Part shown: positions 1-64,000 of the stretch, in pieces | How the letters are laid out: each line of letters opens with the position of its first letter | Position numbering within the stretch: position 1 is the stretch's first letter | Assembly (NCBI GenBank): GCA_048499675.1 | Contig: JASNZL010000002.1 | Coordinates: 40,138-104,137, forward strand | Length of the DNA stretch: 64,000 nucleotides | Reading direction: 5' to 3' | Source: Candidatus Zambryskiibacteriota bacterium | GTDB taxonomy: Bacteria > Patescibacteriota > Minisyncoccia > Phycocordibacterales > WO2-35-19 | The notes under the pieces: model-generated | What the model was told of the DNA's origin: nothing | The model's input: the letters and a program-made list of their open reading frames with translations, nothing else | The model's database searches: none | Made by a program: the position numbers and the translations under genes

Positions 1-1058
1 ACCAACCAAGATGATTGTTGCATTTGCATCACCCAAATATCTTTCCTCGTGACCAACAACCCTCCCCCCTTCTGACATTCCAGAACCAGCAATTATAATT
101 TTGGAACCTTTTACATTTTCAATTTGAGAAGACTCACTCACATCTCTAATAATCTTCAGATTTGGAAAATCAAAAATATCATCACCCGAATTTATCTCCT
201 CTTTAACCGATTCTTTAAATCTATCTTTGTATTTTTCGTATATAGCTGTAACTTTGGAAGCCAGCGGTGAATCAAGGAAGACGGGCACTTGTGCGATTTC
301 TCCATCTTCAACCATATTATTTATTTCATAAAGTAAAACTTGTGTCCTCTCAATAGAAAATGCCGGAATTACAATCGTTCCACCTTTCTCTATTCCCTCT
401 ATAAGGGCCTCTTTTAATTTCTCTCGTCTCTCTTTTTTTGTCTCATGATTTCTATCACCATAAACACTTTCCATTACCAAATAATCGGCCTTTACAGGGA
501 ATTCGTTGTCTGGAAGGAGTGGAGAAGGACTATTGCCCAAATCTCCCGTAAAAGCGACTGTTTTATCGCCACAAGTGACATTTATAATCGCCGAGCCCAA
601 TATGTGTCCAGCATTAATCATTTTTAAACTGCAATCTGGAAACAAATCTATTTTTTCATCATAATCAAATCCTTCCCACAGAGATAAAGATTTATCAATA
701 TCTTTCTCATCAAACATTTCCTTATCTTTATGACGCATCCTCATGACCTTCAAAGCATCATGAAGCATTGGATTCGCCAAATCTTTTGTTTCTTGTGTTG
801 AAATAATTTTGCCGTTAAACCCCTCTCTTACAAGTTTTGGAATTCTTCCTATATGGTCCATGTGCGCATGAGTAATGAGCAAAAAATCCACAGAACTCGG
901 ATCATACACAAAGTCCAAAAAGTTTTTCTCTTCCGCTTCTCTCCCTCCCTGAATCAAACCACAATCAACCAGAACTTTCCTATTATTAAAATTGAGCATA
1001 ATATTTGCTCCAGTTGTTGATCCAACTCCCCCGTAAAAATTTAAGCTCAATTTTTCCA
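1..1058 (-). CDS. MBL-fold beta-CASP ribonuclease (TTHA0252/RNase J-like), C-terminus beyond window start
   Basis: Reverse translation from ATG at 1058: MEKLSLNFYGGVGSTTGANIMLNF...VDCGLIQGG...LLITHAHMDHIGRIPKLVREGFNGKII, a metallo-beta-lactamase HxHxDH motif with beta-CASP-like downstream region; ORF runs off the window edge. Confidence 0.7.
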
Positions 1059-1288
1059 TATTAATAATTTATATTATACCCGCCAATTGCTAATACTTAT
1101 ATAATTTTTAATTTAAAATTTTCAATTTCCAATAAATTTTCAATGATTCAATTTTCAATTTAAAATTTTTAAACAAGCTTATTCCTTTCCCATCTCCCAC
1201 TCGCTATGATTAGTGTGCATTAGCCCGCCTGCAACGCTTATGCGATAGCATTGCGGGCAGGTGGATTGGCGGGCTACTTTTAAACTTT

Positions 1289-1696
1289 CTAACTTTTTAC
1301 TTTCAACTCTTGTAGGTACCCATAAAAACACCCTGCTAATGCCCCAAAAAAGTCCATTATCAGGTCGACCATAGTATCAAACGCATAATCATCACCACCA
1401 TACCTTGCCTCTCCTATTATTAATTCATAAGCTTCCCATAGTACACCTATAAATAGTATAGAGACTAAAGAAACTTTTAGAAATTGCTTCAAATCTCTTT
1501 TTTGAGGTTTAAATAGTTCTGAATAGAAATATAACCAAATAAAAAATAATGAAACCAATATTCCACCCAAAAAATGAACAAGACTATCAAATTCAGAAAG
1601 GCTCCAGTACAAATTAAAATAAGTTGCAACCCAATTCAGAGCTCCAACTATAAAAAACATAATGAATGTCTCCCAAAAAAGGGTTTGTTTATGCAT
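1289..1696 (-). CDS. hypothetical multi-pass membrane protein
   Basis: 135-aa ORF with 4 hydrophobic helices; no recognisable motif. Confidence 0.45.
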   Translation of the reverse strand: MHKQTLFWETFIMFFIVGALNWVATYFNLYWSLSEFDSLVHFLGGILVSLFFIWLYFYSELFKPQKRDLKQFLKVSLVSILFIGVLWEAYELIIGEARYGGDDYAFDTMVDLIMDFFGALAGCFYGYLQELKVKS

Positions 1697-1735
1697 TTAA
1701 ATTAACTTTAACATTTTTTTAAATTCTAACCAATA

Positions 1736-1760
1736 CAAAACCCCACAAATGCGGGGTTTT
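1736..1760. terminator. rho-independent terminator-like hairpin (ccccac-aaat-gcgggg plus T run), bidirectional
   Basis: GC stem flanked by A run upstream and T run downstream. Confidence 0.5.
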
Positions 1761-1980
1761 GTATGGGGTTACCCAGAAATATTCCCTAATTGAAAAATAT
1801 TAGGTGGGTGGCCTCGACTATAACAATCAGAACATAAAATGCTCATCATATTACAGAAAGTTAGCCTCCCTGAATATGAGCAATCTAGAAAATATCCGAG
1901 TAACCCTAAATGTAGTATAGCATAAAAAGCTAAGCGGTTGAAGGTTGAAGGTATCAGAAGGTAGATATCGTGTAGGATTT

Positions 1981-2044
1981 AGAATTTTTAATTTTCAATT
2001 TTGAATTTTCAATAAATTTTCAATGATTCAATTTTCAGTTCAAA
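1981..2044. repeat. AT-rich intergenic repeat family (AATTTTCAAT / ATTGAAAATT units)
   Basis: Near-identical ~40-bp block aataaattttcaatgattcaattttca at 1126-1165 and 2009-2047; related blocks at 2755-2815, 7095-7135, 7741-7860, 21930-22010, 26560-26745, 28560-28625, 29800-29880, 52680-52790. Confidence 0.7.
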
Positions 2045-2130
2045 ATTTTATCGTTACTCGTACTTCGTAACTCATAACTCGTTGCCTCAATTCGTATCAT
2101 TCGAGTTCATTCACGTATTTGTGTCGTGTT
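2045..2130. repeat. dispersed intergenic repeat containing CTCGTACTTCGTAACTCGT
   Basis: Shared 18-19-mer with 26757-26803 (just 3-prime of pilB) and, inverted, 29683-29715; also shared tail atttgtgtcRtgtta directly after the ndk and pilB stop codons. Confidence 0.6.
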
Positions 2131-2143
2131 AAAACTTTCTAAC

Positions 2144-2749
2144 CTACTCGAGTATTCCATCCAAATTAACATCATAAAGTATTTGTTCTTGGACTAAGCG
2201 ATAATCAATCAACTCTTCATCTTTAAACCAGTGTTTTATTTCTGCATTTGCTTCTTCAACAGATCCAGAACCATGAATAAGATTTCTAACAGCTCTACCG
2301 TCTGTATCAGCCATCATATAAGAATCCAAAACGAAATCGCCTCTAATTGTGCCGACATCAGATGTTCTTGGTTCTGTGCCTCCAGTTATTTTTCTTACCA
2401 CCTCCACAGCGTGTGCCCCTTCCCAAACCATTGGTATAACAGGACCACTTGTCATATAAGTAACAAGTGAATTTAGAACTTTTTCTCCAAGCTCCAATGG
2501 ATCGTTTGAGGGTGGTTTTATACCCTTTTTTTCATACGCAGAAATAGCTTTTTCTCCAACATTTTTCTTCCAGTTAGGATCAATTGTGTAATGTTTTTCT
2601 ACATGATCTTTTGTTGGTACCACTATTTTTAAACCAACAAGTTTTAATCCGACTCTTTCATATCTTTTTATAATCTCACCAACCAAAGTCCTCTGAACTC
2701 CATCTGGCTTAATAATTACAAGTGTTCTTTCCTTTTTTGCATGTCCCAT
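2144..2749 (-). CDS. ndk: nucleoside diphosphate kinase with ~50-aa C-terminal extension
   Basis: MGHAKKERTLVIIKPDGVQRTLVGEIIKRYE..., the NDK N-terminal signature; 201 aa versus a typical ~140. Confidence 0.8.
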   Translation of the reverse strand: MGHAKKERTLVIIKPDGVQRTLVGEIIKRYERVGLKLVGLKIVVPTKDHVEKHYTIDPNWKKNVGEKAISAYEKKGIKPPSNDPLELGEKVLNSLVTYMTSGPVIPMVWEGAHAVEVVRKITGGTEPRTSDVGTIRGDFVLDSYMMADTDGRAVRNLIHGSGSVEEANAEIKHWFKDEELIDYRLVQEQILYDVNLDGILE

Positions 2750-2822
2750 TTTATTTGAAAATTGAATAATTGATAATTATTTAAAAATTTTAAATTAAAA
2801 ATTGAAAATTACAAAATCTGGC

Positions 2823-3596
2823 TTATTTCGTTAGTATCTCTATTCCAGATTTTGTTACAGCTACCGTATGCTCAAAATGCGCCGAGAGGGATTTATCACG
2901 TGTAATATAAGTATATCCATCAGAAAGTTTTTTAATATCCCTACTCCCCAAGCTAAACATTGGTTCAATTGCAATGACCATGCCGGGTCTAATTTCCGGA
3001 CCTTCACCTCTCTCTGCTTTGTTTGGTACAAAAGGATCTTCGTGAACTTCAAACCCCACTCCATGCCCAGAAAGACCTTCCACTATCCCTAAATTCCTCC
3101 TTATAGCAACTTCCATAATTGCATGCCCAATGTCCCCAATATGCCCTCCAACTCGCATCGCACTGATTCCTTTTTCTAACGCCTCTCTTGTAGCATTTAT
3201 CAAATCTCTGGCCCTGTCGTCAATTTTGCCAACAGGCACAGTAATCGCACCATCTGTAATAAGATTCTTGTGAGTTAAACCCAAATCAAGGGTTACAATA
3301 TCGCCTTCAAATAGAATTTTTCCATTGCCTTCGTTTGGAATTCCGTGGACTATTTCTTCGTTTATAGAAACACACAGAGATGCAGGGTAAGGTTTTTTTG
3401 CGTCATAAGGTTGATAACCAAAAAATGAAGCCGTGCAACCCGCCTCATCAATCAAATGTTCGGCATAATCATTTAACTCTTTAGTTTTAATCCCTGGCTT
3501 AACTTTTTTTGCGACCTCTTTCAAAATACGAGCATGTATCTTGCCCCCTTCCCTAAGTATCGCTATGTCTTCTTCTGTTTTGTACCTTATTGCCAT
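2823..3596 (-). CDS. map: methionine aminopeptidase type I
   Basis: 257 aa; pita-bread fold metal-ligand context (DIVTLDLG..., HGIGH-like HGVGFEVHE); position after adk as in the canonical operon. Confidence 0.85.
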   Translation of the reverse strand: MAIRYKTEEDIAILREGGKIHARILKEVAKKVKPGIKTKELNDYAEHLIDEAGCTASFFGYQPYDAKKPYPASLCVSINEEIVHGIPNEGNGKILFEGDIVTLDLGLTHKNLITDGAITVPVGKIDDRARDLINATREALEKGISAMRVGGHIGDIGHAIMEVAIRRNLGIVEGLSGHGVGFEVHEDPFVPNKAERGEGPEIRPGMVIAIEPMFSLGSRDIKKLSDGYTYITRDKSLSAHFEHTVAVTKSGIEILTK

Positions 3597-3600
3597 TATT

Positions 3601-4194
3601 TTATTCCAAACCCACTTTTTTCATAATTTGTTGATGAACCTCTTCTATTGAACCAGATCCATCAATAGTCAAGAATTCATAGTATGGATTATTTCTGAAA
3701 AAGTTAATTGCGGGCACAACATTTTCTTCATACCAGTTGAGTCTTTTTTCTATATCCAAATTGTTATCGTCTTCCCTTTTTCTACTAAGCAATCTTTCTG
3801 AAGCTAATTCTCTTGATAACTCAATTGAAACAACAAAAGGTTTTTCTCTTCTATAAAATTTCATTGCCGAATCCAAAACTGGTGCTTCATCAACCCTTCT
3901 AGACAGACCATCAAGAACCATATGTTCATTACCCGACGTGTGTCTAACCAAATATTCTGTCCAAATCCATATAGGCAAAAATTCTGGAATCAGTCCACCA
4001 CTTCCTATTATTTCTTTTACATATTGAGCAGTAAGAGAAGCTTCTGTAGAAAATTCTCTAAACTTTTGTCCTGTTTCTAAATAAAGCACCGGTTTTTGGG
4101 GGTCAATCTCTTTTAGTTTGTCAATTAAAAGTCTCGCTTGTGTCCCTTTACCGCATCCCGATGGCCCAAAAAATATAAATGTTTGTGGTGTCAT
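3601..4194 (-). CDS. adk: adenylate kinase
   Basis: P-loop FIFFGPSGCGKGTQ. The track ORF extends to 4254 only because it reads through an upstream 18-bp tandem repeat; the ATG at 4194 (MTPQTF) is the likely start. Confidence 0.8.
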   Translation of the reverse strand: MTPQTFIFFGPSGCGKGTQARLLIDKLKEIDPQKPVLYLETGQKFREFSTEASLTAQYVKEIIGSGGLIPEFLPIWIWTEYLVRHTSGNEHMVLDGLSRRVDEAPVLDSAMKFYRREKPFVVSIELSRELASERLLSRKREDDNNLDIEKRLNWYEENVVPAINFFRNNPYYEFLTIDGSGSIEEVHQQIMKKVGLE

Positions 4195-4198
4195 ATTT

Positions 4199-4236
4199 AA
4201 AATTAACCTAATTATACTAATTAACCTAATTATACT
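4199..4236. repeat. 2 x 18-bp tandem repeat (taacctaattatactaat) in the secY-adk spacer
   Basis: Direct tandem duplication; related ctaattaacctaa / taattagaataatt motifs recur at 26500-26530 and 52340-52390. Confidence 0.7.
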
Positions 4237-4298
4237 AATTTTTTTAGTATTCACTAATTTCCTTATTTAGAAATTAGAGTAATTAGAATAATTTAAAT

Positions 4299-5570
4299 TT
4301 AGTATTCGCGAGCGGAAATTTGAGCGTCTACTTTTTTGACAAGATCAATCACAACAGAAACAACAATCAAAAGACCTGTTCCACCGATTGCAACCGCCCC
4401 TATACCAGTTAAAGATTGAACGACAAGCGGTAAAACTGCAATTACACCCAAGAACAAGGCTCCAACCATTGTTAATCTGAATAGAATTTTTCCTATGTAA
4501 GCAGATGTTGTGTTTCCCGGTCTTACCCCTGGGATAAAAGCTCCACTCCTTTGAAGATTTTTTGCTATTTGGTCTGGGTCAAAAGTAATCGCTGTATAGA
4601 AATATGTAAATAGAAATACGAGCAAGAAGTACATTATGGAGTAGAATGTTTGGTTAGACAGGATTTGTAATATAAACTCAGAAACTTTCTGTATTATTGT
4701 GTTGTTTACATTAGCCAAAAAACCAACAATCATTTGTGGGAACAACAAAATAGACATTGCAAAAATAATTGGAATAACTCCAGCTTGGTTAACTCTCAAA
4801 GGTAGGTAGGTTGAGACACCTCCATAAACTTTGTTTCCTCTAACTTGTTTTGCATATGTAACGGGTATTGGGCGTTCTGCTTCTGTGATAACCACAACTC
4901 CCCAAATAACCAAGAGTGACGCTACCAAAAATCCAACATAAACAGGCAATAGCGCTGTATCAAACGTAAAGACAAGTTGACTGATAGAACTTGGTAAGAC
5001 AGAAACTATACCAGCAAAAATTATAAGAGAAACTCCGTTCCCTATACCAAATTCAGATATAAGTTCACCAAGCCACATAAGCAAAAGAGAACCTCCAGCA
5101 ATAACAATAAGGTTTGTAGCCAAATCTAACGGCGCCAAATTGGTCAATATTCCTTGGTTTTGTAGAAGTTTCAAAAAGGCAAACCCTTGCACAAAAGCAA
5201 GCGGAACAGTAAGAAGTCTAGAATATTGTGTAAACTTCTTTCTACCAATATCACCCTCTTCTTGGTACATTGCTTTGAGTTTTGGAAACATTACAGTCAT
5301 AAGTTGCATTATGATTGAACCTGTAATATATGGACCAACACCAAGCATAACAATGGAAAGATTAGTTAAACCTCCTCCAGAGAAAATATTTAGAAGTCCT
5401 AGAAAATCATTACCAGAAATAAATTGTTCCAATCTTAATGTATCTATTCCCGGTATTGGAATAGTTGCAAGCAACCTAAATAGAGCCAAGATTAAAAGAG
5501 TAAATATTATCCTCCCTCTCAAAATTTTGTCTCCCAAAACCAATTTTAGTTTGTGAACAAAAGTATTCAT
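4299..5570 (-). CDS. secY: preprotein translocase subunit SecY
   Basis: 423 aa, 10 TM helices, N-term ...LRGRIIFTLLILALFRLLATIPIPGID; operon position after rplO. Confidence 0.9.
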   Translation of the reverse strand: MNTFVHKLKLVLGDKILRGRIIFTLLILALFRLLATIPIPGIDTLRLEQFISGNDFLGLLNIFSGGGLTNLSIVMLGVGPYITGSIIMQLMTVMFPKLKAMYQEEGDIGRKKFTQYSRLLTVPLAFVQGFAFLKLLQNQGILTNLAPLDLATNLIVIAGGSLLLMWLGELISEFGIGNGVSLIIFAGIVSVLPSSISQLVFTFDTALLPVYVGFLVASLLVIWGVVVITEAERPIPVTYAKQVRGNKVYGGVSTYLPLRVNQAGVIPIIFAMSILLFPQMIVGFLANVNNTIIQKVSEFILQILSNQTFYSIMYFLLVFLFTYFYTAITFDPDQIAKNLQRSGAFIPGVRPGNTTSAYIGKILFRLTMVGALFLGVIAVLPLVVQSLTGIGAVAIGGTGLLIVVSVVIDLVKKVDAQISAREY

Positions 5571-5580
5571 TATTTATTTA

Positions 5581-6039
5581 TTATCTTTTTTTGTCAGATA
5601 AAACAACTTTACCACCAGCTTTTTCTATCAACGTTTTAGCCTTCTCTGATATTTTAACATTTTCAAAATTAAGCGCCTTGGTTATTTCTCCAGAAGCAAC
5701 TATTTTTACATTTGGATATTTATTGCTTGTCTTCTTTATAAGACCTTTTTGTTCCAATGTAATTCTGTTTACAAGCTCACCTGCAGAGAAAATGGAGTTT
5801 ACTTCTGACATTTTTACAACCACATTTTCATCAAATCTTGATTTGAGGAAATTCTTTCCTCTTCCTCTAAGTTTTGGCAATCTTTTGATTATATCTCTCC
5901 ATTCTGGTCTTTTCTTTCTACCAGCTCTCGCATTCTGTCCTTTTGTACCTTTACCGGAAGTTTTGCCACGAGTTCCACCACGACCAACTTGCTTGGCTTT
6001 TCTGTTTGATTTATTCCTTTTTAGATTATGAGTTTGCAT
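5581..6039 (-). CDS. rplO: 50S ribosomal protein L15
   Basis: Gly/Lys/Arg-rich N-term (GRGGTRGKTSGKGTKGQ), 152 aa, operon context. Confidence 0.9.
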   Translation of the reverse strand: MQTHNLKRNKSNRKAKQVGRGGTRGKTSGKGTKGQNARAGRKKRPEWRDIIKRLPKLRGRGKNFLKSRFDENVVVKMSEVNSIFSAGELVNRITLEQKGLIKKTSNKYPNVKIVASGEITKALNFENVKISEKAKTLIEKAGGKVVLSDKKR

Positions 6040-6073
6040 AAATAAGTTTGAAAGTTATAAAGTTTAAAAGTTT

Positions 6074-6736
6074 TTAAAGTTCTTGCTTGTTAACTTGCGC
6101 CTTTTGACTTTTTAACTCTCCTAAAGCTTTTACTGTTGCTCTTGCAATATTAAGTTTGTTTTTTGATCTAGAAAGTAATTTCGACGCAATCTCTGTCACT
6201 CCAGCAAGTTCCAAAACAACACGCACAGCACTTCCTGCAATAACTCCCTTACCTGGAGCGGGCATCATCATAACTCTTATGCTTCCGTATTTTGCTTCAA
6301 CTGGATGAGAGATAGATTTTTTGTTATTAAGAGCAACCTTAATCATATTTTTCTTTGCGTCTCTTGTTGCTTTATCTACCGCAAGAGGAGTATCGCTTGA
6401 TTTGCCGACACCAACACCAACTCTGCCTTTTCTGTCTCCAATAACAATAGATACGCTGAAACTAAATCTTCTTCCTCCAGCAACAACTCTTGTAACTCTT
6501 CTAACACTGATTATTTTACTATCAAATTCTTGCCTAGCTCTTTCTGGTCTTCTTGATGGTCTCCTTTCGTTTTTTCTTCTATCAAATCTATTCTTCCTTT
6601 CTTCTGGGGGGATATTTGCCTCTACCGCATCGGCCTCTCTGTCTGTAGCAGAAACATCCGCAGTATCTAATACTGCATCAGGAGTTTCCAATACTTCTTC
6701 GCTCGTTATTATTTTATCTTCTTCTTTTGTTGACAT
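6074..6736 (-). CDS. rpsE: 30S ribosomal protein S5 with ~70-aa acidic N-terminal extension
   Basis: ...RVTRVVAGGRRFSFSVSIVIGDRKGRVGVGVGKS...; only a 34-bp gap to rplO, so no L30 gene. Confidence 0.9.
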   Translation of the reverse strand: MSTKEEDKIITSEEVLETPDAVLDTADVSATDREADAVEANIPPEERKNRFDRRKNERRPSRRPERARQEFDSKIISVRRVTRVVAGGRRFSFSVSIVIGDRKGRVGVGVGKSSDTPLAVDKATRDAKKNMIKVALNNKKSISHPVEAKYGSIRVMMMPAPGKGVIAGSAVRVVLELAGVTEIASKLLSRSKNKLNIARATVKALGELKSQKAQVNKQEL

Positions 6737-6746
6737 AACTTAAAAA

Positions 6747-7094
6747 TTAAAATTGTAGTCCGGCTTCCCTTGCCCCATCTGCCAATGCAGAAACAGAACC
6801 TGTATATATGTAACCTCCTCTATCAAAAACTGCTTTTGTTATTTTCTTTGCTTTTGCCTGTTCTCCAATTGAAGACCCTACAGCTTTTGCTCTTTCTGCT
6901 ACAGTCTTACCCTTTAGACCTTTACTTGTTGCAGAAGCAAGAGTCAATCCCTTTTCATCATCTATAAGCTGAGCACTTATGTATTTGTTGGATCTAAAAA
7001 CAGAAAGTCTTGGTTTCAATGCTGTACCAAAAATCTTAGCTCTGATTCGCTTTCTTCTTCTTTCTCTCTGAATTTTTTTTATTTTTGTATCCAT
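6747..7094 (-). CDS. rplR: 50S ribosomal protein L18
   Basis: [18 protein letters not shown]...[12 protein letters not shown]. Confidence 0.9.
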
Positions 7095-7201
7095 GTCTTT
7101 ATAATTTTCAATTTAAAATTTTCAATTTTCAATTCTTATATTCGTTTCTATTTGTGGATTGGTGGGTAATTTTTAATCTTGATTTTTAAATTTTACATTT
7201 T

Positions 7202-7747
7202 CTATGCTGTCTTCTTACCTTGTTTTCTTCTTATTACCTCTCCTTCGTATCTAAATCCTTTACCTTTGTATGGTTCTGGTTTTTTGAGAGCTCTAACCTT
7301 TGCTGTAAAACTACCTACCGACTCTTTGTCTATTCCTGATACTGTAATCAAATTTTTCTCTGCCTTAACTTCCAAGTCTTTTGGTATAGCAACTTCTACT
7401 GGATGGGAAAATCCTAGCGCTAGCACCAACTTATCACCTGTAACCTGTGATTTAAATCCAACCCCTTCAAGTATCAATTTCTTTTCAAAACCATTATTCA
7501 CTCCCTGAATCATATTTTTTATATGCGAAGCATATGTTCCCCAAAGAGCCTTTGTTTGCTTGTTCATTTTAGGAACCGAAAGAGAAATGTTTTTACCATT
7601 TACAACAATAGCAATATCAGAATTAAAAGTTCTTTGAAGTGTACCTTTTGGTCCTTTGACCGAAAATACGCCAGAATCAAAAGATATTTCTGTCTTTTCG
7701 TTTGCTACTATTTCTTTTTTTCCTATTCTACTCATTTTTGTAAACAA
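7202..7747 (-). CDS. rplF: 50S ribosomal protein L6
   Basis: MSRIGKKEI...SVKGPKGTL, 181 aa. Confidence 0.9.
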   Translation of the reverse strand: MFTKMSRIGKKEIVANEKTEISFDSGVFSVKGPKGTLQRTFNSDIAIVVNGKNISLSVPKMNKQTKALWGTYASHIKNMIQGVNNGFEKKLILEGVGFKSQVTGDKLVLALGFSHPVEVAIPKDLEVKAEKNLITVSGIDKESVGSFTAKVRALKKPEPYKGKGFRYEGEVIRRKQGKKTA

Positions 7748-7858
7748 ATTTTCAATTTAGAATTTTCAGTTTTCATTAAATTTTCAATGCTTCAATGTTT
7801 GAAAATTAAAAATTTTGATATTTATTATAAATTTTAAATTGATAATTGAAAATTATTA

Positions 7859-8251
7859 CTACCATATATTAAACAAATGTTCTCCCCCTAAATTTTGTTT
7901 CTTTGCATCAAAATCTGACATTATGCCTTTTGGTGTTGAAAATACTGACATTCCATAACCTTTTCTAAATTTAACTATATTCTTAGACTTCTTGTATAGT
8001 CTTCTCGAAGGTTTTGAAACTCTTTTTACATCAGAAATAACTGGTCTTGATTCTCCGTCATAAAGTAATTCAACGGTCAAATATTTTGCATTGCCTTTGT
8101 TTTTCTTGGATACTTTACCCAAATAACCTTTAACAGAAAGAAGCTCAGCTATAGAAAACTTAAGCTTTGAAAAAGGTAGAGAAATTTCATTTTTCCCCAC
8201 TTTGCCAGCATTCTTTATTCTTATTATAAAATCTCCTATTGGATCGTTCAT
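7859..8251 (-). CDS. rpsH: 30S ribosomal protein S8
   Basis: MNDPIGDFIIRIKNAG..., 130 aa. Confidence 0.9.
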   Translation of the reverse strand: MNDPIGDFIIRIKNAGKVGKNEISLPFSKLKFSIAELLSVKGYLGKVSKKNKGNAKYLTVELLYDGESRPVISDVKRVSKPSRRLYKKSKNIVKFRKGYGMSVFSTPKGIMSDFDAKKQNLGGEHLFNIW

Positions 8252-8362
8252 TCTGCTATGGACGAGAAATTATACAATTTAATGTATTTTTCTCATCTGG
8301 TATTACTTTAATAATTCTTTTTTATTTCGTTATAATTCGTTAACCAATTCGTTATTTCTTAT

Positions 8363-8548
8363 TTACCAAGATGATTTCTTAACTCCGGGTATTCTGCCTT
8401 CATTTGCAAGCTCTCTAAAACATATTCTACATAGCCCGAAATCACCCATATAAGCTTTGCCTCGACCACACTTGAAACATCGTCTAACTATCCGAGTGCT
8501 AAACTTCGGTTTCTTTTGTGATCTTGCTATAACTGATTTCTTTGCCAT
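8363..8548 (-). CDS. rpsZ: 30S ribosomal protein S14 type Z (zinc-binding)
   Basis: 61 aa with [10 protein letters not shown]...CRICFRE zinc ribbon. Confidence 0.9.
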
Positions 8549-8584
8549 TCTTTAATATATTTATAAAAAGCTCCAAAATAGAGC

Positions 8585-8850
8585 TACTCCAAGGTATCAA
8601 ATATAATAAAATAAGTCAACCCAGTAGTGAATTTTGGCATTGGACTCCATCCGCGCATTGTATGCGATGCCAAAATCTACTACTGGGTCAATCCCCGCTC
8701 ACCAATTTTGGTATTATTGCGAGACAATCTTTTTCTTTGTTTTTAGTGTTCGGTTTTGATGACAAATTTAATAGCGAGTAAGTTATTGATGTTGCAATAT
8801 ATAAAATACCAAAATTTGTGGCATGGGTATACCCACTCACTAATCTTTGC
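8585..8850 (-). repeat. structured ~270-bp repeat in the sense leader of the rpsZ operon; inverted copy of 55188-55560
   Basis: The reverse complement aligns (~80-85% by eye) with 55188-55560, including gtgagYgg..cccatgccacMaattttggtat, ..cgaacactMRaaacaaagaaaa.., aataccaaaattRgtgagcggggattgaccc and the gtagtRRattttggcat..atgccaaaatYYactac hairpin. Confidence 0.75.
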
Positions 8851-9036
8851 TTATAAATTAGATTATATCTTTTTTATATGATAATCTTTTTAGTACGGAG
8901 AGTTAACTCCGTGGATGAAAAGCAAACTTCTTTGCTTTTCATCCGGTCTGCGAACGGAAGTGAGCAGAATTGCCGTTGCGAGCTTTGCGAGCAGGCAATA
9001 GGTGGACGAAAGGGACTTTCGACCACTGCCATAAAC

Positions 9037-9124
9037 GGAGAGTTGGCTGAGTGGTCGAAAGCGCCTCACTGCTAACGAGGTGAGCCCTTTAAAGGCTCCG
9101 AGGGTTCGAATCCCTCACTCTCCG
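9037..9124 (+). tRNA. tRNA-Ser (anticodon GCT)
   Basis: Cloverleaf: acceptor GGAGAGT/ACTCTCC, D-arm with GG, anticodon loop CTGCTAA, long variable arm GAGCC-CTTTAAA-GGCTC, T-arm CGAGG-GTTCGAAT-CCCTC, discriminator G; no encoded CCA. Confidence 0.8.
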
Positions 9125-9258
9125 CTTGAGCTTCGCGAAAGCGGAGAGTGAGGTCTAGCTTTTGTGCAACAAAAGCGTAAGACGGATTCGAAGCCCGATT
9201 GAGATTTTTTAGGAGGACAACGAACTAAAAAATCCAATTGGGGTACTGAAGCTGTAAG
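9125..9258 (+). repeat. 134-bp element directly 3-prime of tRNA-Ser; direct repeat of 14922-15055
   Basis: Near-identical (2-3 mismatches) to 14922-15055; starts with a hairpin pairing the tRNA acceptor 3-prime strand; ends ...ggggtactgaagctgtaag. Confidence 0.8.
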
Positions 9259-9259
9259 C

Positions 9260-9299
9260 TTCGAATCCCTCACTCTCCGCTTGAGCTTCGCGAAAGCGG
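9260..9299 (+). repeat. 40-bp duplicate of tRNA-Ser 3-prime end (T-loop to end) plus 20 nt downstream
   Basis: Identical to 9105-9144 (ttcgaatccctcactctccgcttgagcttcgcgaaagcgg). Confidence 0.85.
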
Positions 9300-9351
9300 T
9301 GTGTATTGGACGAAGTTCGAATGTATTTCGGACAAAATCCGCAGGATTTTG

Positions 9352-9490
9352 ACGAATGACACTTGCGCCTCGCGCTCCCTTCGGTCGCGAACCAAAACCA
9401 AAAATTTCCTTACCAATCCTTTTTCGGCGGGGGGTGTGGGGGGAGCCGGCAAAAAATGGAAAGGAAAATTTTTGGTTTTGGTTCCGACGC
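9352..9490. repeat. left copy of an imperfect inverted repeat bracketing the 9.5-14.65 kb cargo; internally a 21-bp-stem hairpin with a G-rich loop
   Basis: Its reverse complement matches 14660-14795 (~85%); inner stem gaaccaaaaccaaaaatttcc / ggaaaatttttggttttggttc; loop contains cggcggggggtgtggggggagccggc. Confidence 0.75.
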
Positions 9491-9552
9491 TTCATAAATA
9501 CAGTATATGGCAATTTGGAATAATACACAATGGAATATTATTATATAAATAT

Positions 9553-9774
9553 ATGCCAAGAGCAATTTATCAAGATGACCACAAGAAAATCGTTGAGCGC
9601 TTGAAACAAGCACGGCTTGAGGTTGGTCTTGGGCAGGTTGAAGTTGCTGAGAAGCTTGGTAGAACTCAGTCGTATGTCTCAAAGATTGAATCAGGGCAAC
9701 GGCGCTTTGATGTTTTGCAACTCAAAGAGTTTGCAAAACTTTATAAAAAATCCTTGGATTTTTTTGTTAAATAA
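9553..9774 (+). CDS. XRE-family helix-turn-helix transcriptional regulator (C-protein-like)
   Basis: LKQARLEVGLGQVEVAEKLGRTQSYVSKIESGQRRFDVLQLKEFAKLY is a classic Cro/C1 HTH; the start is placed at the internal ATG because the upstream part of the track ORF lies in the repeat. Confidence 0.7.
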   Translation: MPRAIYQDDHKKIVERLKQARLEVGLGQVEVAEKLGRTQSYVSKIESGQRRFDVLQLKEFAKLYKKSLDFFVK

Positions 9775-9775
9775 C

Positions 9776-10858
9776 ATGAATCATAACCATGAAATTATAA
9801 TTACTAAGCAAGATGTTGTTCCGTACATCTATTTTGTATGTTCAATGGCTCAACGAGGCAGGATGTATGGGGGTCTTAGTGGAAAAAGTGATTATATTGG
9901 AGGGGTTTTTGATCGTTGGATAAATATAATTCCCGAAAGTGTAATTTTCAACAAATATTTTTTGCCCAGAATAGCCAATAATCTATCTGTCATTTCTGAC
10001 TATTATGAGTACGACCCAAAGAAATCCGGCATAGCCCCTGATGTGCTTGGTATAAGAGCTGGTCAAGACGCTAAGCCTTTTGTTGAATATGTAAATAAAT
10101 GGCAAGCATTAAATAATGCACCGCAAATTGAGGTAAAATCCTTCAAAAAAGCGCAGTACATGGTTAGTTTGAGGAACCAAGGGTACGACAATAAATATCT
10201 TGTCATGGTTGAAACAAATCTTGATAGCGATTACTTATTGCCTTTTTTTGAACAAACAGTCTTTAGTGAAGATGTCTACAACAAACTTAAAATGGACGAT
10301 AGAGTTTTTATAAAATCTAATGTTAACAATGACTTATCTTCCGTTACAAAAATTAATAGAAATAATACGGATTTAGGCTCACTAAAACTTATAACAGTTT
10401 GTTCAGCAAAAGATTTTATGTCTTTTTCAACTCTCTGCTCCTCAAATGAGAGCCCGATTTATGTAAAAGAAGTAAATGAAACTAGAACTGCAAAAACCAC
10501 TACAATTACAACGCCTTTATCTAATTATCTAACAAAAAATAGTAACAATTTATATAGTTGGAATAATAATTTGTTAGACAAAAATAACAAACATAAAATA
10601 CTAGATGTTTATATTGATGACATTCAAAACATTCATTTTGTAAAAAATAGTAAAAGCTCTATTACTATTACAACAACAGGTAGAGCCACTATAAATAATG
10701 TGGTTTTGGAAGCAAATAAAACCTATATTATTAAGTTCCAACTATTAGATCGTTCTTCAAACAATGGTGAGGAGTATTTTATGCATAAGTCCGTTATCGA
10801 TAAAATACCTAGTAAAGAGGACATTATGTTGGAGTCTATAAAGCAATATATAAAATAG
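9776..10858 (+). CDS. hypothetical protein, candidate restriction endonuclease partner of the adjacent methyltransferase
   Basis: 360 aa with no recognised family; weak PD...EVK pattern (IAPDVLGI ... IEVKSFKK); sits between the C-protein-like regulator and the convergent C5-MTase. Confidence 0.4.
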   Translation: MNHNHEIIITKQDVVPYIYFVCSMAQRGRMYGGLSGKSDYIGGVFDRWINIIPESVIFNKYFLPRIANNLSVISDYYEYDPKKSGIAPDVLGIRAGQDAKPFVEYVNKWQALNNAPQIEVKSFKKAQYMVSLRNQGYDNKYLVMVETNLDSDYLLPFFEQTVFSEDVYNKLKMDDRVFIKSNVNNDLSSVTKINRNNTDLGSLKLITVCSAKDFMSFSTLCSSNESPIYVKEVNETRTAKTTTITTPLSNYLTKNSNNLYSWNNNLLDKNNKHKILDVYIDDIQNIHFVKNSKSSITITTTGRATINNVVLEANKTYIIKFQLLDRSSNNGEEYFMHKSVIDKIPSKEDIMLESIKQYIK

Positions 10859-12436
10859 TTATTGCATTGCTCGCATCATTTCTTTTGCCACAGCTTCAAT
10901 AACAGGAACACTAACGGAATTTCCAGCTTGTTTGTATAGTGCCGAATCAGAAATTTTTGGAAGTTTGTAATTTTTTGGAAAGCCTTGAATTCTAAAACAC
11001 TCTAACGGAGTCAATTTTCGTATACCCTTTTTATCTTTTATGATTGGCACATTATGTCCACCTGTCCCCATGTTTGCAGTTAAAGTTGGGCAAACACCAC
11101 TTTTATTTTCTCTAACATATTGTCTGCGCCATTGATACACTTTACCTTCTTCCTTTACGTCATTTTTTAATCTTTCATATAATGGCTTGCCATTATAGTA
11201 ATATTTTTCAGGCACGTTTTTCTCCAATAGATCGGTTACTTTTTTCGTGAGCTTTATTGGTTTTGGAAACTCAAACTTATCAAAGTAGTTTTTATTTTTG
11301 AACCCTACAATATAGATACGCTCTCGATTTTGTGGCACATTTCCATACTCCATAGTATTTAGAACTTTTGATTTTACAAAGTATCCAAGATCTTCAAGTG
11401 TTTTTTCTATAACCTCAAAAGTTTTCCCCGAATCATGGCTCTTTAGATTTTTTACATTTTCAAGCAAAAAGCCTTCTGGTTTTCGTGCCTCAATGATCCT
11501 TGCAATATCGAAAAATAAATTTCCTCTATCCTTTTTATCTTTAAAGCCGTGCCTATATCCAGCAATAGAAAAAGCTTGGCAAGGGAAACCTCCTAAAAGA
11601 AAATCAAATTTAGGCAAATCATCAATTCCAATTTTTCGTATATCCTCAACTATTAATTTTGAATCTTTAAAATTAAGATCGTATGTATCTTTACATTGTG
11701 GTTCAAAGTCATTAGCAAAAACTGTTTGGAATCCAGCATTTTCAAAACCGATCCTTATCCCTCCTACACCCGCAAATAAATCTATTGTATTAAAACCATG
11801 TTTAGTTTTTTGTTTTGGCTTGAATTCTTCTTCGAACTGTATATTTCTAATTACTTGGACAACAACACCCCGAACTTCAACCTCTTTTCTATAAAATGGG
11901 AGCATTGATTGATTTCTCGGTTCAAGCCTAAACCGTGATTTTTCTCTATACAACTTTTTGAGTGTTGCTTCATTATCATCAATAATTGCAACGACTGTTT
12001 GTCCATTTTCTGCAACAGACTGTTTTTTTATCACAACAACATCTCCGTCAAAAATACCCTCGTCAATCATACTTTCTCCGACAACTCGTAGAGCATAATA
12101 ATCTTTAGAGTTTTGTATATTAGGATCAACAAGAGAGATAAAATCTTCTCGATTTTCTATTGCCTCAATAGGCTGTCCTGCCGCAATATTGCCTAAAATC
12201 GGAATTTCAACAACAGATTTTATTTCTTTCATGAGAGATAAACTTCTTGGAGAATTTTCAGACCTTGAAATATACCCCTTTGCCTCTAGGGAATTGATAT
12301 GCTCGTGAATGGTGGAAACTGCTTTTAGTTTTAGCTCTTTCCTGATCTCTTCAATCGTTGGGGAAATACCATTTTCAGAGATATATGTTTTTATAAAATC
12401 AAAAACCTGTTTTTGCTTTTTTGTAAGTTTAGACAT
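10859..12436 (-). CDS. fusion protein: complete LexA-like repressor (wHTH + S24 peptidase) fused to a Dcm-type DNA cytosine-5 methyltransferase
   Basis: N-terminal ~200 aa is LexA-like: MSKLTKKQKQVFDFIK...EIRKEL...EAKGYI, IAAG cleavage-site context, GESM serine, LKKL lysine, VVAII..ATLKKLYRE. C-terminal ~320 aa has m5C MTase motifs: DLFAGVGG (I), GGFPCQAFSIAG (IV), LLENV (VI), QNRERIY (VIII), GNSVSVPV (X). Confidence 0.8.
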   Translation of the reverse strand: MSKLTKKQKQVFDFIKTYISENGISPTIEEIRKELKLKAVSTIHEHINSLEAKGYISRSENSPRSLSLMKEIKSVVEIPILGNIAAGQPIEAIENREDFISLVDPNIQNSKDYYALRVVGESMIDEGIFDGDVVVIKKQSVAENGQTVVAIIDDNEATLKKLYREKSRFRLEPRNQSMLPFYRKEVEVRGVVVQVIRNIQFEEEFKPKQKTKHGFNTIDLFAGVGGIRIGFENAGFQTVFANDFEPQCKDTYDLNFKDSKLIVEDIRKIGIDDLPKFDFLLGGFPCQAFSIAGYRHGFKDKKDRGNLFFDIARIIEARKPEGFLLENVKNLKSHDSGKTFEVIEKTLEDLGYFVKSKVLNTMEYGNVPQNRERIYIVGFKNKNYFDKFEFPKPIKLTKKVTDLLEKNVPEKYYYNGKPLYERLKNDVKEEGKVYQWRRQYVRENKSGVCPTLTANMGTGGHNVPIIKDKKGIRKLTPLECFRIQGFPKNYKLPKISDSALYKQAGNSVSVPVIEAVAKEMMRAMQ

Positions 12437-12522
12437 ATTGCATTAAAAATTCATTTGCGCTACAATTTCATTGTAACCGAAAAGAAGCCGAAAAGTAAAG
12501 CGAGATTATCCACAATAATATT

Positions 12523-13764
12523 ATGAACGAACATTTTGAAAAATTTATAGATAATATCTCCCTGACTAAAAATCAAAGAGATGATTCTCTTACAAAATAT
12601 ATTGGAATATGCAAAACTCTGAATTCTGAATTCTACAGCTCAGAATATTCTGACTCTGTGAAGTTTTTGTTTGGCTCCTATAAGAAGAAAACAACCATTT
12701 CACATACAGGAAAAGATGTTGATGTTATTTTTAAAATCCCACAAGAAAAATTTGAAGAGTACCAAAAGCAAGAAAATGGACCCTCTAACCTGTTGACCAA
12801 AGTTAAAAATACTCTGAAAGACACTTATTCAACTACAGACAAAATAAAAAATTGGACAAAAGTGGTGGTGGTTGATTTCTCTACTTTTAAGGTAGAGATA
12901 CTCCCTGCGCTTGAAAAAGATGATGGTAAATTTATTGTTCCCAACACTGGAGATGGAGAAGATTGGATTATTTTTGATCCAAAAAGCGAAATAACGAGTT
13001 TTAAAAATTCAAATAACTCAAACAATGGGTTAACAAGAAACTTAATTAAAATTATCAAGAAATGGAAAATTGAAACAGGAAACGTAAATATAAAAACTTA
13101 CATTTTGGATAAGTACGTCATAGATTTTTTGAGTAATTATTCTTTTGCAAGTTATCCGAAAACCATTTTAGATTTTTTTGAATATTTGCATAAAAAAGAA
13201 AGTGGAACAAATATAGAAACAGCAAAAAATAGAGCAAAAAAAGCATATGCTTTTTACGAAGAAAACAATATTGAAAAGGCGGTAGAAGAATATCAAAAAA
13301 TCTTTGTGAATGGTTTCCCTAGAAATATTAAAAAAGAAGTTGGTGACTTTACAGATTACGTTAAAGCTCCAAATGAACAATTCATAGAAGATTTTTTTAG
13401 AGTTTCTTTAGATAAAAAAATAGACATTAATATTGAAACACGATGTAAACCTAAAAAAGGAGGCTTTATGAAGAGCATATTGTTGAGTAGATTACCAAAT
13501 GGTTGGGTATCTAAAAAAGATGATCTTGAGTTCGTTCTTAATACTAAAAACTTATCTGGGGAGTACTTAACTAAATGGAAAGTAAGAAATTTTGGCGAAG
13601 AAGCAACAAGAGATGGTAAACTCAGGGGAGAGATACTTGAGGATAATAATGGGATTCATAAATATAAAGACGGTGCGGCATTTTATGGAGAACATTTTTT
13701 AGAGTGTTACATTATTCAAAATAATATATGTATCGCGAGAAAAAGAGTTGTTGTACCAATATAG
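12523..13764 (+). CDS. pol-beta-superfamily nucleotidyltransferase resembling CD-NTase/SMODS (cGAS/DncV-like)
   Basis: FLFGSYKKKTTISHTGKDVDVIF fits the GS-x(9-13)-DhD signature, with a third acidic strand VVVVDFSTFKVEILPA; 413 aa; followed by a 2-TM partner. Confidence 0.45.
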   Translation: MNEHFEKFIDNISLTKNQRDDSLTKYIGICKTLNSEFYSSEYSDSVKFLFGSYKKKTTISHTGKDVDVIFKIPQEKFEEYQKQENGPSNLLTKVKNTLKDTYSTTDKIKNWTKVVVVDFSTFKVEILPALEKDDGKFIVPNTGDGEDWIIFDPKSEITSFKNSNNSNNGLTRNLIKIIKKWKIETGNVNIKTYILDKYVIDFLSNYSFASYPKTILDFFEYLHKKESGTNIETAKNRAKKAYAFYEENNIEKAVEEYQKIFVNGFPRNIKKEVGDFTDYVKAPNEQFIEDFFRVSLDKKIDINIETRCKPKKGGFMKSILLSRLPNGWVSKKDDLEFVLNTKNLSGEYLTKWKVRNFGEEATRDGKLRGEILEDNNGIHKYKDGAAFYGEHFLECYIIQNNICIARKRVVVPI

Positions 13765-13768
13765 AAAT

Positions 13769-14332
13769 ATGGATAAAAACAATCTATCAATCATAAGGCA
13801 ACAGTTTGCACAATGTGTGTTTACTCACAAGGTCTTGGAAAAGGCTTCTGATAGACTTGAGAAAGTAAATACGAAGATCAAATGGGCTAACGTCATAATT
13901 TTAGCCCTTGTTGTGGTTTTTCTTGTATTGCCAATTAGATTTCCTGAGTACTCATTTTTGAATGATGTCGCTATAGCCATAACAGTCTTTGAAATTTTAT
14001 TTGTCTATTTTCAAAAGGAATTTTCTTTTGAAGAAAAAGCAAAAGATCACAAAAAATTTGCCTTAAAATTTCTAGAGCTTCGTGATAAGTACAAAAATTT
14101 TATTGTTGATATAACAAACGGATTAGATAGTGGAGAAATCAGAACAAAGAGAGACCTTTTACAAGAACAGTATCAGATTATTAGTAGTTTAACCCCACAA
14201 ACTGAGTATATTGACTATAAAGAAGCGCAACTTGCTTTGTTGGGAAAAAATATTTCTGATGAAGAATTTACATGGTCTGACAAAGAGATAGATCGTTTTT
14301 TACCGAAAGAGTTAAGATTCGAAGAAGATTAA
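13769..14332 (+). CDS. small 2-TM protein, candidate SLATT-like effector partnered with the nucleotidyltransferase
   Basis: Two hydrophobic helices (WANVIILALVVVFLVLPI, VAIAITVFEILFVYF) then a charged C-term; overlaps the end of the upstream gene, suggesting coupling; an alternative TTG start lies at 13748. Confidence 0.4.
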   Translation: MDKNNLSIIRQQFAQCVFTHKVLEKASDRLEKVNTKIKWANVIILALVVVFLVLPIRFPEYSFLNDVAIAITVFEILFVYFQKEFSFEEKAKDHKKFALKFLELRDKYKNFIVDITNGLDSGEIRTKRDLLQEQYQIISSLTPQTEYIDYKEAQLALLGKNISDEEFTWSDKEIDRFLPKELRFEED

Positions 14333-14390
14333 AGAGGGTTTCGCTTGCGCGCGCATGGGAGGGTTGGGGCAAGCGCAATATGATTTGCTT

Positions 14391-14426
14391 GTGCCATTCG
14401 TCAGTTTGGCACAATCCGCTTTTTTA
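14391..14426 (+). terminator. rho-independent terminator after the 2-TM gene
   Basis: gtgcca-ttcgtcagtt-tggcac then aatccgctttttt. Confidence 0.5.
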
Positions 14427-14659
14427 GAGTTACCACGAACGCCGTCGAAGTCACAGAGCGAACACGAAGCAAGTACCGAGCAGGCATCGTGAGCGAATGC
14501 GAACGGCAAATGCGAGGTGATTGCGAAGTGTGAGCGGACGACAGAGCTATCACAAAACGCGGAGAGGAAGCGCCTCGCCCGACGCGAATGACGGAGAAAA
14601 GGACGGACGGAATATTGCCACCATGCTAAAATATACATACGAGTCCTTTTTGGAGGAAT

Positions 14660-14795
14660 GAAGCGGCGGAAACAAAACCATAAAATTTCCTTTCATTTTT
14701 TGAGCGGCTCCCCCCACACCCCCCGCCGAAAATGGATAGGTAAGGAAATTTTTGGTTTTGGTTCGCGACCGCAGGGAGCGAGGCGCGCACTGTTC
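14660..14795. repeat. right copy of the inverted hairpin repeat (partner of 9352-9490)
   Basis: ggaaacaaaaccataaaatttcc ... ggaaatttttggttttggttc stem with loop gagcggctccccccacaccccccgccg. Confidence 0.75.
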
Positions 14796-14921
14796 GCTTC
14801 ACCACGCCTGCCTGCGCCGAGGCTTCGGCAGGCAGGCAATCCGAGCGTACGATTTGGGTTCAAAGCCACCACGCGCTCCGCGCGTGCGAAGTGGGTTCGG
14901 GCAAAGGTTAGTATCTCACCG

Positions 14922-15055
14922 CTTGAGCTTCGCGAAAGCGGAGAGTGAGGTCTAGCTTTTGTGCAACAAAAGCGTAAGACGGATTCGAAGCCCGATTGAG
15001 ATTTTTTAGGAGGGCAACGAACTAAAAAATCCAATTGGGGTACTGAAACTGTAAG
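14922..15055 (+). repeat. second copy of the 134-bp tRNA-Ser-downstream element, followed by a tRNA-like 3-prime fragment with encoded CCA (15056-15079)
   Basis: cttgagcttcgcgaaagcggagagtgagg...ggggtactgaaactgtaag, then tttcgactcctgtcccatccacca, which parses as T-loop, T-stem 3-prime, 7-nt acceptor 3-prime, discriminator and CCA. Confidence 0.75.
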
Positions 15056-15094
15056 TTTCGACTCCTGTCCCATCCACCAAGTTTTACATTCAGC

Positions 15095-15127
15095 AAAAAG
15101 AGCGGGTTACTTCCGCTCCTTTTTGGG
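15095..15127. terminator. bidirectional terminator hairpin (gagcgg / ccgctc) with T runs on both strands
   Basis: aaaaagagcgggttacttccgctcctttttggg. Confidence 0.5.
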
Positions 15128-15130
15128 TTT

Positions 15131-15349
15131 TCAGACCCGAATGTGCTTGGCGAGCCAAGGAGTCTCTCTCGGTTGCTCGGGTAGTCCAACAAGAACAAAC
15201 CCTGAGTCAAAACGAGTTTGCTCGCGACGATTGTGTTCATCCCGTTGACCGTTGGCCTGAAATCCGCTTTCCGCAAGCAGATTCGTACCGCAACGGTCAC
15301 AAGCATCTCTTGACTCGAACTTACATGGACACACACTAGCATTTGGCAT
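15131..15349 (-). CDS. small Cys-containing protein in a GC-rich segment (possible zinc-binding)
   Basis: 72 aa MPNASVCPCKFESRDACDRCG...; SD-like gagagggg 4-5 nt upstream of the ATG; terminator directly downstream; GC content far above the local norm. Confidence 0.35.
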   Translation of the reverse strand: MPNASVCPCKFESRDACDRCGTNLLAESGFQANGQRDEHNRREQTRFDSGFVLVGLPEQPRETPWLAKHIRV

Positions 15350-15521
15350 TTTTCCCCTCTCTTTCTAGCGCTCCCGCAAGAGCATCTGTATTAATATTAC
15401 CACAAAAAGCACACTTACGCAAACAACTGTGGATATTGTTATGCCGGCTTAATTTGATAGAATTATAAATATTACTACTAATAAAGTTTCTAACTATTTA
15501 TAAGCATTTTTAACTAAAATT

Positions 15522-15890
15522 ATGGAAGAACAAAACAACACAACCCAAAATGAGTCACCAAAAACAGAGGAGGTGATAAAAATAGAAGCGCCCCGCAAAG
15601 AAAATTTATGGGCAATACTTTGTTATCTAGGAATTCTTATTATCATTCCATTTTTAATAGCAAAAAATAATTCTTTTGTTAAATACCACATCAAACAAGG
15701 TTTGGTTTTGCTTGCCCTATCATTTATCGCTTGGTTACTTCCGATGACTCACGATTCTTTTGATTTTGTTTCTGGCATAATAAATATTGCAATATTTATA
15801 CTATCAATAATTGGTATAATAAACGTAGTTCAAAACAGAGAAAAGGAATTGCCTCTTGTTGGTCAATTTTCAAAATATTTTAAATTTTAA
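15522..15890 (+). CDS. small membrane protein (DUF4870-like topology)
   Basis: 122 aa, 3 TM helices, acidic N-term. Confidence 0.45.
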   Translation: MEEQNNTTQNESPKTEEVIKIEAPRKENLWAILCYLGILIIIPFLIAKNNSFVKYHIKQGLVLLALSFIAWLLPMTHDSFDFVSGIINIAIFILSIIGIINVVQNREKELPLVGQFSKYFKF

Positions 15891-15892
15891 TT

Positions 15893-16147
15893 ATGAACAA
15901 CAAACCACTAATTATTACGCTTGTCATCGTCATTTTTATCCTAGGGGGATTATTTTACATTTACAATCCTGAACCGGTAGAAATAGGTAATAATGAAGAA
16001 GAAAATGTTGTTTGTACCATGGATGCACTACTATGTCCTGATGGAAGTTATGTAGGTAGAGTTCCGCCAGATTGTCAGTTTGAAGCTTGCCCAATTCCAG
16101 ACGATGCTGTTATGGAAGATGGAGTAATATTAGATGACAACAATTAA
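15893..16147 (+). CDS. small secreted/anchored Cys-rich protein
   Basis: 84 aa, N-terminal TM, CTMDALLCPDG...PPDCQFEACP. Confidence 0.4.
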   Translation: MNNKPLIITLVIVIFILGGLFYIYNPEPVEIGNNEEENVVCTMDALLCPDGSYVGRVPPDCQFEACPIPDDAVMEDGVILDDNN

Positions 16148-18380
16148 ACAGGATACGCCGATTGAAGAATTTCAAAGACTTTCGCCTATCCAAAAGAAGG
16201 CGCTACTAAAGCTACGTCTCAAAAGTGCAATAGACCTCCTTAGATATTTTCCCCAAAGATATGGCGAAGCAACTTCTACCAAATCAATTGAATATTTAAC
16301 ACAAGGAGAAAGTGCTGTAGTTTTTGGTAAAATTTCAAACTTAAAAACAGCAAAAACTTTTAAATCAAAGACTGCAATATCAAGCGCTTCAATAGAAGAT
16401 GCAACAGGAAAAGTGAGCTTGGTTTGGTTTAATCAACCCTACATTGCAAAAATGTATTTGACTGAATCTTTGGTGCGAATTGAGGGCAAAGTATCTCAAA
16501 AAAAAACTGGTGAGTTGTATTTTTCTAATCCAAAAATAGAGAAGGTTTCAAAAATCCCAGATGGAACAAGTGACACTCTTTTTATTGGAGAAGATTTCAG
16601 TAATATGTCTCCCGTATATCCCGAAAGTAGAGGGATTACATCAAATTGGATATACCACGCAATCCAAAGGATATTTGGTAGCGGGATACTAGAAGAAATT
16701 ATTGATCCCATTCCTGAATATATTTTAAAAAAATACAATCTTCCTACAATAAAAACCGCTCTTGTTTGGATTCATTCACCAAGAAAAAAAGAGGACGCGG
16801 AAATCGCTAGAAAAAGATTTGCGTTTGAAGAAATATTTTTTATCCAACTAGATAGACAAAGGGAGAAATTCCTAGCTCAAAAAGAAAAATCATTTATTAT
16901 TTCAAAATCAAAAAAAGAAATTAGAGATTTTACTAGCAGTTTTCCTTTTCCATTAACAGGAGCACAAGACAGATCCATCGAGACAATACTTTCTGATCTA
17001 AAAGATGGAGACCCTATGTCCCGTCTTTTGGAGGGGGATGTTGGCAGTGGCAAAACTGCAGTTTCAGCAACGGCAAGTTTTGCAGTAGTAACAACCACCC
17101 CACCAAATAGAGAAGTTGGTAATTTGCAAGTAGCGTATATGGCGCCTACCGAAATATTAGCCGAACAACATTTTGAATCTTTTATTGAATATTTCAAAAA
17201 ATACAAAATACAAATCGGATTAATTACAGGGAGCGGAGCAAAAAAGTTTCCATCAAAATCAAACCGCGAACTTTGGACAAAAATATCAAAACCCCAATTA
17301 TTAAAATGGGTAGAAAATGGTGAAATTGGTGTACTTATTGGTACCCACTCACTCATACAAAAGACTGTTAAATTCAAAAATTTGGCCCTTATTATAATAG
17401 ACGAGCAACATCGTTTTGGTGTTAGTCAACGTCGTGCGTTGGCTCGCGGAAAAATGCAGAATCAAACGCAGAATAACGCAGAACAAAAAACCGCTCAAAA
17501 TTCTACAGATATTTCCGTACCTAGTTCGGTCCAGAGAGCACCCATTCCGCATTTACTTAGTATGACCGCTACTCCAATCCCTAGAACTCTAGCGCTCACA
17601 CTTTTTGGTGATTTGGATTTATCAATACTCGATGAACTACCAAAAGGAAGGCAATTGCCTCTAACAAAAATAGTCTTGCAGACCGAAAGAGAAAGTGTTT
17701 ATGAAAAAATAAGAGAAGAATTAAATTCTGGAAGACAGGCTTATGTTATTTGCCCGCGAGTAAACGACCCAGATCCAGATATGGAAACTGCAATAAATGC
17801 TAAATCAGTGAAGTCCGAAATAGAAAGATTACAAACAAAAATTTTTAAAGAGTTTAAAGTCAGAGGAATTACCGGCAAAGACAAACCCAAAGAAAAAGAA
17901 GAAGTAATGAGAGATTTCAAAGAAGGAAAATTTGATATTCTGGTGGCCACTTCTGTTGTGGAAGTTGGGGTTAATGTTCCAAACGCAACAGTAATGATAA
18001 TAGAAAACGCAGAAAGATTTGGACTTGCTCAACTTCATCAACTGAGAGGCAGAATCCTCCGAAGTTCACACAAACCATACTGCTTTGTTTTTGCAGACAG
18101 CCAAAGCCAAAAAACAGTTAGTAGATTGAAATCTTTTGTTAATGCTAAAAATGGTTTTGAGCTGGCAGAAGCCGATATGCAACAAAGAGGAATTGGTGAT
18201 TTAACAGGAGTAAAACAGTGGGGAGTATCTGACCTTGCAATGGAAGCGTTGAAAAATATAAAAATGGTTGAGTACGCAAGAGAAGAAGCAAAAAGCTTAA
18301 TAGAAAAGGATTATGAATTAAAGAATTATCCCCTACTCCGAGATAAATTATTTCAGAAAGAAGGGGTACATATGGAGTAG
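16134..18380 (+). CDS. recG: ATP-dependent DNA helicase RecG
   Basis: LLEGDVGSGKT (Walker A), IIDEQHRFGV (DEQH), LSMTATPIPRTLA, C-terminal helicase domain; contains a Gln/Asn-rich low-complexity insert. Confidence 0.85.
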   Translation: MTTIKQDTPIEEFQRLSPIQKKALLKLRLKSAIDLLRYFPQRYGEATSTKSIEYLTQGESAVVFGKISNLKTAKTFKSKTAISSASIEDATGKVSLVWFNQPYIAKMYLTESLVRIEGKVSQKKTGELYFSNPKIEKVSKIPDGTSDTLFIGEDFSNMSPVYPESRGITSNWIYHAIQRIFGSGILEEIIDPIPEYILKKYNLPTIKTALVWIHSPRKKEDAEIARKRFAFEEIFFIQLDRQREKFLAQKEKSFIISKSKKEIRDFTSSFPFPLTGAQDRSIETILSDLKDGDPMSRLLEGDVGSGKTAVSATASFAVVTTTPPNREVGNLQVAYMAPTEILAEQHFESFIEYFKKYKIQIGLITGSGAKKFPSKSNRELWTKISKPQLLKWVENGEIGVLIGTHSLIQKTVKFKNLALIIIDEQHRFGVSQRRALARGKMQNQTQNNAEQKTAQNSTDISVPSSVQRAPIPHLLSMTATPIPRTLALTLFGDLDLSILDELPKGRQLPLTKIVLQTERESVYEKIREELNSGRQAYVICPRVNDPDPDMETAINAKSVKSEIERLQTKIFKEFKVRGITGKDKPKEKEEVMRDFKEGKFDILVATSVVEVGVNVPNATVMIIENAERFGLAQLHQLRGRILRSSHKPYCFVFADSQSQKTVSRLKSFVNAKNGFELAEADMQQRGIGDLTGVKQWGVSDLAMEALKNIKMVEYAREEAKSLIEKDYELKNYPLLRDKLFQKEGVHME

Positions 18381-18727
18381 CACGACACCAATACGCGAAT
18401 TGGCACGAATGACACGAATATAGAGTTAGAAAGTTAAAAAGTTAAAAGTTTATAAAGTAACCCGCCAATCGTATAAAAGCTTAACTAAAATTCTAAATAC
18501 TAAATCCGAAATCCGACTTGTCCCGCCGAAGCTTTAGCGAAGGGGGAAACAAACTCTTAAATCCTAAATACAAAATCTTTAAATTTTAGATTTTGTTATT
18601 TGTGTATTGTTTGTAATTTGGATACTGTAATTTGGTATTTTAAAAATTATTATATTAGTAATTAGTGGGTTAAAATTAAGAATTACCCACCAATCTTACA
18701 AATAGAGAAATAAAATTTTATTTTATG

Positions 18728-18752
18728 AAACAAAAATTAGTGTGCGGGTAGG
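18728..18752. repeat. 25-bp direct repeat carrying the tRNA-Gly(UCC) 3-prime end plus 15 nt downstream (partner at 19039-19063)
   Basis: aaacaaaaattagtgtgcgggtagg occurs twice, flanking the GIY-YIG remnant; the 18728-18775 copy is also a long palindrome. Confidence 0.8.
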
Positions 18753-19038
18753 CCCGTACACTAAATTTTGTTTCGGAAAAGTTTTATTGCACTAGATATT
18801 CTTTTTAGGAGCTGACACCTAGCTTGGCCTCGAAGCTTTAGACTTGATTCTCTAGATCTTGCTTCATTATCTACACTGTAGGCTTCATAATATAGAAGTT
18901 TGAGAGGTATTCTAGATTTAGTTGATAAAACTTTTCCAGAATTATGTTCTCCTAACAGCTTCTTTAGATTATTAGTGGAGCCAATATACAAATCTCCATC
19001 CTTGAGACTTCCAAGTAATATACATAGAGCATAATTTA
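18753..19038 (-). pseudogene. degenerate GIY-YIG (YhbQ/UPF0213-like) nuclease gene lacking a start codon
   Basis: Reads ...YALCILLGSLKDGDLYIGSTNNLKKLLGEHNSGK..., homologous to the intact copy at 56633-56887 (FYVYVLKSFKDSELYIGSTNNLKRRFEEHQKG); no in-frame ATG, and a TTG start loses the GIY motif. Confidence 0.55.
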
Positions 19039-19053
19039 AAACAAAAATTAGTG

Positions 19054-19124
19054 TGCGGGTAGGGGTAATCGAAACCCCGACTCAAGTTTGGAAAACTCGC
19101 ATTTTACCACTAAACTATACCCGC
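19054..19124 (-). tRNA. tRNA-Gly (anticodon TCC)
   Basis: Reverse complement GCGGGTA-TA-GTTT-AGTGGTA-AAAT-G-CGAGT-TTTCCAA-ACTTG-AGTC-GGGGT-TTCGATT-ACCCC-TACCCGC-A. Confidence 0.8.
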
Positions 19125-19265
19125 ATTTAGACTATTCTAACACAATATTCTTTTATTCAAAATAATCACAAATATAGAAATTGAGATTATATTTCGGCTC
19201 GCGATTTGATTTTTTATTGCTTTTTTATGTGGTATATGTTATAATAAGATAAGGAGGTAGTACCT

Positions 19266-19679
19266 ATGAAAAATATTTTTTTGGCGGTTGTTGCGACCAT
19301 TCTCTTTGTGGGGGTGCTTGCGACAGCTTTTAACTGGGCGCAGGAGAGACGCGTCCAGAAAATCGAACTGCGAGCCGGAGATCTCATCGATCTCCGCGTC
19401 CAGCGAGACGCGCCCGACTGGGAAAGCGGGTGCGTGGTCCATTTTACAGAGATGAGAGGGGTCTCTGGAATTGCCCTCTTACGAGCCGAGTCCGAAATGC
19501 CTCGCTCCGTGACACGCGTAGAACGTGTCGTCGGAGACAAGGTATTCTTGAAGGTTCTCTCCGAACCCTACGGCGAATTGGCAGATTACATCTGCCCCGC
19601 CGGAAGCACTTTTCAAATTGACCTCCATCTCGCCAAGGAGGCAAAGTACCGGACCCCAAAGGGAGTGCGGATGTACTGA
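19266..19679 (+). CDS. GC-rich (~58% GC) small secreted/membrane-anchored hypothetical protein, likely horizontally acquired
   Basis: Strong SD aaggaggt 7 nt before the ATG; N-terminal signal/TM (IFLAVVATILFVGVLATA); composition contrasts sharply with neighbours; perfect terminator follows. Confidence 0.55.
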   Translation: MKNIFLAVVATILFVGVLATAFNWAQERRVQKIELRAGDLIDLRVQRDAPDWESGCVVHFTEMRGVSGIALLRAESEMPRSVTRVERVVGDKVFLKVLSEPYGELADYICPAGSTFQIDLHLAKEAKYRTPKGVRMY

Positions 19680-19687
19680 ACACTCTT

Positions 19688-19728
19688 GCTGGAGTGTCCC
19701 CAAGGGGACACTCCAGCATTTTGTTTTT
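19688..19728 (+). terminator. rho-independent terminator (gctggagtgtcccc-aagg-ggacactccagc plus T run)
   Basis: Perfect 14-bp stem followed by attttgttttt. Confidence 0.7.
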
Positions 19729-20026
19729 AGTTATTTTTCTTTATATCAAGAAGTGCATCAAAATTGTCATTCTGTGACAATTTATTTTTATGAATCTTTC
19801 CACATTTTTGGCATTTTTGAATTACTCTCCAGCCATCACCATCTTTTTCTATATCGATTGGTTCCATCATTCCACCACACTCTTCTGCCCTATCCCCCGG
19901 AAAAATATCTACATGCTTACTCCAAAGACACTTGGGGCAATGATTTGTAAATCCATTACCCAGAACTTCTGTGCTACATTTTTCACATACAAAATCTTCT
20001 TTATTCTTTTTGAATTTAGAACTCAT
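19727..20026 (-). CDS. zinc-ribbon protein (four CxxC pairs)
   Basis: CEKC...CPKC...C..C...CQKC; start placed at the internal ATG (MSSKFKK) 5 nt after the pgk stop, because the track ORF overlaps pgk. Confidence 0.5.
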   Translation of the reverse strand: MSSKFKKNKEDFVCEKCSTEVLGNGFTNHCPKCLWSKHVDIFPGDRAEECGGMMEPIDIEKDGDGWRVIQKCQKCGKIHKNKLSQNDNFDALLDIKKNN

Positions 20027-21083
20027 TATTATTTTCAAATGCCAAAATTCCCGGCAATGTTCCATTGGCAAGAAAATCGAGCATTGCTCCACCAGAGGTT
20101 GAAACAAAAATATTTTTATTGTCTTTCAAAATAGAATCGATATTTATTCCAGCATTTTTTATTACCGTATAAGTGTCACCTCCACCAATTATTACTTTTT
20201 TGTCTGATTCAAAAAGAGTCCGAGCAAGAGCAGTAGTCCCCGCAATATAACCTTTTTCATAATTACCCAAAGGACCATTCCACAAAACAAATTTTGAATC
20301 AGCTATTTTTTCATAGAGCAATTCAAGAGTTTCGGTATTTGCGTCAAGAGCATCTTTTTCTCCAACAGGAAAAATAATTTTCCCTTCAAATTCTTTTTCT
20401 CTAAATTCTCTAATCTGATATGCTCTTTTTGCCATTGCCCCACCAATAAAAATAGAATCAGCAATGTCTAAAAATTTTGTCACTAAAGGGATTTTTGTAT
20501 CAAACTTGACCCCTCCCAAAATAAACAGAAAAGGATGTTCTGGATTTAGAGCTTTTGATAAATTCTCAAATTCATTTAAAAAACTGAAGCCAGCATATGA
20601 CGGCAAAAATTTAGGTATTCCTACAATAGAAGAATGTTCTCTGTGCGAAGCCGAGAAAGCTTCGTTTACATAAATGTCTCCAAAGTCCGCAAGTTTTTTT
20701 GCAAAACCGTCATCATTTTCTTTTTCTGCCCAAAATCTCAAGTTCTCAAATACTGCAATCTCGCCACATCTCATATCTTCTATTGCCGTCTTTCCTGAGG
20801 AAGAAGAATGATTCCAAGGATCATTTACAAATCTTATCCTTATCTCAGGAAAATACTTTTCTACTTCAGGAAGCACAATTTCCAAAGACTCATCTCCGTC
20901 ACCAAAATGACTAAGCACAACGACTTTTGCACCTTTTTCAAGTAAATAATTAATAGTCTTAACACCAGAGAGAATTCTCGAAGAATCAATTATTTTCTTG
21001 TCTTCATCAATTGGTAAATTCCAATCAACTCTCACCAAAACTATTGTTCCCTTCTCTATTTTTGCTTCTTCAATTGATCTCAT
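20016..21083 (-). CDS. pgk: phosphoglycerate kinase
   Basis: RVDWNLPIDE...RI N-terminal motif, hinge GGGDT, C-terminal TSGGAMLDFL. Confidence 0.85.
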   Translation of the reverse strand: MRSIEEAKIEKGTIVLVRVDWNLPIDEDKKIIDSSRILSGVKTINYLLEKGAKVVVLSHFGDGDESLEIVLPEVEKYFPEIRIRFVNDPWNHSSSSGKTAIEDMRCGEIAVFENLRFWAEKENDDGFAKKLADFGDIYVNEAFSASHREHSSIVGIPKFLPSYAGFSFLNEFENLSKALNPEHPFLFILGGVKFDTKIPLVTKFLDIADSIFIGGAMAKRAYQIREFREKEFEGKIIFPVGEKDALDANTETLELLYEKIADSKFVLWNGPLGNYEKGYIAGTTALARTLFESDKKVIIGGGDTYTVIKNAGINIDSILKDNKNIFVSTSGGAMLDFLANGTLPGILAFENNNEF

Positions 21084-21084
21084 T

Positions 21085-21853
21085 TTATCTTTTTACATCC
21101 GCCGACTTTAAAATTTTTGAGAATTGGATAGGGTCAAGAGAAGCATGACCGACAAGAAAACCATCAACATTTCCGTATTCTATAATTGAAGGCGCGTTTT
21201 CTGGTTCAACCGACCCACCATATAATATTTTGAATGAGTTTGCTATATCTTTACCAAAAATCTCACCGGCTATTTTTTTTATTATAAGAGTCATTTCGTG
21301 TATGTCTGTTGGATTCATAGATTCTTTGTAGGATTTGCCTATCGCCCAAATTGGCTCATAAGCAATTATAAGTCCGATTAAATCTTTTTTCTCCATCGTA
21401 CTCAAACATTCTTTAATCTGAGTTTTTATAAATCCCAAATATGATGCATCATGATCTCTTTCTTTTTCTCCAATACATAATATGGGCGTAAGTTTATTCA
21501 AAAAAGCCCTCTCCATCTTTTTTCTTACTATTTCGTTTGTCTCACCACCAGCCCTTCTTTCAGAGTGTCCAACTATTACATATTTTGCTCGAGCATCACT
21601 GTTTCTTGCTAACACCTCACCAGTGTGGGCACCTTTTTTCACTTGAAGATAAATCTTGAGCACCCAAATAAAAATTCTTAGGATTACTTAATTTTGAAAA
21701 TGTATGCAAATAAGGAAAGGGTGGGCAAACACAGACTTCTACATTTTTTACACCCTGAGCACTTTTTTTGATTCCATTAAAAACCTTCTTGGCTTCAAGA
21801 AGATTTTGGGGATTCATTTTCCAATTTGCGACCACCAAACTGCGACTCTTCAT
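21085..21853 (-). pseudogene. tpiA: triosephosphate isomerase with a +1 frameshift at an A6 homopolymer (coding strand; plus-strand T run 21634-21639)
   Basis: N-terminal ORF (..VVANWKMN..LGAQDLSSSEK then RCPHW*) and C-terminal ORF (QVKKGAHTGEV..IVGHSERR..YEPIWAIG..) overlap in different frames; removing one A gives the contiguous TIM sequence ...SSSEKGAHTGEV... Confidence 0.75.
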
Positions 21854-22011
21854 ATCATTATGGTATCGCAATAACTTATAATTTACAATTCTCTCCACCT
21901 ATCAAACGGACAATAATTCCCAATGTCCCAATTTGAAAATTAAAAATTAGAAATTAATTAAAAATTTTAAAACTTGTCCTGAGAGCAACGAAGGATTAAA
22001 AATTGGAAATT

Positions 22012-23793
22012 TTATTCTACCTCTTTCCAGCTCAAAATATTGAAACCTCCCGTTGGTCCAGATGAAAAATTTAAATCAGCAAGACCTGTTTCGTAGTTTA
22101 CTTGACCACCTCCAGAAATAATTATTTTATATGCCATCATAGCTTTGGCGCTTGTTCCTCCATTCATTTGTAGCGCTCCATAAGGAGCGGCGAGGACCAC
22201 AGCTCCAGAACCGCCCGAAATACTCAGTGCGTTGTTTTCAGAACACAAAGCATCATATGGGCAAACACTTGTTGTGACTACAAGCGGATAACTCCCCGTC
22301 TGACCAGATCCTGAAAACTGCCCGTTACCCGAAATACTCACCCTCCCATCCACCACCAAAACCCCACTTCTATTTCCATAGGAAGAATCAAGTTTAATTT
22401 TGCCTCCACCAGAAACAGTTACCGTACCGGTAACCCAGATTGTACCTGTTACATTCAATGTGCCACCGCCAGCAATACTTAAATCCCCATTTATTTTTGT
22501 AGGACCAAGAGTTGCTCCCGCCCATCCAACTGAATAATCACCATTATATACTCCTCCCGCTTCCGCCTCATCTTTCCATCCATTTATATTTGATTCTGAT
22601 ACGGGGAAATTTTGTGGTGAAGGATCACTTCTTGAAGTGTTGCAAGACTTACCATTATTCATAGTGCCATTTTGACAATATATTGTGCCATAAGTATTTG
22701 TACTATTAACTGTATTTGCCCAAGAATCACCTCCTTTTGTTCCAACTCTTAAGTAATCATAACCATCGCCTTCTATTTTTGAAACGAATCCATTTAGATA
22801 TATTTCAAAATAACCATCAAGACCAACAGGACTTGTATTGTTCCAACTTGAGCCCACTCTTCCGATTTTTGCCACACCATTTGCATAGTTTGTATTTGCC
22901 CCTATTGTGTAATATCGGCTTGAATTTGTTCCTCCATCAAGCACCACCCAATATGTAGTGCCTTCATTTAAAGGAATATAAGAACCAAAAACAACATCAA
23001 CCCAACCATATGATGTTGATACAAGACCTGCAGATAGAGTCGCTGAATCAAGGGTAGTAGAGCCGGGTACTCCACCATTATCAGTCACAATTCTAACTGT
23101 TAGATTATTTGGCGCACTTGAGGTTCTCCTTAAATAAAAACTTGCTTTGTTTAGTGGTCCTGACTCATTAACTACAAAACTCTGGGCAAAATCTTGGGTG
23201 GCATTATTATTACCAAAAATTATTTGATTTGGTGGAGTTGTTGGTGAATTGTTTGTTTGGTTGGCTGAAATAACAGGTGTATTAGCAGCTGTTGCAGAAC
23301 CTGTTATTGTAGAGCCCCCATCCCCTATAATATTTCCGTTTGAATAAACATTACCATCCACTGTTGATCCTCCATCAATAAAAAAACCTCCATTTCCTGT
23401 CTGTAAAGCAAAATTAAAAGCCACTCCTTCACCTATTACCAGAGCTGTCTCAATCTTTCTTGTATAATCTTCTCTGTTTGATATGGATGTAATAATTTTG
23501 TTACCTGAAACATCATCCGAAATTGAAGTAACAATATTTTCACCATCCAACACAAGATTATTATTTTCTGCTACAGTTATTCCATTTTTGATTCTATAAA
23601 TAACATCCTCAACCCCCGACTCAGCAAAATAATAACTTTTTTTAGTCTCACTAAAATTCTTCATTGCTTGCAAATGACTGAGTACTGGATTAACTATACC
23701 CATTGTTGCAATGATTGATACGGTAATAAAAATCACAATCATTATTATCATTGCTTGGCCTGAATTTTGTTTTGATTGTTTTGAATTCATCAT
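22012..23793 (-). CDS. large pilus-associated protein (N-terminal TM anchor, Gly/Asn/Thr/Ser-rich)
   Basis: 593 aa, a single N-terminal hydrophobic helix followed by beta-rich low-complexity repeats; adjacent to the prepilin genes. Confidence 0.45.
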   Translation of the reverse strand: MMNSKQSKQNSGQAMIIMIVIFITVSIIATMGIVNPVLSHLQAMKNFSETKKSYYFAESGVEDVIYRIKNGITVAENNNLVLDGENIVTSISDDVSGNKIITSISNREDYTRKIETALVIGEGVAFNFALQTGNGGFFIDGGSTVDGNVYSNGNIIGDGGSTITGSATAANTPVISANQTNNSPTTPPNQIIFGNNNATQDFAQSFVVNESGPLNKASFYLRRTSSAPNNLTVRIVTDNGGVPGSTTLDSATLSAGLVSTSYGWVDVVFGSYIPLNEGTTYWVVLDGGTNSSRYYTIGANTNYANGVAKIGRVGSSWNNTSPVGLDGYFEIYLNGFVSKIEGDGYDYLRVGTKGGDSWANTVNSTNTYGTIYCQNGTMNNGKSCNTSRSDPSPQNFPVSESNINGWKDEAEAGGVYNGDYSVGWAGATLGPTKINGDLSIAGGGTLNVTGTIWVTGTVTVSGGGKIKLDSSYGNRSGVLVVDGRVSISGNGQFSGSGQTGSYPLVVTTSVCPYDALCSENNALSISGGSGAVVLAAPYGALQMNGGTSAKAMMAYKIIISGGGQVNYETGLADLNFSSGPTGGFNILSWKEVE

Positions 23794-23794
23794 T

Positions 23795-24316
23795 TTAATA
23801 TGAGTTTCTTAGAACAGAAAAGCTTCTTAATGCTATACTTTTAACTGAATTTCCGTTTCCAGTCTCAACTTGAATAAAAATCCTAACGCCTTCAGAATTA
23901 GAATTTTGTAAATAATCATAAACCAAACCAGTTACTCTTACTTTGCTTGAAGTAAGGTTTGAAACTTCACCAGAAACCAAATTAGTCATCTGTAAAACAT
24001 TTTCGTCATTTACACCAAAAGCAATATTCTTAACCATTCCACCATCATCAGTACCACTCAGAGCCAGACTCCCAAAATTAGAACCAAAAACAGAATTCGC
24101 CACATCTACCAACTCTGCGTTTCTAATTTCCCTTGTCATTATTGACATAGCGCCCGACACAGATGATTCAATCAATTTATCGGCGAGTGTTGCTCTGTGC
24201 AAATTTAACAGACTAACTAAGGATTGAGCAACGATACCAACAATCAAAACCAGAATAGTCGCATAAAGCAAAGTTTCAATTATTGTTATTCCTTTTTTTA
24301 AAAAAAACTTTCTCAT
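23795..24316 (-). CDS. prepilin-type (class III signal) pseudopilin
   Basis: N-term MRKFFLKKG-ITIIETLLYATILV. Confidence 0.6.
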   Translation of the reverse strand: MRKFFLKKGITIIETLLYATILVLIVGIVAQSLVSLLNLHRATLADKLIESSVSGAMSIMTREIRNAELVDVANSVFGSNFGSLALSGTDDGGMVKNIAFGVNDENVLQMTNLVSGEVSNLTSSKVRVTGLVYDYLQNSNSEGVRIFIQVETGNGNSVKSIALRSFSVLRNSY

Positions 24317-24326
24317 TAACCATTAA

Positions 24327-24812
24327 TTAATTTCCAAATATATCTGCGATATAAGCACTCACTTCCCTAGTGCTTGTACCACTCTTGCTCAACCACTCCA
24401 CTTTCATTTGTAAAAATTTTGTTCCAGCATCAAGCCCCCCTCCGGTTTCTACAATATTACCGTTTACATCTCTCAACACATCGTAAACTCTAAAGGATCT
24501 ATAATATCCATTTGTATTTTGAGCAACTGTTGTAGCTACCCAACCACTATTAAATATTAAGTAGTAATCTGTATTTGGAATTAAGGGGTCTATGTTTGAG
24601 GTCCACGAATCATCTCTCATATATTTCAAAGCTTCTATTCCCTCTTCAGCCAAAAAAGAAGCTTGTATATAATGTTTGTTTCTTTTTGAAATCTCGGCAT
24701 AAAATGCATTCACAGACAAAGACAACAAAACAAAAATTGCAATTATTGATATCACTACAACTGCCTCAACCATTCCAAACCCTCTAATTTTATTTCTATT
24801 CTTAGATTTCAT
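24327..24812 (-). CDS. prepilin-type N-terminal cleavage/methylation domain protein
   Basis: RG-FGMVEAVVVISIIAIFVL. Confidence 0.6.
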   Translation of the reverse strand: MKSKNRNKIRGFGMVEAVVVISIIAIFVLLSLSVNAFYAEISKRNKHYIQASFLAEEGIEALKYMRDDSWTSNIDPLIPNTDYYLIFNSGWVATTVAQNTNGYYRSFRVYDVLRDVNGNIVETGGGLDAGTKFLQMKVEWLSKSGTSTREVSAYIADIFGN

Positions 24813-24817
24813 TTATA

Positions 24818-25267
24818 TTATTCTATCACTCCACTTGGTAATACAAAAATGGTTGTTGAGGAAGTAGAACTATTTTTTACTTTCAATTCAAAACTTCCAT
24901 GATTACCCGTATCCCCATTAAATCTAGAAAAAATTATTTGTGTCCCTCCTCCATTCAAATTTATATTAGAAATCTCAATCGATGAATGCAGATTATGAGT
25001 TTTGTTTTGAGGATCGTTTGGAACATAATTATTTCCCATAAATAGAGTTACCCCAGATGCTTCTAAATAGACACCGTATTTACTAGCGTTTTTTGATGAC
25101 ATAGAAAGCGATCTTGCCTCTTCCAAAATAGCGATTACTCCTTCTCTATCTTTCATCATTCTATCTGTACTTCTATCACCAAAAACAAAAAGAACTGCAA
25201 CTGCGAGCAAAATCATTATCCCCATAGAAATCAATATTTCCGCCAAAGTAAATCCTTTTGTTTTCAT
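24818..25267 (-). CDS. type IV pilin-like protein
   Basis: MKTKG-FTLAEILISMGIMILLAV. Confidence 0.65.
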   Translation of the reverse strand: MKTKGFTLAEILISMGIMILLAVAVLFVFGDRSTDRMMKDREGVIAILEEARSLSMSSKNASKYGVYLEASGVTLFMGNNYVPNDPQNKTHNLHSSIEISNINLNGGGTQIIFSRFNGDTGNHGSFELKVKNSSTSSTTIFVLPSGVIE

Positions 25268-25273
25268 ATTTTT

Positions 25274-26485
25274 TTATACCCCAATAACATCAACCAAAGA
25301 GTAGGTAGGAGCAAGCATTGCAATAGCAAAAATACCGACAGCAATACCTATAAGTATCATCAAAAATGGTTCTATTATTGTAGACAAATTTTTTGTTTTT
25401 TCTTCAACCTCTGCTTCGTAAAAATTAGCAACATTCTCAAACATATCAGCTATTTTGCCTGTTTCCTCACCAACACTAATCATTTCACTCATAAAAATTG
25501 GATATAGACCATTAGAATTTTCAAAAAAACTAGAAATTGACTCTCCTTTTTCTACATTTTGGGAAGCCAGAGCTAGTATTTTTTTATAAAAATGATTTTG
25601 AACAACATTTTCTGTAACTTTTAAGGCGTTAACAATATCAACTCCAGACAAAATCAGAGAAGAAAGGGTTCTTGCTGTTCTTGCAGAATTAACCTCCTTG
25701 GTCATTTGAGAAATTACGGGGATTTTTAAGACCATAACATCAATAAAATCTTTACCCCTTTTTGATTTTAAGAACGAAACAACGAGACCAATCAAGACAG
25801 AAACAAAAATCAAAACAAAAATAATATTGGTTTTTAGAAAATCACTTACCGCAATAATAACTCGTGTAGGCAGAGGCAATGGCACGTTTAATCCAACAAA
25901 AGTTTCGGTAAGCATTGGCACCATATAAACCATCATCAAAAAACCAATAACAACCATCAAAGAAACAATAATCGCTGGATAAATCATGGCTCCTAATATT
26001 TTTTTGTTTAAGTTATGTGCTTTTTCTAATTGACCCGCAACATTTTTTAATGCCTCCGCTTGTGTTCCAGACTCTTCACCTGATCTAACCATTGAAACAA
26101 AAAGATCTGAAAAAACATCTTTGTGTTCTGCCAAAGCATCAGATAGTGATTCCCCTCTGTTTATACTTGCATTTATATCTTCCAAAACCGTTTTAAGAGC
26201 TTTATTTTTTGCCTGTTTTGTCATTATTGTAAGAGCCCTACTAACAGAAAGACCTGCATCTATCATAATTGCCAAATTTTTTGCAAAAGAAATCTTTTCT
26301 TGAGCTTTTATTTTACCCAAACTCAAGTTTAATGAAAAAGTTTTTTTAGCGAGCACCTCTTCAGAAGACAAAAGTACTCCTCCTTCTTTATGTAGAAAAT
26401 CATACAAAGATTTTTTATCCTCAAATTCCTTTGTCTCCTCTTTCTCTTCGTTATTTATTATGTATTTGTATTTGTATAAAGGCAC
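25274..26485 (-). CDS. pilC: type IV pilus assembly platform protein PilC/GspF family
   Basis: 403 aa with two GspF repeats and 3 TM segments. Confidence 0.8.
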   Translation of the reverse strand: MPLYKYKYIINNEEKEETKEFEDKKSLYDFLHKEGGVLLSSEEVLAKKTFSLNLSLGKIKAQEKISFAKNLAIMIDAGLSVSRALTIMTKQAKNKALKTVLEDINASINRGESLSDALAEHKDVFSDLFVSMVRSGEESGTQAEALKNVAGQLEKAHNLNKKILGAMIYPAIIVSLMVVIGFLMMVYMVPMLTETFVGLNVPLPLPTRVIIAVSDFLKTNIIFVLIFVSVLIGLVVSFLKSKRGKDFIDVMVLKIPVISQMTKEVNSARTARTLSSLILSGVDIVNALKVTENVVQNHFYKKILALASQNVEKGESISSFFENSNGLYPIFMSEMISVGEETGKIADMFENVANFYEAEVEEKTKNLSTIIEPFLMILIGIAVGIFAIAMLAPTYSLVDVIGV

Positions 26486-26756
26486 GATATTAAATTATTC
26501 TAATTACCCTAATTCCTAATTAACCTAAAATTAAAATACTTAAAATAATTATATCAAACTAATTAAATTTTTAATCCTTCGACGTTCAGAAGACAAGTTT
26601 TTAATTTTTCAGCTATTGGAACTATAAATTTTAAAAGTAAATTCCAAAATAATTTTAAATTTTCAAATTTTCTAATTCTGTTCATAAGCGATAATTAATA
26701 CATTATTTTAGAATTTAAAATTTGTAATTTGAAATTGACTTAAAGGTGCTTTTCTC

Positions 26757-26803
26757 GTAACTCGTTACTCGTACTTCGTACCTCGTCTCTCATTTGTGTC
26801 ATG
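26757..26803. repeat. second copy of the CTCGTACTTCGTAACTCGT-family repeat, directly 3-prime of pilB
   Basis: ttactcgtacttcgtacctcg...catttgtgtcatgtta matches 2045-2130. Confidence 0.6.
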
Positions 26804-28555
26804 TTATTCCGAAACAACTCTTAGTACTTCTTCAATTGTTGTCAATCCTTGCGCCGCTTTGAAAATACCATCCTCAAGCATCGTAAGCATTCCTTCTTTT
26901 CTTGCCTGCAATTCAATATCTTCTGTCGTAGAACCCTTTATAATCAAATCTTTGATTGAGGTTGAAACGTTCAAAACTTCATAAATACCAATTCTGCTTT
27001 TAAAAGCTTCTTCTCCGGCATTTTTTTCTGGTTTATAAAAAGGAATATTTTCCCAGTCATCATTTTTACCAACAATTTTTTCTTCCTTTAGCGCCGTAAG
27101 TATGGTGTCCATATCAACCGCTTTTGATAATGAGGCGACTTCTTGTTTGGTTAAATAATATTTTTCTTTTTTATCAGAAAGTTTTCTTACAAGTCTCTGC
27201 CCAATAATTGCATCTATTGTAGAAATAATAAGAAAAGGTTCTACCTTCATATCAATCAAACGAGGCACAGCCCCTGCAGCAGAGTTTGTGTGCAAAGTAG
27301 AAAGCACCAAATGACCAGTAAGCGAAGCATTAATAGCAAGAGAAGCTGTTTCGTTGTCTCTAATTTCTCCAACCATTATTATGTCTGGGTCTTGTCTAAC
27401 CAAAGTTCGAAGTCCCGAAGCAAAAGTGAGCCCTATTTCTGGTTTAACTTGAGTTTGATTAACTCTCTTCATTTGATATTCAACAGGATCTTCAATTGTA
27501 GAAATATTTACATCCGGAGTATTTAGAATATCTAACATTGTATAGAGCGTGGTTGATTTTCCGCTTCCTGTAGGACCAGTCGTCAAAACCATTCCAGTTG
27601 TATGCTGTAGAGCTTTGTGTAAAATTTCCAGTGCTTCACCATGAAAACCAAGCGACTCTAGTGTAAAGCCAGAAACAGATTCTCTGAGCAACCTCATTAC
27701 TGTTTTTTCTCCATAATAAACTGGAAGAGTTGATACACGGAAGGATACTTTTTCTCCGTTCATATCTATTTTAAATCTCCCATCTTGTGGCAATCTTTTT
27801 TCGTCTAACCGAAGACTTGAGAGCACTTTTATACGAGCCGTCAAAGAGTGGCTTATATGTTTTGGCAATACCATTGCATCGTGCAAAATTCCATCTATTC
27901 TGTATCTAATCAAAATCTGGTCCTCAAGTGGTTCAATGTGAATATCTGATGCGTTTTGAATGATTGCGTGCTTCAAAAGTGTGTCTACAATCCTAACCAC
28001 CGGTAATTCCTCTGCCAATTTTTTCAAGTCACCCAAAGAAGTTTCTTCTCCTGGCATTTTGTCGGTTATTGTCTTTATTTCATCAGATTCACTCTTGATA
28101 ATATCTCCGAATTCATCCTTTAAGTTTTTTTGGTATTGAATAAGAGCCCCCCTGATTGATTCTGAGTCGGTCAGACGAGGTAATATTTTTAAACCAACTT
28201 TCTTTTTGATGGAATTTAGTGCCTGTAAATCATCAGTATCGAGCATAGCAACCTCCAGAGTGTCTTCCCTTTTTTCAAAAGCTACAACATTATGTTTTCG
28301 TGCAATTGGTTCTGGAATTAAATTTAAAATATCCTTATTTAGATTTTGTCCTTTGAGATTAATAAAAGGAATACCGAGTATGTATGCAGTAATTCTCCTC
28401 AGATCATCTTCTGATAATTTTCCTTTTGATATCAAAGCTTCGCTTAATTTCTTTTTTCTTGATTTCGCTTCTTTGTGAATCTCCTCAATCTCAGCTTTAG
28501 AAATAAGTCCTGCGTCAATAATAAATTCTTTTATTTGTTCATCTTCTACTCGCAT
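26804..28555 (-). CDS. pilB: type IV pilus assembly ATPase PilB/GspE
   Basis: Walker A VLTTGPTGSGKSTTLY, Asp box DPDIIMVGEIRD, His box, N-terminal GSPII domains. Confidence 0.85.
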   Translation of the reverse strand: MRVEDEQIKEFIIDAGLISKAEIEEIHKEAKSRKKKLSEALISKGKLSEDDLRRITAYILGIPFINLKGQNLNKDILNLIPEPIARKHNVVAFEKREDTLEVAMLDTDDLQALNSIKKKVGLKILPRLTDSESIRGALIQYQKNLKDEFGDIIKSESDEIKTITDKMPGEETSLGDLKKLAEELPVVRIVDTLLKHAIIQNASDIHIEPLEDQILIRYRIDGILHDAMVLPKHISHSLTARIKVLSSLRLDEKRLPQDGRFKIDMNGEKVSFRVSTLPVYYGEKTVMRLLRESVSGFTLESLGFHGEALEILHKALQHTTGMVLTTGPTGSGKSTTLYTMLDILNTPDVNISTIEDPVEYQMKRVNQTQVKPEIGLTFASGLRTLVRQDPDIIMVGEIRDNETASLAINASLTGHLVLSTLHTNSAAGAVPRLIDMKVEPFLIISTIDAIIGQRLVRKLSDKKEKYYLTKQEVASLSKAVDMDTILTALKEEKIVGKNDDWENIPFYKPEKNAGEEAFKSRIGIYEVLNVSTSIKDLIIKGSTTEDIELQARKEGMLTMLEDGIFKAAQGLTTIEEVLRVVSE

Positions 28556-28705
28556 ACGATTTGAATTTTCAATTTTGAATTTTCAATTTTTATTAAATTT
28601 AAAATTTCCAATGTTTCAATTATAACAAAATAAAACAAACAAAAGAAAAAACTTTGTTTATAAATATTAAAAAAACAGATGCTCCACTCTAAAGTAAAAC
28701 ATCTG

Positions 28706-28933
28706 TTAGTTTTGAGAATTTTTTTTGATTTTGATTTCTCTGTTCCTTTTTGCTTTTTCCAGGCGCTCACATAACTCTGTATTTTTTTGTCCCCTTTTGT
28801 GCGCCTCTTCAAGCAAGGTTTGGGCAAAAGCCACAAAACCTATATCACCAAATCCCATTGCGCTCGCAAGTAGAGTGCCAATTCTAATCTCTAAAGGCAC
28901 ATCCTTGTTTTGCAAGAAATCATCAAGTTGCAT
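28706..28933 (-). CDS. small hypothetical protein
   Basis: 75-aa non-overlapping ORF between pilB and the NYN gene. Confidence 0.3.
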   Translation of the reverse strand: MQLDDFLQNKDVPLEIRIGTLLASAMGFGDIGFVAFAQTLLEEAHKRGQKNTELCERLEKAKRNREIKIKKNSQN

Positions 28934-28959
28934 ATGAACCCCTTTCTATATTTATTATA

Positions 28960-29496
28960 TCAAATTTTTATATTAGATTGTGGCAATCTCGCCCCTATCA
29001 AATATTTTTTTGGGTTTGTATCCAAATCCACAAATTCATCAGCAATTTCAATGAGTTTTGCCGATGATGACTTACCAAAAGACATTACTTCCACCTGACA
29101 ACCTTCATTTACTTTCAAATATTCTACAAGTGGCACAAAGTCCCCATCCCCTGTTACAAGTATTACTGCATCAAGTTTTGGTGCAAGTTTGATGGCATCA
29201 ACCGCAAGTCCAACATCCCAGTCGCCCTTTTTAGCACCACCCGCAAATATCTGCAGGTTTTTTGTTTTTGTTTCAATTCCAAGTTTACCAAGCGCCTCAA
29301 AAAATCCCCTCTCTTCACCTGATTCAGTTGTTATAACATAAGCCATTGCCCTAATAAGGGACCTTCCTGCAAGACCATCTTTTACTACTTGGCCAAAATT
29401 TACCTTTGCTTTATATAAATTTTTTGCGCTGTGATATAAATTTTGTGTATCTATAAAAATACCAACTCTCTGATTTTTGTGTTTAATTACGCTCAT
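28960..29496 (-). CDS. NYN/LabA-like domain protein (PIN-like nuclease fold)
   Basis: VGIFIDTQNLY...DWDVGLAVDAI...DAVILVTGDGDFVPLVEYLK. Confidence 0.7.
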   Translation of the reverse strand: MSVIKHKNQRVGIFIDTQNLYHSAKNLYKAKVNFGQVVKDGLAGRSLIRAMAYVITTESGEERGFFEALGKLGIETKTKNLQIFAGGAKKGDWDVGLAVDAIKLAPKLDAVILVTGDGDFVPLVEYLKVNEGCQVEVMSFGKSSSAKLIEIADEFVDLDTNPKKYLIGARLPQSNIKI

Positions 29497-29882
29497 TTAT
29501 GAAAAATTATTTGTTAATAAAATAAAAACTACCAACTCTATTCTACCACTTCTCGCCCCGCGATGAGTAAAGCGAATTTTGCGGGGTGTTTAATTACTGA
29601 CATAAGTTTAGTTAAAAATAAATATTAAAAATACCCACTAATCACACGAATTCTCACTAATCTTACTAATAAAAATTTAAGGTGAGCACGAGTTACGAAG
29701 TACGAGATACGATAAAAAATTAAATTTTAAGTTAAAAAGTTAATAATAGGATACAAATAATTATATCATAAAGATATAAGACAAATTATGGTGCCCAAAG
29801 AAAATTAGAACATTGAAAATTCAATGAAAATTGAGAATTTTAAATTAAAAATTTAAAAAGATAATAATTTAGAGAGAAATTA

Positions 29883-30152
29883 TTAGCTTTTTTTGAGGCC
29901 TAACTTTTTGACTAACGAGTTGTATCTTTTTGGATCCTTTTTCTCCAAATACTTCATATGAGCTTTTCTGTCTGCAACTAGCCCCAAAAGGCCTCTTCTT
30001 GAGTGTTTATCTTTTTTATTTTTCTTTAGGTGTGTTGAAAGATCGTCTATTCTTCTTGATAGAACGGCAATTTGCACTTCAGGACTACCTGTATCTTTGT
30101 CGTGAACAGCCACATCCTTTATAATTCTTTGTTTTTTGTTTTTTGTTAACAT
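29883..30152 (-). CDS. rpsO: 30S ribosomal protein S15
   Basis: TGSPEVQIAVLSRRIDDLSTHLKKNKKDKHSRRGLL. Confidence 0.9.
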   Translation of the reverse strand: MLTKNKKQRIIKDVAVHDKDTGSPEVQIAVLSRRIDDLSTHLKKNKKDKHSRRGLLGLVADRKAHMKYLEKKDPKRYNSLVKKLGLKKS

Positions 30153-30479
30153 ATACGAATTAACGAATTTAATAACGAATTGCTACCCGCCCGAAATACT
30201 ATCGTATATAAATGGCGGGCGGGCGAAAACTTTCACATATTAAGTATATCACAATCCCCATTTTTTAGCAAACCCCGTTAGAGATTTTATTTAGATATTT
30301 AGCGGATTAACTATATTTAGAGTCATATTTCCTGCTAATAACAAAAAACGAGAGAATTTAAATCTCTAACGGGACAATCCAAACTTTTAATAAGCGAAGA
30401 GACTATAAAAATTAGGGAAGCTGAGGTAATCCGAAGTGTATTAATTTCCCTTATTTTGAGCCATTTTCTTTCATTTTGC

Positions 30480-30508
30480 TTGACTTTTATATTGAATGGG
30501 TGTATAAT
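30480..30508 (+). promoter_or_regulatory. consensus sigma70 promoter: TTGACT, 17-bp spacer, TATAAT
   Basis: ttgact at 30480-30485 and tataat at 30503-30508 with an exact 17-bp spacer; 23 nt upstream of the first GC-rich cassette gene. Confidence 0.6.
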
Positions 30509-30530
30509 ATATGTAGATAGGTTAACCCCT

Positions 30531-31475
30531 ATGTACAAGCGGTTGGTAGCCCCAACCCTACTTGAAAATCACATACTGGCAACCCCAGAAGAAAGAAAAG
30601 TGAAAATGCCTACCACGATTATGATCGAGAATGGTCCGAAGTTGCAGATGGAAGTTGCAGAGGATTGCGTTGTATTCGCAGGTCGCTGCATCTGCCACCA
30701 GATCAACAAAAACGCCGAGGTCATGATTCAGAAAGCGAAGGCTGCCGGAAAGACCAAAATCGTTATCGTTGGTGACTGCGACGAGCACAACGGAAGAGAA
30801 GGCGAGATGTTGCAAGTGATGTCGGCAGCCGGCATAGAGTGCAAGTGGCTCTATGAAGAGACTTGCTTCTTGCGAGAGGTAATGCCCAACTTCTCACAAA
30901 CTGGCATCCGTCGGTTTGCGGAAGCCGAGGATTTCAGAAAGTTGCGAAACTTGCTCGACAAGATCGGTCGCCGAGTGTGGGACATCAAGCAGAAAATCAA
31001 GCACGAATCCACACTCCTCGCCGAGTACCCAGTGGTCGCGCAGGTTCAAGCAATTGAATCTCACGACCACAACTTCGAGTACGCAGCGGGTGAAGGGACG
31101 ATAGTGTTCAACGCACTTTTCGGCCATCGTGCGAACACTCTTGTCTCTGAAGTGAACTCGGTCGTTTTGTTCAATCTGGAAAACAAAACCGGATTGATCG
31201 TGACCAAGTCGCAGAGGTTCGATTTCTCCTTTGCTAATCCCGATGATTTCGAACTGAACATCTTTCAAGGCAAGGGTAAGAGTCAATTGGAGAGAAAAGG
31301 GTACACACGCGAAGGCTGTGGTTCCATCCGGGTGAATGTGGGTAAGGGCTCAACCGAGCTTTCCATCTACTGCAATCCTGGCGTGTGGACTGTGAAGCCC
31401 CACCCCGAACTCGACGTTACTGACCCAGACGTTCATTACGTCCCCATGTGGAAACGCGTGGAGAAGGTCAAGTAG
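30531..31475 (+). CDS. GC-rich hypothetical protein (foreign composition)
   Basis: ~52% GC against a ~33% background; start placed at the first ATG downstream of the promoter (MYKRLVAPTLL), since the track ORF start at 30456 lies upstream of the -35 box. Confidence 0.5.
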   Translation: MYKRLVAPTLLENHILATPEERKVKMPTTIMIENGPKLQMEVAEDCVVFAGRCICHQINKNAEVMIQKAKAAGKTKIVIVGDCDEHNGREGEMLQVMSAAGIECKWLYEETCFLREVMPNFSQTGIRRFAEAEDFRKLRNLLDKIGRRVWDIKQKIKHESTLLAEYPVVAQVQAIESHDHNFEYAAGEGTIVFNALFGHRANTLVSEVNSVVLFNLENKTGLIVTKSQRFDFSFANPDDFELNIFQGKGKSQLERKGYTREGCGSIRVNVGKGSTELSIYCNPGVWTVKPHPELDVTDPDVHYVPMWKRVEKVK

Positions 31476-31638
31476 CCCGCCAGTATAAAATCCGGTGACG
31501 AGCCGGTGTCCAACTTCGGTTGGGCTTCTACCAAAGTTTTTTAAAAAGAAAATTTTGGTGGGAGTAATCACACAAGCAAGAATACTTACCGTGTGAAAAA
31601 CCAAATTGGGATAGTTCTATTTGGAAAGGAGAAAAGAC

Positions 31639-32055
31639 ATGCCGACCTGGTTGGATATGTTGAGTATTGAAATGGAGAACATGGACGCGACCAAGTTAAT
31701 CGAACCGCCTCACGAGGTGGATCCCAGCCGCGACCACGTTGTTTGCAAAGCCGAAGAAGCTCTTTGCAAGTTGTACAGCTTGGCTATGCAGTTTGAGAAA
31801 GAAGCCAACGTAGCGTTGATTAACGCTCGCTACTCCGGTAATCTCAACGAAATCAAGGATGCCCTTGAAAACGGTGCTCGGCTCATGAAGAAAGTGGAGA
31901 CCCTTCGGGAGATTTTTTGGATCTCCCTGAAGGATAACCACGATCTATGGAACAAGCCTTCCGTCGGCATCCGTCGGGGTTGGAAGGTGGTCTGGAGCGA
32001 TTCGGATCCGATGCCCGATATCCGGGACATCATCAGTGGACTTTTCGGACGCTGA
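31639..32055 (+). CDS. GC-rich hypothetical protein
   Basis: SD ggaaaggag 8 nt upstream of ATG (MPTWLDML...); 139 aa. Confidence 0.5.
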   Translation: MPTWLDMLSIEMENMDATKLIEPPHEVDPSRDHVVCKAEEALCKLYSLAMQFEKEANVALINARYSGNLNEIKDALENGARLMKKVETLREIFWISLKDNHDLWNKPSVGIRRGWKVVWSDSDPMPDIRDIISGLFGR

Positions 32056-32072
32056 CAAAAGGAGGTGATTTT

Positions 32073-32180
32073 ATGGCCGGATTCGGTTCTCGTGGTGGTC
32101 TCCGCAATGTTGGAGCATCCCGCAAGGATGTTCCGGAGCGGAAGACCTCGCCACCGACTAAGACCAAGCCCAAGTCGTAA
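32073..32180 (+). CDS. small basic protein (35 aa)
   Basis: SD aaaggaggtg, 6-nt spacer, ATG; MAGFGSRGGLRNVGASRKDVPERKTSPPTKTKPKS; followed by a terminator. Confidence 0.35.
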   Translation: MAGFGSRGGLRNVGASRKDVPERKTSPPTKTKPKS

Positions 32181-32216
32181 AAAATGGGTTTGATACACCA
32201 CGAAAGGAGGTGAAAA

Positions 32217-32248
32217 ACAGACTGTTCTTCGGAACAGTCTTTTGTTTT
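32217..32248 (+). terminator. rho-independent terminator closing the GC-rich cassette
   Basis: acagactgttc-ttcg-gaacagtct then tttgtttt. Confidence 0.65.
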
Positions 32249-32266
32249 ATGTTATATTTTTAATCA

Positions 32267-32452
32267 ATGACTATACTATCTCACAAAAAAATATTTATAC
32301 TGGGAGATGGTGGTAGAGGTAAAACTACCTTTGCCAAAAAGCTATCTGAACATACAGGAATACCTTTCTACTCAACAGATGATTTTTTCTGGAAAGTTAA
32401 ATTTACTGTTCCAAACGACAGAGAAAAAAGCGTTCAAATAGATTTGGATTAG
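32267..32452 (+). pseudogene. truncated P-loop kinase (topology-modulation/adenylate-kinase-like) fragment
   Basis: 61 aa KKIFILGDGGRGKTTFAKKL...IPFYSTDDFFWK matches only the N-terminus of ~170-aa family members; downstream DNA has no intact frame. Confidence 0.45.
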
Positions 32453-32850
32453 AATTTAAGATTTTAATCCATTCCAATATTCAACAATTTCTTTTTCTGT
32501 TTCTTCCGAAATGGGTTCTTTGCAAAATATATGTCAAACGAAGCCATAGATACCCATTTGGAAGATATTACTGATGCTATAGCTCCTGTTTCCCACAATG
32601 TACCAAATAAAATAGGTGCTAATCTAAAATAAAATTTGTTACCTATCCCAGTTCTAACATTATCCTCTAGCCCGTGGTGGGATGGTAAAAATAATCATAT
32701 TGAGAATATTAGAATATTACACAAATGTATTGATGGCGTATTATTATGTTAATAAGAAAGTCTATAGTATTTTAAAAATTTTCCAGATAGTAGTTTCCAT
32801 TGCCTGCGGCGTAGCAAGATATAAATAAAATAAAAAAGAAATAAAATTTT

Positions 32851-32886
32851 AAAAAAACACGCCACTTATGGCGTGTTTTTTTATTT
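32851..32886. terminator. bidirectional terminator (cacgcca-ctta-tggcgtg flanked by A and T runs)
   Basis: aaaaaaacacgccacttatggcgtgttttttt. Confidence 0.65.
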
Positions 32887-32902
32887 TTAAATTTTGATAA
32901 AT

Positions 32903-33790
32903 TTAATCTCTTTTGCCAGCGTTTTTGTTTGATTGGACATAACTTACACATTGACCCTGGTTTTTAAACTCTGGGTTGTTGAAAGTCATCCAGCCACCCT
33001 TTTTACATTGTTCCATATCTGTCGGAGTACCAATTGGAGCCTCAATTAAATTAAACTCCACGGTTTCTCTTATATTTGATTCACCAGCGTCTTCTACTGG
33101 ATTATAAATGAAGCAGTACATTCCGAGTGGTAAACTAGACATATCTCCTGTAAATGAGAATGTTTGGTTTGATAAATCACTTTGATCTATAACGGCTACA
33201 TCCGAGCGACCGTCAACATTACCAAAAACTGTTCCTATTCCTGCGGCGCAGGTACCTTGTCTTACCGCCCATTGAATTGCATCAGCATCGTCATCATCAA
33301 GATAAGCTGTGAAATTTACTAATCCATAAACATCTTGCCCTGAAGTTGGAGAAGTTATTTCTGCAGTCCTTGCATAAGGAACTGGCAAAACTTCAAATCT
33401 TGTCCAGTCAAATCTTTCATCTGTTTCTGCACCATATACCATACGAACATCTATAAATTCAACTGCTGGAATTGTTTTTGTCACTGAAGAATTATTAACG
33501 CACACCTGAGTCCAACGTCCATCAGTTACGCTTGGATTTGGGTTTGGTCCTGGAACTGTGTTTGCCTCATTATCTACCCTGTACTCAAAACAACTCCAAA
33601 ATGTTCTTGTGCTAATAAATTGTAAATCGGTTGTTCCCACACCAACACTAAGCTGATTAACGTGAGCCCATCCATTAGTTCGATTAATATCATTGGTGCT
33701 CGGTGTCACCGCATTGATTTCGGCATTAACAACACCGACCACTCCAAGAACCAGTACTAAACTCGCTAAAACTAAAATTGTTTTTTTCAT
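32903..33790 (-). CDS. secreted hypothetical protein (signal peptide)
   Basis: MKKTILVLASLVLVLGVVGVVNA then a 270-aa mature region with several Cys. Confidence 0.5.
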   Translation of the reverse strand: MKKTILVLASLVLVLGVVGVVNAEINAVTPSTNDINRTNGWAHVNQLSVGVGTTDLQFISTRTFWSCFEYRVDNEANTVPGPNPNPSVTDGRWTQVCVNNSSVTKTIPAVEFIDVRMVYGAETDERFDWTRFEVLPVPYARTAEITSPTSGQDVYGLVNFTAYLDDDDADAIQWAVRQGTCAAGIGTVFGNVDGRSDVAVIDQSDLSNQTFSFTGDMSSLPLGMYCFIYNPVEDAGESNIRETVEFNLIEAPIGTPTDMEQCKKGGWMTFNNPEFKNQGQCVSYVQSNKNAGKRD

Positions 33791-33957
33791 ATTTTTATAT
33801 TATTTAATTTATAATTTAGGTAATCGACCTCTTGGTAATTTTATCAAAAAAAGACAGGGGTTTCTTAAAAAAAGAATAAAAAGAAGTGAATAAACAGTGG
33901 AAAAGTCCAAAATATCATTAAAAGCAGTATTCCTATAAAAAATGCTACAATATTGTA

Positions 33958-36141
33958 ATGCAGAAACTAAGTGATTTAAAAAGGCAGTTTTTGGAATATA
34001 TAGAAATTGAGAAAGGTCGTTCGCTTTTAACTATAGAAAACTACGACAGATATTTAACTCGTTTTTTGGAATTTTTGAAAAGCGAAGAACCAAAAGATAT
34101 AAATGACAATTCTGTTAGAGAATTTCGTCTTTGGCTCAATAGACAACCGGCAAGTAAAATAAAGAAAAATGCAGACACCTTGTCTCGTAGAACACAAAAC
34201 TATTATCTAATTGCTCTTCGCGCCTTTCTCAAATATCTTGCAAGACAAGGAGTTACTTCCCTATCGCCCGAAAAGATAGAGCTTGCCAAGACCCCAGAGA
34301 GATCTCTTGACCTAATCACAGACGACGAGCTTATTCGCCTCCTCAAATCCCCTTCTGGCGACAGTTTGAAAAGTTTGCGGGACAGAGCGATGTTACACCT
34401 CCTTTTTTCTACCGGTCTTCGTGTTTCTGAACTTTGTGCTCTTGACCGCGATATAGATTTAAAAAAAGACGAGCATTCTATTCGAGGAAAAGGTGGGAAA
34501 ATAAGGGTGGTTTTCTTTTCGGATGAAGCCAAGAAAGCTTTAAACGATTATTTAGAAAAAAGAAAAGACCTAAACGATGCAATGTTTATCCAACTTTCAA
34601 AAAATTTAAAACCAAATGCAAAAGGCGAAGATATGCGAATAAACAAACGCAGTGTCGCAAGAATTGTAAAACAATACGCCATCAAAGCCGGAATTTCCAA
34701 AAAAGTAACCCCGCATACACTAAGACATTGTCTCCACCCAGATACACTTATTCATTTGCCTTACACCATAACAAGCGCAAGGGAACTATATTTGTCCAAC
34801 ACAAAAAGAATAACATCGGTAGACCTTAATGTTGGGAAAACCGTAAAATCAAACATAATTCAAAAGAGAAAATATAAATCACTTGATATGATTTCTCTTT
34901 CTGCTAATGGTTATCAAATTTCTGTTACTCCAGACCACAAATTTTTTACTCTTGGAACAGATGGAATAGTGGAAATTAATGCAAGAGATATAAAGAAAAA
35001 TCAATTCATTGCTGGTGTTAAGAAAATAACAATGAATAGTTCAAAAAAATCAAGAAGTAAAAACAATTGGAGAATAATTGGTTATATTTTGGAGGATGGA
35101 ACAATAAGTGAGAAGAGGCGGGGGGTCATAATTTCTGATAAGAATCCAACTTTTATAGAATTTTATAAAGATTTAATTACTTCAGAATATAAACATAAAC
35201 CAACAATAAAAAAAATAGAAGGCGCAAATAATGTTATTTTAAATTTTTATTCAAAACAATTTGTTACTTATTTGAGAAAAATAGGAATAACAGAGAAATC
35301 ACCTCTCAGAAGAGTTCCTAAAATTTTATTCTCCCAAAGCAAAGAAGTTATAGCAGAATTTTTGGCTGGATATTACGACGCTGAAGGAAATGAGGGTAAT
35401 TCTATTAAATTTTTCTCTTCAAGTGAAATGCTTTTGCGAGATATTCAAATGTTATTATTAACTTTCGGGATTGATTCTCATTTATATAAAAGATTGAGGA
35501 GAGTAAAACTACCAAAAGGAAAAATTATAAGCCACAAAATGTTATATCTACAAATATTACACAAACCAGATCAGGAACTTTTTATTAAGATTGTTCCCAC
35601 CCTAAAAAAATTAAAAGCAAAAAGCTTTTTTGCAGGGGATAAAATTCCAGTCAGAAATATGTTAAAAGACATATATATAAATCTACCAAAAAAATGGCAC
35701 AATTTTGCTCAATATCTAAAAATAGATGGGAAAATTGATATATATAGATATGTTGGTAACACAACCAAAACAGTCCCCACAAAGAAAGTTTTGGAAAAGA
35801 TAATCAAATATTTTAGAGATGCTAAATGTAATGACCCGAGATTAGATTTTATGCAAAAACTCATTGATTCTGATATTCAGTGGCTTAGGGTTCAAAAAGT
35901 TGAAAGGTGTAAATATAATGGACCAGTATATGATTTCGCTGTAAATAAATATGAGAATTTAATAACAAACGGTTTTTTGTCGCACAACTGTTTTGCGACT
36001 GACCTTTTAAGCAATGGTGCTGATCTTCGCTCCGTTCAAGCTCTACTCGGCCACGCAAATATAGGCACAACTCAAGTTTACACCCATGTCACAGACCGCC
36101 ACCTCCGCGACATCCACAAAAAATTCCATAACAAAAAGTAA
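33958..36141 (+). CDS. XerC/XerD-family tyrosine recombinase interrupted by a 420-aa intein with LAGLIDADG homing endonuclease
   Basis: N-terminal SAM-like domain, catalytic region ...[19 protein letters not shown]...TPHTLRH, then CLHPD...[11 protein letters not shown]...[13 protein letters not shown]...GFLSHN, then [34 protein letters not shown]. The host exteins sum to ~307 aa. Confidence 0.85.
34729..35988 (+). mobile_element. intein (Cys1 ... His-Asn, then +1 Cys) with two LAGLIDADG motifs
   Basis: 1260 nt in frame; begins TGT directly after HTLRH and ends CAC AAC directly before TGT TTT GCG ACT. Confidence 0.8.
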
Positions 36142-36181
36142 AGACAACTTTTTTTATGTGCTAAAATAATTTTATGAATCC

Positions 36182-36251
36182 GGTAGTGAATTTTGGCAAT
36201 AATTCCTACGGAATTGGTTAATTAATTAACATTGCCAAAATCTACTACTGG
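36182..36251 (+). repeat. third copy of the gtagtgaattttggca..tgccaaaatctactac hairpin, abutting the start codon of the Fic gene
   Basis: ccggtagtgaattttggcaat-N29-attgccaaaatctactactgg; the same hairpin occurs at 8614-8680 and 55480-55556. Confidence 0.7.
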
Positions 36252-37256
36252 ATGAAAAACGAACACAACAAATTACAAAGTATTGTCATTTATAAAGACA
36301 AGAAAGGTAATGTTGAACTAAAAACCGATATTCAAAAAGAAACAATTTGGGCAACTCAGGACCAGATTGCTTTTCTTTTTGGTACAAAAAGGCCGGCAAT
36401 TACAAAGCACTTACAAAACATCTTTAAATCAAACGAATTAAATAAGAATTCAGTTAGTTCCATTTTGGAACATACTGCAAGCGACGGAAAGAAATACAAA
36501 ACCCAATTCTACAACTTGGACGCGATGATTGCTGTTGGATATAGAGTAAACTCAAAAAGAGCTACTCAATTTCGTATCTGGGCAACCAAAACGTTGAGAG
36601 ATTACATAATCAAAGGTGTTGCTATAAATACCGAAAGAATAAAAAAATTGCATGAAGCAGGACTCAAAGATTTGCAAAACAAAATTGAATTTATTCAAAA
36701 CACTATTCAAAAAAGAGAACTGGATAAAGACGAGATCCAGAGTCTTTTGTCTGTCATAAAGGATTATGCAAACTCCTGGACCACTCTCAAAGAATATGAC
36801 GAGGGTGATATTGTAATCAAAAAAAGCAAAAACAAAGAGAGAAAAATTTTTGATTATGAATTTGCCCGTAAAGCAATCGATGAATTAAAAATAAACCTTG
36901 TTAACAAAAAAGAAGCGGGTGATTTGTTTGGTAACGAAAGAGATGAAACATTCAAAGGCATTCTAAAAACAATTTATCAAACATTTGACAGCAAAGAGCT
37001 ATACGCGAGCTTAGAAGAAAAAGCTTCTCATTTGTTGTATTTTATAATCAAAGACCATCCGTTTTCTGATGGAAACAAAAGGGTTGGTTCTCTTTTGTTC
37101 ATTTTATTTCTAGAAAGAAATAATATTTTACTTAGAAAAAATGGGGAAAGAAAAATAAACGACAATACTCTTGTTGCCCTTGCCCTCTTGGTTGCCGAAA
37201 GCAATCCTAATGAAAAAGAAACAATGACTGCTTTAATTACAAACCTTTTGATTTAA
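36252..37256 (+). CDS. RhuM-family N-terminal domain plus Fic/Doc domain protein
   Basis: YNLDAMIAVGYRVNSKRATQFRIWATKTLRDY (RhuM-like) and a C-terminal Fic motif HPFSDGNKRVGS. Confidence 0.75.
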   Translation: MKNEHNKLQSIVIYKDKKGNVELKTDIQKETIWATQDQIAFLFGTKRPAITKHLQNIFKSNELNKNSVSSILEHTASDGKKYKTQFYNLDAMIAVGYRVNSKRATQFRIWATKTLRDYIIKGVAINTERIKKLHEAGLKDLQNKIEFIQNTIQKRELDKDEIQSLLSVIKDYANSWTTLKEYDEGDIVIKKSKNKERKIFDYEFARKAIDELKINLVNKKEAGDLFGNERDETFKGILKTIYQTFDSKELYASLEEKASHLLYFIIKDHPFSDGNKRVGSLLFILFLERNNILLRKNGERKINDNTLVALALLVAESNPNEKETMTALITNLLI

Positions 37257-37403
37257 AAAATTAAAACAAAAAGGCGCCAGAACTTGTCTGACGCCACCCA
37301 CTGTTATTTTTTAGTGGGTTTTGGTTTGGGAGCAGGCTTTTCCTGCTCCCGTGTCCAGTAAGGCTTTCCGCGCCCACTGGAGCCAGAATTGGCGTATGGC
37401 ATC

Positions 37404-37790
37404 CTATTCACCCCCTTTCTTTTCAAGCTTTACCAAGGTTCCTGCACCATCATTGAACCTTGCTAGAACCCTGCTTTTGAGAAGTTTTATAACCTCTTCG
37501 TTTATTTTTGTGTTGCAATCCAAGACACGATCTTCGTCCAGGTAAAGAATTTCCCGAACAAGCTTCTCGGGAAGTTCGAGGTTCTTCTCAAACACCTCAA
37601 AGAATTTCCCCTTTAAATCCTTTTGCCAACTTGAGCTCTGGCACTGGAGGCAGTAATCCAATTTGACTCCCAGCTCCTGCAACTCAACCAGAGTTCTCTG
37701 GACTCGAAAGAAATCGTCCGCGGAAACTTCCTCGAAAACTGCCTCGAGAGCGAAGAAACCAATACCTTCAAGACTGAGAGCGATTCCCAT
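37404..37790 (-). CDS. hypothetical protein
   Basis: SD aaaggagataat before ATG (MGIALSLEG...); moderately GC-enriched. Confidence 0.4.
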   Translation of the reverse strand: MGIALSLEGIGFFALEAVFEEVSADDFFRVQRTLVELQELGVKLDYCLQCQSSSWQKDLKGKFFEVFEKNLELPEKLVREILYLDEDRVLDCNTKINEEVIKLLKSRVLARFNDGAGTLVKLEKKGGE

Positions 37791-38264
37791 ATTATCTCCT
37801 TTTCTCAAAGAACTTAGGGATTTCTCCCTAGTAAAATTCGTTTTGTTTACGGATCTTGCTAGGGAGGGCGATTGCTTTTAGGTAATCGCCCTATCTTGCG
37901 ATGATTCCTCAGGGAGAGTCAATCAACATACTGACCCTGTACCCCCTTGGCTTTTGCTATTCGCTCGGCTTCCGCACTAGGTCCTCGAGCAGTTTGTTGG
38001 GTTTGGCTTTTTCCCCTTCGCTCAACAAACCATGTTTAGCCGCAGACTCCGTCCGCCACCTGCAACCGCATCGCAAACGGAAGGCAAATTCGTCAAAGAA
38101 CTTTGTTTTACTTCTGTATCCATTATAGCAAATTTAATGTAAATAGTCAAGCACTATATCTAAACTTTAAACTAAATAAACCTTTATTTACAATGGTTTT
38201 TTGTTATATACAAGATAATAGTCAAAAATATTGACTATTTTTACGCTCTTGATATAATATAACT

Positions 38265-38996
38265 ATGATCAAAATTAAAGAAGCTTTAAAGAATTTGGGA
38301 CTTAACGAAAAGCAAACAATTGTATATTTAAGTTTACTTCAGCTTGGAAATACCACTGCATATAAAATTGCTCAAAAGAGTGGCCTTAAAAGGCCGACCG
38401 TATATGTGGTTATGGAAGAATTAAGACAAAAGGGTCTTGTTTTGAAAATTCCCTACCCCAAAAAACAAATATATGGTGCAAAATCTCCCGAGGAATTAAT
38501 AATTGAGTCTGAAAGTAAAATAAGTGCCATTAGAAATATGTTGCCAGAACTCATGGCTTTGATGAGGAACGATGACAAACCAAGTGTTATGTATTTTGAA
38601 GGACTAGATGGCATAAAGGAAATACTAAACTTTGGATTGAATAAGTTAGAAAACAGTGAGCTTGTAGGTTTCAATGCTCATGCTGACGGGACAGATGAAA
38701 GAATGGTAAGCATTTTTGATGAGTATAACAACATATTAAAAAGAAAAAATGTAAAAATCAGAGGAATCGTTCCAGAGCACTTAAGTTTGAAGCAATACCG
38801 AGAGGAAGATGAAATATTCAACAGAAAAATGAAAACTGTTGCCTTTGATAAATATTCCTCCAATGTTTCAATTGATATTGGATCAGATTTTGTAAAAATC
38901 TTAATGTTTAGTACATTGCAAGGGGTGATTATCGAAGATAAAAATTTGGCTATGGCAATGAAACAAATATTCGAAATGCAGTGGGATAGTATTTAG
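38265..38996 (+). CDS. TrmB-family transcriptional regulator
   Basis: N-terminal wHTH LNEKQTIVYLSLLQLGNTTAYKIAQKSGLKRPTVYVVMEELRQKGLV. Confidence 0.65.
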   Translation: MIKIKEALKNLGLNEKQTIVYLSLLQLGNTTAYKIAQKSGLKRPTVYVVMEELRQKGLVLKIPYPKKQIYGAKSPEELIIESESKISAIRNMLPELMALMRNDDKPSVMYFEGLDGIKEILNFGLNKLENSELVGFNAHADGTDERMVSIFDEYNNILKRKNVKIRGIVPEHLSLKQYREEDEIFNRKMKTVAFDKYSSNVSIDIGSDFVKILMFSTLQGVIIEDKNLAMAMKQIFEMQWDSI

Positions 38997-39010
38997 GTTA
39001 AGATATAAAT

Positions 39011-39823
39011 ATGAAAATCATAAGCTGGAACGTAAATGGACTAAGGGCGGTGCACAAGAAGGGGCTTTTTATGCCTTTTGTAGATAAATACAAGCCAGAT
39101 ATTATTTGTTTGCAAGAAATAAAGTCGCAAAAGGACCAAAACGAGCTTGACCTGAAAGATTATGAAGAATTTTGGAATCCGGCAGAAAGAAAAGGTTATA
39201 GTGGCACCGCCATTTTTGTTAAGAAAGACAAGAATTTAAAAGTATTAAGCACCACCCTTGGCTTCCCTCAAAAAATTGTCAAAAAATATGATTTGGAAAA
39301 TGATGGTTACGGGGACTTAAACAAAGAAGGTAGAATAATTACAGCTGAATTTAATGATTTTTACTTGGTAAACTGTTACACCCCCAACTCAAAGGAGGAT
39401 TTAAGTAGGTTGGATTTAAGATTTAAGAAGTGGGACCCTGCTTTTTTGGAACATGTTAAAAATCTGGCTAAGTTAAAAAATGTCATTTTTTGTGGCGATT
39501 TAAATGTCGCTCACACTGAAGACGATTTGGCTAATCCAAAACCAAATATAGGAAAACATGGCTTTACAAAAGAAGAAAGAGAAGGAGTAGATAAAATAAT
39601 ACAAAACGGCTTTGTTGACACCTTTAGAATATTTACACAAGGCAAAGGCCACTACACTTGGTGGACCCATTTTGCGAACGCCAGAGCAAGAAATGTTGGC
39701 TGGAGAATAGATTATTTCTTTGCAAACAAAAAGCTTGTCAAAAAAATCAAAACATCGAGCATTTTGCCTAATGTTTTGGGTTCGGACCACTGCCCCGTTC
39801 TCTTGGAAGTTGATAGTTTTTAG
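39011..39823 (+). CDS. xth: exodeoxyribonuclease III / AP endonuclease
   Basis: MKIISWNVNGLRA...DIICLQEIK...GDLNVAH...SDHCPV. Confidence 0.85.
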   Translation: MKIISWNVNGLRAVHKKGLFMPFVDKYKPDIICLQEIKSQKDQNELDLKDYEEFWNPAERKGYSGTAIFVKKDKNLKVLSTTLGFPQKIVKKYDLENDGYGDLNKEGRIITAEFNDFYLVNCYTPNSKEDLSRLDLRFKKWDPAFLEHVKNLAKLKNVIFCGDLNVAHTEDDLANPKPNIGKHGFTKEEREGVDKIIQNGFVDTFRIFTQGKGHYTWWTHFANARARNVGWRIDYFFANKKLVKKIKTSSILPNVLGSDHCPVLLEVDSF

Positions 39824-40328
39824 ATATTAGTTGTTAGTAAAAGATTTTGTTTTTACTAAAAACTAAAACCTAATACCTGTAATCTATTTAGACATAAAAA
39901 AAAACCACCAAGATGCGGTGGAGGGTTTCGCACAACAAGGTGGTTTCTAAAATATCCCTATATGAAGGGAAAAGAACATACTGCCCAGCCCTAATTTTAT
40001 ATCCAAAACTTTAGGTACAAAATTAGAGCCGGGAGCAAAAGATAAACTCAGTCAAATAGCGCCATTATAGAAATGAGTCTTATATCTCAAAAATAAATAC
40101 ACAAAAATGAAGATATGTATAACTCTCTTTTCTATTATTAACCAAGCTTTCTTTTATTTCGTCCGTCGACGAATAATAACAAAGAACTAATTGCCAATGA
40201 TAAGATGAGTTGTCTTTTTAAAATATTGGCTATGTCTGATATATATTTTATGTCCTTTACAAACAATGTAAAGGACATACTGTGGACAATTAATAAGTCA
40301 CAAGGACAATTACTAAAATGTCTTTTTA

Positions 40329-41912
40329 TTAAGCCACGGAATGCTTGTTTCTAATTTGCTTGATTATTTTTTCTTCTTCTTTTTCTCTCTTCTCTTTACC
40401 CTTTTCTGACATTTTTTTTAGTTCACCTTCTGGCAATTTACTTAGTTCAATTACTCTATTTTCTAAATACTCTTTTGTGTTTAGTTTTGGATCATCTAGT
40501 ATTTCCTCCAATAAAGCATTCAGAATTTGTCCTATTATAGGCCCAGGTTTTACATCCAATAATTCCATTATTCTTTGACCATTAACTTTTAACATTCCAA
40601 CAGAAATCGGATCAGCCATTACCTCTTCTATCATGGCTTGATATTTTCTTAGTCTATACGGATTCTCTTTTGGTCTACCTGTTCCTATTCTGTCACAGTG
40701 CCTAATATTTATTAAATCCCAAACGTTTTCTTTACCAACATTAGATATCATCCTTCTCACCGCAGAATGTGTAATTTGTGCTGTATCTGAGAAAAACATA
40801 TGCCACCTTACCAATTTTGAAACGCGCTCAATTGTTTCACGTGAAAATTTAAGATTCTCTAATATCGCCTTAGTTACACGTGAACCAATTACTTCATGGC
40901 CATAAAATGTCCATTGCTTAGCTTCCTGATCGAACCTTCTACTTGCCGGTTTTGATATGTCATGAAATAGTGCAGATAGTCTCACGTGTAACGGAAAATT
41001 TTTGTCTGCAGAATGTTGAACTGTTTTGATTAAATGAGTCCATACATCATAAGAATGCGCCTTATTTTGCTCAATTCCTATGGTGTCCTCAAGCTCTGGT
41101 ATTACATATGTTAGAACTCCAAGTTTTCTCATTAACTCCAAACCTCCACTTGGATTTGGCGACATTATAATCTTTATAAACTCATCTCTAATCCTTTCTT
41201 TTGAGATAGATTTCAAAATATCCTTATTTTCCAATATTGCTTTCTCAGTCTCTGAATCAATTACAAAACCTAGTTCCACGTGAAATCTAATTGCTCTTAG
41301 TATCCTTAGACCATCTTCATAAAATCTATCTTTTGGGTTGCCAACTGTTTTAATAATTCCTCTAGCCAAATCTGCAACCCCATAAAAAGGATCTATTATT
41401 TCACCCGTATCTGTATCATACGCTATGGAATTTATTGTAAAATCACGCCTCTTTAGATCATCCTCTATCTTATCGCTGAATTTAACACTGTCAGGCCTTC
41501 TATGGTCAGAATAAGCGCCCTCTATTCTATACGGCGTTATTTCTATAACTTTTAAGCTATTATCTCTCAATTTATCATTACTATTGGAATTTAAGCTTTC
41601 CGACTCATTTGTTACATGTGTAACCAAAGAGCCTTCTTCATGGCCTACATCCTCGGTGAATTCGTCAGATTCCTCGACAACGGCTACTGTACCGAAATTA
41701 TTCTCATACACAGTCTTGGGGAAAAGCAGAATAATCTCCTCCGGCTTAGCATTTGTTGTAACATCCCAATCTTTTGGTTTTCTACCCATAAACAAATCTC
41801 TGACACAACCACCAACCAAATATGCCTCAAAACCAGCGTTTTTGAGGACAGATGTTACACGCGAAACCTTTTCGGGTATATCAAATTTTTGTATTTTTAC
41901 ACTATTGTCCAT
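40329..41912 (-). CDS. cca: CCA-adding enzyme / tRNA nucleotidyltransferase with HD domain
   Basis: YLVGGCVRDLFMG...DWDVTT (pol-beta head), RRDFTINSIAYD, HD domain HDISK; cotranscribed orientation with the two upstream tRNAs. Confidence 0.8.
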   Translation of the reverse strand: MDNSVKIQKFDIPEKVSRVTSVLKNAGFEAYLVGGCVRDLFMGRKPKDWDVTTNAKPEEIILLFPKTVYENNFGTVAVVEESDEFTEDVGHEEGSLVTHVTNESESLNSNSNDKLRDNSLKVIEITPYRIEGAYSDHRRPDSVKFSDKIEDDLKRRDFTINSIAYDTDTGEIIDPFYGVADLARGIIKTVGNPKDRFYEDGLRILRAIRFHVELGFVIDSETEKAILENKDILKSISKERIRDEFIKIIMSPNPSGGLELMRKLGVLTYVIPELEDTIGIEQNKAHSYDVWTHLIKTVQHSADKNFPLHVRLSALFHDISKPASRRFDQEAKQWTFYGHEVIGSRVTKAILENLKFSRETIERVSKLVRWHMFFSDTAQITHSAVRRMISNVGKENVWDLINIRHCDRIGTGRPKENPYRLRKYQAMIEEVMADPISVGMLKVNGQRIMELLDVKPGPIIGQILNALLEEILDDPKLNTKEYLENRVIELSKLPEGELKKMSEKGKEKREKEEEKIIKQIRNKHSVA

Positions 41913-41965
41913 ATTTTATAAATTTAATCCTTAGATCAACTTCTTCTGCTGACATCAAACTTTTG

Positions 41966-42037
41966 CGCGCCCGCCAGGATTCGAACCCAGAATAACGGTT
42001 CCGAAGACCGCTGTGATATCCATTTCACCACGGGCGC
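41966..42037 (-). tRNA. tRNA-Arg (anticodon TCG)
   Basis: Reverse complement GCGCCCG-TG-GTGA-AATGGAT-ATCAC-A-GCGGT-CTTCGGA-ACCGT-TATT-CTGGG-TTCGAAT-CCTGG-CGGGCGC. Confidence 0.7.
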
Positions 42038-42097
42038 GTAAATAAATAGTAACACTTATTCAGTATAATTAATACAAAATATAAGTGCTTTAATGTG

Positions 42098-42168
42098 TGC
42101 GGTCAGGGGGAATCGAACCCCCATCTCAGTCTTGGCAAGACCGTATTTTACCACTAAATTATGACCGC
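42098..42168 (-). tRNA. tRNA-Gly (anticodon GCC)
   Basis: Reverse complement GCGGTCA-TA-ATTT-AGTGGTA-AAAT-A-CGGTC-TTGCCAA-GACTG-AGAT-GGGGG-TTCGATT-CCCCC-TGACCGC-A. Confidence 0.8.
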
Positions 42169-42460
42169 TTCAAGTATAAAAATATACTTGTATATAATTT
42201 AGCATAAATATTTTTATTAACAAAATCAACTTTTGGATAAAAATGACAAATCATACCAAAAGACTAAAAGTATTATAGAATTTACGAACAAAAAGTAATA
42301 TAATTAACTTAGTGTCTTTATGGTCTAGTAGACCTTATTTATCAACATAACTGTGGATAACTTTGGGGACACTGTGTATAAGTCAAAGTCAATAGATTTA
42401 ATATATGGCTTAAAATAAGGATTTATTGAAAAGACAGACTTTTACACAGTCCTATAATTA

Positions 42461-42901
42461 TTGACACAATTTTATATGGCATTACACAACGAACTAGGGG
42501 AAATGGGGGAGAATATTGCTTCTAATTTTCTTATAAATAAAGGTTTTAAACTGATAGAAAGGAACCATAATAGAAAATGGGGAGAGATAGATATAATTCT
42601 ACACAAAGACAAAAGACTACATTTTGTTGAAGTCAAAACAGTAAAAAGACAGTCAGTAAATGGATTTTTTGAGCAACCAATGACAAACACATTATCAAAA
42701 AGCAAAAATGAGATAAGACCCGAGGAAAATATGCACATTCACAAAGTTAAAAGATTGAAACGAGTTATTGAGACATACTTGCTTGAAAATAAACACAAAT
42801 GGGGAAGTGAGGTGGTTTGGCAGTTTGATTTGGTATGTGTTTATGCTGATCCAGATAAAAAAGTGGCTAAGGTAAGTATTATGCAAAATCTTATATTATA
42901 A
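42461..42901 (+). CDS. YraN-family (UPF0102) PD-(D/E)xK endonuclease-like protein
   Basis: GE.IA..FL..KGF.LIERN.R...GEIDII......LHFVEVKT. Confidence 0.7.
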   Translation: MTQFYMALHNELGEMGENIASNFLINKGFKLIERNHNRKWGEIDIILHKDKRLHFVEVKTVKRQSVNGFFEQPMTNTLSKSKNEIRPEENMHIHKVKRLKRVIETYLLENKHKWGSEVVWQFDLVCVYADPDKKVAKVSIMQNLIL

Positions 42902-42966
42902 GCTTAGAGCTTGAAGCTAACCTGCCTGCCGGCGAGGCAGGGGGCTTAGAGAAAAAGAAACATTGT

Positions 42967-42985
42967 TTCGGAGTGCCGAGAATCG
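42967..42985. repeat. 19-bp duplicate of the tRNA-Pro 3-prime end, 138 bp from the gene copy (43104-43122)
   Basis: ttcggagtgccgagaatcg occurs twice; the intervening ~120 bp has the same hairpin architecture as the element after tRNA-Ser, and the junction again reads cctgtaagg. Confidence 0.75.
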
Positions 42986-43104
42986 TTCCTTACAGGAACA
43001 GTGCAGGTTTCCTATTTATTCGGACAAAGTCCTCATAAATAAAGGAGAACCTTTTCGATTCTCGGACGCAAGCAAAGTAGTTTGCTTGCTCATCCTCACT
43101 ACGT

Positions 43105-43175
43105 TCGGAGTGCCGAGAATCGAACTCGGACCTAACGCTCCCAAAGCGTTTATACTACCACTATACTACACTCCG
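43105..43175 (-). tRNA. tRNA-Pro (anticodon TGG)
   Basis: Reverse complement CGGAGTG-TAG-TATA-GTGGTAG-TATA-AACGC-TTTGGGA-GCGTT-AGGT-CCGAG-TTCGATT-CTCGG-CACTCCG-A; the junction between acceptor and D-arm is slightly irregular. Confidence 0.6.
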
Positions 43176-43428
43176 TGAATATAAAGATAATACTATGAAA
43201 ATATATTTTTAGCCACTTTTGCTTGAAAATTAATAAATTACACTCTCTCAACAAACAAACTACTAATTCCCTTAAAACTCAATAAAAGCAAGAACTTAAA
43301 TCTAAGTAAAATAAGGTTTTTTGATGATTTTGATAAAGTGGTGGAAATCAACAAAAACAGAGTTTAAAAAACTTGACAGAGTACACCAAAAGTATATACT
43401 TATTATATACTAATTAACTTAAAATATT

Positions 43429-43716
43429 ATGACCTCACAAGTTATTTTTAAAATAGATAAAAAGATGAAAGACGCGGCTCAAGCCAAAGCCAAAAAAGAA
43501 GGGATTTCTCTTGCCGATATTTATAAATCTGCCACCCGATCATATATTGACGGTAATCTTAGTATTGGGCTCATTTATTATGGGACATTAACCCCAAACG
43601 CCAAAACAGGGAGAGCTTTAATGAAGGCTAGAAGGGAAATAAAAGCGGGTAAAAATATGTCGGGCCCTTTCAAAACTACAGCCGAAGTGAATGCTCATCT
43701 TGATAGTTTAATATAA
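43429..43716 (+). CDS. RelB/DinJ-family antitoxin
   Basis: MTSQVIFKIDKKMKDAAQAKAKKEGISLADIYKSATRSYID, a ribbon-helix-helix antitoxin pattern, 4 nt upstream of the toxin gene. Confidence 0.6.
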   Translation: MTSQVIFKIDKKMKDAAQAKAKKEGISLADIYKSATRSYIDGNLSIGLIYYGTLTPNAKTGRALMKARREIKAGKNMSGPFKTTAEVNAHLDSLI

Positions 43717-43720
43717 AAAT

Positions 43721-43981
43721 ATGCAATTTTTCTTTAAAGAAAAGTTCAATCATAGCTACAAGAAACTTAGTCCAAAAATAAAAGCAAGATTCAAAGAGAG
43801 AAGGGAATTATTTAGCAAAGAGCCAAACTGCAGAATTCTGAATCTTCACAAACTGAGCGGAAAATACGACGGTATGTGGAGCATAAATATTACCGGCGAC
43901 TACAGAGCTATTTTTGATAAGCAAAATGAAGAAATAATAATTTTCATAAATATAGGCACCCACAGTGAACTATTTAAATGA
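43721..43981 (+). CDS. RelE/ParE-family toxin
   Basis: 86 aa, ...WSINITGDYRAIFDKQNEEIIIFINIGTHSELFK. Confidence 0.65.
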   Translation: MQFFFKEKFNHSYKKLSPKIKARFKERRELFSKEPNCRILNLHKLSGKYDGMWSINITGDYRAIFDKQNEEIIIFINIGTHSELFK

Positions 43982-44291
43982 TTTCGACAAGGTGGTGAAA
44001 ATTTCTCAGGGGAAATAAAATGGTTCATGCGTCCGGAATCAAAAACTGGAATATGTTTTTTATTGGCGTGTTTTTAGTAGAACACGCGAAGTGGGTCACG
44101 AAATTTAACCAATAACTAAATAACTGGGTATTTGTGACCGATTCTAAGCACTCCAATAATACCTTCTTGTCTTTGTAAAGGTGTTACATACTAATTTTAC
44201 AAAAATGTATTCTAATTCTTTTACACAGAAGTGACGTGTATTTGTAAATTGCTGTAATATAATTTAGGTATTATCAATTTACTAGTTATAT

Positions 44292-45566
44292 ATGGTCAAT
44301 GAACAAATGCTTGATTACATCAAGCAACAATCAAGTCAGGGTGTAGATAAAGTTAAAATAAAAGAGTCTTTATTGGGTGCGGGGTGGAAAGAATCTGATG
44401 TTTCAGAATCTTTTAGAATATTGTTTCCAGAAACCACAGTTACTCCAGAGAATAATATCTCTAACAATGAATCCATGGTTCCTCAAGCTGGATTACTTGG
44501 TACCAAACAAATTTTGTCGAACGCATTAGAGGATTATAAAAAACATTTTTTCAAATACGTAGGGGTGTACCTTCTTCCAGTTATACTCATTCAACTATAT
44601 TCTATGTTCGTTATTGATAAAATATTTGGTGTAGATTATGCCGTTGCCGAATCAGTAAATCCATTAATGTTTCTGCTAATAATTCCTGTATTCATTCTAT
44701 TAACTTGGGGTCATTCTTCTCTGATTTCTGTAGTTGTAGACAGAAAGGAAGGTGGTGGCATCGCTCAATATTTCAGTACTGGTTTTTCTAAACTACCTTC
44801 TCTATTATGGGTTCACATCTTAACCCTAACGATCTTGTTTGGATTGTATATGCTCTTTGTTATACCTGGTATAATCTTTTCGTTTTACTTGGCTTTTTCT
44901 GCTTTCTTCATTTTTGATCAAGATATAAAAGGAACAAACGCGCTCAAGGCGAGCAGGTCCTATGTGCAAGGCAACTGGGGAAAAGTTGCCACAAGAGTTT
45001 TCCTAATATCAATCGCCATATTCCTGATGGGGGTATTTCTAGAAATGATCTTATCGCTCGTAGGTCTTGAATCAATTGCCAGTTTTGTAAGTTCAACTAT
45101 TCTGTTCCCGTTGTTTGTTATTGCAAATTATGTTCTATATAAAAATCTTAGGAATATAAAAGGGTTAGTCAACGAAAACGATTTGAAACAAACTGGAGGA
45201 CTAAAGGGTTTCCTGATTTGGGGAATTATTGCTGTTATTTTGGTTACCTTTTCAGTTATAGCACTTAGTGCCATGAAGGGAGCCAGGGACAGGGGAGAAG
45301 AAACAAAAAGTATTTTTTACGATATACAGCGCTCTAGCGATATTTCTACAATAAAACTAGCTTTGGATAGATACTATCTTGAGTATGGATTTTATCCGTA
45401 TATGTTAACTGAACTAAACCCAGTATTTTTAACAAGAGAATTCAATGATCCTGTTACAGGTATGGGTTATGTGTACGAAAGAATAAGTGATGATGAATAT
45501 AGTATTTGCTCAGAATTGTCTTCTGGAGAAAAATATTGTATGACCGAGCAAATGAGCAATTTGTAA
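44292..45566 (+). CDS. polytopic membrane protein with an internal prepilin-like segment and C-terminal pseudopilin (GspG-like) domain
   Basis: Several TM helices, then KG-FLIWGIIAVILVTFSVIALSAMKGARDRGEE...IKLALDRYYLEYGFYP...DPVTGMGYVYE, which resembles type II secretion pseudopilins. Confidence 0.45.
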   Translation: MVNEQMLDYIKQQSSQGVDKVKIKESLLGAGWKESDVSESFRILFPETTVTPENNISNNESMVPQAGLLGTKQILSNALEDYKKHFFKYVGVYLLPVILIQLYSMFVIDKIFGVDYAVAESVNPLMFLLIIPVFILLTWGHSSLISVVVDRKEGGGIAQYFSTGFSKLPSLLWVHILTLTILFGLYMLFVIPGIIFSFYLAFSAFFIFDQDIKGTNALKASRSYVQGNWGKVATRVFLISIAIFLMGVFLEMILSLVGLESIASFVSSTILFPLFVIANYVLYKNLRNIKGLVNENDLKQTGGLKGFLIWGIIAVILVTFSVIALSAMKGARDRGEETKSIFYDIQRSSDISTIKLALDRYYLEYGFYPYMLTELNPVFLTREFNDPVTGMGYVYERISDDEYSICSELSSGEKYCMTEQMSNL

Positions 45567-45585
45567 TAAAAACCATATGACAATC

Positions 45586-45610
45586 AAAAACCCGCTAGTA
45601 GCGGGTTTTT
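45586..45610 (+). terminator. rho-independent terminator (cccgcta-gtagcggg plus T run)
   Basis: aaaaacccgctagtagcgggttttt. Confidence 0.7.
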
Positions 45611-45650
45611 GATTAAAATAAAAAAATCATTTTATGCTATTATCCTTTTT

Positions 45651-47357
45651 ATGCCTAAAACGTACAAAGTAAAACCAGAACTACCTAAAAAAACAAAGGT
45701 GGAGCTAAAAGATTTTGACCCTCTGACAGCAAAACTTCTCTCTAATAGAGGTATAACAACAAAAAAAGAAGCGGAAAAATTTGTAAATCCAGATTTTGAA
45801 AACCATCTACATGATCCTTTTTTGCTCTGCGATATGGGGAAAGCGGTAGATAGGATATTATTTGCCATAAAAAAGAATCAAAAAATTGGAATTTGGAGCG
45901 ACTACGATGCAGACGGAATACCTGGGGGCGCGCTTTTGTATGATTTTTTCAAAAAGATTGGTTTTAATAACTTTGTAAACTACATACCAAACAGACATAC
46001 GGAAGGGTACGGGATGAATATAGAAAATATTGAAAGATTGAAAGAAGAAAAGATTGAATTATTAATAACGATAGATTGTGGCATCCGCGACATAAAAGAA
46101 GTCAACAGAGCAAACGAGTTAGGTATTGATGTAATAATTACAGACCACCACGAGCAATCCGATGGGCTGCCTGATGCTTTTGCAATAATAAATCCAAAAC
46201 GAACTGACTCAAAATATCCCGAGCAAGTTTTGTGTGGTACAGGTGTAGTATGGAAACTTATTCAAGCGATATTAATAAAGAATAGGGAATTATTAAAAGA
46301 AGGGCACGAAAAATGGCTTCTTGATTTGGTGGGTATTGCCACTCTTTCTGATATGGTTCCGCTCACTGGAGAGAATAGGGTGCTATCACGTTTTGGACTT
46401 TCTGTTTTGAGGAAGAGTAGGCGATCAGGACTCAATAAACTTTTTCAAATGCTTCGAATGAATAAACAAAATTTGAGTGAAGACGATATAGCTTTTATGA
46501 TAACTCCGCGAATAAATGCGGCGTCCCGAATGGGACATCCGATTGATGCTTTCAATCTTTTGATTGCAGAAAATGATAGCGATGCAGAAACCTATGCAAG
46601 ACACTTGGACCACATCAACAATGAGAGAAAAGGAATTGTTGCAAGCATTACCAAAGAGGCCAAGAAAAAAATAAAAGAAAAGATTTTAAATTTTGGGGAA
46701 AAGCCAGTTATAGTTTTGGGAAACCCAGATTGGCGACCATCACTTTTAGGACTAGTTGCAAACTCTGTTGCCGAAGAATACAAACGTCCGGTTTTTCTCT
46801 GGGGCAAAGAAGGGGGGGATACGATAAAAGGTTCTTGCCGGTCAGATGGTTCTACTAATTTGGTTGCCATAATGGAGAGAGCAAACGGAGCTTTTTTGGA
46901 TTTTGGAGGACACAAATTCTCTGGAGGATTCTCAGTTGATTTTGAAAAAATTCACACACTAGAAGAAACTATTATTGACGCGTGTCTACACTCACCAGTT
47001 TTGGAAGAAGATATTTTTGTTGATGAAGAAATAAGTCTTTCGGATGTTAATCAAAAAACAGTAGAGAAAATTTTTGCACTTGCCCCGTTTGGAGTAGGGA
47101 ATGAAAAACCTGTCTTTACTTTTAGAGATGTGATACCCGAGAGAATAAATCGTTTTGGAAAAAACAAAGAGCATCTCTCTGTTATATTTAGAGATGGAAG
47201 CAGTACAGCAAAAGCAATTTCTTTTTTTACTTCACCTGATCAATTTGGAGACTTGCTCAAAGAGGGAATTAAGACAAATCTTGTAGCAAATATCGAGAAA
47301 TCATTTTTCAATGGCTCAAGTGAAATAAGATTACGCATCGTGGATTTTTTTAAATAA
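45651..47357 (+). CDS. recJ: single-stranded-DNA-specific exonuclease RecJ
   Basis: DHH motifs IGIWSDYDADG, ITIDCG, ITDHHE; DHHA1 GGHKFSGGFS; start placed at the ATG after the terminator. Confidence 0.8.
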   Translation: MPKTYKVKPELPKKTKVELKDFDPLTAKLLSNRGITTKKEAEKFVNPDFENHLHDPFLLCDMGKAVDRILFAIKKNQKIGIWSDYDADGIPGGALLYDFFKKIGFNNFVNYIPNRHTEGYGMNIENIERLKEEKIELLITIDCGIRDIKEVNRANELGIDVIITDHHEQSDGLPDAFAIINPKRTDSKYPEQVLCGTGVVWKLIQAILIKNRELLKEGHEKWLLDLVGIATLSDMVPLTGENRVLSRFGLSVLRKSRRSGLNKLFQMLRMNKQNLSEDDIAFMITPRINAASRMGHPIDAFNLLIAENDSDAETYARHLDHINNERKGIVASITKEAKKKIKEKILNFGEKPVIVLGNPDWRPSLLGLVANSVAEEYKRPVFLWGKEGGDTIKGSCRSDGSTNLVAIMERANGAFLDFGGHKFSGGFSVDFEKIHTLEETIIDACLHSPVLEEDIFVDEEISLSDVNQKTVEKIFALAPFGVGNEKPVFTFRDVIPERINRFGKNKEHLSVIFRDGSSTAKAISFFTSPDQFGDLLKEGIKTNLVANIEKSFFNGSSEIRLRIVDFFK

Positions 47358-47389
47358 TATAGATGTTTTGTGATAATATTTATTTTATG

Positions 47390-47905
47390 ATAAAGAAATT
47401 AGTATTATTGCCAGAAGAAATTATCGAGAGAAAAATTTACCTAATAAAGGGAGTTAAAGTAATGCTTGATAGCGACTTAGCTTTTCTTTATCAGGTACCT
47501 ACTTTTAGATTAAATGAAGCGGTCAAAAGAAACAAAGATAGATTTCCAACCGACTTCATGTTTCAGCTAAACGAAAAAGAGGCAAGGTTTTTGACATCGC
47601 AATTTGCGATACCAAAAGGTCGTGGTGGTCGAAGAACTTTACCGTATGTATTTACAGAACATGGTGTTGCCATGCTCTCTTCGGTTCTAAATAGCAAAAG
47701 AGCAATCCAAGTCAATATTGCTATCATAAGAGCTTTTATAAAGCTCCGCGAACTTTTAGCTACACACAAGAACCTAATTTCAGAAATTAATAAAATAAAA
47801 AGAGAACAAAAAAATCAAAATCAGAAAATTAATTCTGTAATTAACGTCATTGGTCAGATGATAAATCCAAAAGTTGACGAAAAAGAACCGATAGGGTTCA
47901 AATAA
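47390..47905 (+). CDS. ORF6N-domain DNA-binding protein (antirepressor-like)
   Basis: IKGVKVMLDSDLAFLYQVPTFRLNEAVKRNKDRFPTDFMFQL...PYVFTEHGVAMLSSVL. Confidence 0.6.
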   Translation: MKKLVLLPEEIIERKIYLIKGVKVMLDSDLAFLYQVPTFRLNEAVKRNKDRFPTDFMFQLNEKEARFLTSQFAIPKGRGGRRTLPYVFTEHGVAMLSSVLNSKRAIQVNIAIIRAFIKLRELLATHKNLISEINKIKREQKNQNQKINSVINVIGQMINPKVDEKEPIGFK

Positions 47906-47945
47906 AAAATATAAAGGTCGTGCCTCAAAGAACGTATCACACGAC

Positions 47946-48545
47946 TTGAATTCACTAAATCAAATGAACAAATATATTATTTATACAGACGGTTCATCGA
48001 GAGGGAATCCAGGTAGGGGAGGATGGGCTGTCATCATTATTGAAAATAATGATGACAGCAAATTCCAAATTACACCTGTCCAGCGAAGCTTCAGCGTAGT
48101 TGGAAATGACACCTGCCTGCCGGCAAGGCAGGAATTACAAATAAAAGAATTAGGTGGGAGGGAAGAGATGACAACGAATAACAGGATGGAGATGACTGCA
48201 AGTATTGAGGGACTGAAGAACACACCAGAGAATTGTGAAGTAGAAATTTATACTGATTCAGAATATTTGATGAAAGGCATAACTCTCTGGATTTATAATT
48301 GGCAAAAAAATAACTGGAGGACCAAAGACAAGAAAGATGTTTTGAACAAGGATTTGTGGTTACAACTTTTGGAAGAGACACAAAAAAGAAAAGTGGTTTG
48401 GAAAAAAGTTTTAGGACATTCAGGAGACAAGTTAAATGATAGATGTGACGAGATTGCTACAAGCTTTGCAGACAACAAAAGTATTGTCCTATATAATGGC
48501 TTAAAACAAGACTATTTTTTGTTTCACCAAAACAGAGAAAAATAG
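47946..48545 (+). CDS. rnhA: ribonuclease HI carrying an in-frame GC-rich palindromic insertion
   Basis: YTDGSSRGNPGRGGWAVII...TTNNRMEMTA...YTDSEYL...GHSGD..NDRCDE; an extra ~25-aa segment (SFSVVGNDTCLPARQELQIKELGGRE) encoded around the hairpin at 48112-48132. Confidence 0.8.
   Translation: MNSLNQMNKYIIYTDGSSRGNPGRGGWAVIIIENNDDSKFQITPVQRSFSVVGNDTCLPARQELQIKELGGREEMTTNNRMEMTASIEGLKNTPENCEVEIYTDSEYLMKGITLWIYNWQKNNWRTKDKKDVLNKDLWLQLLEETQKRKVVWKKVLGHSGDKLNDRCDEIATSFADNKSIVLYNGLKQDYFLFHQNREK
48112..48132. repeat. GC-rich palindrome CCTGCC-TGCCGGCAA-GGCAGG (also at 42921-42942 and 14808-14837)
   Basis: Three copies of the cctgcctgc...ggcagg hairpin in an AT-rich genome, one of them inside the rnhA CDS. 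Confidence 0.7.
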
Positions 48546-48572
48546 TTTTTGTATGTTTCACTCAAACTCTAA

Positions 48573-50054
48573 ATGATTTACTTAAATGTTGTTTCATTTG
48601 CGATAGGAATTTTTTTAAAAGACTACTTCAATATTAGCTGGAGTAGTTTTTTGTTTATGGTTTTGATTGGTATTGTCTCTCTCCTTATCTTGAGAGAAAA
48701 AAAGTATTACAAATTTATAATATGTATTTTGTTTTTGACTCTTGGATTTTTTAGGATGCAAATCACAAATTCTTCCCCTGACCAAACATTACTACAAAAC
48801 ACAGGTATAGCATTTTCATTTGATGCTGTTGTAATCGAGGAGCCGGATATACGTGACAGCGGTACTCGTTACACAATCAAACCAATAGAGTACGAAAGTC
48901 TGATACTTTTGGTTGCCGATAGATTTCCTGAATTGAAATACGGAGACAAAATAAAAGTAGAAGGAAAAATTGAATTACCTAAAAATTTTATTACTGAAAC
49001 AGGCAATGAGTTTGATTACATTTCTTTCTTATCAAAAGATAAAATTCATTTTTTGATTTATAGACCAAAGATAGAAAAAATTGAAGAAGGAGAAGCAAAC
49101 GTATTGGTTGGCGCACTTTATAAACTCAAAAATAATTTTATAGAAAATATTGGAAGTGTTGTGAGAGAACCCGACTCATCACTTCTGGCTGGACTTATAT
49201 TTGGAGTGAAGCAATCTTTGGGACAAGACCTTCTGGATAATTTCAAAAAGGTCGGACTTGTTCACATCATTGTTCTCTCAGGTTACAACATTACAATCGT
49301 TGCGATGGCAATTCTTTATGTAACTGCTTACACTGGGAAAAGAACTTTGGGATTTATTTTGGCTGGAATTGGAATTGTACTTTTTGCAATTATGGTTGGT
49401 CTTGGTGCGACTGTGGTGAGAGCAAGTGTGATGGCTCTAATTGCAATTATTGCGAGACACTTAGGCAGACCGTCAGACGCTTTGCGTGCTCTATTTGTGG
49501 CCGGCTTCTTGATGCTTCTCTGGAATCCACTCACACTTATTCGCGATCCATCTTTTCAACTTTCCTTTAGTGCAACACTTGGTTTAATTTTGTACTCACC
49601 ATTTGTATACAATTTTGTTTCAGAAAAAATACCCGTGGTGACAGAAAAGCTTGGACTCCGAGAAATTCTTTCTTCAACTTTTGCAGTACAACTTTTTGTT
49701 TTACCACTTCTAACAAAAATGTCGGGAGTGGTTTCGATAATTTCTTTTATTGTTAATTTGATTGTTTTGCCTCTCGTTCCTTTTGCAATGTTTTTTGGAT
49801 TTCTCACTGGACTTTTAGGATTCATTCCACTCTTAGGAGTGCCCCTTTCGTGGATAGCAGGAATAGTTGCATTTGTATTTACTAAAATAATAATTACTGT
49901 GACAGAAATTGGAGCAAGTGTGCCATTTGCAGTTTTAAAAACTGGCACACTTCCACTATTCGGAATAATAGTTTGGTATCTGGTTTATGCTTTTGTTTAT
50001 TTAAAAATAAAAAAATTAAAACCAGCAAACAAAATTAATAGCAACACAATTTAA
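48573..50054 (+). CDS. comEC: ComEC/Rec2-family competence protein, N-terminal DUF4131 plus channel domain only (no MBL domain)
   Basis: LLAGLIFGVKQSLGQDLLDNFKKVGLVHIIVLSGYNITIV and 8+ TM helices; the MBL domain is encoded separately at 51351-52265. Confidence 0.7.
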   Translation: MIYLNVVSFAIGIFLKDYFNISWSSFLFMVLIGIVSLLILREKKYYKFIICILFLTLGFFRMQITNSSPDQTLLQNTGIAFSFDAVVIEEPDIRDSGTRYTIKPIEYESLILLVADRFPELKYGDKIKVEGKIELPKNFITETGNEFDYISFLSKDKIHFLIYRPKIEKIEEGEANVLVGALYKLKNNFIENIGSVVREPDSSLLAGLIFGVKQSLGQDLLDNFKKVGLVHIIVLSGYNITIVAMAILYVTAYTGKRTLGFILAGIGIVLFAIMVGLGATVVRASVMALIAIIARHLGRPSDALRALFVAGFLMLLWNPLTLIRDPSFQLSFSATLGLILYSPFVYNFVSEKIPVVTEKLGLREILSSTFAVQLFVLPLLTKMSGVVSIISFIVNLIVLPLVPFAMFFGFLTGLLGFIPLLGVPLSWIAGIVAFVFTKIIITVTEIGASVPFAVLKTGTLPLFGIIVWYLVYAFVYLKIKKLKPANKINSNTI

Positions 50055-50095
50055 AATCTACACTATTTTTACGGTCGTAAAAATAGTGTAGATTT
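50054..50095. terminator. perfect 16-bp-stem palindrome (tctacactatttttac / gtaaaaatagtgtaga)
   Basis: Lies between convergent genes. Confidence 0.6.
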
Positions 50096-50119
50096 TAAAA
50101 TTTTAATTTAATGATAAAA

Positions 50120-50158
50120 ATCGTAAAACGAAATCCGCCAAACCTTTCGGTTTGGCGG
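50120..50158 (-). terminator. terminator hairpin ccgccaaacc-tttc-ggtttggcgg for the minus-strand gene
   Basis: U-rich tail on the minus strand. Confidence 0.6.
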
Positions 50159-50170
50159 GAATAGGGAGAG

Positions 50171-50689
50171 CTATACAGGAAGCTTCATTCCAAAACACAG
50201 ATCAACACCGTGCTCTGCGCTCATCGATTTAATCATTTCTTTGATTTCGGCTAAATGCCTGCGTCCAAAGTTTTTGATGCGAAGACACTCACTTTCGGAC
50301 ATAGACAGAATATCTGCCAAGCGAGAAAATCCCGCCCTTTTCAGTGCATTATAGGTACGAACACTTAGAAGGAGTTCTTCAATGCACATTTCCAGGAGCC
50401 TCTTAAGTCTTTCAGACTTATCATCTTTATCTTGTTTTGCAGGCATCACAAACTCTAATACTTCTCCCTCTCCATCTTTTACTTGAGAAACAAAGAAGCC
50501 ATTCGCTGCATACCTTTCAATAGTGTTTGCAATACTCCTGTAAAAATCCAAAAGTCTCGCTGTGTACTCAACACCATCAACACATTCTTGAATTCTAGGC
50601 ATTTCAAACTTTAGAATCAGGGTTTCGCTTATCAACACAGAACACCACCTTTCTGCCCAAAAGAATATATTATATTTCCAAAAAGTCAA
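50171..50689 (-). CDS. protein with RNA polymerase alpha C-terminal-domain-like (HhH) region
   Basis: C-term LLSVRTYNALKRAGFSRLADILSMSESECLRIKNFGRRHLAEIKEMI; the N-terminal part is unassigned; the true start may be the internal ATG (MPRIQE...). Confidence 0.45.
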   Translation of the reverse strand: MTFWKYNIFFWAERWCSVLISETLILKFEMPRIQECVDGVEYTARLLDFYRSIANTIERYAANGFFVSQVKDGEGEVLEFVMPAKQDKDDKSERLKRLLEMCIEELLLSVRTYNALKRAGFSRLADILSMSESECLRIKNFGRRHLAEIKEMIKSMSAEHGVDLCFGMKLPV

Positions 50690-51283
50690 CTATTGCACTT
50701 TTCCAAAATTTTCCTCGATTGCTTTCCAGTTTAGGTTAGCGAAGAAGTCATTTACATAATCTTTCTTGCCACTCGGTTGGTAGTCATAAACAAAAGAATG
50801 CTCCCACATATCAAGAGCAAGTATTGGTGCGCATCCTTGGAGTTGACCTAAATGCTGTTCGTCTATCCAAGCATTCAAAAGACGATTTTCTTTTTTGTCA
50901 TAATAAAGAATTGCCCAGCCAATTCCACGAGTAAGAGCCATACTTTTAAAATAAGCGAGCCATTTATCAAATGAGCCAAAATCATCTTCAATTTTTTTCT
51001 TAAGAAAACTTCCTTCTTCTAATTCTTTTGGGCCACCTGAGAGTGATTCAAAATATACTTCGTGGTTTCTGATACCATTGTATTCAAAACCAAATCTCCT
51101 TTGAGTTTCGGCTATTGTGTAGGTGTTCTTCTCGAGGTCACTACTCATCTCTTCTATTTTTTCCAAAATTAAGTTTGTGTGCTTAACATACCCCGCATAA
51201 AGTTTTAGGTGCTCCTCAATATTTTTCTCTGAAATACCTTTTAGTTTTCCTATTTCAAATTGTTTTGCTTCAAAATGCTTCAT
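50690..51283 (-). CDS. sodA: Fe/Mn superoxide dismutase
   Basis: HHxKHH-type N-term (EEHLKLYAGYVKHTN), C-terminal DMWEHSFVYDY. Confidence 0.85.
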   Translation of the reverse strand: MKHFEAKQFEIGKLKGISEKNIEEHLKLYAGYVKHTNLILEKIEEMSSDLEKNTYTIAETQRRFGFEYNGIRNHEVYFESLSGGPKELEEGSFLKKKIEDDFGSFDKWLAYFKSMALTRGIGWAILYYDKKENRLLNAWIDEQHLGQLQGCAPILALDMWEHSFVYDYQPSGKKDYVNDFFANLNWKAIEENFGKVQ

Positions 51284-51350
51284 TTTTTTGTTTTTACTTT
51301 ATAAACTTTATAACTTAGAACTTTATACTATTATAATCTATCATAAAGTG

Positions 51351-52265
51351 ATGGAAAGGAGGTTTAAAATAAAAATAGCTATTTTTTCTATTTTGTTTTT
51401 AGGAGCAATTTTCTCTTTATACTTTGCAAATAGAGAAAGCAGAGCAGGGATTTTGACTGTTGCCTTCCTTGATGTAGGACAAGGGGACGCTATATTTATT
51501 GAAGCTCCAAACGGTAATCAAATGCTTGTTGATGGCGGGATTGGCAGGGGAGTGCTCCGTGAGCTCGGTAAAGCTATGCCTTTTTATGACAAAAGTATTG
51601 ATGTAGTAGTCGCAACTCATCCGGATGCTGACCACATAGGAGGATTAAATGATGTTTTAGGGAGATATAAAGTTGATTTATTTATGGAGAGCGGAGTTAT
51701 TTCTGATACTAGTTTTTATAAAGAATTAGAATCCAGAATTCTGAATCTTGAATCAAAAGGGAGAATAAAAAAGATGGAAGCAAGAAGTGGGATGATTGTA
51801 GATTTTGGCGGGGGAGTGTTTTTTGAAATCCTTTATCCTATATATGACACGGAAGGAATGGAGAGCAATAGTGCTTCAATAGTCGGGCGACTTGTTTATG
51901 GCGAAAATTCATTTATGCTCACCGGCGATTCACCCAAAAACATAGAGGAGTACTTAGTTTCTTTGGAGTGCCGAGGGCAACCCTTAATGTGCCCCGGTCC
52001 CAAAGGGTTGCCCTCGGCACTGAAGAGCAATGTATTAAAAGCCGGACATCACGGCTCAAAAACTTCCACTTCTGAAGCTTTTGTTGGAGCTGTTGCTCCA
52101 GAATACGCAGTCATTTCTGCCGGAAAAGACAACCGCTACGGTCATCCTCACCAAGAAGTTTTGGACACTCTAGAAAAATTTAACGTTCAAGTATTAAACA
52201 CCGCCGATTTAGGGAGAATTATATTTAAGAGTGATGGAAATAAAATTAACCTAATTTCTAATTAA
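51351..52265 (+). CDS. ComEC-type MBL-fold domain protein with an in-frame GC-rich hairpin insertion
   Basis: AFLDVGQGDAIFIEAPNGNQMLVDGG...THPDADHIGGL...LKAGHHGSKTS; inserted segment LECRGQPLMCPGPKGLPSALKS encoded by a 17-bp-stem GC hairpin. Confidence 0.7.
   Translation: MERRFKIKIAIFSILFLGAIFSLYFANRESRAGILTVAFLDVGQGDAIFIEAPNGNQMLVDGGIGRGVLRELGKAMPFYDKSIDVVVATHPDADHIGGLNDVLGRYKVDLFMESGVISDTSFYKELESRILNLESKGRIKKMEARSGMIVDFGGGVFFEILYPIYDTEGMESNSASIVGRLVYGENSFMLTGDSPKNIEEYLVSLECRGQPLMCPGPKGLPSALKSNVLKAGHHGSKTSTSEAFVGAVAPEYAVISAGKDNRYGHPHQEVLDTLEKFNVQVLNTADLGRIIFKSDGNKINLISN
51967..52021. repeat. GC-rich 17-bp-stem hairpin inside the MBL CDS (agtgccgagggcaaccc / gggttgccctcggcact)
   Basis: ~65% GC palindrome in an AT-rich gene; shares the 11-mer ggagtgccgag with the tRNA-Pro 3-prime repeat. 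Confidence 0.7.
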
Positions 52266-52390
52266 CCTCCCCCTTCATTATCATTTCGCAGGACAAGTAA
52301 TTGTTCTAAATAAAAAACAAAACCTGATTTAAGAATTGAGGCTTGGAAATTATTTAGGTTAATTAGAATAATTAGAGTACTTAGAATAAT

Positions 52391-52633
52391 TTATATTATT
52401 CCCGCCTCCTTCAAAGTGGCGTAAGCACCTTTCTTTTGAATAGTTTTGATTGCTTTTGTTGATAGGTTCAGAGTCAGTGTTTTGTTTATTTCAGGCACAA
52501 AAATCCTCTTTTTTTGGATATTAGCATAGCGTCTTTTTAGCCCAGTTGGATTGAATTGGGTAGCACGAGTCCTGTTGGAGTATCCGCCTCCAATTTGTGA
52601 TGTTTTTCCTGTTATAACGCATTGTTTTGCCAT
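52391..52633 (-). CDS. rpmB: 50S ribosomal protein L28
   Basis: MAKQCVITGKTSQIGGGYSNRTRATQFNPTGLKRRYANIQKKRIFVPE. Confidence 0.75.
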   Translation of the reverse strand: MAKQCVITGKTSQIGGGYSNRTRATQFNPTGLKRRYANIQKKRIFVPEINKTLTLNLSTKAIKTIQKKGAYATLKEAGII

Positions 52634-52788
52634 AGTGGACATTATGCTATCATAAGACTTGTATAAAGACAAGTAATTTTTAATTTAAAATTTTTAATTT
52701 TCATTCAATTTTCAATGTTTTAATATTTGAAAATTAAATAATTAAGACATTTATTGGAAATTCTAAATTGAAAATTGAAAATTAATAT

Positions 52789-53400
52789 ATGGAATTTATA
52801 TTTATTATCGCAATACTCATAATGTCGGTCGTTATTCACGAAGTCTCTCACGGATATGCAGCTTTGGCATTAGGGGACCCTACTGCAAAATACCAAGGGC
52901 GACTTACACTCAATCCTATTGCCCACTTAGACCCAGTCGGTTCATTTATTGTTCCAGCAATTGGATATTTTTTGGGAGGATTTATTATTGGCTGGGCACG
53001 ACCCGTCCCTTTTAATCCCTATAACCTAAAGAGTGCAAAATGGGGAGAAGCAATTGTTGCTGTAGCTGGCCCCCTTTCCAATATAGCCATTGCTGTTATT
53101 TTTGGAATAGTAATTCGTGTTGGTATCGCGAAAGACCTTCTCGATCCACAATTTTTAGGCCTTGCAAGTTTTGTAGTCTTAATAAATTTAGTTCTTGCTA
53201 TATTCAATATGATACCAATACCTCCACTTGATGGCTCTAAAATACTTTTTTCAATCCTGCCTCACAAATGGAGTCATTTGAGGTGGCAACTAGAAAAGTT
53301 TGGTTTAATATTTGTTTTTCTTTTTATATTTTTGTTCTGGCACATACTGAGTCCAATTATTTCTAAACTATTTTTATTAGTAACAGGTATTGATGCATAA
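52789..53400 (+). CDS. site-2 protease family (peptidase M50) membrane metalloprotease
   Basis: HEVSH zinc motif within a TM helix, multi-TM, LDGS region. Confidence 0.7.
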   Translation: MEFIFIIAILIMSVVIHEVSHGYAALALGDPTAKYQGRLTLNPIAHLDPVGSFIVPAIGYFLGGFIIGWARPVPFNPYNLKSAKWGEAIVAVAGPLSNIAIAVIFGIVIRVGIAKDLLDPQFLGLASFVVLINLVLAIFNMIPIPPLDGSKILFSILPHKWSHLRWQLEKFGLIFVFLFIFLFWHILSPIISKLFLLVTGIDA

Positions 53401-53455
53401 GATTTGCCTTAATATTGTAAAATAATAGAAGTGAAAATTTCACTTCTCTTATTTT

Positions 53456-54772
53456 ATGAATAAAAAACCAGTTTTTGTTCAACACGCAATCATATCACTT
53501 ATAGCTTTTGCTATTCTTCTTGGAATCGTTTTTTCTATTTTTACATTCATCCCAGAAATACTGGAGTACTCGCAAATTTATACAGGAATAAAACTTACTC
53601 CTGAAGAAATGCAATATCTATCAGTTCAAATTTTGCTTGTAATAATAAGCGTGCTTTTGTCTTATGTATTTTATTTATTATTATCTTCAAGAACTCGAAG
53701 TGAAATTCTTGCTTTTAAGCACAACAGAGCAATAGACTCTTCACTTAGGCAATTTACAAAATTATACGAGGAGTCTCCTGTACCTTATCTACTTCTAGAC
53801 GAAGAGGGCCACATACACAACCCAAATAAATCGGCCTTGCGCTTCTTTGGAGTTGTCCAAGAAGAGATAGAAGGTAAAAATATTTTTGATCTACAAATAG
53901 ATGAGAAGTCAGAAAAAAATGATCGCCTAATTAGATATTATAAATCAAATATTCCAATCAATCGGCAAGAGGTTCAGTTTGTAACAAAAAGCGGTAATAC
54001 AAAATGGGCTATTTTTTCTATATTTAACACCAAAAAAAGTAATTACTCTGGGCTAGCGACAATATTTGATATCACGGAACAAAAAAAATTGGATAAAGCA
54101 AAAACTGAATTTCTCTCACTTGCATCACACCAACTCAGAACTCCAGTTGCAACAATCAAATGGTACTTAGAAATGTTGCGCTCAGACAAAAACAAGACAA
54201 CACCAGAAAAACAAGCAGAATACCTTTTGCGAACACAGAAAGTCGCAGAGGATATGGGGGAACTTATAGATGCCCTCCTAAACGTATCTAGAATAGAGAT
54301 TGGTTCCATAAAACCAGAAATAAAAGAAACTAATTTGGTAGAGATAGTTGAGGGAATATTGAATGAGATGATTTATATGACAGAACAAAAGAAAATAGAA
54401 ATAATAAAAAAATATGAAGGGGATTTATCTAAAATAAAAACGGATCCAAAAATAATCAGAATTGTGATACATAACCTAATTTCTAATTCTTTAAAATACA
54501 CATTTCCAAACGGTAAAGTAACCATAGAAATTAGTGAATCATTTGATAAAGCCACAATCAACATATCGGACACGGGTGTTGGTATACCAAAAAACGAACA
54601 AGGCAAAATATTCACCAAAATGTTCAGGGCAGATAACGTAAAAAATCTAATTGGAAATCAAGGTACTGGTCTAGGATTATATTTGGTAAAATCATTATTA
54701 GATATAATCGGAGCAAAAATATCTTTTGTATCAGAAGAAAATGTTGGTTCAAAATTTACTATTAAACTTTAA
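53456..54772 (+). CDS. sensor histidine kinase (TM, PAS-like, HisKA, HATPase_c)
   Basis: H-box LASHQLRTPVATI, N-box NLISNSLKYT, G-box DTGVGIP, GTGLGLYLV. Confidence 0.8.
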   Translation: MNKKPVFVQHAIISLIAFAILLGIVFSIFTFIPEILEYSQIYTGIKLTPEEMQYLSVQILLVIISVLLSYVFYLLLSSRTRSEILAFKHNRAIDSSLRQFTKLYEESPVPYLLLDEEGHIHNPNKSALRFFGVVQEEIEGKNIFDLQIDEKSEKNDRLIRYYKSNIPINRQEVQFVTKSGNTKWAIFSIFNTKKSNYSGLATIFDITEQKKLDKAKTEFLSLASHQLRTPVATIKWYLEMLRSDKNKTTPEKQAEYLLRTQKVAEDMGELIDALLNVSRIEIGSIKPEIKETNLVEIVEGILNEMIYMTEQKKIEIIKKYEGDLSKIKTDPKIIRIVIHNLISNSLKYTFPNGKVTIEISESFDKATINISDTGVGIPKNEQGKIFTKMFRADNVKNLIGNQGTGLGLYLVKSLLDIIGAKISFVSEENVGSKFTIKL

Positions 54773-54778
54773 TAAAAT

Positions 54779-55159
54779 ATGGAAAAGGAGAATAAAAAAA
54801 GAATACTTGTTGTAGACGATGATGAAAATCTAAGATTGGTTTTGGTCGACAAACTAAATCAATCTGGTTTTGAAGCGATTGGTCTCGAAAATGGGAAATT
54901 GGGTTTAGAAAAAGCCCTAGAAACACATCCTGACGCTATTCTGCTTGATATTTTAATGCCAGTTATGAATGGTTGGGAAATGCTAGAGAAATTAAGGGAG
55001 GATGAATGGGGCAAAAATGCTAAAGTGATAATGTTAACCGTAATGGAAAATTCGGAATCAGTAGCCAGAGCAGTAGAGGATGGTAGTTTTAGTTATCTTA
55101 TAAAATCCAACCAGAGTATGGAAGATATTGTAAATAAGGTAAACGAAATTCTAAAATAA
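54779..55159 (+). CDS. response regulator receiver domain protein (stand-alone REC)
   Basis: ILVVDDDENLR...LLDILMPVMNGWE... Confidence 0.8.
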   Translation: MEKENKKRILVVDDDENLRLVLVDKLNQSGFEAIGLENGKLGLEKALETHPDAILLDILMPVMNGWEMLEKLREDEWGKNAKVIMLTVMENSESVARAVEDGSFSYLIKSNQSMEDIVNKVNEILK

Positions 55160-55187
55160 TCTTTCAAACAAACTCTCGCCATTCCAA

Positions 55188-55560
55188 CTTGTGAGCGGGC
55201 CTGCCCATGCCACCAATTTTGGTATCTTAAATATTGCAACATATATAACTCGCTAGTTATGGGATAGGTCACCAATATCGAACACTCGAAACAAAGAAAA
55301 GGGTCGTATTGCAATAATACCAAAATTAGTGAGCGTGCCTGCCCATGCCACCAATTTTGGTATCTTCTTGTAGAAACACCAAGGAGAGTATTGATTTGGG
55401 TATATCGCCAGATCCAATGTGGCGCAATGTTTTAATATGTAATCTTTCTACAATACCAAAATTAGTGAGCGGGGATTGACCCGTAGTGAATTTTGGCATT
55501 GGTTATAAACCATGCACTTCGTGCCATGCCAAAATCTACTACGGGGTTGCTTTTTTCTCC
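55188..55560 (+). repeat. structured repeat in the rpsL leader (partner of 8585-8850) with an internal ~135-bp tandem duplication and a terminal hairpin plus T tract
   Basis: Two gtgagcgNgcctgcccatgccaccaattttggtatctt modules (55190 and 55323), then aataccaaaattagtgagcggggattgacccgtagtgaattttggcat...atgccaaaatctactacggggttgcttttttc. Confidence 0.75.
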
Positions 55561-55610
55561 GCTTTGTATTAGATTTGTATTTGTCCGCGGAAGCGGTTTT
55601 TAAATAGAAA

Positions 55611-56021
55611 ATGGCTACAATAAACCAACTTATAAAAAGAAAGAGAAAAGACGTAAAGAAAAAGTCTAAAGCTATTGCTTTGGGCCATGGTTTTAATACA
55701 TTAAAAAACAGGCCAGTAAAATATACTTCACCTTTCAAAAGGGGTGTTTGTGTAAAAGTAACAACCAAAACACCTAGAAAACCAAACTCTGCTATCAGAA
55801 AAATAGCCAGAGTAAGACTTACAAACGGTACAGAAGTGACCGCATACATTCCAGGTATTGGACATAATTTGCAGGAACACTCAGTGGTTTTGTTAAGAGG
55901 GGGTAGAGTAAAAGACATTGGAGTTAGATACACAGTAGTAAGAGGCAAGCTAGATGCTGGAGGTGTTGAGAAAAGAATGACCTCAAGATCAAGTTATGGC
56001 GCTAAAAGACCTAAAAAGTAA
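55611..56021 (+). CDS. rpsL: 30S ribosomal protein S12
   Basis: [45 protein letters not shown]. Confidence 0.9.
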
Positions 56022-56084
56022 TATTTTATTCGTATAATTATTTTCGTTGTCATTTCGTAGTTTTCGTTTAATTTTAGTATCATT

Positions 56085-56555
56085 ATGAGAGGAAAAGTAA
56101 AAAACAGAAACATAGTAAAGCCAGACATAATGTTCAACTCTACAAAAGTTGAGAAGTTTATTAACTACATTATGGAAAGGGGAAAGAAAAATACTGCAAG
56201 AAAAATAGTATACGGTTCTTTTGATTACATAAAAACAAAAGAAAAAGTAGAAGACCCAATGGAAGTGTTCGATACCGCCCTTAAAAATGCAGGGCCAACA
56301 GTAGAAGTTAGATCAAAGAGAGTGGGTGGTGCAAACTACCAAGTACCAAGAGAAGTAAGACCCGAAAGACGAGCTTATCTATCAATGAAATGGATTATAG
56401 ACTCAGCTAAAGCCAAAAAAGGCAAACCAATGCACGAAAGACTGGGGGATGAAATAATACTGGCAAGCAAAAACGAAGGCGAGGCAATCAAAAAAAGAGA
56501 AAACGTTCACAAAATGGCAGAAGCCAACAAAGCATTTGCCCACTTTGCTTGGTAA
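56085..56555 (+). CDS. rpsG: 30S ribosomal protein S7
   Basis: 156 aa, ...RVGGANYQVP...KRENVHKMAEANKAFAHFAW. Confidence 0.9.
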   Translation: MRGKVKNRNIVKPDIMFNSTKVEKFINYIMERGKKNTARKIVYGSFDYIKTKEKVEDPMEVFDTALKNAGPTVEVRSKRVGGANYQVPREVRPERRAYLSMKWIIDSAKAKKGKPMHERLGDEIILASKNEGEAIKKRENVHKMAEANKAFAHFAW

Positions 56556-56632
56556 ACCCGCACACTCAACAATTGTGATGTGCTTTCAGCACATGCCTAC
56601 GGCATCACAATTTTGAGTGTACAGGTAAACAC

Positions 56633-56887
56633 TTACCCCAAACTTCCTTCTATTCGTTCTTTCAAAAACCTTCTAGCATTTCCTCTCAATTTTAGTGCTT
56701 GCTCTCTGAGGCGAGCATCTTTTTCACTTTTGTATGCTTCATAGTATACTAATTCAAACGGTCTCCTAAATTGAGTAGAAAAAGATAACCCCTTTTGATG
56801 TTCTTCAAATCTTCTTTTAAGGTTATTTGTACTGCCTATGTATAATTCAGAATCTTTAAAACTTTTTAATACATAAACGTAAAACAT
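56633..56887 (-). CDS. GIY-YIG nuclease family protein (YhbQ/UPF0213-like), intact copy
   Basis: MFYVYVLKSFKDSELYIGSTNNLKRRFEEHQKG...; lies antisense between rpsG and fusA. Confidence 0.75.
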   Translation of the reverse strand: MFYVYVLKSFKDSELYIGSTNNLKRRFEEHQKGLSFSTQFRRPFELVYYEAYKSEKDARLREQALKLRGNARRFLKERIEGSLG

Positions 56888-57067
56888 ATATAAAGATTAT
56901 CACAAAATAATATCTCGACCCATAGTGTAAATTTAATATTTGCTACGATTTTGCAATTTAGTAATTAATAGTGTATATTCTTTATGTCCATTGCGGGATT
57001 TTTTATTTAATTTTATTCGTATTAATTAGTATCATTTGTACAATTCGTATATTGGTATCATACTCAC

Positions 57068-59221
57068 ATGAACAGAGACTATCCATTAGATAAAGTAAGA
57101 AACTTTGGTATCATCGCGCACATTGACGCTGGAAAAACAACAACTTCGGAGCGTATTTTATATTACACAGGAAGTCAGCACAAAATAGGGGAAGTTCATG
57201 AAGGCGAAACAACAACAGACTGGATGGAACAAGAGAGAGAAAGAGGCATCACAATTACAGCGGCGGCAATTACTTGTTTTTGGGGACCAACTTATCTCTC
57301 GCCCGAAGAAAGAAACAAAAAAGAAAACAAATTTAGATTTAATATTATTGACACCCCAGGTCACATTGACTTCACTGCAGAAGTAAAAAGATCTATGAGA
57401 GTTTTGGATGGTGCCGTTTGTGTTTTTGATGGAGTAGCTGGTGTTGAACCACAGTCAGAAACAAACTGGAGATACGCTGAAGAAGCAAATGTTCCAAGAC
57501 TTTGTTTTATAAACAAACTAGACAGAATAGGAGCAAACTTTGAAAAATCCTACAAATCAATTTTAGATAGACTTTCCAAAAAAGCGGTGCGAATGCAAGT
57601 ACCTTTAGGAGAAGAGGATAAACACGAAGGTGTTGTTGATTTGCTCCAAATGAAAGCTTTTGATTTTGAAGGCAAGCTCGGTGACAATGTTATCGAAGTG
57701 GCTTTTCCTGAAAATCTAAGAGCAGATGCAGAAAAATACAGAGCAGAATTAATTGAAAAAATAGTAGAAAATGATGAAGAGTTGATGAACAAATATCTTG
57801 CCGGAGAAGAAATTCCTCTTACTGATTTGAAAAAAACACTAAGAAAGGCGGTGATTGAAAACAAAATATTCCCAGTATTTTGCGGTTCTGCTCTAAAAAA
57901 TAAAGGGGTGCAGTTGGTGCTTGATGCTGTTGTTGATTATCTACCAAGTCCACTTGATATCCCAGCCATAAAAGGTACAGATCCAAAAACAGGCGAAGAA
58001 ATTGAGAGACATCCATCTGATGAGGAACCATTCTCAGCCCTTGCTTTCAAACTACAAGCAGACCCATTTGTTGGACAACTAACTTTCTTTAGAGTTTATT
58101 CTGGAACAATAGAATCCGGTTCATATATATATAATGCAAACACAGGAGACAAAGAAAGACTGGGAAGAATCGTAAGACTTCAAGCTGATAAGAGGGAAGA
58201 GGTGAAAAAAGTTTATGCTGGAGAAATCGCTGCGGCTGTTGGGTTAAAAGATGCAAAAACTTCACACACATTTTGTGACGAAAATAATCCAATATTACTT
58301 GAAGAAATTGTATTTCCAGAACCAGTTATTTCTCTTAGAATTGAACCGAAAACTAAAGCTGACCAAGAAAAAATGGGGCTTGCTCTTAAACGACTTTCTG
58401 ACGAAGACCCAACATTTAGAATTAAATCGGATTCTGAAACCGGAGAAACTGTTATTTCTGGAATGGGTGAACTTCACTTGGATATCATCGTTGACAGAAT
58501 GAAGAGAGAATTCAATGTAGAAGCAAATGTTGGCGCGCCTCAAGTGGCTTACAAAGAAACAATCACTGGTACCGCTGAAGCAGAAACAAAATACATCAAG
58601 CAAACAGGAGGTAAGGGTCAGTACGGTCACGTCAAACTTAACATCAAACCATTACAACCAGAAGAGGAGGGTGCCAAGAAACAGAAAAACGTACACAGAG
58701 AAGATGGTTTTGAATTTATTGATTCTATCAAAGGTGGTGTCATTCCTTCAGAGTTTATTCCAGCAGTTGAAAAAGGTGTAAAAGAAGCAATGGAAAGAGG
58801 AATTGTGGCTGGATACAAGATGACGGATATTTCTTGTGAACTAACTTTTGGTTCATATCACGATGTTGACTCTTCAGAAATTGCATACAAAATCGCGGCT
58901 TCACAAGCTTTCCAGGAAGCAGCCAAAAAAGCAAACCCAGTTATTCTTGAACCAATAATGAAAGTTGAAGTAGTTGTTCCAGAAAAATTCATGGGTGATG
59001 TGACGGGTTACCTATCATCAAAGAGAGGTTTGATAGAAGGAATGGATGATAGGGCAGGCAACAAAGTTGTCAAAGCAAAAGTGCCTCTTTCTGAACTATT
59101 CGGATATGTTACCACCCTCAGATCTATGACAGAAGGCAGGGGAAACGCCAACATTGAATTTGATCACTACGCAATTGTCCCACCAAATGTCGCCATGGCG
59201 ATAGCAGAAAGCAGAAAGTAA
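57068..59221 (+). CDS. fusA: elongation factor G
   Basis: [33 protein letters not shown], domains II-V. Confidence 0.9.
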
Positions 59222-59291
59222 TATAGTCACAAAACGACAATAACCATTTCTCGCCCCGTGAATCTTTTGAGTAGCAAAAGATTTTTACGGG

Positions 59292-59332
59292 GTCCCACCA
59301 AATGTCGCCATGGCGATAGCAGAAAGCAGAAA
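59292..59332 (+). repeat. 41-bp direct duplicate of the fusA 3-prime end (59177-59217), 115 bp downstream
   Basis: gtcccaccaaatgtcgccatggcgatagcagaaagcagaaa is present twice; the stop codon differs (aaagtaa versus aaaataa) but both would encode ...[14 protein letters not shown]; the 72-bp spacer holds a ccccgtgaatcttttg...caaaagattttacgggg hairpin related to 29540-29590. Confidence 0.8.
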
Positions 59333-59429
59333 ATAAAAAAGAAATAAGATATAAGAAGTAAGATATAAGATTAGAGACAAAAGTTGAAGCCCCGCACTGG
59401 ATGGTGCAGGGCTTTTGTAAAACACGAGT

Positions 59430-59522
59430 TTAGACAAATAGTGCAAGAGCGCCGAGGAAGAGGGCGGTAACACTAATTGCTCCGATAAAATCGAGAAATG
59501 CTTGGGCTTTCATTCTAAACAT
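59430..59522 (-). CDS. possible 30-aa hydrophobic peptide
   Basis: MFRMKAQAFLDFIGAISVTALFLGALALFV, followed by a hairpin plus T-run terminator; weak RBS. Confidence 0.25.
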   Translation of the reverse strand: MFRMKAQAFLDFIGAISVTALFLGALALFV

Positions 59523-59675
59523 AAGCTACCAAGAAAACACAAAATAAGCAAAGTTTTTATAATATGTTTTTATATGTTATATTATTTTTGTTATTAGTAA
59601 TTATGAGGTTTTTCAATTTTTGAATTTGAGGATTTATATAAGTCACCAAATTCAAGAATTGGCCTCATTAAAAAA

Positions 59676-61781
59676 ATGATAAGTAAAAAATATTCGGTTC
59701 CATCAAATGGAAGCACTTTAGTAGCTGAATTTAACGATTTGGCAGAAAATGCGCATGGTTCGGTTATGTTGAAACTTGGGGACACCACTGTTTTTGCAAC
59801 AGCAGTTATGTCCAAAGGTGAAAAAGATTTGGATTATTTTCCTCTTTCTGTTGAGTACGAGGAAAGATTTTATGCAGCAGGACAAATATTAGGTAGCAGA
59901 TTTATGAGACGCGAAGGTAGACCATCAGACGAGGCAATTCTTTCTGGAAGAATAGTAGACAGAACAATTCGCCCATTATTTGATAGTGACCTTCGAAACG
60001 AAATTCAAGTTGTTGTTACTATACTTTCATTGGATGAATACGATCCAGATGTTTTGGGAGTTATAGCTTCTTCTTTGGCACTTGGTGTTTCAAAAATCCC
60101 TTGGAATGGACCAGTGAGTGCTGTAAGAATTGGAAAGAATAAAGGTAGTGACGATTTCTTGATTAATCCAACATACCTACAAAGACAAGATGAAAATTAT
60201 GAACTTGATTTGATAGCTTGTGGCAAAGACGGAACAATCAATATGATTGAGGTTGGAAGTAGTGAAGTTTCAGAAGATGTTTTGATGAAAGCTTTGGAAA
60301 AAGCAAAGGAGGAGCTAGAAAAACTACAAAAGTTCCAAGAAGATATCATAAAAGAAATCGGCCAGAAGAAAGTAGCGGTAAACAAAAAAGAAGTTCCTGA
60401 AATTCTAAAAAAATCTTTCCAAGAAAAAGTTTTGTCAAAAATTGAAAGCGTTTTGGGAGAAGCGGGGAAAGCGAGAATTTATGAACTTGAAGAAGAGTGG
60501 ATGGTTTTTGTTGAAACAGAAATGCCTGAAATGGATAAAAGAATTGCACGAAAACTTTACCACGAAGCAATAAATGAATTAATTCACAAAAAAGCTATTG
60601 AGGAAAATACCAGATTTGATGGTAGAGGTTTTGATGATTTGAGAAATCTTTATGCAAAAGCTGGGGGGATTTCAGAAATCTTACACGGATCAGGTATTTT
60701 TTATAGAGGAGGAACTCACATTTTTTCAGCTCTTACTCTAGGAGCCCCGGGAGATTCTCAGGTAATAGACGGCATGGAAACACAAACCAACAAAAGATTT
60801 ATGCACCACTATAATTTCCCACCTTTCTCTGTTGGAGAAACAGGTAGAATTGGTGGATTAAACAGAAGAATGGTAGGCCATGGCGCCCTCGCTGAAAAAG
60901 CCTTAATTCCTGTTTTGCCAAGTAAAGAAAATTTTCCTTACACAATTAGAATTGTATCAGAAGCACTCGCCTCAAACGGCTCAACATCTATGGGTTCAGT
61001 TTGTGCAAGCACTTTAGCCTTGATGGACGCTGGTGTTCCAATAACAAAACCAGTTGGTGGAATCGCGTCCGGTTTGATGATGGAGGGTGATAAATATAAA
61101 GTTCTCACAGACATACAAGGACCAGAAGACGAACATGGTGATATGGACTTCAAAGTTGCAGGTACCAGAGATGGAGTAACAGCAGTCCAGATGGATGTAA
61201 AAGTGGACGGTATTCCTCTACCTATTCTCAAAGAAGCTTTTGAAAAAGCAAAGTCAGCAAGAATAAAAATAATTGAAAGAATAGAAGAAGAAATAAAAGA
61301 ACCAAGACCGGAATTGTCACCAAAGGCTCCGAGAATTATAGCAATTAAAATAAAACCAGAACAAATAGGTATGGTTATAGGAACAGGTGGTAAGGTAATA
61401 AATGAAATCAAAGACTTGACTGGAGCTGAGATAGATATAGAAGAAGATGGAACAGTGTTTATTACTGGCGAAGCAGAAGGGGCAGAAAAAGCAAAGGGGC
61501 TTATAGAAGACATTGTAAGAGAATACAAACAAGGCGAAAGATTTGAAGGCGAAGTAATTAGAGTAGCTGACTTTGGTGCCATAGTTAAACTAGGCAGAAA
61601 CGGAGAGGGAATGGTTCATGTATCTGAAATCGCACCCTTTAGAGTGGAAAAAACAGAGGATTATCTAAAGCTCGGAATGAAAGTTCCTGTTATAATAAAA
61701 GGGGTAGACGACAAAGGAAGGCTTAAACTTTCTATCAAGGAATCTGATCCAAATTTTTTCCAAAAACCGAAACCACAGTAA
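59676..61781 (+). CDS. pnp: polynucleotide phosphorylase
   Basis: Two RNase PH-like domains, a KH domain (IGMVIGTGGKVINEI) and an S1 domain (GEVIRVADFGAIVKL). Confidence 0.9.
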   Translation: MISKKYSVPSNGSTLVAEFNDLAENAHGSVMLKLGDTTVFATAVMSKGEKDLDYFPLSVEYEERFYAAGQILGSRFMRREGRPSDEAILSGRIVDRTIRPLFDSDLRNEIQVVVTILSLDEYDPDVLGVIASSLALGVSKIPWNGPVSAVRIGKNKGSDDFLINPTYLQRQDENYELDLIACGKDGTINMIEVGSSEVSEDVLMKALEKAKEELEKLQKFQEDIIKEIGQKKVAVNKKEVPEILKKSFQEKVLSKIESVLGEAGKARIYELEEEWMVFVETEMPEMDKRIARKLYHEAINELIHKKAIEENTRFDGRGFDDLRNLYAKAGGISEILHGSGIFYRGGTHIFSALTLGAPGDSQVIDGMETQTNKRFMHHYNFPPFSVGETGRIGGLNRRMVGHGALAEKALIPVLPSKENFPYTIRIVSEALASNGSTSMGSVCASTLALMDAGVPITKPVGGIASGLMMEGDKYKVLTDIQGPEDEHGDMDFKVAGTRDGVTAVQMDVKVDGIPLPILKEAFEKAKSARIKIIERIEEEIKEPRPELSPKAPRIIAIKIKPEQIGMVIGTGGKVINEIKDLTGAEIDIEEDGTVFITGEAEGAEKAKGLIEDIVREYKQGERFEGEVIRVADFGAIVKLGRNGEGMVHVSEIAPFRVEKTEDYLKLGMKVPVIIKGVDDKGRLKLSIKESDPNFFQKPKPQ

Positions 61782-61857
61782 ATCTTTGCCCAAAATTTTG
61801 GCTTAAATCTGAATCAAAACATCTGTGCTAGAATATTGTTATATGTATTTATAATTT

Positions 61858-62928
61858 TTGATTATAGATAAAATGGGTTCAGAAAATCAAAATAAAAAAA
61901 TAAATGACCAAAAAGATGGAATGGGTGTTATTGTTGACGCTCTTCATAACAAACAAAAGCTCTCATCTTTAAGAACGTATCAGGGAGATATGGCAGAATT
62001 CATAAAAGAAAAAAATGAATCTGTTATTTCTGTTAGTTTAAAAGAGAAAAAAAGAAAAGAAGAACAAGAAAAAAAACAAAAAGAAGAGGAAGACAGAATA
62101 CAAAAAGAAGAAAAGGAGAGAAAACAGGCAAAACAAGAAAGTCACGAGAAAGAAGAAAGAAAAATTGAAGAAAGAAAAGAAATCACTCTTGATGGAACAA
62201 TAATAGTAAAAGAACCAGAACCAAAAAGATCAAAAAAATATTCCAACCTTCAAACAAACCTATTAATAACAGTGGCTAGCATTCTACTTGTTGTTGGTGG
62301 TGCTTATGTTTTGTTTAACGTATTTGGAACATTGTTGAACCGTGAGAATATTCCTGAATATATTGACCAAAAAGAAATTATCCCATACTCAAATCTGATT
62401 AATGTGAGTAACATTACCAGACAAAATATTTCTTCTCAAATTAGTGGTCTAACGATGCAAAACGGAATAAATATTATAAAAATATCAGACGAAAATGGCG
62501 ACCAACTAAAAACAGCTATAAGTTTTTTTGATTTTTTAGAAATTCCAGTTCCATCTAGCTTAAGACGAGATCTTTATGACGAATTTGCTTACGGCAAAAT
62601 AAAAAAAGGTGACACGGAAGCACAATTTATTGCTTTTGGTGTCAGAGATTTTGGTAGAGCGTTTTCATCTATGCTTGAATGGGAAGATGAAATGTTAAAC
62701 CATTTTAATTTTATGATTACTTCACAAGAACAAGGAGTGGAACAGGGGACAGAACAATGGAAAGACTTAATCATAAAAAACAAAGATGTTAGAGCTGTGA
62801 CTCTTTCAAATAACAAACCAATACTCCTTTATACCTTTCTTGATAAAAACACAATCCTTATAACCGGGGACGTGTCAGCCATTGAAGAGATGAGCAATGC
62901 CTTTTCTTCAAGGTCTTTTGCAAGATAG
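61858..62928 (+). CDS. hypothetical membrane-anchored protein with a Lys/Glu-rich coiled segment
   Basis: KEKKRKEEQEKKQKEEEDRIQKEEKERKQ..., one TM (LLITVASILLVVGGAYVLF). Confidence 0.4.
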   Translation: MIIDKMGSENQNKKINDQKDGMGVIVDALHNKQKLSSLRTYQGDMAEFIKEKNESVISVSLKEKKRKEEQEKKQKEEEDRIQKEEKERKQAKQESHEKEERKIEERKEITLDGTIIVKEPEPKRSKKYSNLQTNLLITVASILLVVGGAYVLFNVFGTLLNRENIPEYIDQKEIIPYSNLINVSNITRQNISSQISGLTMQNGINIIKISDENGDQLKTAISFFDFLEIPVPSSLRRDLYDEFAYGKIKKGDTEAQFIAFGVRDFGRAFSSMLEWEDEMLNHFNFMITSQEQGVEQGTEQWKDLIIKNKDVRAVTLSNNKPILLYTFLDKNTILITGDVSAIEEMSNAFSSRSFAR

Positions 62929-62952
62929 CAAGATGTGCTATAATCAATATAT

Positions 62953-63321
62953 ATGAAAAGAGACGATTTAGATTTTAATTACTATAAACAAAAACTTCTT
63001 GAAGAACTTTCTTTGGTTGAAAGAGAACTTGAAGGTGTCGGCAGAAGAAACCCAGACAACAAAAAGGACTGGGAGGCAGAACCAGCAGAAATTGACACTA
63101 GTAGTGCGGACGACAACGAGACCGCAGACAAAATGGAAGAGTATGAGACAAATACTGCAATACTAAAAGACTTAGAAATTAGATATAACGACATTAAAGT
63201 AGCTCTGGATAAAATAGAAGGGGGCACTTATGGTATTTGCGAAGTTTCTGGATTGCCGATTGAAAAAGACAGACTAGAAGCAAACCCAGCTGCCCGAACC
63301 TGCAAGGCGCATATGGAATAA
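62953..63321 (+). CDS. DksA/TraR-family protein
   Basis: Coiled-coil N-term and C-terminal GICEVSGLPIEKDRLEANPAARTCKAH. Confidence 0.55.
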   Translation: MKRDDLDFNYYKQKLLEELSLVERELEGVGRRNPDNKKDWEAEPAEIDTSSADDNETADKMEEYETNTAILKDLEIRYNDIKVALDKIEGGTYGICEVSGLPIEKDRLEANPAARTCKAHME

Positions 63322-63436
63322 TACGAAAACCATGCGAAACACAACGAAAAGCTACAAAAATTTAAAGGCTCAATCTAACATTATTTCCTAAAATTTTCGT
63401 TGTTATTTCGTATTTTTCGCATAATTTTAGTATCGT

Positions 63437-64000
63437 ATGAGTTACGCAAAAGTTCATAGTGCACAAGCTCACCTTTTAAAACCATACATAGTTGATGTTG
63501 AGGCAGACCTTTCAAAGGGTCTGCATTCGTTTTCTATAGTTGGTCTTGGCGACAAAGCAGTTGAAGAAGCAAAAGACAGAATAAGTGCCGCGGTAAAAAA
63601 TACAGGTTTTGAATCTCCAAAATCAAAAAACCAAAAAGTTGTTATATCTCTCGCTCCTGCAGAAATAAAAAAAGAAGGTTCTGGGCTTGATGTCCCAATC
63701 GCCCTATCTTATCTTCTTGCAAGTGGAGACGTACTTTTTGATCCCAAAGACAAGATTTTTCTCGGCGAACTTTCTCTTGATGGCAAACTTAGGGGAATCA
63801 AAGGCGCTCTTGCTTTTACCAGAAAAGCAAAAGAAAAAGGTTTTAGGGAAATATATTTACCAAAAGAAAACACAGCTGAAGCATCGCTCGTTGATGGGAT
63901 ACTTGTATATGGCGCAGAAACACTCAGAGAAATTATAGACCATATACAAGTTGATACAGATATTAACCAAAAATTAAAACCAGAAAGTAAAAAAGAAATA
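63437..64000 (+). CDS. comM: YifB/ComM-family Mg-chelatase-like ATPase, 3-prime partial
   Basis: LLKPYIVDVEADLSKGLHSFSIVGLGDKAVEEAKDRISAAVKNTGF...LAPAEIKKEGSGLDVPIAL. Confidence 0.7.
   Translation, partial: MSYAKVHSAQAHLLKPYIVDVEADLSKGLHSFSIVGLGDKAVEEAKDRISAAVKNTGFESPKSKNQKVVISLAPAEIKKEGSGLDVPIALSYLLASGDVLFDPKDKIFLGELSLDGKLRGIKGALAFTRKAKEKGFREIYLPKENTAEASLVDGILVYGAETLREIIDHIQVDTDINQKLKPESKKEI

Follow-up and report, generated by a model that had tools for sequence, protein, structure and literature searches.

Small inner-membrane effectors of CBASS such as Cap14, Cap15 and Cap16 reportedly have one or two transmembrane helices and a domain for the ligand that can be recognised as such (SAVED, beta-barrel or NUDIX), and would disrupt the membrane upon binding of the signal. 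With respect to the enzyme, a fusion to an AGS-C domain is reportedly present in some 40% of type I CBASS, with reports limited to the CD-NTase clades B, F, G and H; two operons that combine a CdnF-AGS-C enzyme with a SLATT6 protein (EcCdnF04-SLATT6 and EcCdnF05-SLATT6) defend Escherichia coli (Richmond-Buccola et al., bioRxiv 10.1101/2023.05.21.541620). Defence systems have also been reported to be dense in CPR bacteria, above all in Paceibacteria (PMC12259885). In the window analysed here, that is, the whole stretch of 64,000 nucleotides from a Candidatus Zambryskiibacteriota bacterium, a cyclase gene and a SLATT_4 gene very probably make up a two-gene type I CBASS operon, and our analyses place this pair, together with a C-protein/REase/LexA-Dcm restriction-modification module, as the cargo of a 5.4-kb cassette beside a tRNA-Ser gene (Table 1).

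Table 1. Features of the cassette and its site (positions in the window)
Feature	Position	Strand	Basis
tRNA-Ser(GCT), landmark of the variable site	9037..9125	+	ARAGORN, Rfam
151-nt direct repeat, left copy	9118..9268	+	repeat search, blastn
Left arm, incomplete inverted copy of the outer portion of the GC-rich element	9300..9495	+	inverted repeat, metagenome coverage
HTH (XRE-type) controller-like protein, 73 aa	9553..9774	+	NCBIfam HTH repressor-type matches, all below cutoff
Putative restriction endonuclease (REase), 360 aa	9776..10858	+	position in C-REase-MTase arrangement
LexA (DNA-binding + S24 peptidase) - C5-cytosine DNA methyltransferase fusion (LexA-Dcm), 525 aa	10859..12436	-	Pfam LexA_DNA_bind, Peptidase_S24, DNA_methylase
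Divergent intergenic region LexA-Dcm/cyclase, 86 nt	12437..12522	.	candidate shared promoter/operator
CD-NTase (CBASS cyclase), 413 aa	12523..13764	+	Pfam, PADLOC PDLC00796, predicted model, Foldseek, PaCdnD alignment
SLATT_4 two-transmembrane effector, 187 aa	13769..14332	+	Pfam, PADLOC, hydrophobicity, model, homologue starts
Full conserved GC-rich non-coding element, about 565 nt	14335..14900	+	conservation in metagenome loci

The first gene of the pair encodes a CD-NTase. Its product matches the PADLOC model PDLC00796 over its full length (1.8e-90) and comprises a Pfam SMODS domain at residues 2-164 (7e-27, 95 bits for a cutoff of 26.5), within a nucleotidyltransferase core of residues ~1-270, followed by an AGS-C domain (PF18134, AGS_C) at residues 285-413 (nucleotides 13375-13761; 3e-27, 95.8 bits, above the gathering score) that spans positions 4-128 of the 129 of the model. 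The AlphaFold model (pLDDT 89.4) has a beta-rich C-terminal domain with seven beta-strands in residues 301-412, and the matches to it that head the Foldseek list against the PDB (50 matches listed) are all CBASS cyclases, namely CdnD, CdnC, CdnB, DncV, CdnE and CdnG, with E-values from 4.5e-16 to 1e-8 and TM-scores of up to 0.74 on the target. Among the matches listed, the solved neighbours thus come from clades D, C, B, A, E and G, and the closest one is the clade-D enzyme PaCdnD, which the profile of the cyclase family likewise reaches at 3e-27; the 33 PDB matches of this profile are CD-NTases, cGAS and OAS only. The scores of the cyclase against the NCBIfam equivalogs CBASS_cyclase_a and CBASS_cyclase_b (104.1 and 45.5 bits) are below the curated cutoff of 200, and on these scores it is a relative rather than a member of the two narrowly defined families. 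The first-pass annotation, made from the letters of the DNA, had proposed a cGAS/DncV-like nucleotidyltransferase for this reading frame, and the SMODS, PADLOC and Foldseek matches confirm it as a CD-NTase. The pol-beta signature on which this proposal was built is indeed present (G51-S52 and D65-V66-D67), but with the spacing GS-x12-DxD instead of the x11 that had been counted, and D118, the residue of a downstream acidic beta-strand that had been pointed out, varies in an alignment of 50 sequences of the family, in which S52, D65, D67 and E125 are invariant. D65 and D67 share columns with the catalytic D62 and D64 of PaCdnD, both replaced by N in its inactive mutant (6P8J), and E125, within VEILPA, falls in the column of the third catalytic Asp there; as judged from these alignments, the third catalytic acid is predicted to be E125, not D118.

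The second gene had been described as encoding a two-helix membrane protein of about 190 amino acids, with the architecture of a SLATT effector and a frame that overlaps that of the cyclase. The family assignment holds, with matches to Pfam SLATT_4 (PF18186; 9.3e-32, 110 bits for a cutoff of 27), to NCBIfam NF033632 (108 bits for a cutoff of 55) and to the PADLOC "2TM effector" (2.6e-40), and so does the topology, with two hydrophobic segments at residues ~39-58 and ~62-81 (Kyte-Doolittle 19-mer maxima of 2.6 and 1.9) and a predicted model (pLDDT 87) that is all-helical with a helical hairpin. The overlap, on the other hand, is probably not real: because the homologues start without exception (47 of 47) at the ATG that corresponds to 13769 (MDKNNLSIIRQQ...), and because the Logan gene call for the effector begins there too, the SLATT_4 gene most likely begins 5 nt past the cyclase stop codon, and the alternative TTG start at 13748 appears unlikely. 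The search of the effector model against the PDB with Foldseek gave no similar solved structure (best E 0.45). Since SLATT_4 also has no recognisable nucleotide-binding domain, the step from signal to effector rests on analogy.

Both reading frames are where the first-pass annotation had drawn them, and its interpretation as a minimal CBASS-like module is supported. The two genes lie on the same strand with a gap of 5 nt and no terminator-like site in between; among 80 related genome loci, about half have a SLATT_4 gene immediately beside the homologue of the cyclase and in the same orientation, and this adjacency recurs across phyla. Comparison with the closest genome homologue, a Ca. Paceibacter locus, gave dN/dS values of 0.18 for the cyclase and 0.12 for the SLATT gene, with dS saturated, which suggests that both genes are under purifying selection. 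The same homologue has an in-frame TAA at codon 81; therefore, such systems do decay. Cap2/Cap3, HORMA, TRIP13, E1/E2/JAB and type IV accessory genes are all absent from the five-gene island and its flanks, and it is on account of this absence that we assign the pair to type I, as had been suggested before. The 346 species genomes with relatives of the cyclase include at least eight from CPR. The pair is accordingly an ordinary, already catalogued and widespread kind of system that other CPR bacteria also possess, and the novelty that had been attached to it in a CPR-like host was overstated. As a CBASS it adds little, given that PADLOC and Pfam recognise the architecture outright and that a validation in E. 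coli exists; what its gene content would confirm is that ultra-small episymbionts carry second-messenger immunity of the abortive-infection type.

For this pair we infer a trigger, a nucleotide product, its binding by SLATT_4, the formation of a pore and a defence phenotype. Phage infection would activate the cyclase, the Ig-like AGS-C domain of which is likely an input or regulatory module, and the activated enzyme would then produce a cyclic di- or tri-nucleotide from NTPs at its Pol-beta-type site (G51-S52, D65, D67, E125). In SLATT_4, which would be co-transcribed, the cytoplasmic helices would detect this signal, and the two-helix membrane hairpin would then oligomerise and permeabilise the membrane, so that the cell would be killed or arrested before the phage is released, as in abortive infection.

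An RM-like module had been noted in the same island, and it indeed adjoins the pair. The controller-like gene has homologues, small HTH genes, just inside the arm of many related cassettes. The putative REase, which is convergent with the methyltransferase gene, has no family match in Pfam, NCBIfam or PADLOC. LexA-Dcm, divergent from the cyclase, matches TIGR lexA (TIGR00498; 3e-58, 196.6 bits for a cutoff of 110.95) as well as dcm (8e-104) and carries the methyltransferase motifs FAGVGG, PCQ, ENV and QNRER; its N-terminal half (PF01726, 70.8 bits; PF00717, 97.2 bits) is a predicted autocleaving repressor of the LexA family, with an Ala-Gly site (A86-G87) and a Ser/Lys dyad (S122, K160/K161). 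The link to a RelBE pair, also said to lie near, was overstated: the only RelE-like pair, seen by eye, occupies 43429-43981, some 29 kb from the CBASS pair and too distant to belong to its island, and phmmer with approximate toxin and antitoxin query sequences found no match in the window.

The 86-nt region between LexA-Dcm and the cyclase contains a near-palindrome, TACAAT-TTC-ATTGTA, at 12461-12475, two CCGAAAAG repeats at 12477 and 12488, and, in our promoter scan, a promoter-like site on the minus strand (TTTACT-18-TACAAT); on the plus strand no sigma-70-like promoter for the cyclase passed the thresholds of the scan. The palindrome TACAAT-N3-ATTGTA overlaps a -10-like hexamer and occurs once in the window, and as at least one match is found in 40% of shuffles it is by itself not significant. 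One may nevertheless hypothesize that it is a LexA operator, the one argument for this being that LexA-Dcm orthologues with different neighbouring genes keep this region upstream. Because the CBASS pair and LexA-Dcm have this candidate promoter region in common, it is plausible that expression of the pair would be under SOS-type control through LexA autocleavage. Four other loci have a stand-alone LexA-like gene ahead of their cyclase homologue. Our literature search found no paper linking LexA-type repressors to CBASS.

The cassette context is more interesting than the CBASS pair itself. The island between the flanking repeats consists of exactly five genes (C-protein, REase, LexA-Dcm, cyclase and SLATT), flanked by tRNA-Ser and ribosomal protein genes to the left and by the genes for a small membrane protein and for RecG to the right, and the tRNA-Ser site is regarded as a hotspot. 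The 3' end of the tRNA gene is duplicated at 9260-9304, and the right copy of the 151-nt direct repeat (14915-15065) is 97% identical to the left one, both copies being outside the arms; no clear target-site duplication was seen at the cassette. The arms form an inverted repeat (9364-9495 and 14658-14789, 89-91%), the left one with an internal deletion of ~65 nt. The GC-rich element starts 3 nt past the SLATT stop codon and is conserved in 38-79 of 80 metagenome loci; RNAalifold predicts 84 pairs in it, ten of them with compensatory changes, at -181 versus -174 kcal/mol for the two strands. No Rfam family matches the element, either at the gathering score or at E<=1, and neither the plasmid nor the phage collections gave a match; in IMG/VR a single contig matched. 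The same element bounds diverse, mostly restriction-modification, cargo in at least 120 metagenome contigs and often adjoins a large serine recombinase gene. Of 80 related loci, 10 have such a gene immediately beyond one of the arms; none is encoded in the window. The five-gene cassette was recovered at 87.6% nucleotide identity from two other samples. A Logan contig ends exactly in the arms, which we do not take as an excised form, as an assembly break is expected at an inverted repeat.

From this ensemble we put forward, as a possible but rather doubtful scenario, an undescribed family of CPR defence cassettes, 2-6 kb in size and located beside tRNA genes, that would be bounded by inward-facing inverted GC-rich copies, with the structured ~520-nt form at one end, and moved in trans or in cis by a large serine recombinase whose gene would lie immediately beyond the short arm. 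The CBASS pair would be one of its interchangeable cargoes of the type "signal enzyme plus small membrane killer", TIR + 8xMP being another elsewhere, and RecA-stimulated LexA autocleavage during phage attack would de-repress it through the shared 86-nt region, as a second layer, one of abortive infection, behind restriction-modification. Should these cassettes indeed be mobile units, they would account for the exchange of defence modules by CPR bacteria, whose genomes are tiny.

Other readings of the pair have to be weighed against a conventional type I CBASS. Restriction-modification is a classic addiction module, and since the repeat-bounded cassette has such a system beside the pair in its cargo, it may be asked whether the pair mainly stabilises the mobile cassette by killing cells that lose or disturb it, rather than being dedicated to phage. 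Related cassettes hold mostly R-M genes, and the slot divergent from the same or a closely related LexA-Dcm is occupied in other copies by a TIR + 8xMP membrane-protein pair, which suggests interchangeable modules of an enzyme and a membrane killer. We nonetheless regard this as improbable: CBASS lacks an antitoxin-like part that would unleash killing as it decays, type I CBASS of the same architecture act against phage when tested, and a cyclase or SLATT gene was found in none of the 80 other cassettes of the family, the pair being therefore no core part of the element. Slightly less credible still is that the two genes, however intact they look, are an inactive remnant on a decaying island. 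The lack of a large serine recombinase in the window, the deletion in the left arm and the premature stop in the Ca. Paceibacter homologue would fit such decay, but both reading frames are full length with all invariant residues kept, dN/dS is about 0.1-0.2, and copies with intact frames, near-identical or 87% identical, persist in several samples.

The type I assignment has also to be set against inverse signalling of the kind known from Panoptes, where a constitutively made nucleotide holds a two-transmembrane effector off until its depletion by a phage sponge or nuclease releases the effector. A two-gene layout of nucleotide synthase and 2TM effector is reportedly shared with Panoptes systems, and whether a ligand activates or inhibits is indistinguishable from sequence alone; unlike Panoptes, though, the enzyme here is a SMODS CD-NTase with AGS-C and not a minimal CRISPR polymerase (mCpol), and tested type I CBASS with AGS-C and SLATT behave conventionally, which leaves this reading a very slim chance. 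As to an enzyme of another Pol-beta clade (MNT/AbiEii antitoxin, KNTase, CCA-adding enzyme or poly(A) polymerase) that would be next to a membrane protein by coincidence, the one point in its favour is a sub-threshold Pfam match to MTPAP-like_central (E 0.0034, 17.9 bits for a cutoff of 27). Profile and fold searches point elsewhere, all strong matches being CD-NTases: the 50 Foldseek matches listed and the 33 PDB profile matches include none of these other enzymes, the outcome by which the first-pass annotation had agreed to be judged. AGS-C is, moreover, specific to SMODS and adenylyl/guanylyl cyclases, and the recurrence of the cyclase-SLATT_4 adjacency across phyla argues against coincidence; this reading is already effectively refuted.

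In terms of known systems, the type I CBASS pair most resembles EcCdnF04-SLATT6 and EcCdnF05-SLATT6, with which it shares a two-gene operon, a CD-NTase with a C-terminal AGS-C domain, a small two-transmembrane SLATT effector and the absence of Cap2/Cap3 and HORMA/TRIP13 genes; it differs in that its effector belongs to SLATT family 4 and not 6 and that its host is a CPR bacterium and not a gammaproteobacterium. The closest solved relative of the cyclase, CdnD of P. aeruginosa ATCC27853 (PDB 6P82/6P8U/6P8J), has the same CD-NTase fold with GS, DxD and a third acid, which is Asp in PaCdnD and Glu here; at ~18% identity, it is unlike our enzyme a type III (HORMA-regulated) protein of 300 aa without AGS-C. 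SLATT_4 is small and has transmembrane helices like Cap14, Cap15 and Cap16, from which it departs by being all-helical with no detectable nucleotide-binding fold.

Regarding the cassette, the nearest parallels are integrative islands that are associated with tRNA genes and have large serine recombinases, and pdif modules, which are units bounded by inverted recombination sites: here too one finds discrete cassettes next to tRNA genes, with interchangeable defence cargo and inverted conserved bounds. These bounds are, unlike those of pdif modules and islands, long (130 to >360 nt) and GC-rich, with a structured element of ~520 nt at one end, and the copy in the window, in contrast to such islands, is devoid of a recombinase, its mobility being putative. 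Finally, the repressor modules CapW (WYL) and CapH/CapP, located beside CBASS, react to DNA damage or to phage, and a LexA-type repressor domain is likewise located here 86 nt upstream of the CBASS pair, in divergent orientation. In contrast to these repressors, it combines LexA DNA-binding and an S24 autoprotease and is fused to a Dcm methyltransferase, and its control of CBASS is putative; together with the LexA-like genes upstream of related cyclases, LexA-Dcm would make up a third class of regulators linked to CBASS, in addition to CapW and CapH/CapP.

The first-pass annotation had proposed a minimal CBASS-like pair, and the identity of its two proteins as a CD-NTase and a SLATT effector is borne out by SMODS/AGS_C, SLATT_4, PADLOC and Foldseek matches. 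In the cyclase, Pfam recognizes SMODS over residues 2-164 (95 bits) and AGS_C over residues 285-413 (95.8 bits), both far over the gathering score, and the PADLOC oligonucleotide-cyclase model matches end to end (1.8e-90). Two narrow NCBIfam CBASS cyclase equivalogs score 104 and 45 bits against a curated cutoff of 200; the enzyme is a relative of these subfamilies, not a member. Its AlphaFold2 model, built from a 50-sequence alignment (mean pLDDT 89.4), has two lobes, the N-terminal one alpha/beta and the other helical, plus a C-terminal domain that is beta-rich and stands apart, and CD-NTases head the Foldseek list against the PDB, with PaCdnD (4.5e-16) followed by Cap2-bound CdnD02, CdnC and DwCdnB, then BfCdnB, DncV, CdnE and CdnG. 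The family profile retrieves PaCdnD from the PDB at 3e-27, all remaining matches being CD-NTases, cGAS or OAS. The nucleotidyltransferase signature noticed at first is present with a spacing of x12 instead of x11 (F-G51-S52-Y-K-K-K-T-T-I-S-H-T-G-K-D65-V-D67, that is GS-x12-DxD). Among 50 homologues of 28-96% identity, S52, D65, D67 and E125 are invariant, whereas D118 (strand VVVVDF), the acidic-strand residue initially put forward, varies; this makes E125 (in VEILPA) the third acidic residue, and its column holds the Asp of VSVDAVPAF in PaCdnD. The family DxD aligns with D-I-D of wild-type PaCdnD and with N-I-N of the D62N/D64N mutant entry 6P8J. It had been considered that the enzyme might fall into another clade (MNT/AbiEii, KNTase or CCA); since profile, Foldseek and active-site column evidence all point to a CD-NTase, these identities are effectively ruled out, none of them appearing among the 50 Foldseek matches listed.

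The partner protein scores 110 bits with SLATT_4 and 108 bits with its NCBIfam counterpart (cutoff 55), and is matched by the PADLOC CBASS "2TM effector" model (2.6e-40). Hydrophobic segments at residues 39-58 and 62-81 are separated by a short loop and have Lys/Arg-rich flanks, and the all-helical model (pLDDT 87) runs from a long N-terminal helix through TM1 and TM2 into three to four C-terminal helices. Polar residues invariant across 47 homologues lie in the N-terminal helix (R10, H20, K21, E24), in TM2 (E75, Q82) and in the C-terminal helices (K95, R105, D114, R128, Y135, Y150). SAVED, STING, beta-barrel and other known sensor domains are absent from SLATT_4, and Foldseek against the PDB returned no solved structure resembling the model (best E 0.45). 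The two reading frames had been described as overlapping; all 47 aligned homologues begin M-(D/N)-K-N-N-L-S-I-I-R-Q-Q, corresponding to the ATG start, where the gene call on a public contig also begins, and the genes are most likely 5 nt apart. No terminator-like site was found between them.

Exactly five genes lie between the flanking repeats, encoding an HTH controller-like protein, a putative endonuclease, LexA-Dcm, the cyclase and the SLATT protein, so the pair does share an island with an R-M-like module. Cap2/Cap3, HORMA, TRIP13 and other CBASS accessory genes were not found within the cassette and, judged on gene content, the system is a type I CBASS, as first suggested. The RelBE pair said to be nearby probably corresponds to two genes encoding 95 and 86 aa, the second RelE/ParE-like by eye, and stands 29 kb from the CBASS genes. 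Compared with the locus of Ca. Paceibacter sp. bin98o, where the cyclase has its closest homologue among genomes (67% amino acid identity), the cyclase has a Nei-Gojobori dN/dS of 0.18 (NTase 0.16, AGS-C 0.24) and SLATT one of 0.12, values that are rough because dS is saturated and that are compatible with purifying selection. Codon 81 of that homologue is an in-frame TAA (CAA, Q81, in the window), which points to a pseudogene or else to an error in sequencing. At our locus the CD-NTase active-site residues are intact, the enzyme has an AGS-C domain, its partner has two TM helices, and the genes are laid out as an operon. By analogy with the CBASS family, phage infection would activate the cyclase, the activated cyclase would produce a cyclic oligonucleotide, and SLATT_4 would sense this nucleotide with its cytoplasmic helices and permeabilise the membrane. 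In type I systems that carry AGS-C, escape mutations fall in virion assembly proteins, and tuning of phage sensing is the proposed AGS-C role (bioRxiv 10.1101/2023.05.21.541620).

Features in the window and in fetched comparison loci (L-numbers)
Feature	Position	Strand	Remarks
CD-NTase (cyclase)	12523-13764	+	413 aa; ORF in window
SLATT_4 protein ORF	TTG 13748 or ATG 13769 to 14332	+	ORF in window
LexA-Dcm fusion	10859-12436	-	complete LexA (DNA-binding + S24 peptidase; A86-G87, S122, K160/K161) + Dcm
Putative restriction endonuclease	9776-10858	+	360 aa
tRNA-Ser(GCT)	9037-9125
151-nt direct repeat	9118-9268 and 14915-15065		flanks whole unit; copies 97% identical
tRNA-Ser(GCT) 3'-end copy	9260-9304 (original 9105-9149)		duplicated 155 nt downstream
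Left arm	~9300-9495		inverted partial copy of GC-rich element
GC-rich non-coding element	~14335-14900		outer part is inverted partner of left arm
Further GC-rich DNA	14901-15426		~500 nt, non-coding
Terminator-like hairpin	near 15092-15123
Variable segment	8637-15426
Dispersed repeat	8663-8849 and 55191-55547		~145-190 nt; 80-92% identical; inverted
Two-gene pair	43429-43981	+	95 aa + 86 aa
XerD-like recombinase with intein	33958-36141	+	727 aa
Small ORFs with common motif	18761-18991 and 56633-56887	-	76 and 84 aa
In-frame TAA, Ca. Paceibacter cyclase	L002:6241-6243
Same site, related genome	L085:7294-9503
Cyclase-SLATT_4 pair, other assembly	L094:487-2329
Large serine recombinases	L100:2009-3622, L157:1954-3606, L129:3-1547, L135:94-1632, L122:1-1560, L127:5936-7483, L096:4871-6796
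Similar recombinase gene	L089:7209-8849		adjoins LexA-Dcm R-M unit
TIR + 8xMP slot	L122:5111-5729; L089:3067-3916
Stand-alone LexA-like genes	L007:1544-2221, L009:5092-5925, L011:5068-5694, L039:5228-5878	co-oriented with cyclase	HTH + Peptidase_S24

Reading along the window, the tRNA-Ser gene is followed by the left 151-nt repeat, the tRNA 3'-end copy, the left arm, the five genes and the GC-rich element. The tRNA 3'-end duplication and the 151-nt repeats have the look of att sites left behind by an integration event at the tRNA; the 155-nt duplication is missing from a contig of a different sample (L082). Sister contigs have a 92% identical ribosomal operon and a different gene content downstream of tRNA-Ser(GCT), the variable segment measuring 2.7 kb in the sister. 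In a closely related genome (L085), the place of the R-M and CBASS cassette is taken by genes for a HEPN protein and for another protein of 147 aa, downstream of its tRNA-Ser(GCT), and by a LAGLIDADG-like homing-endonuclease gene between S14 and the tRNA. The five-gene cassette itself was recovered at 87.6% nucleotide identity from two other samples, on 5.2-5.4-kb contigs ending within the arms. Past the conserved element, the further GC-rich DNA includes the right 151-nt repeat; the terminator-like hairpin is common to the window and the sister genome, and a short way upstream of the tRNA-Ser region there is one copy of a dispersed repeat.

The cargo-proximal arm end yielded a 22-nt motif that occurs in at least 120 metagenome contigs, and 80 such loci were fetched. 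Exactly two arm copies, always inward-facing and 1.9-6.1 kb apart, are present in 29 of these 80. The cargo is mostly R-M (HTH controller genes, Dcm, LexA-Dcm, N6/N4 methylases, type III res/mod, and EcoRI methylase with a GmrSD/HNH protein), together with a 1336-aa SF1 helicase, TyrRS and an oxidoreductase/kinase pair; a cyclase or SLATT gene is found in none of the 80. Only one end bears the full element (~520-565 nt), which in most cases follows the last cargo gene of the same orientation at a distance of a few nt to some tens of nt; the other end has an inverted partial copy. Arms are ~100% identical within a locus over 150 to >366 nt and ~90% identical between loci. RNAalifold predicts 84 pairs from 25 element copies; compensatory changes at 10 of these pairs (e.g., UA/CG 13:11, GC/AU 15:10, AU/GC 15:9) suggest that the element is a folded RNA or ssDNA; strand preference of the fold is weak. 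The element has no match in Rfam or in plasmid and phage collections, and one in IMG/VR.

Ten of the 80 loci have, immediately outside an arm, a gene for a large serine recombinase (Resolvase, Recombinase and Zn_ribbon_recom domains; complete ones measure 513-551 aa) that points away from the cargo; domains were assigned by Pfam in five scanned genes, and the others were found with an HMM built from those five. The recombinase-side arm is the short one in the two loci where this is checkable (L096, L127), and tRNA genes abut some arm-bounded units. A cargo set to which an 834-aa LexA-containing protein belongs adjoins a recombinase in L100 and a Fic gene in L132 and L170, so that the same cassette occurs in different contexts. 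A locus with the same C/REase/LexA-Dcm module (L122) carries a ThsB-like TIR and an 8xMP membrane protein in place of cyclase and SLATT, and L089-L091, with an 88% identical LexA-Dcm (accompanied in L089 by a Bsp6I-type REase), have TIR and 8xMP in the slot divergent from LexA-Dcm. In our reading, these cassettes form a family bounded by repeats and associated with recombinases, and the CBASS pair is interchangeable cargo within it; the window copy is recombinase-less, no large serine recombinase having been found in the window. Elsewhere in the window, an intein that carries a LAGLIDADG homing endonuclease splits a XerD-like tyrosine recombinase, whose 90% cluster includes 307-aa intein-less forms. 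Two small ORFs may be paralogous; they share YIGSTNNLKK/R...EH, a motif that looks GIY-YIG-like by eye.

The start codons of the cyclase and of the divergent LexA-Dcm gene (525 aa) are 86 nt apart. The methyltransferase part of this fusion has all the usual C5-cytosine motifs, and such fusions are very common (>120 protein clusters, 80-97% identity) in many CPR lineages, several clusters being named from Moranbacteria, Paceibacterota, Parcubacteria, Yanofskybacteria and Taylorbacteria; NCBI annotates them merely as "transcriptional repressor LexA", and our literature search found no paper on this fusion type. The LexA-Dcm upstream region is conserved even with a different divergent neighbour and occupies, in the window, the entire intergenic space before the cyclase. 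It contains TTTCGG-N-TTTTCGG and the near-palindrome TTACAAT-NAA-ATTGTAGCG, which alone is not statistically remarkable. Stand-alone LexA-like genes (LexA_DNA_bind and/or another HTH, with Peptidase_S24) directly precede cyclase homologues at four other loci, from a gammaproteobacterium, a Saccharibacteria MAG, an acidobacterium and an unclassified MAG; SLATT_4 follows in three of the four, and this three-gene layout thus recurs across different phyla. Known CBASS regulators are CapW and CapH/CapP, and no paper tying LexA-type repressors to CBASS was found in our literature search. SOS-type control of the CBASS operon is a reasonable hypothesis. As for the putative restriction endonuclease, it has no Pfam, NCBIfam or PADLOC match; methyltransferases 88-94% identical to that of the window are partnered in L088 and L089 by a 187-aa RE_Bsp6I enzyme, and near-identical methyltransferases are thus paired with non-homologous endonucleases.

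S5 and L15 genes are adjacent without a called L30 in the sister contigs and 34 nt apart in the window; L30 loss is typical of CPR, and the S14 protein of the window falls in a 90%-identity cluster with a member named from a "Patescibacteria group bacterium". The CPR attribution of the host is reasonable. Proteins of the window also occur in Logan assemblies of SRR21762701. The CBASS module had been thought notable for such a host; it is real, ordinary and of a well-known kind. A scan with a degenerate pattern, in which each GTDB species was represented by one genome, turned up cyclase relatives at 346 loci. The best 80 of these include CPR members (Ca. Paceibacter, Gracilibacteria, Kaiserbacteria, two Saccharibacteria, Paceibacteria, Nomurabacteria, Magasanikbacteria) as well as Proteobacteria, Bacteroidota, Firmicutes, Actinobacteria and others, and in about half of them a SLATT_4 gene immediately adjoins the cyclase on the same strand, upstream or downstream. 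SLATT_4 relatives are abundant (45-95% identity), and "SLATT domain-containing protein" already stands in several Patescibacteria, Peregrinibacteria and Falkowbacteria records. One pair from another assembly (L094) has a SLATT_4 85% identical to ours and a cyclase only 42% identical, diverging evenly along the whole protein; a conserved effector with a swapped or strongly diverged cyclase fits the known modular reshuffling of CBASS parts. CPR genomes are reported to have a high density and diversity of defence systems, highest in Paceibacteria (PMC12259885). Finally, the EcCdnF04-SLATT6 and EcCdnF05-SLATT6 operons have already been shown to restrict phage in E. coli (bioRxiv 10.1101/2023.05.21.541620); their effector is SLATT6, whereas that of the window is SLATT_4.

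Follow-up and report, generated by a model that had tools for sequence, protein, structure and literature searches.

The window analyzed here, a single stretch of 64 kb, holds two loci with small genes of the GIY-YIG family, one of them decayed and lying next to a tRNA-Gly gene, the other intact and lying in antisense between rpsG and fusA. At the tRNA-side locus, the following features were found:

18728-18748, minus strand: solo left terminal inverted repeat, which with the adjacent CCTA makes up copy 1 of a 25-bp direct repeat
18749-18752, minus strand: target-site duplication copy 2, CCTA on the tRNA strand (end-anchored scans)
18753-19059, minus strand: inverted-repeat-bounded element with a GIY-YIG gene, decayed copy, 307 bp (inverted repeat and anchored scan)
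18753-18773, minus strand: right terminal inverted repeat, on the gene strand AAACAAAATTTAGTGTACGGG, including the TAG stop (18761-18763) of the GIY-YIG gene
18761-19033, minus strand: GIY-YIG pseudogene of the 90-aa subfamily, ATG at 19031-19033, stop at 18761-18763
19039-19059, minus strand: left (tRNA-proximal) terminal inverted repeat, on the gene strand CCCGCACACTAATTTTTGTTT, ending 5 nt upstream of the ATG
19060-19063, minus strand: target-site duplication copy 1, CCTA on the tRNA strand, end of the T-stem (end-anchored scans)
19054-19124, minus strand: tRNA-Gly(UCC), intact (ARAGORN; Rfam RF00005, 67.7 bits)

A preliminary description of this DNA had pointed to a direct repeat of 25 bp around a GIY-YIG homolog. 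The repeat (AAACAAAAATTAGTGTGCGGGTAGG) is indeed exact, with copies at 18728-18752 and 19039-19063 (offset 311 nt), and comprises the final 10 nt of tRNA-Gly and 15 nt of trailer. Read from the ends of the element, it is a 4-bp duplication plus the leftover 21-bp left end of a neighboring copy. The element itself is bounded by terminal inverted repeats of 21 nt (18753-18773 and 19039-19059, 90%), and an anchored end scan recovered it at 307 bp with identical 4-nt flanks (TAGG/TAGG). Its insertion point, CCTA|CCCGCA, is the junction between the T-stem and the 3' strand of the acceptor stem. Because the left end of the element starts with CCCGCA, the tRNA gene was rebuilt after the insertion; in other words, the last 6 nt of the tRNA (CCCGCA, 19054-19059) are the end of the inserted element, and the gene shares 98.8% identity with its counterpart at the orthologous locus in one of the two closest genomes (L179). 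The window element has the 308-bp architecture of nine elements in relatives (L010, L012, L015, L020-L023, L099 and L100), and analogues of the solo left end, nested or in tandem, occur at L100 and L101. In a wider-anchor scan of the fetched loci, many insertions adjoin the remnant of another left end. The solo left end (18728-18748) pairs with 18753-18773 as a hairpin of 21-28 bp (-25.6/-30.7 kcal/mol for DNA/RNA, z about -7), whose junction reads TGTGCGGG-CCTA-CCCGCACA and whose inverted repeat reaches 18753-18780; this inverted repeat, formed by copy 1 of the direct repeat, had been missed earlier. The hairpin at 18737-18764 has a terminator-like score on the plus strand.

The tRNA-side gene is 51-54% identical to the intact 84-aa gene (tblastn E 4e-23), and its repaired translation matches Pfam PF01541 at 46.2 bits (cutoff 22.6, E 6e-12). 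It had been called start-less; an ATG is nevertheless present at 19031-19033, opening a protein start of MLYVYYL where the family equivalent reads MFYVYIL, and the defect is a frameshift: codon 5 is followed by the loss of 1 nt (about 19018/19019), unless the assembly is in error here. Since Leu stands in place of Arg26, an Arg that is at least 90% conserved among 43 relatives, we judge this copy inactive, and with the frameshift and Arg26Leu it appears to be a dead or dying element. We found no promoter of its own for the 90-aa gene in the 20 nt after the tRNA, so the gene would presumably be read through from the tRNA.

At the second locus, the features are:

56085-56555: rpsG
56553-56556, plus strand: TAAA, left copy of a 4-bp duplication, including the rpsG stop TAA (56553-56555)
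56557-56625, no strand assigned: ORF-less palindromic module of 69 nt with ends CCCGCACAC...GTGTRCRGG and a three-way-junction fold
56626-56629, plus strand: TAAA, right copy of the 4-bp duplication, flanking the 69-nt module
56633-56887, minus strand: intact gene for a single-domain GIY-YIG protein of 84 aa, between rpsG and fusA in antisense
57068-59221: fusA

The intact 84-aa paralog is thus confirmed at the position reported before. Its protein matches PF01541 at 60.3 bits (cutoff 22.6, E 2e-16) over residues 1-71 and has the catalytic residues Y3/Y5, Y16-I-G, R26, H30 and E50, at positions where 43 relatives show no variation or at least 90% conservation. No inverted repeats bounding this gene were found. 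On all contigs that encode a protein at least 80% identical to it, the gene lies antisense between rpsG and fusA. The idea that this copy, too, is mobile therefore had to be given up, since the same syntenic position recurs in 10 further lineages, the very pattern that the preliminary description had named as a sign of old, fixed genes. The rpsG-fusA copies share 80-89% protein identity, while the S7 proteins of the same genomes share just 65-83%. Recent horizontal spread as the cause of this high identity is ruled out by synonymous sites near saturation (third-position identity of 0.59 for the GIY-YIG gene versus 0.50 for rpsG; the fusA columns were unusable in most pairs because of indels). 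Pseudogenes were found among none of the rpsG-fusA copies. By these comparisons, the gene is an old, fixed ortholog under purifying selection.

The 69-nt module starts directly after the rpsG stop codon, shares its end sequence with the tRNA-side element and sits between convergent genes. At orthologous loci, given for the opposite strand, its flanks are TTTA/TTTA or TCTA/TCTA, and at two loci (L025 and L028) modules stand on either side of the GIY-YIG gene. Its Y shape is a conserved structure: the consensus fold of 8 homologous modules has 29 pairs, 97.8% of them paired and 16 with compensatory changes, and none of 500 shuffles equaled it. Rfam, searched at its gathering and E-value thresholds, holds no family for the hairpins or the module (for 56450-56750, sub-threshold miRNA-hairpin matches only). 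An Rfam scan of the window returned nothing but tRNA and no group I intron ribozyme core; a group I intron was accordingly rejected, the tRNA-side unit being just 307 bp long and filled by its ORF. The 10-mer that had been described as att-like, AGTGTGCGGG, is present at 56557-56566 on the minus strand, beside the 84-aa gene, but it is the tip of the inverted repeat of the elements and not the core of an integrase att site. With at most 1 mismatch, it occurs at 6 sites in the window versus 0.78 expected, 4 of them at the two GIY-YIG loci.

For the comparison with relatives, loci were fetched by homology to the GIY-YIG protein and thus form a biased sample; of the source genome, the 64 kb of the window were covered. 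All 12 copies of the 90-aa subfamily have the same architecture. They occupy the same position at tRNA-Gly genes of three anticodons (UCC, CCC and GCC), with protein-coding neighbors that all differ, and in the 7 relatives directly adjoining an annotated tRNA-Gly the ATG lies 20-21 nt past the tRNA end. Four of the 12 are pseudogenes, and two copies within one MAG share 68% identity. The locus recG - tRNA-Gly(UCC) - PGK lacks the GIY-YIG gene in the two closest genomes, L179 (RecG 87% identical) and L180 (74%). At L010, the sequence that follows the element (CGTA CCCGCA CAATAAGGAACG...) agrees with the trailer of the element-free tRNA in L179 (CCCGCA CAATAAAGAACGG...).

Among 75 elements defined by their anchored ends, 37 have identical 4-nt direct flanks, versus 4.8 expected and a maximum of 13 in 2000 permutations. 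The duplicated 4-mers are of 14 different kinds, most of them outside tRNA genes, and a wider anchor gave 57 cases with a target duplication. The 75 elements fall into two size classes, of 270-330 bp with an ORF (n = 46) and of 24-269 bp without one (n = 29). All 46 ORF-sized units carry the GIY-YIG gene only, and the inverted repeats take in its stop codon and 5' leader; inverted repeats of 14 nt or more enclose 92 of 148 sampled GIY-YIG ORFs (elements of 277-356 bp). A perfect 4-nt duplication is missing in half of the elements. In their outermost 5-8 nt, the inverted repeats vary together with the sequence that flanks them (TCCGCA at L021, CTCGCA at L023, GGAGG at tRNA-Ser), which counts against simple cut-and-paste, since such covariation is not predicted by it. 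As in insertion sequences and MITEs, there are terminal inverted repeats, a fixed-length duplication at many sites and an orthologous empty site. The element encodes none of the known classes of transposase (DDE, HUH, serine or tyrosine); its sole ORF is the GIY-YIG domain. A longer, transposase-bearing unit with the same ends was also absent from the fetched loci (about 780 kb, a small and biased sample); there is just one large pair of inverted repeats in them, which codes for an unrelated serine recombinase.

Among known systems, the Ssn family (cd10448) comes closest: its members are single-domain GIY-YIG nucleases that act site-specifically on ssDNA and go with NTS/SRM hairpin repeats, and their NTS-ssnA-NTS layout has been called IS-like (Chenal et al. 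2025, PMC11893778). The proteins, about 85-97 aa long (84 and 90 aa in the window, against about 90-100 aa for the Ssn family), consist in both of the GIY-YIG domain only. In both, too, inverted repeats able to form hairpins lie around the gene (20-50 nt in Ssn; here 21-bp repeats at the 90-aa gene and the 69-nt module at the 84-aa gene), ORF-less hairpin copies occur elsewhere, and a gene can lie inside a conserved operon (an Azospirillum ssn between sufB and sufC, here rpsG and fusA). Core identity to two SRM-flanked alphaproteobacterial Ssn proteins is 38-39% (hhalign 98.3%, E 2e-14), with UPF0213 about equally distant. The cognate motif differs. Each of the two alphaproteobacterial genes is surrounded by 4-5 copies of the SRM motif HGTCWYN(0-2)YYVSBRHN(0-5)WNVSBRGN(0-2)RNCYNB, but a search with the same pattern gave 4 matches across the relatives' loci (782 kb) and none in the 64-kb window; the ends in the window are instead CCC(G/C)CACAC and enclose an ORF or two small hairpins. 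The C-terminal tail reads KLRGQAR..ELFRNEN here and KKWNRDWK..NPDW in Ssn, copy number seems low in the window (4 end-motif sites at the two GIY-YIG loci), and the Ssn study (PMC11893778) reports neither target duplications nor empty sites, and neither tRNA targeting nor Patescibacteria.

Other systems share parts of this layout. REP/BIME-RAYT and IS200/IS605 systems (HUH Y1, ssDNA hairpins) likewise have a small gene between inverted palindromic repeats, scattered or clustered ORF-less palindromes, new copies beside old ones and a domesticated single-copy enzyme proposed to tend the repeats; they differ in using an HUH tyrosine transposase rather than a hydrolytic GIY-YIG enzyme, and IS200/IS605 makes no target duplication, whereas here it is 4 bp and the units are half the size of IS200. 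Single-domain UPF0213 proteins (YhbQ/BH0048-like, about 100 aa) are the nearest solved structures by sequence (PDB 1zg2, E 3e-5; 1ywl, E 5e-3; weak matches, to the core only), but they are housekeeping proteins for which no flanking repeats are reported. GIY-YIG ORFs also occur in non-intron insertion sequences of CPR rRNA genes, where GIY-YIG was judged to stand outside spread by homing (Tsurumaki et al. 2024, PMC11270868). These, too, are non-intron insertions in stable-RNA genes of the same bacterial group with an enzyme of the same superfamily, but they concern rRNA genes only, with no inverted repeats, target duplications or tRNA sites reported. Within the incomplete coverage of our literature search, we found no description of GIY-YIG elements in bacteria that are tRNA-associated or bounded by inverted repeats and duplications.

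We consider it probable that the window shows two states of one system, in which a single-domain GIY-YIG nuclease goes together with hairpin modules that share CCC(G/C)CACAC ends. A 307-bp element with 21-bp inverted repeats and one 90-aa nuclease gene would have entered tRNA-Gly at CCTA|CCCGCA and duplicated CCTA, such elements often inserting right beside an existing left end. The 84-aa rpsG-fusA gene would be an immobilized paralog retained by selection, accompanied by a 69-nt ORF-less Y module inserted at the rpsG stop codon. From the Ssn family we infer that the nuclease may recognize the single-stranded-DNA stem of the element ends or of the Y module and cut at its base, with host replication and repair then completing excision and insertion; the genome's ORF-less modules may be served by the fixed copy as their resident nuclease. 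The anatomy, the target duplications, the empty sites, the conserved fold, the kinship with Ssn proteins and the contrast of fixation and decay are seen in the sequences; the protein's part as agent of the movement, its substrate and the chemistry are put forward by analogy with Ssn. The mobile GIY-YIG cassette of the preliminary description survives, in this reading of two states, for the tRNA-Gly copy, with its inverted repeats, its 4-bp duplication, its same-position relatives in three isoacceptors and the empty loci, and not for the old, fixed rpsG-fusA copy.

The agent of movement is where the main alternative comes in. Inverted ends with a fixed 4-bp target duplication are a hallmark of DDE transposition. 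GIY-YIG enzymes hydrolyze DNA, with no joining or transfer of strands, and we know of no transposon with inverted repeats and target duplications that uses one. A model driven by the GIY-YIG protein therefore gives no account of the 4-bp duplication. The units could instead be non-autonomous and MITE-like, moved in trans by a conventional transposase (e.g., one making 4-bp duplications), with the GIY-YIG gene as cargo or as a selfish or defensive passenger. The ORF-less units with the same ends, which are common (29/75), would suit this explanation; the strict association of the ORF-sized units with the GIY-YIG gene alone (46/46), whose stop codon and leader lie inside the inverted repeats, does not, nor does the lack of a transposase unit with these ends in the sampled 780 kb or so. 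We regard such mobilization in trans as unlikely, though it is the foremost of the alternatives. Quite improbable, in our view, is that the gene is a free-standing homing endonuclease, one that would cut empty tRNA-Gly (and rpsG-fusA) alleles, with double-strand-break repair then copying the gene into them and the repeated tRNA end serving as an att-like segment or a stretch of homology. Specificity for tRNA-Gly genes, whose acceptor and T arms are common to all three anticodons, would be in keeping with this, as would a cycle of invasion, decay and loss (4 of 12 copies pseudogenes, plus empty sites). Phage T4 has Seg endonucleases of the GIY-YIG type that are active in a cluster of tRNA genes (SegB; PMC2330249), and with I-TevI they share with our genes the catalytic fold, a selfish presence in conserved regions, an association with tRNA and cycles of gain and decay. 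However, Seg proteins and I-TevI have more than 200 aa with a DNA-binding domain and move by break repair, leaving neither inverted ends nor target duplications; here both are present, at 14 different 4-mers, and the proteins are bare catalytic domains of 84-90 aa, without the DNA-binding domain that would give specificity. No NCBIfam model matched above its cutoff, and the match to TIGR01453 (group I intron endonuclease; 23.5 bits, cutoff 56.05) covers model positions 4-37 only. The rpsG-fusA copy, moreover, is old and fixed. The homing-endonuclease-like behavior proposed earlier is not what this anatomy suggests.

It is also conceivable, if very improbable, that nothing here is mobile, and that a housekeeping nuclease is co-transcribed with tRNA-Gly, the inverted repeats serving as RNA elements (a terminator, translational control or a tRNA-like processing signal) and the direct repeat being a local duplication. 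The constant 20-nt spacing from tRNA to ATG, the terminator-like hairpin at 18737-18764, the placement of the Y module between convergent genes and the strong purifying selection on the rpsG-fusA gene would all fit. Against this stand identical 4-nt flanks far above chance, the lack of the gene at this locus in both of the nearest relatives, nested and tandem copies, and tRNA-Gly copies of which one third are pseudogenes and whose neighborhoods are unrelated. An integrase-type island, finally, is classically recognized by a direct repeat that takes in a tRNA 3' end, so that the 25-bp repeat could be taken for the attL/attR of an island or prophage remnant in the tRNA-Gly 3' end. To this last reading we give next to no credence, and we rejected it: the interval is just 286 bp, with no integrase or integrase remnant, the repeat resolves into a 4-bp duplication plus an inverted-repeat copy, and the same 308-bp unit recurs intact elsewhere.

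Taken together, the two loci, compared at the sequence level, suggest that the ultra-small Patescibacteria harbor a family of miniature mobile elements. A bolder version, possible in our opinion though we would not lean towards it, holds that the units of about 300 bp would be the smallest autonomous DNA transposons known, moved by an 84-90-aa GIY-YIG nuclease that reads the ssDNA hairpin of its own ends. They would prefer tRNA genes and their own ends, rebuild the tRNA, leave Y-shaped ORF-less derivatives and occasionally duplicate whole tRNA genes, whose anticodon may then change (a candidate being L167), and the rpsG-fusA gene would be a domesticated master copy. For the window itself, the tRNA-side copy is a dead element and the rpsG-fusA copy a conserved gene. 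If the two-state reading is right, Ssn-type nucleases would gain a clear selfish-element context (ends, duplications, empty sites, decay versus domestication), which earlier work could do no more than suggest (PMC11893778). Elements of some 300 bp would be colonizing the tRNA genes and the str operon of ultra-small bacteria, where they are easily mis-annotated as housekeeping 'GIY-YIG family proteins', and they would offer one route to duplicated tRNA gene ends, halves or whole genes. For ssDNA tools, they would be a natural source of many nuclease/hairpin pairs whose specificities are new.

A few smaller observations concern the distribution of the family. The 90-aa proteins showed no clustering by the anticodon of the neighboring tRNA (8 short proteins compared), and a search of viral contigs with two peptide patterns returned no relative of the 90-aa family. 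A metagenome scan added few members of the 90-aa subfamily among the matches listed. At L167, tRNA-Glu genes with the anticodons UUC and CUC flank one ORF.

The preliminary description had proposed a mobile GIY-YIG cassette with homing-endonuclease-like behaviour, with a decayed copy beside tRNA-Gly(UCC) and an intact copy between rpsG and fusA. Our analysis bore out the observation and part of its interpretation. The copy beside the tRNA is a mobile element, now dead; the one between rpsG and fusA is fixed, and this is no classical homing-endonuclease system. The tRNA-side locus comprises:

18728-18752 and 19039-19063: exact 25-nt direct repeat, consisting of the final 10 nt of tRNA-Gly(UCC) and 15 nt of trailer
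18753-18773 and 19039-19059: 21-nt inverted repeats around the tRNA-side gene
19054-19124, minus strand: tRNA-Gly(UCC)

The direct repeat had been reported correctly, as had the GIY-YIG homologue between its copies on the tRNA strand (Pfam PF01541, E 6e-12; 51-54% identity to the intact 84-aa gene). This homologue is not start-less as claimed: an ATG is present at 19031-19033 (reading MLYVYYL), one base has been lost after codon 5, and a Leu stands at the position of a nearly invariant Arg (43 relatives compared). The repaired pseudogene encodes 90 aa and matches intact 90-aa proteins at 63-78% identity. The preliminary description had missed that the first repeat copy (18728-18752) pairs with 18753-18780 to form a 21-28-bp hairpin. 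Where the right inverted repeat meets the solo left end, the hairpin at 18737-18764 (plus strand; 12-bp stem, T-rich tail) scores as intrinsic-terminator-like on the recG strand. Between recG and the element, a 347-nt spacer (18381-18727) is low-complexity and repetitive (cacgaat, ctaaatactaaatccgaaatccga, tgtaatttgg twice), with a 31-nt piece 93.5% conserved in L179, a locus from a near relative.

We compared 12 copies of the 90-aa subfamily, from the window and from loci of relatives fetched by homology (L010, L012, L015, L020, L021, L022, L023, L099, L100, L101 and L148). Eleven lie at a tRNA-Gly 3' end or a duplicated copy of that end; in the seven relatives immediately adjoining an annotated tRNA-Gly, the ATG is 20-21 nt past the tRNA. 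The twelfth (L012) is located in the D-loop of a tRNA-Gly copy that is broken. Among the tRNAs, each of the three anticodons (UCC, CCC, GCC) is represented, the protein-coding neighbours differ each time, and one metagenome-assembled genome (MAG) carries two copies, only 68% identical, at two isoacceptors. On the gene strand, the shared layout is tRNA...CCTA / CCCGCACACTAAATTTYGTTT ..ATG.. ORF ..AAACRAAAATTAG TGTGCGGG / CCTA / CCCGCA plus host trailer. The terminal inverted repeats are 21-26 nt long, the right one containing the stop codon, and the final 6 nt of the tRNA come from the left end of the element. The duplication on either side is CCTA, except in L020, where it is TCCA, a tetranucleotide that the tRNA there likewise has. 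Pseudogenes make up four of the 12 copies: the window's, that of L101 (start lost), that of L148 (truncated) and that of L023, where an in-frame TGA (1153-1155) replaces the conserved Gly33 codon (GGA in L021, its paralogue from the same MAG) and is read as a nonsense mutation. The subfamily is distinct from the rpsG-fusA gene and mobile-looking.

Judged by RecG identity, L179 (87%) and L180 (74%) come from the nearest genomes. Both preserve the order recG - tRNA-Gly(UCC) - (ORF137/RNHCP) - PGK with no GIY gene at this locus, and the L179 tRNA matches that of the window at 98.8% over 80 nt. The bare L179 trailer (CCCGCA CAATAAAGAACGGAGTG...) matches the L010 sequence past the element (CGTA CCCGCA CAATAAGGAACGAAGTG...), which allows a filled site to be compared with an empty one at CCTA/CCCGCA. 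Relative to its sister genomes, the window locus has gained an element. The tRNA runs in the same direction as recG in L179 and L180; tRNA and element are inverted in the window. The inverted segment corresponds to window 19048-19127, L179 8479-8558 and L180 8237-8314, and the recG and PGK sides are collinear despite it. Elsewhere in L179 (2680-3773), a 347-aa ORF (2680-3723) with a faint LAGLIDADG match ends inside tRNA-Ser(GCU) (3686-3773), and may represent a further selfish nuclease associated with a tRNA gene.

We scanned the full set of fetched loci for inverted-repeat pairs beginning CCCGCACAC, with one mismatch allowed. This yielded 75 units, 46 with a GIY ORF (270-330 bp) and 29 ORF-less (24-269 bp). 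Identical 4-nt direct flanks bound 37 of the 75, against 4.8 expected and a maximum of 13 in 2000 permutations, and another 18 agree at three of the four positions. The duplicated 4-mers are of 14 different kinds, and a wider anchor gave 57 units with perfect duplications. Independently of that anchor, inverted repeats of at least 14 nt enclose 92 of the 148 small GIY ORFs that were sampled (units of 277-356 bp). The inverted repeats covary, over their outer 5-8 nt, with the flanking sequence at each site. Since many insertions directly adjoin another left-end remnant (or a short GGG-NNNN-CCC hairpin), and nested or tandem arrays exist, the window's 25-nt repeat is explained as a 4-nt duplication plus a 21-nt solo left end. 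In the L100 and L101 arrays, an ORF-less unit separates the tRNA from the ORF-bearing unit, and both units have CCTA duplications of their own.

The family is large (867 50%-identity clusters at E <= 1e-10), and other GIY subfamilies follow the same logic at tRNAs Trp, Leu/Val, Ser and Ala. A duplicated tRNA 5' half, up to the anticodon loop, precedes the GIY ORF and an intact tRNA follows it for tRNA-Trp in L094 (about 2420-2830) and for tRNA-Pro in L096 (about 2430-2810), where the ORF's ATGTTTTGG is the anticodon-stem sequence of the tRNA itself. In L149 (about 2430-2870) the ORF lies within a split tRNA. In L167 (2405-2821) two nearly identical whole tRNA-Glu genes (UUC and CUC) flank a small GIY-YIG ORF whose final codons and stop fall inside the 5' part of the second, which suggests insertion-linked duplication of a whole tRNA gene followed by anticodon change.

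As described previously, the intact 84-aa gene is placed downstream of rpsL, between rpsG (S7) and fusA (EF-G) and antisense to them. Beside it stands one ORF-less unit:

56557-56625: module directly after the rpsG stop codon, flanked by TAAA/TAAA, with ends CCCGCACAC...GTGTACAGG
56633-56887, minus strand: intact 84-aa GIY-YIG gene

Patescibacteria/Paceibacterota metagenomes contain numerous close relatives of the protein (80-93% identity), and every fetched contig with a protein at least 80% identical and enough flank has the gene antisense between rpsG and fusA. A shared syntenic position, which the preliminary description had itself named as what would refute mobility, was found in 10 lineages besides the window, with varying genes past rpsL. 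In those genomes, identity to the window is 80-89% for the nuclease, 65-83% for S7 and 70-90% for EF-G. The high nuclease identity reflects purifying selection on an old resident rather than recent spread, because synonymous third positions are near saturation (all-pair average identity 0.59 for the nuclease, 0.50 for rpsG). Inverted repeats do not bracket the rpsG-fusA GIY genes. After fusA, the window carries polynucleotide phosphorylase (pnp, 59676-61781), not tuf, which follows fusA in the classical str operon.

The 56557-56625 hairpin belongs to the same family as the elements and is a structured module. All orthologous rpsG-fusA loci have a unit with the same ends in the same place (gene-strand flanks TTTA/TTTA or TCTA/TCTA; interiors of 69 to 202 nt), and modules lie on both sides of the GIY gene in two relatives (L025, L028). 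The fold is conserved: eight units of 69-71 nt share a three-way junction (basal stem of 19 bp, two hairpins of 5 bp each), in which 97.8% of cells are paired over 29 pairs, 16 of them with compensatory double changes. The covariation score was 0.53, against 0.19 when shuffled (0/500) and at most 0.13 with partners slid. No Rfam family matches the module.

The closest described system is the Ssn family, single-domain GIY-YIG proteins of ~94 aa that cut ssDNA beside a hairpin repeat (NTS/SRM), and whose genes are mostly repeat-flanked in a layout that the authors remarked to be IS-like (Chenal et al. 2025, PMC11893778). In the plasmid database, the 84-aa protein finds its best relatives in two alphaproteobacterial genes with exact SRM matches on both sides, whose products share homology with the present family (38-39% identity; hhalign 98.3%, E 2e-14). 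The system is best filed with the Ssn-type nuclease/hairpin association, as a variant. It differs in lacking the SRM motif and in its C-terminal tails, and PMC11893778 reports no target duplications, empty sites, tRNA targets or Patescibacteria. An Ssn-type gene of Azospirillum lipoferum 4B plasmid AZO_p3 (L181 1079-1587; 97 aa), with inverted SRM pairs on each side, lies between sufB and sufC, a placement that parallels that between rpsG and fusA. Non-intron insertions with GIY-YIG ORFs have been listed for CPR rRNA genes, with inverted repeats and duplications not analysed (PMC11270868), and our literature search, of incomplete coverage, returned no account of GIY-YIG units in bacteria that have inverted repeats and target duplications at their boundaries.

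We propose that the GIY-YIG protein recognises the stem of the element ends or of the Y-shaped module in ssDNA and cuts at the stem base, with movement completed by host replication and repair. The 90-aa gene would be expressed by read-through from the tRNA, and the fixed rpsG-fusA gene would service the ORF-less modules. This mechanism accounts neither for a regular 4-bp duplication produced by a hydrolytic nuclease nor for the covariation of the outer repeat ends with the flank. The main rival is a conventional transposase that moves the units in trans; however, no transposase with matching ends was seen in the fetched loci, which are a biased sample.

Elsewhere in the window, GC reaches 0.45 at 30001-32000, compared with about 0.35 in the remainder, and no Rfam family was found in that interval. 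A second palindromic repeat family has three copies in the window (8619-8688, 36178-36253 and 55480-55545), and among the 183 fetched loci recurs in L183 only, from the same species. Its units are 66-76 nt long, with arms GTAGTGAATTTTGGCA and the reverse complement of GTAGTAGATTTTGGCA, the same 2-nt asymmetry in all three and 4-nt direct flanks in two (TCAA, TGAA). Each is Y-shaped, with a basal stem and two small hairpins like the CCCGCACAC modules, and the family could be another substrate of the resident nuclease.

Follow-up and report, generated by a model that had tools for sequence, protein, structure and literature searches.

The locus considered here raises the question of why a short GC-rich stretch under a near-consensus promoter should lie within an AT-rich chromosome of Patescibacteria/Saccharibacteria type, and whether it was acquired as one unit or put together from several. 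Within the window, the whole 64,000-nt stretch of DNA that was analysed, positions 30480-32248 have a GC content of 49.1% (50.2% for 30531-32180) against 35.1% for the remainder, thus the contrast reported in a preliminary description holds, whereas its exact values (52% against 33%) do not. Base composition shifts abruptly at 30.5 and 32.25 kb. The two larger genes, ORF1 and ORF2, have GC contents by codon position of about 0.53/0.35/0.65, and their third-position value (GC3) of 0.65 against 0.26 in 11 long host genes bears out the earlier claim of a foreign composition beneath a host-type promoter. There are four further GC-rich patches in the window, at 8.9-9.5, 14.3-15.4, 19.3-19.7 and 37.3-38.1 kb, so the islet at 30480-32248 is not unique.

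The islet is a patchwork of two unrelated orphan genes, best read as horizontally acquired. The reading that is favoured, with a probability of roughly 0.6, is that two independent modules from a GC-rich mobile gene pool have come to lie in a single promoter-to-terminator unit. Module 1 (about 30449-31570) would consist of a promoter, a leader of ~95 nt, a 289-aa protein and a 3' element, forming a self-contained unit that recurs elsewhere, and module 2 (31625-32065) would be the first gene of a cassette that elsewhere continues with a 94-aa gene, an Mpa-like AAA ATPase and DUF1360, here severed exactly at the Shine-Dalgarno site of the second gene of that cassette. At the level of sequence comparison the anatomy of the modules and their independence of one another are established.

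Both modules would be transcribed together, starting at a single consensus sigma-70 promoter and ending at a single intrinsic terminator, the features of the islet all lying on the forward strand. The predicted promoter (30480-30508) has TTGACT at 30480-30485, a 17-nt spacer and TATAAT at 30503-30508, which agrees at 11/12 positions with the TTGACA and TATAAT hexamers, 16-18 nt apart and upstream of a transcript, that define the sigma-70 type, and it is the best-scoring promoter site of the region. It takes the form TTGAC(A/T)-17-TATA(A/C)T in 11/11 ORF1 loci, with its position relative to the leader constant. A box, CCTTATTTTGAGCC, is found at 30449-30462, 17 nt 5' of the -35 hexamer; boxes near-identical to it precede the ORF1 promoter in four related loci (L007, L012, L014, L016) and a copy with 1 mismatch is present on the reverse strand at 42407-42420, 14 nt upstream of another TTGACT. 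At the other end a predicted Rho-independent terminator (32219-32248) has a stem-loop at 32219-32240, with a stem of 9 bp, of which 4 are GC pairs, and a 4-nt loop, directly followed by the T-run TTTGTTTT. The promoter and the clean terminator were both pointed out in the preliminary description and both stand, as do the Shine-Dalgarno sites that it placed before ORF2 and ORF3, which are of AGGAG type and lie at 31626-31631 and 32060-32065, respectively.

The three frames of 314, 138 and 35 aa listed previously are present in the islet, although the start of the first was misplaced. ORF1 runs from 30606 to 31475 and encodes a 289-aa orphan protein, with the first 25 codons of the longer reading being translated non-coding leader. 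An N-terminal extension or leader peptide (residues 1-25) was rejected because the frame of the leader is inconsistent among relatives: an ATG upstream, at 30531, shares the frame of ORF1 in the window, P0010 and P0025, the leader is in another frame in L001, L007, L012 and L014, and the ATG is lacking in L004, L013 and L015. Furthermore, paired substitutions in the leader alter the would-be peptide yet preserve the helices.

The family of ORF1 is an orphan one and very rare: a search of 5.8 billion clusters gave 13 relatives, and one of 1.84 billion proteins gave 21 representatives. The relatives occur in islets of ~50% GC, at different sites, on Saccharibacteria-like contigs whose hosts have 35-46% GC. 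A final profile search gained no named or more distant relatives, and scans of genomes and metagenomes each gave only an already known locus. The protein is modelled by AlphaFold with a pLDDT of 90.9 (73 in an earlier model) as an N-terminal alpha/beta domain, a 37-residue helix and a C-terminal beta-rich domain. The best E-value in a sequence-profile search of the PDB was 0.28, and Foldseek searches with both models against the PDB and the viral structures of BFVD found nothing at E<1e-3, giving sub-threshold partial matches only; among these is a likeness of the first ~80 aa to the STAS/anti-sigma-antagonist fold, at E about 0.01. A catalytic metal site was considered and rejected, as the Cys, His and Asp residues of close relatives are lost in distant members. 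Neither ORF1, ORF2 nor ORF3 has a significant match in Pfam, PHROG, PADLOC or NCBIfam, and by PADLOC, PHROG and Pfam none of the three corresponds to a known defence or anti-defence gene. Judging by dN/dS, which is 0.18-0.30 for ORF1 and 0.14-0.39 for ORF2 (0.14-0.30 for both genes once the most distant ORF2 comparisons are set aside), the two genes are under purifying selection. The Shine-Dalgarno of ORF1 in the window is degraded, being AAGAAAG where relatives have AAGGAG, so this copy may be poorly translated. An accessory or conflict-type role, and not a housekeeping one, is suggested by the rarity of the ORF1 family, its recombination and its occurrence on islands.

Between the -10 hexamer and the ORF1 Shine-Dalgarno lies a conserved structured leader (30515-30605, ~95 nt), found in that place before ORF1 in 11/11 loci. 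It forms three hairpins, P1 (30517-30532), P2 (30536-30564) and, after an A-rich linker, P3 (30576-30588), which is followed by the degenerate Shine-Dalgarno. An invariant UGG-NARCC-CCA caps the last two (UGG-UAGCC-CCA in P2 and UGG-CAACC-CCA in P3), with P3 abutting the ribosome-binding site, and P1 bears a degenerate third copy, GG-UUAACC-CC. The corresponding TGGNARCCCCA occurs exactly 2 times in the window against 0.15 expected, and within 135 kb of related loci and the 64-kb window it is found solely in front of ORF1 genes. Each fetched ORF1 locus has two copies, the exception being L016 with one exact copy and one variant with a one-base insertion. The leader and the 3' element described below are the most distinctive features of the islet and were overlooked in the first reading.

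Conservation of the leader sits in the loops and closing G-C pairs, and the stems covary. In an alignment fitted to a covariance model 92.8% of cells pair and 7/19 pairs have compensatory changes, a combination reached by 0/500 shuffles and with slid controls only 29-52% paired; as the 11 sequences include several close kin and were fitted to the model, these statistics are supportive and not conclusive. The same hairpins are obtained when divergent members are folded one at a time by minimum free energy, and the divergent loci L004, L013 and L015 retain the structure through compensatory changes rather than sequence. On this pattern of substitutions, structural covariation is present both here and in the 3' element. 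A structure kept by compensation at a fixed place relative to a gene is what is generally looked for in a structured cis-regulatory RNA, and we infer that the leader is most likely one. In a different group of loci (L001, L007, L010, L012) the leader is 95-97% identical to that of the window where neighbouring coding DNA is 40-60% identical and coding-region dS is 0.6-0.85; this near-identity among five loci could be partly due to recent recombination instead of selection. The regulatory logic is not evident, as the predicted hairpins leave the Shine-Dalgarno free, L015 excepted. The loops have no self-complementarity and no alternative switching fold is apparent.

Rfam was scanned with the window, related loci and a phage copy that is introduced below, using both the gathering threshold and E<=10. 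Rfam 15 gives 0 matches to the leader at E<=10, nothing for six leaders from related loci or for the phage copy, and chance-level matches to eukaryotic miRNAs and snoRNAs only across 30300-32400. A search of the literature found nothing relevant.

In the favoured reading of two modules, one effector would recognise both UGG-NARCC-CCA caps, either a protein, possibly an ORF1 oligomer, or a small ligand. Its binding would set initiation of ORF1 translation because the second capped hairpin lies 2 nt upstream of the Shine-Dalgarno. A narrower alternative, which we regard tentatively as a possibility, is that the hairpins are protein operators, most simply for ORF1 itself, which would form an oligomer through its 37-residue helix and regulate its own translation. 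The restriction of the motif to the upstream regions of ORF1 and its degenerate third copy in P1 are consistent with this, as is the long helix of the predicted structure, which is typical of oligomerisation. However, ORF1 has a pI of 6.5 and is thus not basic, it has no recognisable RNA-binding fold, and a similar twin hairpin occurs in phage contigs that have no ORF1 relative.

The phage copy also bears on the alternative that the effector is a small molecule. The twin-motif pattern gave 12 matches in IMG/VR, of which 7 are not credible: six were dismissed as tandem repeats in coding sequence or as isolated chance hits, and that in L024 was dismissed as it is on the untranscribed strand. A credible second context is provided by five contigs of one marine phage, where a similar twin hairpin is found in the 5' UTR of an unrelated gene, although it gets no score from the covariance model built on the ORF1 leaders. 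The leader might then be a small-molecule riboswitch resembling guanidine-II, with ORF1 an enzyme or binding protein for the ligand, an analogy we think unlikely to hold. The conserved loops and closing G-C pairs, the covarying stems, the strict tie to one gene family and the second hairpin abutting the Shine-Dalgarno would all suit a riboswitch, and the phage hairpins before an unrelated gene mean that the effector need not be ORF1. Set against this, no known riboswitch family matches, the loops and folds offer no sign of switching, and the loss of Cys, His and Asp in distant relatives of ORF1 gives no sign of an enzyme.

It is a speculative and rather unlikely extension that the UGG-NARCC-CCA twin hairpin represents a new class of riboswitch or RNA sensor, built like guanidine-II but with other loops and shared by ultrasmall Patescibacteria and at least one marine T4-like phage, with the ORF1 family a protein of new fold acting on the same signal or responding to it. 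If this is true, the GC3 of the ORF1 family, which is stable at ~0.65 in AT-rich hosts despite saturated synonymous divergence between copies, would be due to selection, or to a mobile reservoir that is itself GC-rich and dedicated to such genes, and not to recent transfer alone.

Directly after ORF1 is a second structured element (31476-31570) with hairpins at ~31492-31506, 31510-31523 and 31524-31565. It folds with a minimum free energy of -35.7 kcal/mol (z = -4.5), and the consensus fold has 28 pairs, of which 10 are compensatory, from 4 sequences. It is kept in L001, L010 and L012, has shorter forms in L007, L014 and L016, and has no match in Rfam 15. As it has no T-run, transcription would read through into ORF2.

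The genes after the 3' element differ between the window, L001 and L010, and ORF1 itself appears in two parts: positions 30643-30867 are 85-95% identical to L010, and 31120-31236 are 90-98% identical to L001 and 88-97% to L007. By this mosaic of identities, the ORF1 of the window is a recombinant of two lineages. By analogy with mobile cassettes of phages, it could be proposed that the promoter with its leader and the 3' element are mainly handles for homologous recombination with little regulatory role; the recombinant ORF1, the exchange of genes downstream and the high identity of both ends against a low middle are all in keeping with this. We consider it quite unlikely, as the structure of the leader in L004, L013 and L015 is kept by compensation, which handles do not need.

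ORF2 (31639-32055, Shine-Dalgarno AAGGAG at 31626-31631) encodes an acidic protein of 138 aa from a family of 9 proteins. Positions 31625-32065 have 81% nucleotide identity to L017 and L018, with the protein 84% identical. In L017 and L019 the ORF2 homologue is the first gene of a cassette and is followed by a gene of 94-98 aa, an Mpa/ARC-like AAA ATPase and DUF1360, and in L017 this cassette forms an island of 55-63% GC with serine recombinases and an integrase on its flanks. The homology between the window and the L017 cassette extends no further than 32065, where the Shine-Dalgarno of the second cassette gene lies. ORF2 relatives are followed by the 94-98-aa gene and the ATPase, never by ORF3, and among the fetched loci ORF2 and ORF3 are absent beside all ORF1 relatives. 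Toxin-antitoxin pairs (ORF1/ORF2 or ORF2/ORF3) were considered and rejected, as adjacency of the partners is not conserved.

Following this junction is ORF3 (32073-32180), 35 codons with a predicted pI of 11.6 and a Shine-Dalgarno at 32060-32065, which by the alignment to L017 is a remnant of the second gene of that cassette, now deleted. No homologue was found among the fetched loci, the sole scope of the search, and its GC content hardly differs among codon positions (0.56/0.61/0.58), in contrast to ORF1 and ORF2. A 14-nt direct repeat, AC(A/G)AAAGGAGGTGA, is present on either side of ORF3 (32055-32068 and 32200-32213). ORF3 is probably not a conserved gene and most likely a by-product of the junction between modules. 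The earlier suggestion of a small anti-defence or nucleic-acid-binding peptide finds no backing in PADLOC, in the fetched loci or in its codon-position GC.

The preliminary description had viewed all three frames as a single cassette of recent phage or host-bacterial origin, in which ORF3 would be a functional small basic peptide. One promoter and one terminator do enclose the three ORFs, strong Shine-Dalgarno sites precede ORF2 and ORF3, and ORF3 is strongly basic. We regard such a unitary operon as highly improbable, since ORF1 and ORF2 are never together elsewhere, and ORF3 has neither a homologue in the fetched loci nor a coding-type composition and owes its Shine-Dalgarno to another gene. 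There is also no PADLOC match, and no relatives of the islet were found in 50,697 phage records or 72,556 plasmids (searched by blastn and tblastn) or in IMG/VR, which likewise has no relative of ORF1. The proposed source finds no support, and all relatives are in Patescibacteria-type contigs. Horizontal acquisition itself is still the best reading, given the GC3 contrast and the occurrence of the same genes as GC-rich islets at unrelated sites in several independent assemblies.

Some of these relatives adjoin serine recombinases or integrases: in L012 and L017 they are adjoined by serine recombinases, an integrase and a primase, with genes of an integrative element next to the ORF1 unit in L012. 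tRNA genes lie directly upstream of the ORF1 unit in L004 and L007. In the window the islet is placed between rpsO and a truncated gene for a P-loop kinase. Within the window there is no integrase in the islet, no target-site duplication, and no terminal, direct or inverted flanking repeats delimiting it, the nearest recombinase being an intein-bearing Xer-type enzyme at 33958-36141, about 1.7 kb away. That the locus is an artefact, either a chimeric assembly, a GC-rich non-coding RNA with spurious ORFs or a true 25-codon extension of ORF1, can hardly be credited, since the abrupt shifts of composition and the in-frame upstream ATG are outweighed by the GC-rich gene recurring within AT-rich flanks in many independent assemblies, by dN/dS of 0.14-0.39, by an ORF1 model with pLDDT 91, and by a leader whose frame and ATG are not kept and whose paired substitutions spare the helices. 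Misassembly in particular is very unlikely, as recurrence across independent samples would indicate.

Two modules of this kind are of interest on several grounds. Patescibacteria have tiny genomes, and to our knowledge very few regulatory RNAs have been described in them; a covarying leader tied to one orphan family is a testable candidate for a new cis-regulatory RNA. The ORF1 family, which is modelled with confidence and matches nothing significantly by sequence or fold in the libraries searched, is well suited to structural and functional study. The persistence of GC-rich cassettes in genomes of 35-46% GC, with synonymous sites saturated between the copies, is the reverse of the usual pattern of AT-rich islands, and is relevant to the maintenance of the flexible gene pool in these epibionts. 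For annotation, the start of ORF1 is corrected, the "operon" is split into two modules and ORF3 is flagged as doubtful.

The islet resembles genomic islets and the cargo of integrative elements in its foreign composition, its variable insertion sites and the tRNA neighbours seen in L004 and L007. Genomic islands are usually AT-richer than their host, whereas this islet is GC-richer; it is only 1.8 kb in length, and has deviant composition without a recombinase, att-type repeats or a target duplication. The setting of ORF2 recalls Mpa/ARC-type AAA ATPase operons, as the ATPase of L017 and L019 scores 3e-99 against the proteasome-ATPase model TIGR03689, although this is below the cut-off of that model. 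The window lacks the ATPase and the operon's other genes beyond the ORF2 homologue, and ORF2 matches no family, the resemblance being one of context among its relatives only.

For the leader a close parallel is the guanidine-II (mini-ykkC) riboswitch, which has two small hairpins whose conserved caps, each an ACGR tetraloop, jointly bind a ligand, and which precedes genes for SugE/EmrE-type exporters and carboxylases. The likeness lies in a tandem pair of small hairpins within a 5' UTR, conserved loops and closing pairs, covarying stems and a second hairpin beside the ribosome-binding site. The leader differs in having NARCC pentaloops (UAGCC and CAACC) and an extra 5' hairpin, and is always followed by the orphan ORF1 and not by a guanidine exporter or carboxylase. 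Membership of guanidine-II was rejected, as it has neither the ACGR loops nor the guanidine genes, nor any Rfam match at E<=10. The NAD+-II riboswitch (pnuC motif) has two ACANCCCC repeats, and the leader too has two strings of A-R-C-C-C-C type near the ribosome-binding site. Here, however, there is no Rfam match or pnuC context, and the repeats cap hairpins instead of forming the strands of an internal loop or pseudoknot.

A final comparison is with the PeSL elements of T4-type phages, mobile regulatory cassettes of a promoter and a stem-loop that are shuffled by recombination. Both have a conserved early-type promoter and stem-loop ahead of variable ORFan genes, with a mosaic content driven by recombination. 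In contrast to PeSLs, the islet lies in a bacterial chromosome, the structure of its leader is kept by compensation, and one gene family always follows.

The islet at 30480-32248 is a real feature and consists of two modules that are independent of each other, laid out in the order promoter, structured leader, ORF1, structured 3' element, ORF2, ORF3 and terminator. Its GC content is 49.1%, with 50.2% in the ORF-bearing core (30531-32180), against 35.1% for the other 62 kb of the window, and the contrast with the host is sharpest at synonymous sites, with GC at codon positions 1/2/3 of 0.53/0.35/0.65 in ORF1 and 0.53/0.36/0.66 in ORF2, compared with 0.47/0.35/0.26 in 11 long host genes. The promoter (TTGACT-17-TATAAT, 30480-30508, + strand) agrees with the consensus at 11 of 12 positions and is the best of the promoter-like sites in the region. 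Three ORFs, of 314, 138 and 35 codons, are present, the latter two with AGGAG-type Shine-Dalgarno sites, and a clean terminator, a 9-bp stem followed by a T-run, lies at 32219-32248 (+). The preliminary description was essentially right on these features, the measured GC being slightly below its value, whilst its reading of a horizontally acquired, coherent three-gene cassette was partly right as to acquisition and wrong as to the coherent cassette. The stretch that separates rpsO from the islet promoter holds a 19-nt inverted repeat (30274-30292 / 30355-30373; 89% complementary, arms 62 nt apart). At the islet's right edge a 61-aa ORF (32267-32452, +), probably a truncated pseudogene, has no more of an AAA_18/AAA_17-type kinase than its N-terminal P-loop part.

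ORF1 is a real and very rare protein. A search of 5.8 billion protein clusters gave 13 relatives at 43-100% identity and a profile search of 1.84 billion representatives gave 21, none with a Pfam domain or an informative name, and the last profile search brought no additions. The aligned relatives start at the methionine of MPTTIM (position 30606), the 25 codons before it being conserved at the DNA level but in a different frame in the relatives on contigs L001, L003 and L007, so that they are leader and not protein; ORF1 itself is thus 289 aa (30606-31475). Pairwise dN/dS points to purifying selection on both ORF1 (0.18-0.30 against eight relatives, where synonymous divergence is measurable) and ORF2 (0.14 against its relative on contig L017). 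AlphaFold, with a 28-sequence alignment, predicts an N-terminal alpha/beta domain, a 37-residue helix and a beta-rich C-terminal domain (pLDDT 90.9, pTM 0.81). Searches of Pfam, PHROG, PADLOC, NCBIfam and PDB sequences turned up nothing significant, and in a Foldseek search of PDB and BFVD the first ~80 residues resemble STAS-like folds at sub-threshold level only. A catalytic metal site is not proposed, as the Cys/His/Asp motifs that are invariant in close relatives are gone from distant ones. On sequence comparison the window's ORF1 is a recombinant, with 30643-30867 being 85-95% identical to the copy on L010 and only 35-65% to that on L001, and 31120-31236 being 90-98% identical to L001 and only 57-78% to L010, a mosaic that fits a gene family recombining in a shared pool.

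The contigs carrying ORF1 relatives have typical Patescibacteria content, one record being titled Candidatus Saccharibacteria, and the neighbourhoods of the gene are mutually unrelated. It is found near a ribosomal-protein operon and pilus genes in L001, between a thioredoxin-reductase-like gene and tsaD and directly following a tRNA in L004, after a tRNA in L007, adjoining def and fmt in L011 and L014, and adjoining a serine recombinase, an excisionase-like HTH gene and a primase-like gene in L012. The family gene has 51-54% GC (GC3 0.53-0.68) in a background of 35-46% GC at these loci, with the exception of L015, where it has 42% GC and a GC3 of 0.44, the same as its flanks. Because this pattern recurs in independent assemblies, a chimeric contig, the concern raised in the preliminary description, is excluded for practical purposes. 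The copies differ widely, or to saturation, at synonymous sites (dS 0.6 to >2) and are therefore not the product of one recent transfer; the family may have diversified in a GC-richer reservoir that AT-rich hosts tapped repeatedly, or its GC3 may be selectively maintained. In L010 four further ORFans of ~50% GC lie downstream of ORF1, with a remnant of one kept in L001. ORFans of ~50-56% GC without a Pfam match lie near ORF1 relatives at 2259-4522 of L010 and 2447-2935 of L007, a hint that these genomes draw on a larger pool of orphan cassettes rich in GC.

At the 5' end of the first module all 11 of 11 ORF1 loci have TTGAC(A/T)-17-TATA(A/C)T and, behind it, a leader of ~95 nt. In the window the leader (30515-30605) forms hairpin P1 (30517-30532, AUAGG-UUAACC-CCUAU), an extended P2 (30536-30564) capped by UGG-UAGCC-CCA and followed by an A-rich linker, and P3 (30576-30588, CUGG-CAACC-CCAG), after which comes the Shine-Dalgarno region. 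In the window the 11-mer TGGNARCCCCA has exactly two copies, where chance would give 0.15, and in the fetched loci with an ORF1 homolog it is confined to the front of that gene with two copies per locus (in L016 one exact and one with a one-base insertion); it was not found in ORF2-type loci. The window leader is 95-97% identical to those of L001, L007, L010 and L012, whereas in the early coding region identity to three of these falls to 40-60%. The divergent leaders (L004, L013, L015) keep the helices with different sequences, examples being CAAGC.../...GCUUG, CUAGC.../...GCUAG and GUGCGU.../...ACGCAC. In an alignment fitted to the model, on which the statistics depend, 92.8% of pair cells hold standard pairs and double changes are seen at 7 of 19 pairs, values that 0 of 500 shuffles reach, whilst slid 3' partners give 29-52% pairing; the same hairpins emerge independently when the leaders of the window, L013 and L015 are each folded singly. 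Rfam gave no family match for the leader, even at E<=10. No conserved peptide can begin at the upstream ATG (30531), as its frame relative to ORF1 varies and it is absent from L004, L013 and L015.

A second structured element directly follows the ORF1 stop (31476-31570) and is common to the window, L001, L010 and L012, with the order GCCAGUAUAAAAUCCGGUGACGAGCCGGUGUCC, a hairpin, GGACUUCYACC, a further hairpin and GGUGGGAGUAA, and a shorter form that ends in a terminator is found in L007, L014 and L016. Its consensus fold has 28 pairs, 10 of them with compensatory changes among four sequences, and for the window copy the folding energy is -35.7 kcal/mol (z = -4.5). In these alignments structural covariation marks both RNA elements. 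As no T-run follows the window's 3' element, read-through into ORF2 would be expected.

The leader would regulate ORF1 after the start of transcription. Its invariant parts are two hairpin caps, with a degenerate third cap in P1, and the last cap is 2 nt from the Shine-Dalgarno, which in the window is degraded (AAGAAAG, AAGGAG in relatives), so that this copy may be weakly translated. The effector might tentatively be a protein, possibly an ORF1 oligomer, this being slightly likelier than a small ligand, which is a doubtful candidate. That the conserved ends have a purely recombinational role is less likely still, since divergent copies preserve structure rather than sequence.

Judged by gene order and homology, ORF2 (31639-32055) belongs to a cassette other than that of ORF1. 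It has 9 relatives, whose source labels include one Candidatus Kerfeldbacteria and one Woesearchaeota, and shares 84% amino-acid identity with those on L017 and L018 (81% at the nucleotide level over 31625-32065). In L017, L018 and L019 its homolog is the first cassette gene, followed by a 94-98-aa gene, a 577-675-aa AAA ATPase (Mpa/ARC-like; 3e-99 against a proteasome-ATPase model, below the model's cut-off) and DUF1360. The L017 cassette is an island of 55-63% GC in a contig of ~40% GC, with two serine recombinases and a tyrosine integrase at its flanks; the GC-rich cassettes occupy 5001-8349 of L017 and 5001-8687 of L019, the latter with two tandem ORF2 paralogs. Homology to L017 stops at 32065, exactly at the Shine-Dalgarno of the missing second cassette gene, and ORF3 (32073-32180, 35 codons) uses this inherited site. 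ORF3 has no similarity to the 94-aa cassette gene or to anything else in the fetched loci, its GC is flat over codon positions, and a 14-nt direct repeat of the junction sequence (stop plus Shine-Dalgarno) stands on either side of it. It is probably a junction by-product; the likeness to small nucleic-acid-binding or anti-defence peptides proposed in the preliminary description is unsupported, a pI of 11.6 being the sole property in favour of any function.

A pattern scan of IMG/VR found one marine T4-like phage, on five contigs (L020, L021, L026, L028, L031), with two CUGG-UAACC-CCAG hairpins in the 5' UTR of an unrelated 389-aa gene without a Pfam match, the first hairpin capping a 13-bp outer stem. 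Repeats within coding sequence, wrong-strand hits and isolated matches due to chance account for the other seven. The phage hairpins stand after a TATAAT-like box (e.g. L028 2518-2600), and the gene has a 728-aa gene without a Pfam match on one side and an AAA_5/CbbQ-type ATPase gene on the other. They match no Rfam family, our covariance model gives them no score, and they are a lead and not a member of the leader group.

The islet is not unique, as four other GC-rich patches are present in the window. Two non-coding segments of 50-63% GC are repeated between two other islets, one directly (9118-9268 and 14915-15065, 151 nt, 96.7% identity) and one inverted (9365-9495 and 14658-14786, 132 nt, 91% identity). 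Neither has a consistent ORF or belongs to an Rfam family, and the first copy adjoins tRNA-Ser (9037-9125). A 137-aa ORFan (19266-19679, +; 55-58% GC) with a hydrophobic N-terminus and no Pfam match adjoins tRNA-Gly (19053-19124), and a patch of 47-52% GC (37300-38100) following a RhuM/Fic gene (36252-37256) holds a 134-aa ORF (37404-37808, -), also with no Pfam match. A Xer-type tyrosine recombinase (33958-36141, +) is split by an intein with a LAGLIDADG homing-endonuclease domain. The cumulative GC-skew minimum is at ~41-42 kb, DnaA-box-like 9-mers cluster locally at 42232-42381, and the CCTTATTTTGAGCC box recurs there with one mismatch, 14 nt ahead of a TTGACT; the stretch 42232-42420 may be a replication origin region.

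The value of the islet lies in an unclassified leader RNA and a rare protein family without a fold match in the libraries searched. In its manner of working the leader would be closest to small tandem-hairpin riboswitches such as guanidine-II, although it lacks the ACGR loops, gene association and Rfam score that define that class. The islet itself behaves as the cargo of integrative elements does, but with no recombinase or att repeats for it in the window, and it is unusual among such cargo in being GC-richer than its host.
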